Of a DNA stretch of 64,000 nt, positions 1 to 64,000 are shown piece after piece (the first letter of the stretch is position 1; every line of letters starts with the position of its first letter). The notes under the pieces are model-generated. The model was not told the origin of the DNA. It saw only the letters and a program-made list of their open reading frames with translations, and made no database searches. Position numbers and translations under genes: made by a program. The stretch is taken from contig CM075993.1 of assembly GCA_038087875.1 (NCBI GenBank), forward strand, positions 9,922,001-9,986,000, read 5' to 3'. The DNA is from Malacoraja senta. Lineage: Eukaryota.

Positions 1-636
1 GACTGTGAGAGGTGATTTCTTTATGAGTCGTTCAATTCGGCGACCAATCTGTTTCAGCTTACGAAGTGCAGGTGTGTACCAGGGTGAAGATTTATTAAAA
101 GTTACGGTTCTTGTTTTGAGGGGAGCCAGAGTATTAAGGGAGGTAGACAAGGTGGAATTGAGATGGTTTGTGAGATCATCAGGTGAGATGTGGGTTGAGT
201 CCAGGGGGAGAGTGGTGGAGAGCAGGTCAGAGAGATGGTGAGGGTCGATGGATTTTAGATTACAGAAGGTGATTACTCGGAGGAAGTGGGGGCGAGGTAT
301 CGGAGAAGGGATGGTGAACCGTATGAGCTTATGATCAGAGAGGGGGAAGAGGCATGGATGGAGGTCGAGTACCGGTTGATTTGTGGAGCAGACCAGGTCA
401 AGGATGTGACCTTTATCATGAGTGGGAAAAGTGACGTGCTGAGTGAAAGAGAAGTTGTCAAGTAGAAAAGAGAATTCAGATGCGAACTTACAGGTGGGGG
501 AGTTCATGTGAATGTTTAAGTCACCAAGTAGCAGCAGACGTGGGGAGAGAGATGAGACAAGTGTGAGGAGTTCAGTGAAGTCAGATAGGAAGGAGGGGTT
601 TGGTTTAGGAGGCCGGTAAATGAGGATGACTGTCAT
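1..636 (-). mobile_element. L2-clade LINE, 5'-truncated copy (APE endonuclease region; continues left of the window)
   Basis: Reverse complement closely matches 50403-51040 of the long L2 copy; ORF 5..241(+) is nearly identical to ORF 50798..51034(-). Confidence 0.85.
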
Positions 637-1368
637 CGTGGTGGTGACAGTCATCCTCATGATGGTGGTGCTGGCTTAAGGGCCGGCCTGGCCTCTTCCT
701 CCCCCTCCAATTTCTTCTGCTGCTATACATTACTTTTGTTAGTTCCCTGTCTTCTGACGCTCTCCTGAACCAAGGGATGATTGGAAGCTTGGGATGGGAA
801 AACTTGATTTGAAGCATTGCCTTTCTCGTGCATACGGACAAACACAAATGCGGATGAATTAGTAACAGGAGGGGACCATTTGGCCTCTAGAGCCTGTTCT
901 TCTGTTCAATGAGAGTGTTGCTGATGTGACTGTAGCCTCCGCTCCCTGTTTACCTGTTTATCTGTGTAGGAAGGAATCTGGTTTACACCGAAGATAGACA
1001 TAAAGTGCTGGAGTAACTCAACGGGTCATGCAGCATCTCTGGAGAAAAAGGATGGCCGATGTTTCGGGTCAGAAGCTTTCTTCAGACTGCACCTATTTTC
1101 TATGTATCTATGTAAGTGGGGGAGGGAGGGGGGGGGGGAGAACTGCAGGTAGGAAAAGGCCCTACTTATCTCTTGCTTCTCTCTGTGCTTATCTGCTTAT
1201 TATTCTTCTGACTTAAAAATCTCCCGTCTCTGCTTCCACCGCTCTTAAGAAACATTGAAATTCAAGTAAATATTTATAAATAATTGGTTAAGAAGGAACT
1301 GCAGATGCTGGAAAAATCAAAGGTAGATAAAAGTGCTGGAGAAACTCAGTGGGTGAGGCAGCATCCTG

Positions 1369-1875
1369 ACGGGCACCCGAAAAAGGGACCACATCACCCC
1401 GATCCTGGCCTCTCTCCACTGGCTCCCTGTGCGGTTCCGTATAAACTTCAAGATCCTCCTCCATGTCTACAAAGCCCTCAATGGGCTTGCCCCCACCTAC
1501 ATAAAAAGTCTTCTCACCCACCACTCCACCTCCAGGCCCCTCAGATCGGCCGACTTGGGGTTGCTGAATATCCCGCGGTCTAGGCATAAGCTCAGGGGCG
1601 ACCGCGCCTTTGCGGTTGCAGCCCCTAGACTGTGGAACAGCATCCCCTTTCCCATCAGAACTGACCCCTCCATCGACTCTTTTAAGTCAAGACTAAAAAC
1701 TTATCTATACTCCCAAGCCTTTCCTGACGTTCTCTGAGTGAGGGCTACATGTATATATGTATGTAGTTTGTTTTTGTTTTATGCTATTCTTATAACAAAT
1801 GTAAAGCACTTTGGCCAACGAGAGTTGTTTTTTAAATGTGCTATATAAATAAATGTGACTTCACTTGACTTGACT
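1369..1875 (+). mobile_element. L2 3' fragment nested in a Penelope-derived repeat
   Basis: ORF 1429..1737 (FKILLHVYKAL...GDRAFAVAAPRLWNS) is an L2 C-terminus with a (TGACT)n tail. It splits host repeat GCAGCATC|TATGGAGCGAAGG (host about 1290-1368 and 1875-1928). Confidence 0.8.
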
Positions 1876-2019
1876 ATGGAGCGAAGGAAATAGGCAACGT
1901 TTCGGGCCGAAACCTTTCTTCAGACTGAAATGTAACATTCTCTCTCACAGCCAAACTTCTCCACCGGAATAAATATGGCACGGGTTCATGTGGCAGTTCA
2001 TCTGATCTTTAGTTTGACT

Positions 2020-2260
2020 TTGGTTTAGACATACAGCGCGGAAACAGGCTCGTCAGTCCACCGTCCGCGCCGACCAGCGATCTCCACACACCAACACTAT
2101 CCGACATACACTAGGGATAACTTACAATTATACCAAGCCAATTAACCTACAAACCTGTAAGCTACACTTTGGAGTGTGAAATGGAGAACTCGGAGAAAAC
2201 TCTTGCAGGTCACGGGGAGAATGTACAAACTCCGCACAGACAAACTACTGCTGCGCCACC
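2020..2260 (-). mobile_element. tRNA-derived V-SINE (HE1-like), internally deleted
   Basis: Reverse complement of the V-domain and CR1-type tail seen in other copies (e.g. 57440-57700). Confidence 0.7.
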
Positions 2261-2516
2261 ATGCCATCTTTGTCTGGGAGGTTAGGTGTCCACCACAGGA
2301 CCTGTGGTGCAATGCTGCAATGCCATTGGGAAGTGGCCACATGAGAATCTGTCGAGAAGTTTGTGATTTGTAAGTTTGTGTATGCACTCCAAATTTCTTA
2401 ACAATTGCATAGTGGGGGGAGGGGGGTGCAGGTATTATCGGGAAAGTCCTGGCATTTGAAAGGATAAATACTGTGTATTAGAATGAACAGTTAGTATTTA
2501 CCACCACCCATTTGCT

Positions 2517-2906
2517 CACCACCCATTTTCCGGCAACTGATGATCCGGCTCCAATTCAATTCGGACAGAATTACAAGTGCACTTGAAATCCCCCCCCCCC
2601 GAAGTCCCCCTGAAAATGTGGTGCCAAGGCTGGGTGAGGCAGCCGATCTCGACCTCTAACGGGACATCCTCGCCAATTGGCATGTTGAGTTTGCCCCCTG
2701 TGGCCGGGCTCTGGAACTCCAGCCTGGCCAGAGCCAGCAGATCCGTTCCCATAGCCAACTTCTGAGGCCGACTTTGCGGGCCGGTATCTTGGCTCTTCAG
2801 CTGCCTAGGTGGACCGCTGGACTCCTCTCGGAAGCTATGATCTATGTTGGTCCAGCAAAACAAATAAGAAGGCTCTGGAACCAAGGATGCTGGATATTTG
2901 GTGGTG
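2517..2906. mobile_element. MITE, same family as 20151-20507, opposite orientation
   Basis: Ends CACCACCCATTTTCCGGCA...TGCTGGATATTTGGTGGTG; subterminal sequence matches the 20151-20507 element. Confidence 0.65.
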
Positions 2907-3578
2907 GACCTGTAATTACTTAGTGATCTCATTGAACACCTCCTCCTTGGGGAGCACATTTTTATGGACTAATCCCCTATTGACCGAAATATTGATTCTG
3001 CAGAACAATTTTGAATCGACACTCTATGCCGCCACCGTACCAGCTTTGCCCATGTCCACTGGCTGTACTATTCAGGACAAGATGAAAAAGCTCGCTGTGA
3101 TTGACATCATCCAGCCTACAGTCTTAACTCAATATAAACATTCGAACACAGCCCAACATTTGATTTGTTTTACTCACTGCCATTGGGGATACTCAGAAAA
3201 TCAATCACATCTATTTGCAAAAAAACAGCTTGATTGGAAATGGACCTGAATTCAGCAGAGGATGAGAATTTAATTATGACTGACAGTGCCTCCATGTCCA
3301 CCAACATTTGATGTTAAGTCTCGTTCTTGTTTTCAAATAGCTCTCGTTATCTTTACCTCACTCCTCCAACTCTGTAATATCCAATATACCTATTATCTCA
3401 AAACAGAATTAAAAAAAAATCATTTATGCATCCCGTGTTAATTGTCCCACTGTTAGTATCAGTGGAGCCCTGCAGGTCACAACTTGCAGCTGTCTGTCCT
3501 TTCACCCTTTTTGTTATTTTTAGTCTGTTTAAAAAGTTTGTTTTGGAGGTCTTTTAGTCTTTTTTTATGTGGGGGAAA

Positions 3579-3950
3579 ACAATAGACAATAGGTTCAGGA
3601 GTAGGCCATTCGGCCCGAGCCAGCACCGCCATTCAATGTGATCATGGCTGATCATCCCCAATCAGTACCCCGTTCCTGCCTTCTCCCCATATCCCCTCTC
3701 TGCTATTTTTAAGAGCCCTATCTAGCTCTCTCTTGAAAGCATCCAGAGAACTTGCCTCCACCACCCTCTGAGGCAGAGAATTCCACAGACTCACCACTCT
3801 CTGTGAGAAAAAGTGTTTCCTCATCTCCGTTCTAAATGGCTTACTCCTTATTCTTAAACTATGGCCCCTGGTTCTGGACTCCCCCAACATCGGGAACATG
3901 TTTCCTGCCTCTAGCCTGTGCAAACCCTTAACAATCTTATGTTTCAATGT
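3579..3950 (-). mobile_element. CR1 LINE 3' fragment
   Basis: ORF 3642..3947 (TRGHSLRI...FFSQRVVSLWNSLP) is a CR1 C-terminus; short tandem tail at about 3580. Confidence 0.85.
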
Positions 3951-4570
3951 TTTATATGGGAAGGGGGAAACTGTTTTTTCCAGTCTCTACCTGGTCGAGG
4001 ATGCGTCTTTTCTCCAAGCTGCATCTTCGCCCCCTCCTCGCGGCCTACCATCTGGATTGGCGCGGCCTTTCCTGCCGGAGACCGGCCAGAGCTTCAGCGG
4101 CGGTGCAGCACTGAGTTACCATCACGGAGCGGGCGATGCCTTCCCGGGGAGTGTTGGGCCAGCTGATTACATCGTGGAGCTGTGGTTGCGGAGCTTCCAG
4201 CCGCGGGCGGCGCTGAGTCTAACATCGCGGAGCCTGGGATCTTTGCCGAGGATCGCCAGCGTTGAATCTCCGCCCAGCTGGGCCTGTGGACTTCGGGAGT
4301 CGCGGTCTCCGGTAGGAAGTGGCCGATTCGGAAACTTCAAGCCACTGAGAGTGTTCTCTGTTCCGACACCGGAGCTCCATCATACCGGCGAGAGGGCCTG
4401 AAAATGTGGAGGCCTATGTGGAAGCCTAAAAGGCCCCGACCACGGGTGAACAAGTGGAAGAGGACTGAACTTTATTGCCTTCCCTCACAGTGGGAAACGT
4501 TGATTCCGCTATGGGGGATGTTTATGTTAAATTCTATCGTTTATTGTGTTCTTTTTATTCGTGTGGCTGT
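3950..4570 (+). repeat. GC-rich non-autonomous interspersed repeat
   Basis: Similar to 8885-9400 (CTACCTGGTCG...GGCCTACCA) and to 60875-61020 (GCCTTCCCTCACAGTGGGAAA...). Confidence 0.55.
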
Positions 4571-5149
4571 AACAAGTTGATGGCCGCGCCGCTGTGTTTG
4601 GCTGCTTCTTAGCCTCTTGCCGCTCCTGTTTGCCCTGGCTCTGTTTGTGTCTACCTGCACTGGTCTGTACAGCACTTTGCTCAACATGGGTAGTTTTTAA
4701 ATGTGCTTAATAAATAAATATGTATTATTATTATTATATTAACTGTTCTGGCAAGTACTATAACAATGTTGAAGAAGCACTTCGACAGGTACATGGATAG
4801 GATAGGTTTAGAGGGATATGGGCCAAACGCAGGCATGTGGGATTAGTGTTGATGGGGCATGTTGGTCGGCATGGGCAAGTTGGGCAGCAGCCTGTTTCCC
4901 TGCTATATCACTCTATGATTTGAGTATGATTAGACTATGATCACCAAACAGCTCTTTCCTGCCATCTGGTGGCTTAACAATGAATGTGATTCACCTGTCC
5001 AGCAAAAGACATTGTAAATATTGCAGAGAGAAAATTGGTATGTCTCTAAAAGGAGATAACTTTTGTAGGTTGTCCATATCTCTTAGACCATAGACCAGGG
5101 ATCATTGCTGCTTGACAGACCATGAGTGCGGTGATATATTCAATAATGC

Positions 5150-5760
5150 CGAGACCAAGATCATCGTCTGCCAGGAGTAAGTGTTCTGGACTTTTAGTGG
5201 GCCAGTGGCAGGACTCCCTGCTGGAGATGACATTGTACGTGTGGAGCACCACACACCTCCTCTACCTGGGGGTCTCCCTGAGTCCCACTGAGGATTCTTG
5301 GCCGGCGAACTGGCAGGAGCTGGAGACGAAAGTCGTCGCCCGGCTGGGACGCTGGTCAGGCTTGCTTAGAGTTCGTTCTTTCCAGGGTAGGGTGCTGGTC
5401 ATAAACCAGCTGGTGGTCTCCATGTTATGGTACTGGCTGGCTACTCTTGTCCCGCCCTACAATACAGAAGAAGTCAGTGGATTTCTTTTGGGGAGATAGG
5501 AAGCACTGGTCCTGAGTCTCCTGTTAGAGGAGGGCAGCCAGTCCTTGGTATGCATGCGTACCCAGTGGCGGCTCTCCGTCTCAGGACTCTGTGGAAGTAT
5601 GTGTACGTGGAGCACCCTCCCCCCCAGATGGCACGCTCTGCCCATGTATTTTTTCCGCCGGGGCCGTTGCCTAAGGGGGGTTTCGCGGCTCCCGGCGGCG
5701 GGCATCAGTCGACCCAGGTCAGGAGCGAACCCTGGGCTTGGAATTGGCCAGATTTTCCCC
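5150..5760 (+). mobile_element. Tx1/L1-clade LINE ORF2 fragment (degenerate)
   Basis: ORF 5122..5499 contains YLGV...NWQELE...W...SFQGRVLVINQLVVSMLWY, typical of the post-RT region of Tx1 elements; frameshifted downstream. Confidence 0.7.
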
Positions 5761-6235
5761 ACTACGTCCAGATGAGCTCACAAAATCAACTACCACCAAT
5801 TTCACAGTAACATCATCAACATCTGCACTCCAGGGCGTTTGATGCTTTGTAATATCTTGGTTCTGGTTTGTACCCGAAGGCCTTTCTCATCCTGTGAATA
5901 GTCCCCACCATCTGGCATGTCATCACATCCGCCCAAACTCCGATATTAATGCCGAGAAATCGGCCCTCTCACGCACGTTTTTGTCACATGCACTTTGTGC
6001 ACATGAGATTGTCACTGCTGAGATATCTGCATGGACCAGTGGAGAAGGGAGAAATAGTGTCGCTAACTCCAGTAGCAATTCAACAGCACTTGCAGCGCCG
6101 GAGACCCGGGTTCCATCCTGACTACTGATGAAACGCAGGTCTGTATACACACAGCAGCTCAACTGCCGAGAATGTTTATCTCGAGTGACCTATGACCTGG
6201 GCATGCTCAGTTGAAATACCAAACTCGCTTATTGT

Positions 6236-8448
6236 CAGGGCTGCCAACTCTCACGCATTTGACGAAATTCTCACGCTCTCACGCTGGTGACAGAAGTTCT
6301 CACGCTCAAATTTTTTTTTTTTTTTAAATATAAATAAATAAACAGTCGCACTCCTTCACACTCACCAATGAGAATAGTTTTCTGTCGGCGGGTTTCCCGT
6401 AAAGAACGAGCAATTTAATTGGCTTAAGCCCATCGTACACTATTTAAAATGGCAATGTAGACTGTAAATGGCAATGTAAATGCTGGAGAAACTCAGCGGG
6501 TGAGGCAGCATCTATGTCTGAGTTTGACCCTTCTTCAGACTCAAGCATTTCTCCAGCATTTTTGTCTACCGCTCCATGATGCTGCCTCACCCGCTTTCAC
6601 ATTCCCGTGCAGATGGTGTGACAGGTGAGACACGGCGGTGGTCCCAGCACCGCCCCCCCTGAGGCACAGCTCACACATCCCACTCTCACCTCCAGCGGCT
6701 CTGTATCCGTCGGCCGCTCTATCCACACCCCATGGAGTTTTAACTCCAGCCTGGAGCCAGGAGCGAACCGGGTGAGTGGGGGCGTCGGTGCCGCCTCCGG
6801 AGCCGCGGGGATGAATATCGGGCAATAGCTCCGCTCCGATGCCCGACCCCCGGGTCACTGTCCCTCACCTCCCCCGGACCCCAGCTGGACATAGAGCACC
6901 TGGGCCGGCCCGCATTCTCGGGGAGGGGGGGGAGAGAGGGAAATGCTCCCCGGACATCGCCAAGTCTACGCTCACTCTGGGTGTTGTCGCCGCTTCACTG
7001 ACACACACAACCTAACACACACCCTTACACACACACTGGCACACACAAGGTTTAAAGGGATATGGGCCAAATGCAGATAAATGGGACTAGTTTAGATGGG
7101 GCATCTTGATCTGCATGGACAAGTTGGGATGAAGGGCTTGTTTCCATGCTGTAAGACTATGACACACTGTAGAAAGGGTACAATTGCTCTGGAGAGGATC
7201 CAGGGGCGATTTATGAACATATTGGCAGGGTTGGAATTTTTTTTTCACTTTGAAGAAAGATTTGATAACTGGGATTGTATTCTCTGCAGCAACGGAGGTG
7301 AAGAAAAGACTTAGTTGAGGTGAATAATATTATGAGAATAGGACCTGTTTCGCTTAACAAAGAGTGTTGGAAGGAACTGCAGATGGTGGTTTAAACTGAA
7401 GATAGACACTAAAAGCTGGAATAACTCAGCAGGACAGGCAGCATCTCTGGAGGGTAAGAATAGGTGATGTTTTGGGTCGAGACCTTCAGACCGAAGGGGT
7501 TGAAAACCAGCCATAAAACACAATAACTGGAGATATGTGTTATCCAACTAAGGGCAGAAATCGGAATCATGTGTTCATCTTTATTGACGTGACATCATAA
7601 TAAATATATTATAGAAAAAATAATTTAATGGGGTGGCACGGTGGCGCAGCGGTAGTTGCTGCCTTGCAGCACTAGTTGCTGCCTTGCAGCACCACAGACC
7701 CAGATTTGTTCCTGACTACGGGTGCTGTCTGTACAGTATTTGTACATTCTCCTTATGACCACATGGTTTTCTCTGGATATTCCGGTTTCTCCCACATCCG
7801 AAAGAAGTACAGGTTTGTAGGTTAATTGGCTTCTGTAAATTGTCCCTAGCGTGTAGGATACAACTGGTGTATGGTAGATTCCTGGTCGGTGTGGACGGTG
7901 GGCCGAAGGGCCTGTTTCCATATATATGTTTTACATATATATCTTAATTTCATTGAACCATATACGGTTGAATATGTGGCATTATTTTCGTCTTGTTTCT
8001 ATGGTCAAAGGGTATGGTTGATTTATTTATTTATTTATTTGTGCAGAACAGTGATGGAAGTCTGACTCCTCTTTCCTTGTTTCTATGTTTTTGTTTCTCT
8101 ATATATATATATGCATAACAGCATGAATTATAATCTGATTTCCATGTATGAATATACTAAGGTCATTCATGTGCTGCACCTGTTGATCAGAGCCTGGCTC
8201 TACTGTGGAATGTAATTAGGAATGTAATTTAGCCTAACCTTATTCATACCTAATCCAATTTGAAGCATAAATGTTGCATTCAAGTGTAAGTTAAAAGCTC
8301 CTACAGTATGCACCAGATTGCACAATTTCAAGCTGAAAAATGCAAAAGCTCCTTACCAAGGGAGGGGGGGACCCCCCCCCCCCCCCACGGTCACTATCCT
8401 CCCTTGCAATTTCTCACTCTCAACTCTCAACCAACGTTGGCAGCCCTC
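6236..8448. mobile_element. Non-autonomous hAT-like DNA transposon with nested SINE/CR1/Penelope pieces
   Basis: TIRs (C)AGGGCTGCCAAC at 6236 and GTTGGCAGCCCT at 8436-8447; 8-bp TSD CTTATTGT (6228-6235)/CTTATTAT (8449-8456); subterminal CTCACGC repeats. Confidence 0.7.
7632..7920 (+). mobile_element. tRNA-derived V-SINE (HE1-like)
   Basis: A-box TGGCGCAGCGG, V-domain and 3' GGGCCGAAGGGCCTGTTTCC CR1-type tail. Confidence 0.8.
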
Positions 8449-9699
8449 CTTATTATTGCTGGACTTGCCGTGGCAGCGTGAGTGTTAAATGGAGTCAATG
8501 GACAGGTGGGTTTGTGCAATGGTCTGGGGAGTGAATGCGAAAGGCAATGAGTAGGTATGTTACAAAACTTACCTTCAGCGGCGCTGCAGTTCTGTCACTG
8601 CCCGTGTGCGCGACTGGCGCCTTTGAGAGGGGGGCGGGTTTAAAATGCCTTGTTTCTCCAGCCTATTCAAATCGATGTCTGTCAGGCTGTTGAGCTGCTA
8701 AAGAATAATCGCTTCGACTGCCATTTTATTAAGTTTCTTTGAAACTGCACTGTGAATAGTCCCCACCATCTGGCATGTCATCACCTCCGCCCAAACTCCG
8801 ATATTAATGCCGAGAAATTGGCCCTCTCACGCACGTTTTTGTCACATGCAGTTTGTGCACATGAGATTGTCACTGCTGAGATTTCATCTACCTGGTCGGT
8901 GAGGCAGCTTTTTCTCCGGGCTGCCTCGTCGACCCGTCCTCATGGCCTACCAGCGGGCATGGAGCGCCGTTTCCTGACAGCACCTTCAGCTTCGGTCGGC
9001 GGCACAGCGCTGGAGTGCTATCATGGAGCGTAGCGGGCGATGCCTTGCCTGGGTCGCCGCGCTGGATCGACGCGCTGGAGCTCCAGTATGCGGTGACCGC
9101 CGACATCAACACCTCCGGGCTGCGGGTCTGCGGAGCGACCAGCTGCGGGCGGCGGCGGCGCCGACTTTAACATCGGGAGCCTCGTGGCTCCAAATCGGCG
9201 CGGCCCTGTCGGCTTCAGGTGCCATCGACTCCGCTGGGAAACCGGCCGTTCTAGCCGCTGCGAGGACTCTCCCGACGGCCAGGAACATCGGGCCTCCGTA
9301 GAGGCAACTGTGGCGGCCTCGATGGGCCTGACTCTGGGGAGAACTGGGTTGGGGACTGGACATTGTGCCTTCCCCAACAGTGGTGGTCATTGTGGGGGGG
9401 TGATTTTTGTGTGTAGTGTTAAGTGTCTGTGTTAGTCTATGTCCAACATGGCGGGCGGAAGGGAGAGTGTACGCTAGCGCGGTTTGGCTGCCGCTGCTCT
9501 CCCTTCATGTTGTGTTTTCTGAATTTTGTTGTTGCCTTTTTTTGGATCAAATTTCTGTTTTTAATTTATGTATTGGTGTTGTCTTTATGACTTATTTTAC
9601 TGATTATATGTTTATATGTTTCTCAAATTGTAAGGTGTCCTAGAGACCTCGGTATTAGGCGCCCTTAAAATAAAATCTATTATTATTATTATTAATGAG

Positions 9700-10170
9700 G
9701 GCAGCGGCCGCTCGGCCCACAAAGACCCTGCTGCCCCGTGGGGGGGGGGTGTGGGCTCCACCCAGGCCTCATCCCCTCAGCAGCTTTGGAGTTTAGAGCA
9801 GCGGTGGAGCTTGTTTCTGCGCCGTATCCCTCACCCTCACGCCCAGGCCCAGGGCGGCGACAACGTTGTCAACGAGCGCTCGATCAACGCAGCGGCACCG
9901 GCGGTCCATGCCCACGTGGCCCGGCCGTTCCGCGCATGTGCGGCAGCGGGATCCCGCGGCGTCACTTCCGGGCGAGTTGTCATGGCGCCCGAGGCCTACT
10001 GAGCGAGCGTCCCGCCGCGACCTGTCCTCCCCTCCCCTCCCTCACGCTGCAGCCGACCTCACATCCATGACTGCCGGGCTCCGGCCGTAGCATCGGGTGG
10101 GTTCTCACTCCCGGGCCGTTAGCGGGTGCGACGATAAATCAACCCGAGCCAGGTTGCCTCAGCAGCGGGT
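9700..10170 (+). promoter_or_regulatory. CpG-island promoter of WDR61 (probable non-coding exon 1)
   Basis: CpG-rich, TATA-less, just upstream of the ATG exon. E-box CACGTG 9913-9918, NRF1-like CGCGCATGTGCG 9931-9942, ETS CACTTCCGG 9963-9971, YY1-like CATGGCG 9981-9987. Exon 1 donor not fixed. Confidence 0.7.
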
Positions 10171-10492
10171 CCCGCAAATGTCCCTTCCTCTCCATCCTAA
10201 CCCTCCCTCCCTATACCCCCCCCCCTCTATCCTTAACCCCCCCCCTCCCTCCCATTCTTCCCTCTACTCGCTCCCTCCCACCCTGCCGACCACTCAGACT
10301 CTGCTTCCCTGTAGCTCAGTAGAAACCCGAGATAAATCATTTAAATCTTTTAAATATGTTTAACTTGGTATCATGGTCTACACAGACATTGTGGGCCGAA
10401 GGGTCAGTCCTTGTGTTGTTCACTGTTCTAAGTACTTTGATGCTTTCATTCCACAGTAAAACCTCAGTTCTTGTCGGTCAGAAGCCGGGAGG

Positions 10493-25950
<15,458 letters not shown>

Positions 25951-26211
25951 AGTGTTCTCCTGCTCAGAATATAAAACTGAACCAAGATCTCACTCGACTC
26001 CAAACTGATGCCTCTCTGGGAATGTGTAAAATGTGATTTTTATGTCAACAATTATGAAATGGAAGGAACCATCATGAAATCTGAGTTTGATAAACCATTC
26101 CTCATCTTATTTTAATTTGGTTTATGTGGGAAGATTTTCTCATAGTTCTTATTTACATTTATGCTGTTCCCCAAGTGTGTATCATTTTTGTTTTATTTTT
26201 GTAGTTGCTGA

Positions 26212-26217
26212 AATAAA
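26212..26217 (+). terminator. Probable WDR61 polyadenylation signal AATAAA
   Basis: About 260 nt after the stop codon, followed by a GT/T-rich tract. Confidence 0.65.
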
Positions 26218-26409
26218 CATGGTTTTATATATGTGATTGGAGTCCTGATTCAGCAGATGAAATGATGCATGTTTCTACGTGAGCTCCATTAATCACAGCT
26301 GCCCGTCAGGTTGGTTGAAAATCACATTGGTCACAAAATTAATCTGACCTGTTGGAACTATCATGATCGTCAGGAATTGTGCAACTTGAGGTTTTGGCTT
26401 GAGAGGCTT

Positions 26410-27470
26410 CCTTGAGAAGGGCCGAGGAAAAGAGTGCTGACTTATCAAGCCCAGAGCAGCAGCAATTGGGAGATGTAAATAGCAGTTGGAAATACATTGG
26501 GGACATGTGGGATTACGTGATGTGGAAGCTGGTGGATCCCTTGGTGGTTCCTAGTGACCACATCTGCAGCAAGTGTTGGTTGATCGAGGAACTCTGGCTC
26601 AAAGTTGATGACCTGGAGTGTGAGCTTCAAATGCTGTGACACATCAAGGATGGGGAGAATACCTGGATGCTGTGTTTCTGGAGGCAGTCACACTCAAAGA
26701 TACTAGAGGAGCACACCTGTTAGATTAACTGGGTCCAATTTGATCCATGGTCAGGAGGGTTGGAGAATTGAAGTGAGGTAGGCAGGAGGATCCAAGAGGC
26801 AGTGTTAGAGGAGTCTTGGCCCTTGAGCTTGTCCAGCAGATTCTCGCTCCCTGTGCAGATGAGTGTGGGGGCTGTAGGAAGGCATAGGCTATTCTCTAAA
26901 TGGGAGAGGTTTCAGAAATCAGAGGAGCATTAGGTGGGTGGGTGGTGCAGGATTCTCAAAAGATCAATTTTCAGGTTGAATCGGTAGTAATGAAGGCAAG
27001 TGCAACATTAGCATTCATTTCAAGAGGACTATAACATAAAAGCAGGAATTTAATGCTGAGGTTTTATAAGGTGCTGGTCAGGCTGCATTTTTTAGTTCCA
27101 TATCTGAGAAGGGATATGCTTACATTGGAGAGGGTCCAGAGGTTTCCTGGGGATGATTGGATTAACATGAGCATTTGATGGCTCTGGGCCTGTTTAGAAA
27201 GCTGGAGTTTATGAGGGGGGAATCTCTTTGAAACTTAATAGTAAAAAGCCTGGAGAGGATGTTTCTACTTGTGGAGTCTAGGACCAAAGGGCACAGCCTC
27301 AGAATAAAAGGACGTACCTTTACAAGAGGATGGTGAATCTGTGCAATTCATTGCTAATATTGCGTCAAAGGTTTGGGTGAGAAGGCAGGAGAATGATAGA
27401 TCAGCCATGATTGAATAGTGGAGTAGACAACGGGCTGAATGGCCTAATTGTGAACCTATGACTTATGAAA
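26410..27470 (+). mobile_element. Degenerate CR1 fragments (ORF1-like and ORF2 3' end)
   Basis: HICSKCWLIEELWLKVDDLE ORF1-like segment, followed by eroded ORF2 and tail. Confidence 0.6.
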
Positions 27471-27714
27471 GGCTAATGTTAAAGCCATCAGAGTGCTTTG
27501 TGCCTGAATGGTAAACATGGTATTAAAAACAAATATTTCATTCACTTGTATATGATAAATTTTCTTTAAATTCAACTAAACCAGTGGGACAAATAATTTC
27601 CTGCTAATTTGGCTGTTTGGAAGGGAAAACATATATATCCATTCTGTGCAACTATTTGCATATTATAGATGCTTTTAAAACCTCTTGGAAACATAATTGT
27701 CATCAATTTTGTTT

Positions 27715-28230
27715 GACAATAGACAATAGGTGCAGGAGTAGGTAGACAAAAGTGCTGGAGAAACTCAGCAGGTGCAGCAGCATCTATGGAGCAAAGGAAA
27801 TAGGCAACGTTTCGGGCGGAAACCCTTCTTCAGAGCAGGAGTAGGCCATTCGGCCCTTCGAGCCAGTTCCGCCATTCAATGTGATCATGGCTGATCATCC
27901 CCAATCAGTACCCCGTTCCTGCCTTCTCCCCATATCCCCTGACTCCGCTATCTTTAAGAGCCCTATCTAGCTCTCTCTTGAAAGTATCCAGAGAACCGGC
28001 CTCCACCGCCCTCTGAGGCAGAGAATTCCAGACTCAGTGTGAAAAAGTGTTTCCTCATCTCTGTTCTAAATGACTTGCCCCTTATTCTTAAACTGTGACA
28101 CCTGGTTCTGGACTCCCCCAACATCGGGAACATGTTTCCTGCCTCTAGCGTGTCCAAACCCTTAATCTTATGTTTCAATAAGATCCCTCTCATCCTTCTA
28201 AATTCCAGAGTCTACAAGCCCAGCCACTCC
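27715..28230 (-). mobile_element. CR1 3' fragment with nested Penelope-derived repeat (27742-27834)
   Basis: ORF 27963..28193; GCAGGAGTAGG duplicated around the insert. Confidence 0.8.
27803..27835 (-). ncRNA. Minimal hammerhead ribozyme motif, intact core
   Basis: Minus strand: CTGAAGA A GGGT TTCC GCCC GAAA CG TT GCC. Confidence 0.55.
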
Positions 28231-29504
28231 ATTTGGAATACACATGTTATATTTGATCTCTATGAACCTATTTTTGTTTTAGTTGTCCAATGTCTCTTTG
28301 ATCAACATAGAATTATGGAAATTTAAAACATGACATTTTTGAAGCACCTTTCGGTGATTAGCTCTAAATTGATTTTCTGGTGATTATTGGAAATAAATAA
28401 TTTGATGCACTGTAGGTTCCATTAATCTTGGGCATGCTTTAAAATGTTTTGTCGATTGAAAGCAGATGCTGTGTAATCTCTTGAGCCAGTGCTATTCAAG
28501 TAAATCATGGCTGTGCCAGATTGTTCCTTACTGTTCTTTCAGAGTCCAACAAGTTACACATCATCACACAAGGATAGCTCCAGTTTTCCACTGTCTTACT
28601 GGACTGGTCTGTCATACTTTTCTCAGATTAAATATTCTCACTCAGATTTGCTTAATCCCAATGTGCTTCAATTTAGGGGGGGGGCGGTTTATGCTGATCT
28701 CAGGTTGTTTTTTATAAAAAGATGAGTCGAAACAGGCCCTTTGCCCCAACTAGTCCATGCCAACTACTTTGTCACACTAGTTCTGTTATCCCACTTTCTC
28801 ATCCACTATCTATACACGAGGGCAATAAACCTACATGTATTAGGTCAGGCATTACTAGGTATTGTCTCTTCTATAAAATTTGAACACTATATCTGGCTCA
28901 TTTACCCTTCTGACAGTCATGACTGAATCTTAATTTGAATCTGAACCTTGTCTTATCCACAAAGCCCCTTGAACAAGTTGACTTGCACCCTATGAAACAT
29001 CATACTTTGGTTGACATTAGTAACGCCGTTACATTGAAACACCTGGTGTAAATAACAGCAAGCTTAAGCTAGGATTTTAGTGCAAGTGTAATCTACCTGA
29101 TGGATGTCGGTACACTTGAAATGTTGTCCGATTTCACAGTTTAATAGTGGAAGAAAATGAAAACAAGTCATTATTTAATAATCTTATCAGCAATACCAGA
29201 TATGACCATTAGAAGTACACTTAGGACAAATTCACCTTAAGTCCATATTTAGATATTCATGTTTTAGCAGAGACAAGTCCAACACCAGGCAGACTATGAC
29301 AAAGTACACAGAGCTTCAATATATGTATAAATACAGAATCAATCCTTAACAAAAAAAAGCAAAGTATGTATTCTCTTGTTCAAGTATATGTTGCACAAAA
29401 TATTCTTGTTTCTTCATGGATAACCAAAGCAATACTTTTGAGAATAAAATAGTTTTGATGCGTTGCAAAGTACACTTCTCCCCCAACCATTTACTCTCTG
29501 TCAA

Positions 29505-29717
29505 TTATGATGTTTGACACTGAACACCACCTCTAGGCTTTTGATCTTCTTCATACGCTTCCCCTCTAAAACTTCCACGTTGGTCCTCTGGCATACATTC
29601 TGTTAACTCCACATGTTCCATTTCATCAGTGATCATCAGCTCTTGGCGTGGTGGAAGCAACTGTTCCAATTCAATCAAATTCTCTGGTGAAATCCATCCA
29701 TATGGCGGGAACTTCAC
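29505..29717 (-). CDS. DNAJA4: DNAJA4 last exon (VKFPPYGW...GGVQCQTS*)
   Basis: ORF 29505..29717 ending in a CaaX box. Confidence 0.96.
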   Translation of the reverse strand: MKFPPYGWISPENLIELEQLLPPRQELMITDEMEHVELTECMPEDQRGSFRGEAYEEDQKPRGGVQCQTS

Positions 29718-32700
29718 CTGATGATGGAACAGAAAGCCTTAGATATACTGTCATACGCTGAGTTCAGTACCCATAATATTCTGTGGTGAAACTTACTGAG
29801 AATTGTATGATCAGTTGTCCTTTTTCAAATGGATCTCTATAAATTGGCATTCCTTCATTCTGAACACATTTAAGGCTGCCATCTTTTACAACTTCACCTG
29901 AAAAAAGTAAAAATCTTACTGTTACTGAGAACTTAACATTTAAATTTGATTCAAGCAGGAATGTTCTGCAGAATTTTTTTTTTAAATCAATGGAAGACGT
30001 TTTTTATAATATTGATGGATAAGGGATGAGGATCAGCAGCTGAAGTTATGTTTTTACCCCTTCCCAACCGCCCCCCCCATCAATAAAAAGGGCGATCTCA
30101 AAAGGCAACTTCAAAAAGCTTACAAAATGTATCAATAATGATATGTAAGCAATGGCACAAGACACAGTGCTGGAGTAGGTCAGCCGGTCAGGCAGCATCT
30201 TGAGAGAACGCTGACCCGCTGAGCTACTCCAACTTTTTTTTTTGTAAACTAGCATCTGCAGTTCCTGGTTTCTACAAGGAATGACAAGTTCCACTGGTCT
30301 ATTAGACAGTATGACATAGAAATCACAAATTAAAGCAGAAGCTCCACCACTGCATATTCTAAAAAATATATTTTAATATAACCTATTGATACGTTTTGAA
30401 TTTCAGTTTTATAAAATAAAAGGTTTTTAACCTGGTTTTAAACTAATCACAAGCATCCTTTTGTCGAGTGTTTCTATTATTTTTTTGAAGCCACACAAAG
30501 CTTCCACTAGCAATATTTCCATCTTCATGATCAAATCATTTGCATGTCTTCGGAATACATCGTGGTCCTTTTGATCCAGCACAATGATGACGTCACCAGG
30601 CTCCAATCCTGGCTCCTGATCCCCCTCTCCACGGAATGTTAACTTCTGCCCATCTTGCATACCTGCAAATCATTTCAGATAGATTAATTATTGAAGCCAA
30701 CAAGTGCAAAATAGAACACAGGATCAAAACCTCATAACATCATTTCATAGCTTAAATTACCTTTGTCCACGTGAACTTCCAATATTTTTCTCTCTTTCAC
30801 AATTTTGCGTCCATTACAGTTCTTGCACCGGTCTTTAGGATTAATCTGTTCACCTTGTCCATGGCAGTCTGAGCACATTGTCTGGATCTGCTGCATCATA
30901 CCCAGCCCAATTTGTTGGACATGGATTTCAATCCCTCTGCCTTTGCAATTTGGACATTTTTCCACACTTCCTTTCTTGCCGCCATAACCTATTATTTTTA
31001 AAAATATAAGACATCAAATAGCATTATTCTTTTCTTTGCCATAATTTGACAAATTGTGCTTTTCTGTTTGTTCCAGGTTTGCCATCTAACTATTGACACA
31101 ACAAATGACAAAGATGTCATTGTACACAGACTCACTGCCAGCACTTCCCGTGACTATGTTCATATCCACCCCTCAAACAATATCGAAAATGCCCAGTTTC
31201 TAGGTCTTTCACTTAATAAAATAATTCAAATCCCACTCAGATTTGCTGGTGCTGACAGTCAATAGATGAGAATGGGGAGGGATTCAAAAGTTGAGCAACT
31301 AACAACCCAAAATTGAGGAGCAGGGAGAGAAAAGCATCAGGTGGAATTTAAGAGCAACTAGCAAAAGAATACGTGAAAAAGGGGAGGACAGATAATTCAA
31401 ATAATAATTTGACAGATAATATCTAGTTCAAAGCAATGTCTTTGAACTAGATATCATTACATGATCTAATTATCTTCTAAAACAACAATTCTAACTCCTC
31501 GATACGCAAAGAATAGTTGGATGAACTTATTATTAATATCTCTATTGTATTTACCAGAATATTCCTAGTAGTGACAAGCTGGTTTACAAAATATTAATGC
31601 AATTTGTTTGCTGTAAAATCAAGTAATTGATTATTAATTATGCTGCATCAGAGGAAATCTTCCTTCAGTGCCAATACCAGTTAAGCCAGATGCATTCCAA
31701 TTGTGACTTGACTATTTCTATGGGATTGTGTCTGTTATGAAACCAATGCCCAAAACACAACAAACTCCGAGGTTCATGGGGACCATTTCCCTCCACAGAT
31801 GCTGCCTGACATGCTCAGTTCCTCTAAAGGTTTGTTTTTCTGCTCAAGATTTCACCAACTGCAGATTCTGGTGTCCCAGTTTTTCCATTCGGAGTTCAAA
31901 AATGTTGGTATTCTGGCTTCAGCTCAGCAGGAGTTTTAGTAAACTTTGTATACGCACCGTCACATTTGTCACAAATTACATTTTTCTTCAATGCCAACTT
32001 CCTTGCCGCTCCATTGTAAAGGTCCTCAAGTGAAACAGCTAACTGGTGCACAACGTCCTTGCCTAGTCACAAACAAGTAGCGCAGTCAAGCAAGATGTAC
32101 ACATACCATTGCCAAATTTAGCATTCTGATGCAACATTAAACATATTTAAATATCAATTTGTATTTTAAAATGTTAACCCCACCAAGAGAAGTTGATTTA
32201 TTTATAGACATAATTCCAAGGATGACAGAATTACTATTTAAAATCAGCCTATCAATCTCGGGTTTTTTGTTGAAGGGTGCGGGTGTCAGGGAGAGGAGAG
32301 TGGTACTGAATGTTGGTATTGTAATGTGGGAGCAGTAAAGAATGAGAGGGAACGTTAACAGAAACATTACGGTAGCACATTGTTACAATGTTTACTCCCC
32401 ACCCCCCACCCCCACCCCAAGAAAATGCTTAACTTTTGTTCTACTTTAGATGAACCGCAAATTGTCACATCTCAAATAAATAGGTTTTAGCCCACATACA
32501 ATATTGTATATTCATTAAAACTGATAACATATGACCACACTTCAACTTTAATTGCCAAATTAAACATTAAAATAACATGGAACAAAAATAACACTGTTTG
32601 GTTGTGACTTTTAGTTTGTAGAAAATAATTTTAAACCATAATTTATGCAATAGTTTCTTTGCTTCTTCAGCACCAATTGTGCAGCCTAGAAACAGGCCCT

Positions 32701-35700
32701 CCAGCCCACCATGTCCAAGTCAATGTTACTGCCCACCTACACTAATCTGATTCATCAGTATTAACATCGTACCTTCTATGCCTTCCCTATTCAAGTGCTT
32801 TTAAATGCCCCGTACCACTGTTGACTGTATCTGATCACTCCAGCAGCACATTCCAGATATTGACAGAGTAAATCCTTTCCCAGCAGACTCCTTTATAAAA
32901 ACATCCCCTTATTTTTAACCTATGCCCATTCGTTTTTGATAATCCAAGCATGGGAAAAAGATTTTCATATTTACCTATGGCTATGGCTCATAGATGTTAT
33001 ACACTGCTATCAGGTCACCTCCCACCCTCCTGGGAAAACTAGCCCATCCTATCCAATCACTCCCATTTTCAAAAGTCCTCCAACCCAGGCCATTTCCTAG
33101 TGAGTCTCCTTTGCATTCTCTCCAGTGCAACTACATCCATCTTGCAGTGTCATAACCAAAACTGCACACAATATATCAAGTATGGCCTTACCAGTGTATT
33201 GTTGCAACATAACAGCTACTTTATGCTCTAACCTACAAAGACAATTAAAGTCATGCTATCTACCAGTGTTGCTACTTTAAGGGAACTGTGGCAACTTGAA
33301 CCCAGAAGGTTCTTCTATTCATCAGTGTTGCTTTGTGCCCAACCATTTGCTGTACATGTCATACCCATTTTTGACTTTCCAAAATCCTTCACCTAGATGT
33401 GTGACGATTAAATTCCATCTGCCCAACATTCCATCTGATGCATATCCTGCTACAGCCTTAGACAAACTTGCTAGTCACAATACCGCCAATTAACAGCCAT
33501 ACGCAATCTTGTGGAAAATGATTTTGAACCATAATGTATAGTTTCTTTCCTACTACATTCAACTGTGCACCACAGAAACAGACCCTCCAGTCTACCTACA
33601 TTCACACCTAAGTCTTTAATATGCATCGCAAACTTCAAACCCAGCATCCATTCCTGCGATACACCACAGACCTCCAATCCGAAAAGAATCCCTCCTTCAC
33701 TATCCAGTGCCTCCAATCATCAAGCTAATTCTGGATCTAATAAGCCAGCTCGCCTTGCATCCCGTGTGTCTTCAGCTTGAAGACCAACCAACTATGCGGG
33801 AACGCGTCTAATGCCGTACAACGTCTACTGGCCTGCCTTCATCAATCTTCTCAAATACCTCAAAAAAGAGGTTTTCCCCTGTACAGAGCCGTCCTGCTCA
33901 AACTGTGGTTCCAAATGTACAAAAATCCTATAGCATCAAATTTTCTTCAATAATTTCTCTACAACCGACTAAGCCTTATCAGTCTTTAGTTACCAAGCTT
34001 ATCCCTGCTGCCTTCCTTAACTAAAGGAACAACATTAGTTATCCTCACTACCTCACCCTTGGGCTAATAAAGATGCAGAATCCTGTGTCTGGGTGCCAGC
34101 CATCGCTTCCTATGCTTTTCATAATGCGGAATAGATCTCATTCAGCCAAGTGGCTTTATCCATACTTGTGCCTTCCAAAACATCCACCTTCTTAATAATA
34201 CCATTTCCCTTGCCCCTTTCTAGGTCTCAATATACTTCTGCAAGTTGGGTTTCCTCTTAATCTTATCTGCCAAGTGTATTCTGACTCCTTTTTGCACTCC
34301 TAATGTCTTTCTTAAATTCTCTCCCAAACTCTCTCTACTCCTCAAGGGACTCAATTGTAATTGCCTATACCTGCCATTTGCCTCCTTTTTTTCCTTGAGC
34401 AAATCTTTAATATAGTTTATCGCCTAAGTTTCCCCAAGCTTGTCATTTTTACTTTTCACCCTTACCAGAACATGCTGCCACTGAACTCTTACTAACTCTG
34501 TTATAACAGATTCCCACATGCCAGCCATTGTTTTACCTGCAAGCATCCGCTCCAAATTTATTTTCGCCGGATTCTCTGTTAAGCCATAATTTTCCCCAAC
34601 ACAAGACCTTAACCCGAGGGCCAACCTTATCCCATTCCATAACTACCATAAAAGTTAAAATAATTACTGTTCCCAAAGTAATCCCCCCCCCCCCCCCCAC
34701 CTCTGTCCAACTTCATTTCCCAAGACAGATTACTGCTCATTTCCAGTAAGAATCCTTCCATCATTTATTTAGTTTAGTTTTAGAGATACAGCATGGAAAC
34801 AGGCCCTTCGGCCCACCGACCATCATTCACATGTTAACACTAGTTCTGTGTTATCCCACTTTCTAATCCACTCCCCACACTGGGGGAAATGGGAAATTTA
34901 TTGAGAGCCAATTAACCTACAAACCCACGCATCTTTGTGACGTGGGAGGAAACCAGAGCATCCAGAGGAAATCCACATGGTCACAGGGAGTACATACATG
35001 TAAACTTCACACAGACGGACAGCACCCAAGGTCAGGGTCAAACCCGGGTCTCTGGCACTGTGAGACATCAGCTGTGCCAATGTGCCGTCATCTATGGAAA
35101 ATGTCAAAGTGAAAAACTCAATCCAACAGGTAATGAAAGGGTACTTACCTTCAGAAGTTAGCTTCCTACAGCTCTCAAAATATACTCCTCAGGGTCAGTT
35201 TAAATTGGCAGTTAATTCTGAGGCATCCTCACTGGAATGAACAATTGACCTAACTCCTGCATCTACTGGCTTCCCACTCACATTAATATACTGAATGTGG
35301 GTAGGTCGGGCTCTGGTTTCAGATCTAACATCCCAAAGGTTGTCAAGCTGAAACTTTATCTGTTTCTCTCTCCAGAGATGATTCTGTTCATCTCCAGCAG
35401 TTTGTTTTTACTTCAGGATTTCCAGTACGTTTTAATTTTGATTCCTGCTTCTTCTATCTACATTTATATGGCAGAACCACTCCATTTACTTTTTATTCAC
35501 TAAAAGAATACTTTAATAACAGAATCTGCACATGTAATGAACACTTTACCACTATCTAATGTTTAAGCTCATTAGTGAAGGCAGAAATTTGCTTGCCACG
35601 TATTTATCTTGCGTTGCTTTCCCCTTCATGTTTGTGAATTAGTTTTCCCATCCTCCCCCCACCAAACCTCCAGCGAGGTAGGGAAATGACAATGTACCTC

Positions 35701-38307
35701 TTTTCTCCCTTTGCATTCTGCCACCACCACCAAAGAACATGTCGAAGATGTCCATGGGCGAGGAGAAGCCACCACCCCCTACTCCTCCTTCTTTAATGGC
35801 TTGCTCACCACCTTGGTCATAGATGTCTCGCTTCTTAGGATCTGATAAAACCTCATAGGCTTGTGATATAAGTTTGAACTATTAAAGAGAAGCAAAAGAA
35901 AATAAAAAGTAAATTATCATGTCCAAGTATTCCTAATGTCACTAATCTATAGAGATCCTGCAGAGAAACCTTCTTTCATCCATCATTTGGAGAAAAAAAA
36001 CCATCTATGGAAGACCACTCAATTTATTTAATATTTAACACGGTAAATAAGACATTAACCAAAAGTGGCCTGGCCCATAGTGGCCTGATCAGAAACCTCA
36101 GAAACACAAAGATCCTCATCTATATATTTTACAACTTCTTTGAAAAAATGCAATCAAATTGATCAGACACGTACTCTCCCCAATAAAGCCAAGCAAATTT
36201 GTATTAATCTCTGTTCTTCCTGGTGTAGATGACACTCGTGTAGATCCACCCTGTCCCTATTTGAATAAAAAAGGTGCCATATTTGCTGTCCTCCAGTTAT
36301 CCGGCACCTCAGCTGTGGCCGTGATGGTTTGGAAATCTGCCCGGACCCTATCAATCGCCCCCTTTGCTTCACACAGCAGCCTAGCATCGATCCCATCAGT
36401 CCCTGGGGAATTATTCACCAAGACCATTAAGGTATCCAGTGCCTCCTGATTTTTAAGGAAAACATGTTCTAGAATGTCTCTATCTTCTCCCCAAATTCTT
36501 CAACTACATTAAGCCTCACCTATGTCCTCTGCCTTCACACACACATTACTGCTTAGTCTATTTATTTGCCGATTGCTCTGCCCACGTGCCTCCACTTGAG
36601 CCCTCCCACATTACAACGTGTTTATCAACCCATTAAAAAGTGGCTTAATAATGACCCACAAAATAAAATGGTACATTTATAAATTGTCGTACCCAGTGAC
36701 AGAGACTTACTGAGGACAAACAATCACGAAAAGATTCAAGGATTCGCTTGAAACATTCCTGAAGACTTTCAGCATTGACGCATTACTGGCAACAAGCACT
36801 GGATTGCCCCGTCAGCACACCCACATAAAAAGTGGTGCACGCTAATACAAGGAAATTAGAATGAGGATGCAAAGAGGAAAAGAATCTCAAAAATTAAGAA
36901 CCACTGATGTTACACTGATGGATTTCAAGAGTTAATTTCAAGCCCAGCTGGTCTAATCTCAACATGACAGACGAGATGCCATGGTTTTACTCAAGAATGG
37001 GTGATGAATAACACACCCACACAGCAAATATCAAACTGTTGTTGGAACTCAGAAAGTCGGGCAGCAATTGTGGAGGGAAATGGATAGACGTTTTGATTGG
37101 GGATACTTCTTCGTCAGACCTTAAACATTGTCTGAACACTCCCTTGACTGATACTGCCTGTCCAGCTGAGTTTTGTTTTGCTCCGTGTCTGTGGAATTCT
37201 CTGCCTCAGAGGGCAGTGGAGGCAGGTTCTCTGGAAACTTTCAAGAGAGAGCTAGATAGGGCTCTTAAAAATAGCGGAGTCAGGGGATATGGGGAGAAGG
37301 CAGGAATGGGGTACTGATTGGGGATGATCAGCCATGATCACATTGAATGGCGGTGCTGGCTCGAAGGACCGAATGGCCTACTCCTGCACCTATTGTCAAG
37401 ACCACAACACCTGCAGTCTCTTGTGTCTCCAACATTACCCATTGTAGCCACGTCATAGTCAAGACTATACTTTTTTTTTTTACTAAGTTAAGTATTTTAA
37501 TCTTGTGGGAAAAAAAGTGCTGGAAGAACTTAGGGGTCAGGCAGCATCAGTGGAGGGAATAGGTAGACAACCTTTCGAGTCGGGTTCCTTCTTCAAACAT
37601 CTGAAGGCTGAAGTGGAATCCCAAACTGAAGCGTTTCTGTCCATTCACTCCACAGATGCTGCCTGATGCACTCTATATTTTTCCCTTAGCTCTAAATAGT
37701 GTACTTGAGTTTGGCTTGATGGTATTTATATATAGTATTATCTGACGATGGGATAATATGCAAATCAAAGCTCTTCACTGTACCTCAGTACACGTGACAA
37801 TAAATCTAAAGTTAAATCTCTGAAAAGGGCCCCGACTCGAAACGTCACCCATTCCTTCCCTCCAGAGATGCTGCCTGTCCTGCTGAGTTGCTCCAGCATT
37901 TTGTGTCTATCTTCGGTTTCAACCAGCATCTGCAATTCCTTCCTACACATAAAGTTAAACCTCCCCTAGTTCCTCCAGCACTTTGTGTTGCTCCAGTTTC
38001 CAGTATCTACAGCTCCTAGTGCCCTCAGTGGAGTCCCACCCTAGTCCCGGTAGCCAGTGTTGTTATTCAACTAAACCTTGATGCAATGGGTGAAAAAGCA
38101 GTGAGATGATCAAACTCGGAGCTCGCTGCTGGTCAGTGGAAAAGTTGTGGAAAGCCGCCGACCGCCCGCCTCTCACCCGCTCGCCCTCGCCCGGGTTCTT
38201 GTCCGGTGGAATCGCAGCGCCAGCTTGCGGTACGCCTTCTTGATCTCGTCCGGGGATGCGCTGGCCTTTACCCCCAGCGTGTCGTAGTAGCCCATCTCCT
38301 TCACCAT
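29505..38307 (-). CDS. DNAJA4: DnaJ homolog subfamily A member 4 (Hsp40); spliced span of 7 coding exons, about 396 aa if the 1-nt deletion at about 38205 is corrected
   Basis: J domain [13 protein letters not shown]...[18 protein letters not shown] (DNAJA4-type rather than DNAJA1), G/F region, four CxxCxG zinc motifs, C-terminal CaaX CQTS; tail-to-tail with WDR61 as in human. Confidence 0.92.
29797..29897 (-). CDS. DNAJA4: DNAJA4 coding exon 6 ([18 protein letters not shown]...IIQFS)
   Basis: ttcag|GT...TCA|gtaagt. Confidence 0.95.
30432..30662 (-). CDS. DNAJA4: DNAJA4 coding exon 5 ([10 protein letters not shown]...ISLKP)
   Basis: ORF 30427..30660; tgcag|GT...CCAG|gttaaa. Confidence 0.95.
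30761..30988 (-). CDS. DNAJA4: DNAJA4 coding exon 4 (zinc-finger region)
   Basis: ORF 30732..30965; aatag|GT...AAAG|gtaatt. Confidence 0.95.
31958..32062 (-). CDS. DNAJA4: DNAJA4 coding exon 3 (GKDVVHQL...ICDKCD)
   Basis: ctag|GC...GACG|gtgcgt. Confidence 0.95.
32690..34750 (-). mobile_element. Old, heavily degenerate CR1 LINE
   Basis: Scattered CR1-like ORF2 remnants and a 3' tail near 32690. Confidence 0.6.
34785..35090 (-). mobile_element. V-SINE (HE1-like)
   Basis: Reverse complement of tRNA head, V-domain and tail. Confidence 0.8.
35698..35878 (-). CDS. DNAJA4: DNAJA4 coding exon 2 ([10 protein letters not shown]...RMQREKR)
   Basis: aatag|TTC...AGAG|gtacat. Confidence 0.95.
37185..37398 (+). 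mobile_element. CR1 3' tail fragment
   Basis: [15 protein letters not shown]... and CR1 3' UTR. Confidence 0.8.
38177..38307 (-). CDS. DNAJA4: DNAJA4 coding exon 1 (J domain N-half; 131 nt, one short of frame)
   Basis: ccccag|ctaccATGG...GAGCGG|gtgaga; CAC CGG AC where CAC CCG GAC (HPD) is expected. Confidence 0.88.
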
Positions 38308-38329
38308 GGTAGCTGGGGAGGGGGCAAGA

Positions 38330-39480
38330 GGCAAGTGAGTGCGAGACTGGGGGAGGGAGGGAGAGGGGGAGTGCGGGACGAGAGGATAGTGAGGGAGAGA
38401 GTGAGAGTGAGGGGGAGAGCGATATGGGGGGGGAGAGTGAGGGGGAGAGTGAGTGAGGGGGAGAGAGAGTGAGGGGGAGAGCGATATGGGGGAGAGTGAG
38501 GGGAGAGAGTGAGGGGGAGTGCGGGACGGGAGGATAGTGAGGGAGAGAGGGAGAGTGAGTGAGGGGGGAGAGTGAGAGTGAGGGGGAGAGAGTGAGGGGG
38601 GAGAGAGAGGGGGAGAGAGTGAGGGGGAGAGAGTGAGGGGGAAGCGATATGGGGAGAGTGAGTGAGCGGGGAGAGTGAGGTGAGGGGGAGAGAGTGAGAG
38701 TGAGGGAGAGAGTGAGAGTGAGGGGGAGAGAGTGAGAGTGAGGGGGAGCGAGTGAGGGGGGAGAGTGAGAGTGAGGGGGAGAGATGAGAGTGAGGGAGAG
38801 AGAGTGAGGGGAGAGAGTGAGAGGGAGAGAGTGAGAGTGAGGGGGAGCGAGTGGGGGAGAGAGTGAGGAGGGAGAGAGTGAGGGGGGAGAGTGAGAGGGA
38901 GAGAGAGAGAGTAGGTGGGGAGGAGAGTGATGAGGGTGGAGAGCGATATGGGGGGAGAGTGAGGGGAGAGAGAGTGAGGTGGAGAGTGAGAGTGAGGGTG
39001 GGAGAGAGAGTGAGGGGGGGGGGGAGGGAGAGAGAGTGAGGGGGAGAGAGTGAGGGGGGGAGAGAGTGAGGGTGAGAGTGAGGGAGAGAGTGAGGGGAAG
39101 AGAGTGAGGGGGAGAGAGTAGGGGGGAGAAAGTGAGGGGGGGAGAGTGGGGAGCGAGTGAGAGTAAGGGGGAGAGTGAGTGAGGGGGAGAGAGAGTGAGG
39201 GGGAGAGTGAGTGAGGTGGAGAGTGAGAGTGAGGGGGAGAGTGAGAGTGAGGGAGGGGGCGAGGGAGAGAGAGTGAGGGGAGAGAGTGAGGGGGAAGAGA
39301 GTGAGGGGGAGAGAGTGAGGGGAAGAGAGTGAGGGGGAGGAGTACGGGGCGGGAGCAAGGAGGTGGGGGGAGAGTGGGGAGCGAGTGAGAGTAAGGGGGG
39401 AGAGTGAGTGAGGGGAGAGAGAGTGAGGGGGAGAGTAGGGGGGAGAAAGTGAGGGGAGGAGAGTGCGGACGGAGCGTGGG
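38330..39480. repeat. Purine-rich low-complexity array (GAGAGTGAGGGGG-like units) in DNAJA4 intron 1
   Basis: About 1.1 kb almost entirely G/A on the + strand. Confidence 0.9.
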
Positions 39481-39740
39481 GGGGAAGAGGTCGGTCGGAG
39501 TGTGGGCGAGGGGGAGGGGGAGGAAGGCCGGAGGCCGGGGTCCCAGAGGCAGGGTTACCGATCCCCTCCCCGCCAATGGCGACCTCCCTCCCCTCACCCC
39601 CACCCACCCAGTCCAGGCCGTCCCTCGCCGGTGAAGGGGACTTTCTCGGACAAGTATCCCCTCCCTCCCTCCCTCCCTCCCCGGCGATGGCGCCCACCCC
39701 TGACAGACCTTCCCCTCCCCCGGCGCCGGGACCCACTCAC

Positions 39741-39770
39741 CGCCGTATTCCGCTCCCGTTATGATTTGAA
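39741..39770 (-). other. DNAJA4: Probable DNAJA4 non-coding exon 1
   Basis: Strong donor GCG|GTGAGT at 39741/39740; 5' end inferred about 25-30 nt from the TATA-like element. Confidence 0.6.
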
Positions 39771-39792
39771 GGCCGCCTCACGCCGCCGCTCG

Positions 39793-39905
39793 CCTTTATT
39801 CGGCGGCTTCCAGAAAGTTCTGAACTCGCCCCGCCCCCCCGGGCCTGTTGCTGTCCGGTCGCCATGGAGACCTCTAGAAAGTTCGCGTGGTCTCTCGGAT
39901 GTTCC
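39793..39905 (-). promoter_or_regulatory. DNAJA4 promoter: TATA-like AATAAAGG and heat-shock elements in a CpG island
   Basis: Perfect HSE TTCcaGAAagTTC at 39808-39820; second cTCtaGAAagTTC at 39872-39884; TATA-like element 39793-39800 on minus. Confidence 0.8.
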
Positions 39906-40264
39906 GCGGGCCGCTCGGCGGCGGGGAATCAACGAGTGAGGCCCGGCCTCGACGGCTGCTCCCTCCCCTGCCCGGCCCGGCCCGGCCCGGGGACAACAAC
40001 TCCATGGATCGTCGCTTCTAAGATGGATCTCTTCCTTAATAACCGTGCTTGTCCGTCCCCCCCTCCTCCCTGGCTGCCATAGATTGCTCCCTCACCAGCA
40101 TCTCCTCTGTGGCCAGTAGTTCTTGTTCTGCTCTGGCTTTCCCTCCCCAAGGAGGGAACAAGGATCTATCTAGTTCCTCACCTCAAAAGGTGGTCCTCAC
40201 CCCATCACCCCACCACCCCAACACATCACCTTCTGCCATTTCCAACACGATTCCATCGCCAATC

Positions 40265-40705
40265 AAGACTGGATAGACTTGGCTTATACTCGCTAGAATT
40301 TAGGAGATTGAGAGGGATCTTATAGAAACGTACAAAATTCTTATGGGGTTGGACAGGCTAGATGCAGGAAGATTGTTCCCGATGTTGGGGAAGTCCAGGA
40401 CAAGGGGTCACAGTTTAAGGATAAGGGGGAAATCCTTTAAGACCGAGATGAGGAAAAACATTTTTCACACAGAGAGTGGTGAATCTCTGGAACTCTCTGC
40501 CGCAGAGGGTAGTTGAGGCCAGTTCATTGGCTATATTTAAGAGGGAGTTAGATGTGGCCCTTGTGGCTAAAGGGATCAGGGTGTATGGAGAGAAGGCAGG
40601 TACGGGATACTGAGTTGGATGATCAGCCATGATCATATTGAATGTCGGTGCAGGCTCGAAGGGCCGAATGGCCTACTCCTGCACCTATTTTCTATGTATC
40701 TATGT
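40265..40705 (+). mobile_element. CR1 3' fragment (same young subfamily as 21446-24650)
   Basis: Near-identical to the reverse complement of about 21446-21870. Confidence 0.9.
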
Positions 40706-40874
40706 ATTCCCATCCCCGCCGGTTTCTGCCTTCAGCAGAGACTTGCTCCCTTCACATCTCCTTGGTTCACCCATCCCACCCCAAGCATTATCTCCTGCAG
40801 CTGCAGGGGGAAGTATATGTCCCTGTACCTCACCCCTCCCCTCTATCCAGGAACCTTCATAACACGAGGATTGC

Positions 40875-41505
40875 CTTCATAACAAGAGGATTTCAGTAGT
40901 ATAGGAGTAAAGAGGTTCTTCTGCAGTTGTATAGGGCTCTGGTGAGACCACATCTGGAGTATTGTGTACAGTTTTGGTCTCCTAATTTGAGGAAGGACAT
41001 CCTTGTGATTGAAGCAGTGCAGCGTAGGTTCACGAGATTGACCCCTGGGATGGGGGGGACTGTCATATGAGGAAAGATTGAAAAGACTAGGCTTGTATTC
41101 ACTGGAGTTTAGAAGGATGAGGGGGTTCTTATAGAAACATATAAAATTATAAAAGGACTGGACAAGCTAGGTGCAGGAAAAATGTTCCCAATGTTGGGCG
41201 AGTCCAGAACCAGGGGCCACAGTCTTAGAATAGAGAGATCATTTAAGACTGAGGTGAGAAAAAACTTTTCCCCCAGAGTTGTGAATTTATGGAATTCCCT
41301 GCCACAGAGGGCAGTGGAGGCCAAGTGACTGGATGGATTTAAGAGAGAGTTAGATAGAGCTCTAGGGGCTAGTGGAGTCAAGGGATATGGGGAGAAGGCA
41401 GGCACGGGTTATTGATAGGGGACGATCAGCCATGATCACAATGAATGGCGATGCTGGCTCGAAGGGCTGAATGGCCTCCTCCTGCATCTATTTTCTATGT
41501 TCTAT
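40875..41505 (+). mobile_element. CR1 3' fragment
   Basis: CR1 C-terminus; 3' part matches 17608-17965. Confidence 0.85.
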
Positions 41506-41664
41506 GTCCACAATGGGGTAAAGGAGACAGGAACCTAGCTTAGGGTTTTAAAAATCTAAAAAAGAAAGCAAGATCTACCTGAAATTGGAGATGTCAATGT
41601 TCATACTGCTGGCTCAAAGGGCCGAATGGCCTCCTCCTGCACCTATTTTCTGTTTCTATAACCA

Positions 41665-42130
41665 CAGCAGTCCTTCCAGGTGACAGAAGTTCACATGCAT
41701 CTCCTCCAACCTCATCTACAGCATCCAGTGTACCCAATGTGTGGCCTCCTGTACACTGGAGACCAAAGGTTGACCAGGCAATTGTTTTGCAGACAACTTG
41801 CACTCAGTCTGCTAGGCCTTCTGGATCTTCCAGTTGCCAACTATTTTACCTTCCCTTCCCCTACTGACCTTTGTGTCCTGGGCCTTTTCCATTGCCAAAG
41901 TGAGGCCACACACAAACTGGAGGAACATCATCATATTGCACTTGCTGGTGGTATAAATATTGAATTCTCCAATTTAGGTAACTCAGCTTCAACCACCCTT
42001 TCCCACTTTTTTCCTTTCCCACCTGGACTCGTACCCATTTCTCCACTTCATTTCACAGCTCTTCTATCCTTATTTCACACCCTTTGTCTTTTCATCTCTG
42101 GCCTTTATTGGCCCATCTGCTTATCAAAAT
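41665..42130 (+). mobile_element. Old Penelope GIY-YIG fragment
   Basis: CGLLYTG..., DLPVANYF, DLCVLGLFHCQSEATHKLEEHH, GINIEFSN resemble 17115-17550. Confidence 0.65.
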
Positions 42131-42288
42131 AAATGTTTTATCTTACAGGCTAATAGAAATATATTGAGTGTATATGAAGGAAAGAACTGCAGATGCTGGT
42201 TTAAATTGAAGATAGACACAAAATGCCAGAGTGACTCATCGGGACAGGCAGCATCTCTGGAGAGAAGGAATGGGTGATGTTTCAGTCT

Positions 42289-42424
42289 TCTTCTTGCGTA
42301 CGGCGTGCACAGCCTAAAGTTGTAGGACAACTTGTTCTATTTGATCTTACTTGATTGTGCACGCCAGGTTGATTGCATTCGTCGAAACAGGGCAGACCAT
42401 GTGAAGGTTGCAATCTTCCACCCC
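42289..42424 (-). mobile_element. 136-bp non-autonomous retroposon with 5' HDV-like ribozyme, 3' hairpin and (AAG)n tail
   Basis: TSD ATGTTTCAGTCT at 42277-42288 and 42425-42436; tail ...TACGCAAGAAGA; 10-bp inverted repeat 42302-42311/42356-42365. Confidence 0.8.
42371..42424 (-). ncRNA. HDV-like (CPEB3-type) self-cleaving ribozyme, 54 nt, minimal P4
   Basis: GGGGUGG-AA-GAUUGCA-ACC-UUCACAU-GGU-CUGCCCU-G-UUUCGA-CGAA-UGCAAUC = P1/P2/P3/L3/P1.1/P4/J4-2. Confidence 0.78.
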
Positions 42425-44102
42425 ATGTTTCAGTCTGAAGAAGGGTCTGGACCCAAAACGTCATCCATTCCTTCTCTCCAGAGATGCTGCCTGTCCCGCT
42501 GAGTTACTCCGGCATTTTGTGTCTCTTATATTAAATGAATAATGGGTTGAATATTTTCTTTTCTCCTTTCTGTCCCTTCCCCCAACATTTGCTCAGGAGC
42601 TAGCCCTTGATCCACTTCATTTGCCCAGCAATTTCACATATGCTATTTGTGGAAACAAAAGTATGCTCTGCCATGGTTATTTGTGGAATCAGCAACGCAG
42701 CTTTCAGATGAAAATGTAATGCACAGCTTCCAAATGCATGAAGAGATCTAACAAACATTCACAGTACAAGGGAAGTAACAATATAAGTAGTATTAAACAG
42801 TAATAAACATTAGTAATAGTAGTAATAAACATTTAAAAACTAAAGATCAAGAGGGCATTACAGGAAAAAAAGTGATGAAAATTAGCTCACCTATTTACCC
42901 AGTTGAATTTCCAATGTTTCTTTTGTATATATGCTTGACAATAAAGTTCAAATACAAATAAATCTGTCTAGTTGATATGCCTTGGTGTATGAACGTACAC
43001 TAAAGATGAATAATGGGGCGACTTTCATATTTTTTATCCAAACCAAACATGTTATCCATTGGTAAGGTCTGTGGCCTGAGACTTAACTTCCTCCACACGT
43101 GCTGTCCAACCTATGCAATTCAACAGCCATAATAGTTTGCTTTCATTTTAGATTTTCATTTACTGCATTAGAGTCAGAGTCATAGAGGATAGTGTGGAAA
43201 CAGGCCCTTGGGCCCAACTCACCCACACCGGCCAACAATGTCCCAGCTACCCTAGTCCCACTTGCCTGTGCTTGGTCCATAGCGTCAAGGGTTTAGATGG
43301 GGTGCAATTCCTCAAAAGTGTTCAGGAGAGTTTTCTTAAACAGTATGTGGAGGCCCCCACACGTGAGAGGGCAACGCAGGATCTAGCATTGGGAAATTGG
43401 GAAGGGCAAGTTAATCAAGTGTGTGTGTGGAGGAGCCTTTTGGGACCAGTGACCACAGTTCGATTAGGTTTAAGATAGTTATGGATCGGGACAGAGAGTG
43501 TCCACGTTTTAAAATGCTCAACTGGGGTAAGGCCAACTTTGAGGCTATGAGAGAAGGTCTCGCTCAAGTTGACTGGAGCAGGTTACTTGAGTGGAAAGGA
43601 ACGGCCAAGTGGAATAAATCAACCCTCCTTCCTCGCTCTCCGGCTTTTTGCCTAATCTGTCCATTAACCTTTCCCACACCACCCTCCATTCCAACTTCTA
43701 GCCTCTCCTGTGCCTCTGTCCTGCACAAGATCCCACTCCCCTGCCAATCTACTTTAAACCCTCCCGTGTAGCATTCGCAAACCTTCCCCATGTATAGTTT
43801 TGCATAAAGGTAACTGGTGCCGAACCATCCAGAGATACATATACACAAACCACCACTGACGACAGAACATTCCATTCAAACACTGCATATTTCCCAATAC
43901 CTTCTTTCTCCAACCCAGTTGTTCGTGTCCAGGATAACTGTGGCAGAACTGGTAAGAAATAACAATACCAAAACTAACTTTAAGTGGAACAGAAAAAAAG
44001 ACAAAATACTGAAATAGTTCAGTGGGTCAGGCAGTATCACTGGAGAACTTGAAGGCGCGATGTTTCGGATCGGGACCCTTCTTCAGACTCGAGGTGCAAC
44101 AT

Positions 44103-44265
44103 GTGTAGGAAGGAACTGCAGATGCTGATTTAAACCGAAGATAGACACAAAATGCTGGAGTAACTCAGTGGGACAGGCAGCATCTCTGGAGAGAAGAAAT
44201 GGGTGATGTTTCGGGTTGAGACCCTTTTTCAGACTTCAGTCACCGAAACGTCACCCATTCCTTCT
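44103..44265. repeat. Penelope-derived repeat with decayed hammerhead motifs (also 44058-44089, -)
   Basis: Common arm GGAACTGCAGATGCTG...GTTTCGGGTTGAGACCC. Confidence 0.75.
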
Positions 44266-45217
44266 CACTGTCGAAGTGCAAAATGTTGAGGAACTAATTT
44301 AGCCTCAGAATTGAAAATGTTAAAACACTGCTCGCATCACCACAATTGTACCCAGGATACTTCAAACTCAAGAGAAATGTTAACGACAACACATGTTTTA
44401 AATCTAAAAGCTGTATTTGCTTTGAAGCAGAGAATATCAATCTTCCTCTCAAAGATATACACATTACCAAATGTAAAAATCAGCACAATTTAGGAGGGCT
44501 TTAGAATATATTTTTTATAATACAAATATAATTAAGAGCAGCAATTTGTGCTTTTGATGAATACAGCTGAAATTTGGCTCATCACAAACAGCATTTTTAA
44601 TCAGAGCTAATTTAACAATCAGCAAGCTGATTTAAAAAATAACAAGATTATGCCTTACAGAACCATTTGTTTTATTTGGTGTACAAGTTTTAGTAATTTA
44701 AAAAGTATTAACAGGCCATGATTATTCGGCCTGGGGAAAGTAGGCCAGTTTTTTATCAACATTTATTTAAATAAAAAAGGTACTGCAAAAGATCAAGGAA
44801 ATTGATTGACACCACAATCCCACATTCATTAGCAGGATGGAAGCAAGTTGAGATTTGTACATTGAAAACAACCATTCAGGGAGATAACAAAATACAAGAA
44901 ACCATTTTGAGAACTGCTTTAATTAAGTAGAATGGAAGTAAATAATGAAATGATATGCACAATCTGCAGCAGCTTCCTATATAAAAATGATAATACTCTG
45001 GGTCAGGACAAAAATACTCAGTATCAATAATAAATAATCAGAATGCCACTAAAGACAGTACATTATAATATTTTACCAGAAGAAAATGTAAAATAGCAGG
45101 ACATTTAAATGGCATTCACAGCTTTTGTTTACATGGATGTGACAGACTGATTCTGTACAGCAGAGTTGATTTTGTAGGGTAATGAGAGTTGAATACTATA
45201 GCAAATATTGTGCTAAC

Positions 45218-58198
<12,981 letters not shown>

Positions 58199-58967
58199 CT
58201 GCAACACACATTCACATAGTATTGAGTACAGAGCTGTCAACTGAACTAATAAGCTTCAGATGCATATACATATACAGCTGTACGTAGAGGCATGGCCATG
58301 GCAGAGTTTTGACCATAGCTATAACAGTTTTGCACATATAAAATGTCAGAGCCAAACAACTTGAGTGCAATGAAGTATGTTTCTAAATTCATTCATTTGC
58401 CATTGGAAAGGCCTGCTTGTATTGAGTCTCCAACTGTCTGAATAGCAGCAGTGAATGACCTTGTCTGGTACAATCCTTGCAGCATAGATCCAGGATTTTG
58501 TCTCAGCAAGATGCCAACATGTCAATATATTTGAAAAACAGGATGGTGTGTGTAACAGAGGAGAAACTTGGCAGGTGGTGATCCCACTTCCCCATTACTC
58601 TGGCCTTTTAGGAAGGCAGAGGTCACATGTTTGGGACATGGTGCCAATTCACCTTTGGTTTCAGTTATTACTTACATACGGCCAACACAGTATTCCTCAT
58701 GTCTCCTGGATTGCAACTTTGGAGCTGCGTCAACAGGCAAGTGGTCAGTGTACATCACACTTTTAGTACAATCCTTGCAGGTGGTGATAAGACATCCCGG
58801 GACAACATTACCAAGTTAGCCTCAGCGCTTTGTTCTGCAGTTACCTCCAATGCAAAAGTAATTTGCTGATGATTGCTCAGAATTCAATTTCTCACACCTC
58901 GTAACGCATCAGTCACACCAAGCACCAATCACAGCTTGTTGCTGCATAGGATTGCAGGCGGATACAT

Positions 58968-59255
58968 TGGCAGCACAATGGTGCAGCTGGTAGAGCAGCT
59001 GCCTCACAGCGCCAGAGACCTGGGTGTGATCCTGACCTCGGCTGCTGTCTGTGTGGAGTTTGCAGGTTCTCCCTGTGACTGCATGAGTTTCCTCCGGGTG
59101 CTCCGATTTCCTCCCACATCCCAAAGACGTGCGGATTTGTAGGTTAACTGGCCTCTGTAAAGTGTAGGGAAAATGGAATATGGAACTAGTGTGAACAGGT
59201 GATCAATAGACTCGGTGGGCCAAAGGGCCTGTTTCCATGCTACAACTCTAAACTA
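58968..59255 (+). mobile_element. V-SINE
   Basis: tRNA head, V-domain and tail. Confidence 0.8.
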
Positions 59256-60574
59256 AAGTTAGGCTCAAACTAATTGACAAGAAATAATTATATTTCACAA
59301 CAGTCGGATACTGTCCTTTCTACAAAGAAGCACTCACCACCTCCCTAATGAATTTCCACTGTCCAATCTCTACCAATGAACCGGATGTATCAATGACTAG
59401 ATATTTAACAGCAAATATTTGCAGCGAATGGATCATGTACAGTCAGATGAGATTAGTTTGGCACAGACATTGTGGGCCGAAGAGCTGTTTTCCTGTGCGG
59501 TATTGTTCTCTGTTTTATGTTCTGTGAGTCACCCAAATACTGGGGCTCCAAGAGCATTTGAGAGGTGACTTTGCAGCAGGCAAGTCGCCTCAACTCTCAA
59601 ATGACATTTCCACCATCTGCAAGTCAACAACAGTAAAAAGCAAGTCCTTGCATCATCCAGGAAACAAACAGCCCACTCATTCATACCCTTACATGCCTCA
59701 ATCAAACCCCCAGATATCAACAAGACCCTTCCTAATCTAAGATGCACTTTGACAAGGAGGAGAAAGTGGACAATGTGAACTGGTATGTGGCCAAACCACC
59801 AAGACTTACCAACCCATCCAAGATAGACACACTTTGAAAATTCATTTTCAGGGGCTAGCATTGCCTGCTAGGCCAATATTCATTGCCCAGCTCTAATTGC
59901 CCTCAGGAACGTAGTTACAAGCCACTGTCTCAAATCCCTGCTGTCCTTCCAGTGAAGTGCTGTTAGGTCAGCAATGCCAGAATTTAGACCCAATGGTATA
60001 TTTCCAAGACCCAGATACTGTGTGATACTAGGTGGTGACATTCCCCTGCTTCTGCTGCCCTCGTCCTTTTAGTGTCAGACGTTGCAGTTTGGGAGGTGCT
60101 ATTAGAGTACCCTGGTGAGTAACTGGTGTATTTGTGGATGGTACACGTTGCAACCATTGTTTCAGCACTGCACATATTCTTCCTCCCAGTTTGAATGTCC
60201 TCTGGCTTCTCCAATTTTCTCCTTTATATAAACGTTGTGTAAGAGGTGAACTGTCTAATGTAAATTACCCCCTGTGCAGCTTGGCAGCTGAAAAGAAATG
60301 GGGGAAGAGGCCGGTATTTGATGGGCATAAAAGAATGGGCTACAGAGAAATAAGAGGGGAGTGGGATTGATGGGAACGGACCAGTGGTAGCTGGGATAGT
60401 CTCTATATGTGAGTGGCCTGTTTCATAGTAATCGACTCTGCTATTTATGCCCAGTTGGGCTTCAAACACCATGTGAGTAATTTCTGCAGTGGTGTCCTGT
60501 GGATAAGGTGACTGATCTCTGACAACCCTTCCTTTATACAAGTTATGACTATCAAGTCAAGACTGACTTTATGA

Positions 60575-60830
60575 TGGCAGAGGTACATCTGGTAGAGCTG
60601 CTGCCCCACAGCACCAGAGATCCTGATTCAATCCTGACCTCGGGTGCTGTCTGTGTGGAGTTTGCACCTTTACCATGACTGCAAGAGTTTCCTCTGGGTG
60701 CTCCGGTTTCCTCCCACATCCCAAAGACACGTGGATTTGTAGGTTAATTGGCCTCTGAATTGACCCTAATGTGTAGGGAGCAGATGAGAAAGTGGGATAA
60801 CACAGAACTAGTGTGAACGGGATGGCCGGT
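60575..60830 (+). mobile_element. V-SINE
   Basis: tRNA head and V-domain. Confidence 0.75.
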
Positions 60831-61569
60831 GTGCCAAAGGGCATGTTTGCATCCTCTCTCTCGAAACTACTTTGGAGCCTTCCCTCACAGTGGGAAATTT
60901 TGATCCCGCTGTGTGGGGATGTCTGTGTTAAAGACTTTCGTGTTCTGTGCTCTTCATTATTCGTATGGCTGTATGGCGACCACACATTTCACTGTACCAA
61001 TTGGTACACGTGACAAATAAATGTATCTTGTACTGGGATGTGTTCATTCTTTGATGCCCCCTGAATTCAGCTTTCCAAGGCCTGCATGTCACACCTGGTC
61101 AAACACTGCCTTGATGACATGGGCAATCAGTCTCACTTCACTCCCAAACTTCATCTCTTCAGTCCATGGCAAGACCAACACAGCAACAAGGTCTGGAATC
61201 CAATACTACTTACAAAACTAAAAAAAGGCAGCGAGTAGGTTAATCGTCAGTAGGTGCCATTTGAAGGGAACCGATCCAAAACATCACCTATCCGTGTTTT
61301 CCAGAGATGCTGCACGACCCGCTGAGACAAAGCCCTCCAGAACTGTGTCTTGTTTTGTAAACCAGCATCTGCAGTTCCTTGTGTCTCCACTTGACAGCAC
61401 TGTTGATACAGCTTTCATTGTTTTACTCACGATTGAGGTTAGAGTAATTTAATATCAATTAGTTAGAACAGATAATTGTTTGTGAACAAGCATTGTGAAT
61501 TTTCACACATTGCTCGGCATTGTAACTGTACTGGAAGAGGTGCAGTTGCTTCTGAAGAGTACAACTGTG

Positions 61570-61710
61570 AATAGACACAAAATGCTGAGTAACTCAGCGG
61601 GATAGGCAGCATGTCTGGAAAGAAGAAATGGGTGACGTTTCGGGTCGAGACCCTTCCTCAATCTGAAGAAGGGTCTCGACCCAAAACATCACCCATTCCT
61701 TCTCTCCAGA
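61570..61710. repeat. Penelope-derived palindromic repeat with back-to-back decayed hammerheads
   Basis: GACGTTTCGGGTCGAGACCCTTC...CTGAAGAAGGGTCTCGACCCAAAACATC. Confidence 0.8.
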
Positions 61711-61711
61711 T

Positions 61712-63612
61712 ATGTGGTTAAAGCGCACATTGTCAGATTTTAATAAAGGCCATTTTTATACATTTTGCTTTCACCATATAGAAATTACAGCAGTGTTTAT
61801 ACATAGCCCCCCCCCCCCCCCCCCCCCAATTTCAGGGCACCATAATGTTTGGGACACAGCAATGTCATGTAAATGAAAGTAGTCATGTTCAGTATTTTGT
61901 TGCATATCCTTTGCATGCAATGACTGCTTGAAGTCTGCGATTCATGGACATCACCAGTTGCTGTGTGTCTTCTCTGGTGATGCTCTGCCAGGCCTGTATT
62001 GCAGCCATCTTTAGCTTATGCTTGTTTTGGGGGCTAGTCCCCTTCAGTTTTCTCTTCAGCATATAAAAGGCATGCTCAATTGGGTTCAGATCAGCTGATT
62101 GACTTGGTCACAAGAATTCACCATTTTTTAGCTTTGGAAAAACTCCTTTGTTGCTTTAGCAGTATGTTTGGGATCATTGTCTTGCTGTAGAATGAACCGC
62201 CGGCCAATGAGTTTTGAGGCATTTGTTTGAACTTGAGCAGATAGGATGTGTCTATACACTTCAGAATTCATTATGCTACTACCATCAGCAGTTGTATCAT
62301 CAATGAAGATAAGTGAGCCAGTACCTTCAGCAACCATACATGCCCAGGCCATAACACCTCCACCACTGTGTTTCACAGATGAGGTGGCATTCTTAGATCT
62401 TGGGAGGTTCCTTCTCTCCTCCATACTTTGCTCTTGCCATCACTCTGATATAAGTTAATCTTCGTCTCATCTGTCCACAAGACCTTTTCCAGAACTGTGC
62501 TTGCTCTTTTAAGTAGTTCTTGGCAAACTGTAACCTGGCCATCCTATTTTTGTGGCTAACCAGTGGTTTGCATCTTGCAGTGTAGCCTCTGTATTTCTGT
62601 TCATGAAGTCTTCTGCGGACAGTGGTCATTGACAAATCCACACCCGACTCCCGAATAGTGTTTCTGATCTGTCGGACAGGTGTTTGGGGATCTTTCTTTA
62701 TTATAGAGAGAATTCTTCTGTCATCTTCAGTCTTCCTTGGCCTGCCAGTCCCTTTGCGATTAGCAAGCTCACCAGTGCTCTCTTTCTTCTTAATGATGTT
62801 CCAAATAGTTGATTTTGGTAAACCTGAAAGCCCTGTCCCACTGTACAAGTTCATTCCAAGAGCTCACCCGAGTTAAAAAAAAAATCAAACTCGTGGTAAG
62901 CACGGAGAATGAACGTAACGGGTACGTCGGAGCTCGGGGACGTCTCTTAGCGGCTCGTAACGCTAACGGCCGGTCCTCGGGAAGACTCGCTAACGACAGG
63001 TAAACACGGTAAGAGTCGTGAAGATGTTTCAACATGTTGAAAAATGTCCCCGAGAGCCCCGAGTACCGACGAGTGGCCATTACCGTAAATCTCTGAGTTC
63101 GAATCAGAGCAAACTCGGGAGAGCTCTTGGAATGAACTTGTACCGTGGGACAGGGCTTTGAGGTTTGGCTGATGTCTCTAACAGCTTTATTCTTGTTTCT
63201 CAGTCTCAAAATGCCTTCTTTGAGTTTCATTGGCACAACTTTGGTCCTCATGTTGATAAACAGCAATAAAAGTTTCCAAAGGTGATGGAAAGACTGGAGG
63301 AAAGACTTGGTGCTGAGAGCTCTCTTATACCTGCATTAAGGAGGCAATTAAACAAACCTGAACAATTACAAACACCCGTGAAGCCATGTGTCCCAAACAT
63401 TATGGTGCACTGAAATAGGGGGACTATGTATAAACACAGTTGTAATTTCTACATGGTGAAACCAACATGTATAAAAAATACCCTTTAATAAAATCTGACA
63501 ATGTGCACTTTAACCACATGTGATTTTTTTCTATTACAAATCTCAAATTGTGGAGTACTGAGGCAAATAAATAAATGATGGATCTTTGTCCCAAACATTA
63601 TGGAGGGCACTG
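61712..63612 (-). mobile_element. Tc1-family transposon (IR/DR type) with defective transposase
   Basis: ORFs 62393..62854 (HTH, GRPRK, TVRRRL) and 62128..62424 (VKHSGGGVMAW, QQDNDPKH); terminus TA-CAGTGCCCTCC at 63614-63602; long inverted repeats. Confidence 0.9.
62828..63158. mobile_element. PIF/Harbinger-like MITE nested in the Tc1 transposase gene
   Basis: TIR of about 46 bp AAGCCCTGTCCCAC... / ...GTGGGACAGGGCTT; 3-bp TSD TGA at 62825-62827 and 63159-63161. Confidence 0.8.
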
Positions 63613-64000
63613 TAGATCAGCCACAATCAAATCTCAGAGCAGACTCGATGGGCAGAATGGCCTCATTGTGCTCCTGTGTCTTATGAATATGTTTGCAAAC
63701 CAGGCAAAGGGCAGTAAACAATATCATAAGATAAGAGGAGTCACTTTTTGGCACCCATTTGCAGAGCAAATGGGGCAATTGGTTTCTAAGCACAGGAATA
63801 AAAGTCCCAGCTGTCAACCAGATGGAGGCAATTCCAACCGAGATAAAACAAGGATCGGACTGTAGAGAAAAGTGGGTGACTGTCAAATTAATGCAAAAGT
63901 GTAAAAGCCACATGTACACATGTAATGTGAATACTCTAAAACGCTACAAGTGTTTTACGTCAGTGAAGCACTTTGGATTCTTTATGATTCCCTGTACATA

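Follow-up and report, generated by a model that had tools for sequence, protein, structure and literature searches.

The 136-nt insert at 42289-42424 of the window, by which we mean the whole 64-kb stretch of skate (Malacoraja senta) DNA that was analysed, is probably one copy of a ribozyme-headed, non-autonomous non-LTR retroposon, which combines a P4-less head with a module made of a 3' hairpin and an (AAG)n tail. Its RNA would be cut by the ribozyme and mobilised by an RTE-like LINE. The head (nt 1-54) is likely an HDV-like self-cleaving ribozyme of the CPEB3 type, with P4 shrunk to a 5-nt linker, cleavage being predicted here from the sequence.

Anatomy, copy number and 5' ends of family S

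The insert has the minus strand as its sense strand and carries an (AAG)n tail at its 3' end. It is flanked on both sides by identical copies of a 12-bp TSD, ATGTTTCAGTCT on the plus strand, located at 42277-42288 and 42425-42436. Read on the sense strand, the element starts with GGGGTGG directly after the TSD and ends with CAAGAAGA, and the boundary between tail and TSD is uncertain by up to 3 nt (AGA) in this copy. The 136-bp insert with a 12-bp TSD and an (AAG)n tail, which the original prediction had described, is therefore directly seen in the sequence at 42277-42436. Another hairpin-like repeat is split by the insert. We named the family S, and the features of the window copy are the following:

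42277-42288, no strand: left copy of the TSD, ATGTTTCAGTCT on the plus strand, same as 42425-42436
42425-42436, no strand: right copy of the TSD, adjoining G1 of the element
42289-42424, minus strand: whole non-autonomous retroposon of family S, 136 nt (genome matches, head counts)
42371-42424, minus strand: predicted P4-less CPEB3-type HDV-like ribozyme fold, nt 1-54 (30.8 bits with model R1, see below; RF00622 as top Rfam family on an undecayed copy)
42418-42424, minus strand: P1 5' strand GGGGUGG, nt 1-7, pairing with nt 30-36; retrocopies begin here, and cleavage is predicted 5' of nt 1
42409-42415, minus strand: P2 5' strand GAUUGCA, nt 10-16, forming 7/7 Watson-Crick pairs with nt 48-54
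42396-42408, minus strand: P3 ACC/GGU (nt 17-19 with nt 27-29) around L3 (nt 20-26, UUCACAU here), from pairing and covariation
42389-42395, minus strand: P1 3' strand CUGCCCU, nt 30-36 (CCGCCCU in 18/30 copies), from pairing and copy comparison
42378-42388, minus strand: J1/4 GU (nt 37-38), linker UUCGA (nt 39-43) and J4/2 CGAA (nt 44-47), from model alignments
42371-42377, minus strand: P2 3' strand UGCAAUC, nt 48-54, pairing with nt 10-16
42302-42365, minus strand: 3' domain with a 10-bp stem (nt 60-69 with nt 114-123) and an inner 7-bp hairpin (MFE and centroid folds)
42289-42295, minus strand: (AAG)n tail, AAGAAGA in the window copy, with between 2 and about 12 units elsewhere in the family

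Exact patterns were counted over the whole genome assembly of 1.94 Gb. The exact 24-nt head of S occurred 4,942 times (2,476 forward, 2,466 reverse) and an exact 25-nt tail segment, which is richer in CpG than the head, 2,928 times; the reversed control patterns of head and tail gave no match in the whole genome. A DNA search of the genome yielded 1,974 first-look candidates, and all 40 that were scored proved to be 97-100% identical, 37 of them covering nt 1-136. Family S is young and abundant, with at least about 5,000 copies, and the many genomic copies that had been predicted were obtained by direct counting. Logan contigs of four public runs from four organisms cover the element at 88-95% likeness, and none of the sequencing runs listed for the element is recorded as RNA.

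All 30 best-matching copies begin at GGGGTGG, and their upstream flanks are unrelated. Because these 30 had been selected as best matches, we analysed a second sample of 20 places which contain the exact tail but not the exact head. In this sample, the element started at nt 1 in ten cases, at nt 2 in six and at nt 3 in one, and the remaining three copies were 5'-truncated at nt 89, 95 and 100. The tail-chosen sample represents 19 independent places, as L078 and L079 are apparently duplicates of a single locus. Upstream extension beyond G1 was observed in none of the 20 tail-chosen copies and in none of the 50 S copies overall. The common 5' end at G1, which had been postulated from the window copy, is therefore present in all of the best copies, and 17 of the 20 tail-chosen ones start within nt 1-3.

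Exact TSDs of 8-14 bp were detected by a script in 20 of the 30 copies, and near-matching TSDs were recognised by eye in most of the remaining ten. Many of the TSDs open with AG or AGA, and the tail and the nicked target can therefore overlap by a few bases. Together with the simple-repeat tail, the unrelated flanks and some 5' truncation, these variable TSDs identify S as a non-LTR retroposon. The stem-hairpin domain at the 3' end is near-invariant across the 30 copies and is presumed to be the handle for the reverse transcriptase of a LINE.

The window copy deviates from the majority of the family at two positions. Position 25 is a G in 21 of the 30 copies and an A in the window copy, and L3 therefore reads TTCACGT in these 21 copies. 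Position 31 is a C in 18 of the 30 copies and a U in the window copy, so that the majority letter makes G6-C31 a Watson-Crick pair rather than a G-U pair. The Logan contigs mentioned above carry the majority letters at both positions (42400 and 42394). The window copy has probably undergone CpG decay at nt 25 and 31, as had been suspected from its letters, and is probably a dead product rather than a source copy. It is probably inactive because A25 lies in L3, where G25 of HDV forms a metal-binding wobble pair (G25-U20; bioRxiv 10.1101/2022.09.22.508989).

Fold of the S head and its covariation

The proposed parts of the fold, namely P1, P2, P3, L3, J1/4, the linker and J4/2, as well as the 10-bp stem behind them, could all be located in the element. 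As expected for an HDV-like ribozyme, P1 consists of about 7 bp with a G1-U wobble at the predicted cleavage site; in the window copy, nt 1-7 pair with nt 30-36, and three of the seven pairs are G-U, including G1-U36. P2 crosses P1 as a pseudoknot between nt 10-16 and nt 48-54, all seven pairs being Watson-Crick. P3 is a 3-bp helix (ACC/GGU) which closes the 7-nt L3 (TTCACAT in the window copy), and C22 and G37 are free to form the single pair of P1.1, as in drawings of the CPEB3 ribozyme, these two columns being invariant and thus neutral with respect to covariation. The putative catalytic residue is C44, which opens J4/2 (CGAA) and is likewise invariant. A classical P4 is missing, with the 5-nt UUCGA alone between J1/4 and J4/2. 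In the model alignments of S, the P4 columns are deleted, and CCCUGU and CGAAU agree with the consensus.

When the window copy was scanned against Rfam, neither HDV nor CPEB3 models matched at E ≤ 10, and only chance matches to snoRNA and miRNA families appeared. With the undecayed copy L002 (81 nt searched), the CPEB3 model RF00622 came out top of 4,227 Rfam families at 19.0 bits and E 0.0031, and the second of just two matches was HDV-F-prausnitzii at 13.1 bits. GGGG, UUCACGU, CCCUGU and CGAAU of this copy agree with the consensus in the alignment to RF00622. The score stays below the gathering score of 35 bits, which leaves S outside the CPEB3 family proper, and it reaches only 19 bits because the 5-nt linker replaces P4. 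The likeness to CPEB3 that had been proposed from the sequence thus holds in so far as RF00622 is the best of all families on an undecayed copy, although at a sub-threshold score, and the expected match of an HDV or CPEB3 model to the window copy itself did not appear at E ≤ 10.

We constructed a covariance model, R1, from 24 aligned ribozymes of the genome, none of which belongs to S. It includes P2, P3 and P4, but not P1, and tolerates the deletion of P4 because the P4-less family C (see below) is included. When R1 was run on both strands of the whole 64-kb window with filters off, it matched 42424-42371 (nt 1-54) over the full model at 30.8 bits and E 1.7e-6, and the next best match in the window scored 10.9 bits. 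This second match, at 53852-53930, is without L3 and core and was taken as chance. With default filters, R1 retrieved 20 of the 30 S copies (29 loci and the window copy) at 29.2-33.1 bits; the copies dropped by these filters were the window copy and others with a decayed L3.

Covariation was assessed between families, the S copies being too alike for a test within S. The alignment used (A2) was fitted to the model and contains 32 matches in 31 distinct rows, with P1 written as a pseudoknot. Standard pairs occupied 92.4% of its 642 cells, compared to 39.8-47.4% after sliding the partners by 1-3 columns, and 18 of the 25 pairs showed changes on both sides. The covariation score was 0.427 vs. 0.155 for shuffled alignments, and none of 500 shuffles reached it; since shared ancestry alone can lift an alignment above its shuffles, the slid control and the count of compensated pairs are the stronger argument. 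Compensated pairs were found in P1 (three), P2 (six of seven) and P3 (two of three). P1 was paired in 87.9% of its cells, the unpaired ones lying mostly in column 1 of family C, and its pairing was not favoured by the fitting, since P1 is outside the model. P1, P2, P3 and P4 covary across the families of this genome, so that the stem covariation asked for at the outset is seen among related ribozyme families, and the homology of the fold is a direct observation as well. S is unlike every other family in P1 (positions 5-7), P2 (GATTGCA/TGCAATC) and P3 (ACC/GGT), but all 17 of its pairs in P1-P3 are standard despite these differences, which points to selection on the fold.

Related ribozymes, LINE A and family C in the same genome

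A whole-genome search with RF00622 produced 102,231 first-look candidates; 59 of them underwent scoring, and the list of matches comprises 60 entries. Among the scored candidates, 39 of 59 passed 35 bits, with a best score of 64.2 bits, and almost all listed matches cover the full model and are 59 to 89 nt long. Those passing the threshold are heads of LINE and other retroposons. Scores of up to 64 bits with the CPEB3 model are reached by heads from three or more RTE-like LINE lineages and by those of several short retroposons. In contrast to S, the LINE heads of the skate genome clear the RF00622 threshold comfortably. Apart from S, we distinguished these families:

Family A: head beginning with GGGGATC, 8-bp P4
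Family B: head beginning with GGGGGTC
Family D: L3 TTCTCGT, P4 like the Rfam consensus
Families E, C (P4-less) and F: F was a later addition, from locus L003

The P4 stem of family D reads CAGATTCT/AGAATCTG, compared to CAGauuc/gaauCUG in the Rfam consensus line; here the likeness to CPEB3 extends to helices unconstrained by catalysis.

A LINE of 3.1 kb, LINE A, is headed by a family A ribozyme scoring 59.7 bits on RF00622 (copy L039:103-3209). This copy is flanked by an 11-bp TSD, AATCACAACCT, at 92-102 and 3210-3220, and its 3' end reads ..GACACGAAAAGAAGAAG, i.e. (AAG)3. Its coding region gave matches to Exo_endo_phos (E 4.4e-5 and 23.8 bits, slightly below the family cut-off of 24.5 bits), Exo_endo_phos_2 (E 5.4e-9) and RVT_1 (E 1.6e-33); these domains are distributed over three frame-shifted ORF pieces, which therefore presumably go back to one original ORF. 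A further copy, in L040, shares both ends and shows 97% identity across 3,107 nt. We class LINE A as RTE-like by architecture only, i.e. by its length of 3.1 kb, its endonuclease and reverse transcriptase, the lack of an ORF1 and its simple-repeat tail; its protein relatives among the 120 listed are 55-68% identical, include psyllid, springtail and tubeworm proteins and carry no clade names. The kind of LINE anticipated from the short element, RTE-like, generating TSDs, headed by a ribozyme and ending in (AAG)n, is directly observed in this genome. In three further loci (L042, L052 and L054), reverse transcriptase fragments with 39-56% identity to LINE A are arranged head to head with ribozymes of families D and E. 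Our reading of them is that they are 5'-inverted LINE copies of other lineages with the inverted arm ending at G1. Next to a family B head in L041, no LINE ORFs were found within the following 10 kb.

S and LINE A have the class of ribozyme head and the (AAG)n tail in common, and their helices differ. In local alignments of the 3' part of S, only the tail was alike, with LINE A as well as with the 3' part of family C, and the 3' hairpin of S is absent from LINE A. An autonomous LINE sharing the 3' end of S, as foreseen by the original prediction, was thus found with respect to the (AAG)n tail but not with respect to the hairpin.

Family C is a second P4-less family of elements of about 170 nt, which has an (AAG)n tail like LINE A. 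TSDs of 7-12 bp were found in seven of its 11 loci; of the other four, two gave no tail and two no TSD. The 3' end of family C, GACTCGATAAGAAGAAG, matches that of LINE A at 15 of 17 positions. Compared to S, family C has different P1, P2 and P3 sequences and a different body, and its helices are still paired. Between CCCTGT and the 3' strand of P2, it carries TTCCACCAA where S carries TTCGACGAA, two segments of equal length that agree at seven of nine positions. Because the P4-less design is common to S and to a family with different helices and a different body, it appears to be older than S and to have been kept through extensive compensated change. This argues that the design has been maintained over time, which we consider the main indirect argument for its function.

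Proposed mobilisation, rival readings and significance

HDV-like ribozymes have reportedly been placed by Eickbush & Eickbush in 2010 and by Ruminski et al. in 2011 at the 5' ends of RTE, R2, R4, L1Tc and other non-LTR retrotransposons. LINE A fits the pattern of a ribozyme-headed RTE, and S differs from it in its small size of 136 nt and its lack of coding capacity. Publications describe RTEs with an HDV-like head as promoterless, co-transcribed with host RNA and freed by self-cleavage (PMC6765202, PMC7761336), and as being transcribed from introns (review PMC6765202). For S, we propose that a copy inside a host transcription unit would be transcribed by read-through and that its head would cut directly 5' of G1, giving the RNA its 5' end. 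The 3' hairpin and the (AAG)n tail would then be engaged by reverse transcriptase and endonuclease from a LINE of this genome, presumably an RTE-like one, and the RNA would be copied into a staggered nick by target-primed reverse transcription, giving TSDs of 8-14 bp. LINE A resembles S in the class of its ribozyme head, in its tail and in its TSD length.

The sharp common 5' end of S would equally be produced by a fixed transcription start. S might accordingly be an ordinary SINE that is transcribed from G1 by virtue of a Pol III (or Pol II) promoter located within nt 1-60 and whose head is a non-cleaving relic, a reading to which the lack of P4, the sub-threshold Rfam score and a loosely B box-like appearance of nt 37-46 (GTTTCGACGA; judged by the author's eye) would be favourable. 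We regard it as unlikely, since the likeness to tRNA, 5S or 7SL RNA is missing: ARAGORN predicted 0 genes, and Rfam gave no tRNA, 5S or 7SL match at E ≤ 10, so that S is without the head derived from a Pol III-transcribed small RNA that marks a classical SINE. In addition, LINE A (3.1 kb) and family C (170 nt) share with S the structural position within the fold at which the element begins, which a promoter leaves unexplained, and the preservation of 17/17 pairs in P1-P3 despite divergence points to selection on the fold and against a relic.

It is quite improbable that S is a fresh internal-deletion derivative of an unseen RTE lineage, i.e. a bipartite non-autonomous LINE or SIDE whose head and 3' domain are the two ends of that LINE and which lost P4 in the deletion. 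Neither the genome pattern search nor the alignment to LINE A revealed a LINE that has S-type helices or carries the 3' hairpin of S, and the pattern search for an S-type head with a P4 of 10-40 nt gave 2 trivial variants only. Family C, with other helices and another body, has the 9-nt P4-less segment as well, indicating that the loss of P4 predates S and is not the by-product of a single deletion. Such a derivation would have precedents in bipartite non-autonomous RTEs, whose intact 5' ends have been tied to the ribozyme (PMC5786205), and it would agree with the common tail and with the class of head that S and the LINEs share. Being a statement on the origin of S alone, it does not conflict with the proposed mechanism.

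It is scarcely credible that the resemblance to a ribozyme arose by chance and that S descends from some small RNA as a family of retropseudogenes: a nested MFE of the 136 nt that is unremarkable (z = -0.99) is uninformative because it is expected for a pseudoknot, and the lack of a relevant Rfam match of the window copy at E ≤ 10 stands against a full-length R1 match from the first base of the element (E 1.7e-6), which excludes a chance fold for practical purposes, against RF00622 and an HDV model as the sole two Rfam matches on L002, and against the identity of L3, J1/4 and J4/2 of S with the printed CPEB3 consensus line.

For a ribozyme-headed retroposon mobilised by an RTE-like LINE, as we prefer to read S, the closest counterparts are in print. 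Ribozyme-headed non-autonomous derivatives include the bipartite RTEs MAR4_MD, RTESINE2 and WALLSI3 (PMC5786205), for which Kojima (2018) tied the intact 5' ends to the ribozyme (same source), as well as the R2 SIDEs and NARTc of the L1Tc/ingi group (PMC3414825, PMC3383444). S is short like these elements, which keep the 5' and 3' ends of a LINE and rely on LINE proteins. S is unlike them in that its head and body match the two ends of no LINE found, and in its P4-less ribozyme. Ribozyme-headed derivatives of RTE, R2 and L1Tc are therefore an already known kind of element, and the breadth of novelty that the original prediction had suggested was too wide in the light of these publications (PMC5786205, PMC3414825, PMC3383444). 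Minimal P4-less HDV-like ribozymes, including the theta ribozymes, are described in bioRxiv 10.1101/2023.06.13.544163 exclusively from metagenomes and gut bacteriophages, where they lie beside tRNAs. S and C share with them the double-pseudoknot core without P4, but differ from them in being vertebrate genomic retroposons with a CPEB3-type core.

The CPEB3 ribozyme is reported as single-copy, intronic and mammalian (PMC10274809, PMC8233481), with a 7-nt L3 containing an ACGU palindrome and the first C of J4/2 as the catalytic residue (bioRxiv 10.1101/2022.09.22.508989). S is like its consensus (RF00622) in the GGGG...CCCU P1 with G1-U, in L3 UUCACGU, in J1/4 GU and in J4/2 CGAA. In contrast to CPEB3, S is multi-copy, dispersed on both strands, the head of a retroposon and located in a non-mammalian genome, and its head has no P4, other P2 and P3 sequences and a score of 19.0 bits vs. 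the cut-off of 35. What looks new is the P4-less CPEB3-type head in a vertebrate, together with the matches of the CPEB3 model on retrotransposons. In our literature search, we met no P4-less HDV-type head on a vertebrate retroposon, although an earlier description is possible (e.g. in Ruminski 2011, Webb & Luptak 2011 or their supplements). The search likewise returned no retrotransposon heads outside mammals that pass the CPEB3 model, no named retroposon source for CPEB3 and no link of CPEB3 to RTE or fish retroposons, and these too may have been described before. A domestication of conserved vertebrate ribozymes from mobile elements has been suggested in general terms (review PMC7761336).

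With some hesitation, we suggest that the mammalian CPEB3 ribozyme might have originated, not as a mammalian invention, but by domestication from the head of RTE-type retroposons whose lineage goes far back in vertebrates, and that eukaryotes might make natural use of no HDV-type ribozyme smaller than the P4-less form of S and C; we would currently put this somewhat below an even chance. S and C have retained this form, about 54 nt in length, while their helices underwent extensive compensated change.

S is an abundant and recently active short retroposon of a vertebrate without a recognisable Pol III head. It appears to use a 54-nt ribozyme to define its RNA, which would be a different way for a SINE to obtain its 5' end. 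The two vertebrate P4-less families with their compensated changes offer a natural minimal scaffold of this ribozyme class. Finally, the matches of retrotransposons outside mammals to the CPEB3 model make the origin of the CPEB3 ribozyme, and its debated link to HDV, testable by comparative genomics.

LINE A and reverse transcriptase-like stretches of the window

LINE A, an element with endonuclease and reverse transcriptase (RT) domains that is RTE-like by its architecture and carries the putative ribozyme of family A at its head, was recovered from these loci of the searched genome (G000):

L031 to L040 and L053, e.g. L039:103-3209: LINE A, full-length, 3.1 kb

The first 73 nt of the element scored 59.7-64.2 bits against the "mammalian" CPEB3 ribozyme model of Rfam, and its ends are marked by an 11-bp target-site duplication (TSD) and an (AAG)3 tail. 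Two of the copies share 97% identity. Although LINE A is a vertebrate element, the matches listed for its RT include proteins assigned by name to a psyllid, a springtail and a tubeworm, at 52-58% identity, and the lineage may have spread horizontally. Two further RT-like stretches are present in the window, each with 25-32% amino acid identity to the RT of LINE A, and probably belong to other LINE clades:

51500-52386, plus strand: RT-like stretch
22078-22938, minus strand: RT-like stretch

P4-less heads and the repeat hosting S

Besides S, the 136-nt retroposon of the window, a second retroposon with a putative ribozyme head devoid of P4 was found in the same genome:

L043 to L050, L056 and L057: family C retroposon, about 170 nt

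Its 5' end contains one G fewer than the usual 7-nt P1 strand, and therefore the terminal U of the P1 3' strand is left without a G1 partner; the pairing register may be shifted. S itself is inserted into another repeat:

42190-42288 and 42425-42520: host repeat with inverted-repeat arms

The arms contain ..CTCTGGAGAGAAGGAATGGGTGA.. / ..TCATCCATTCCTTCTCTCCAGAG... This host repeat is extremely abundant, with a contig depth in public runs of 10-30 times that of S.

Short or divergent heads

Two single loci provided further variants:

L003:432-517, minus strand: HDV-like head of family F
L058:1001-1058, minus strand: putative ribozyme of family E type, observed together with about 25 nt downstream

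The family F head, scoring 25.6 bits with R1, the covariance model built from 24 heads of families other than S, has a long P4 that differs from the others and shares with S the P3 5' strand ACC, for which we read GG by eye as the 3' partner. The L058 ribozyme is followed almost immediately by ..CAAGACAAGAAGAAG, and the two could together form an element some 90 nt long, with scarcely more than a head and a tail; no TSD was found for it at this locus.

Heads of families D and E

Putative ribozymes of these families directly adjoin RT-coding fragments, head to head, at three loci:

L042:8-470
L052:2-475
L054:1001-1477

The fragments are encoded on the opposite strand and show 39-56% amino acid identity to LINE A. 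These arrangements look like 5'-inverted (twin-priming-like) LINE insertions, with the inverted arm stopping at the first base of the ribozyme. The family D heads (L042, L054, L055) resemble the Rfam CPEB3 consensus in P2 and even in the P4 stem (CAGATTCT/AGAATCTG), and their likeness to CPEB3 extends to parts which are not constrained by catalysis.
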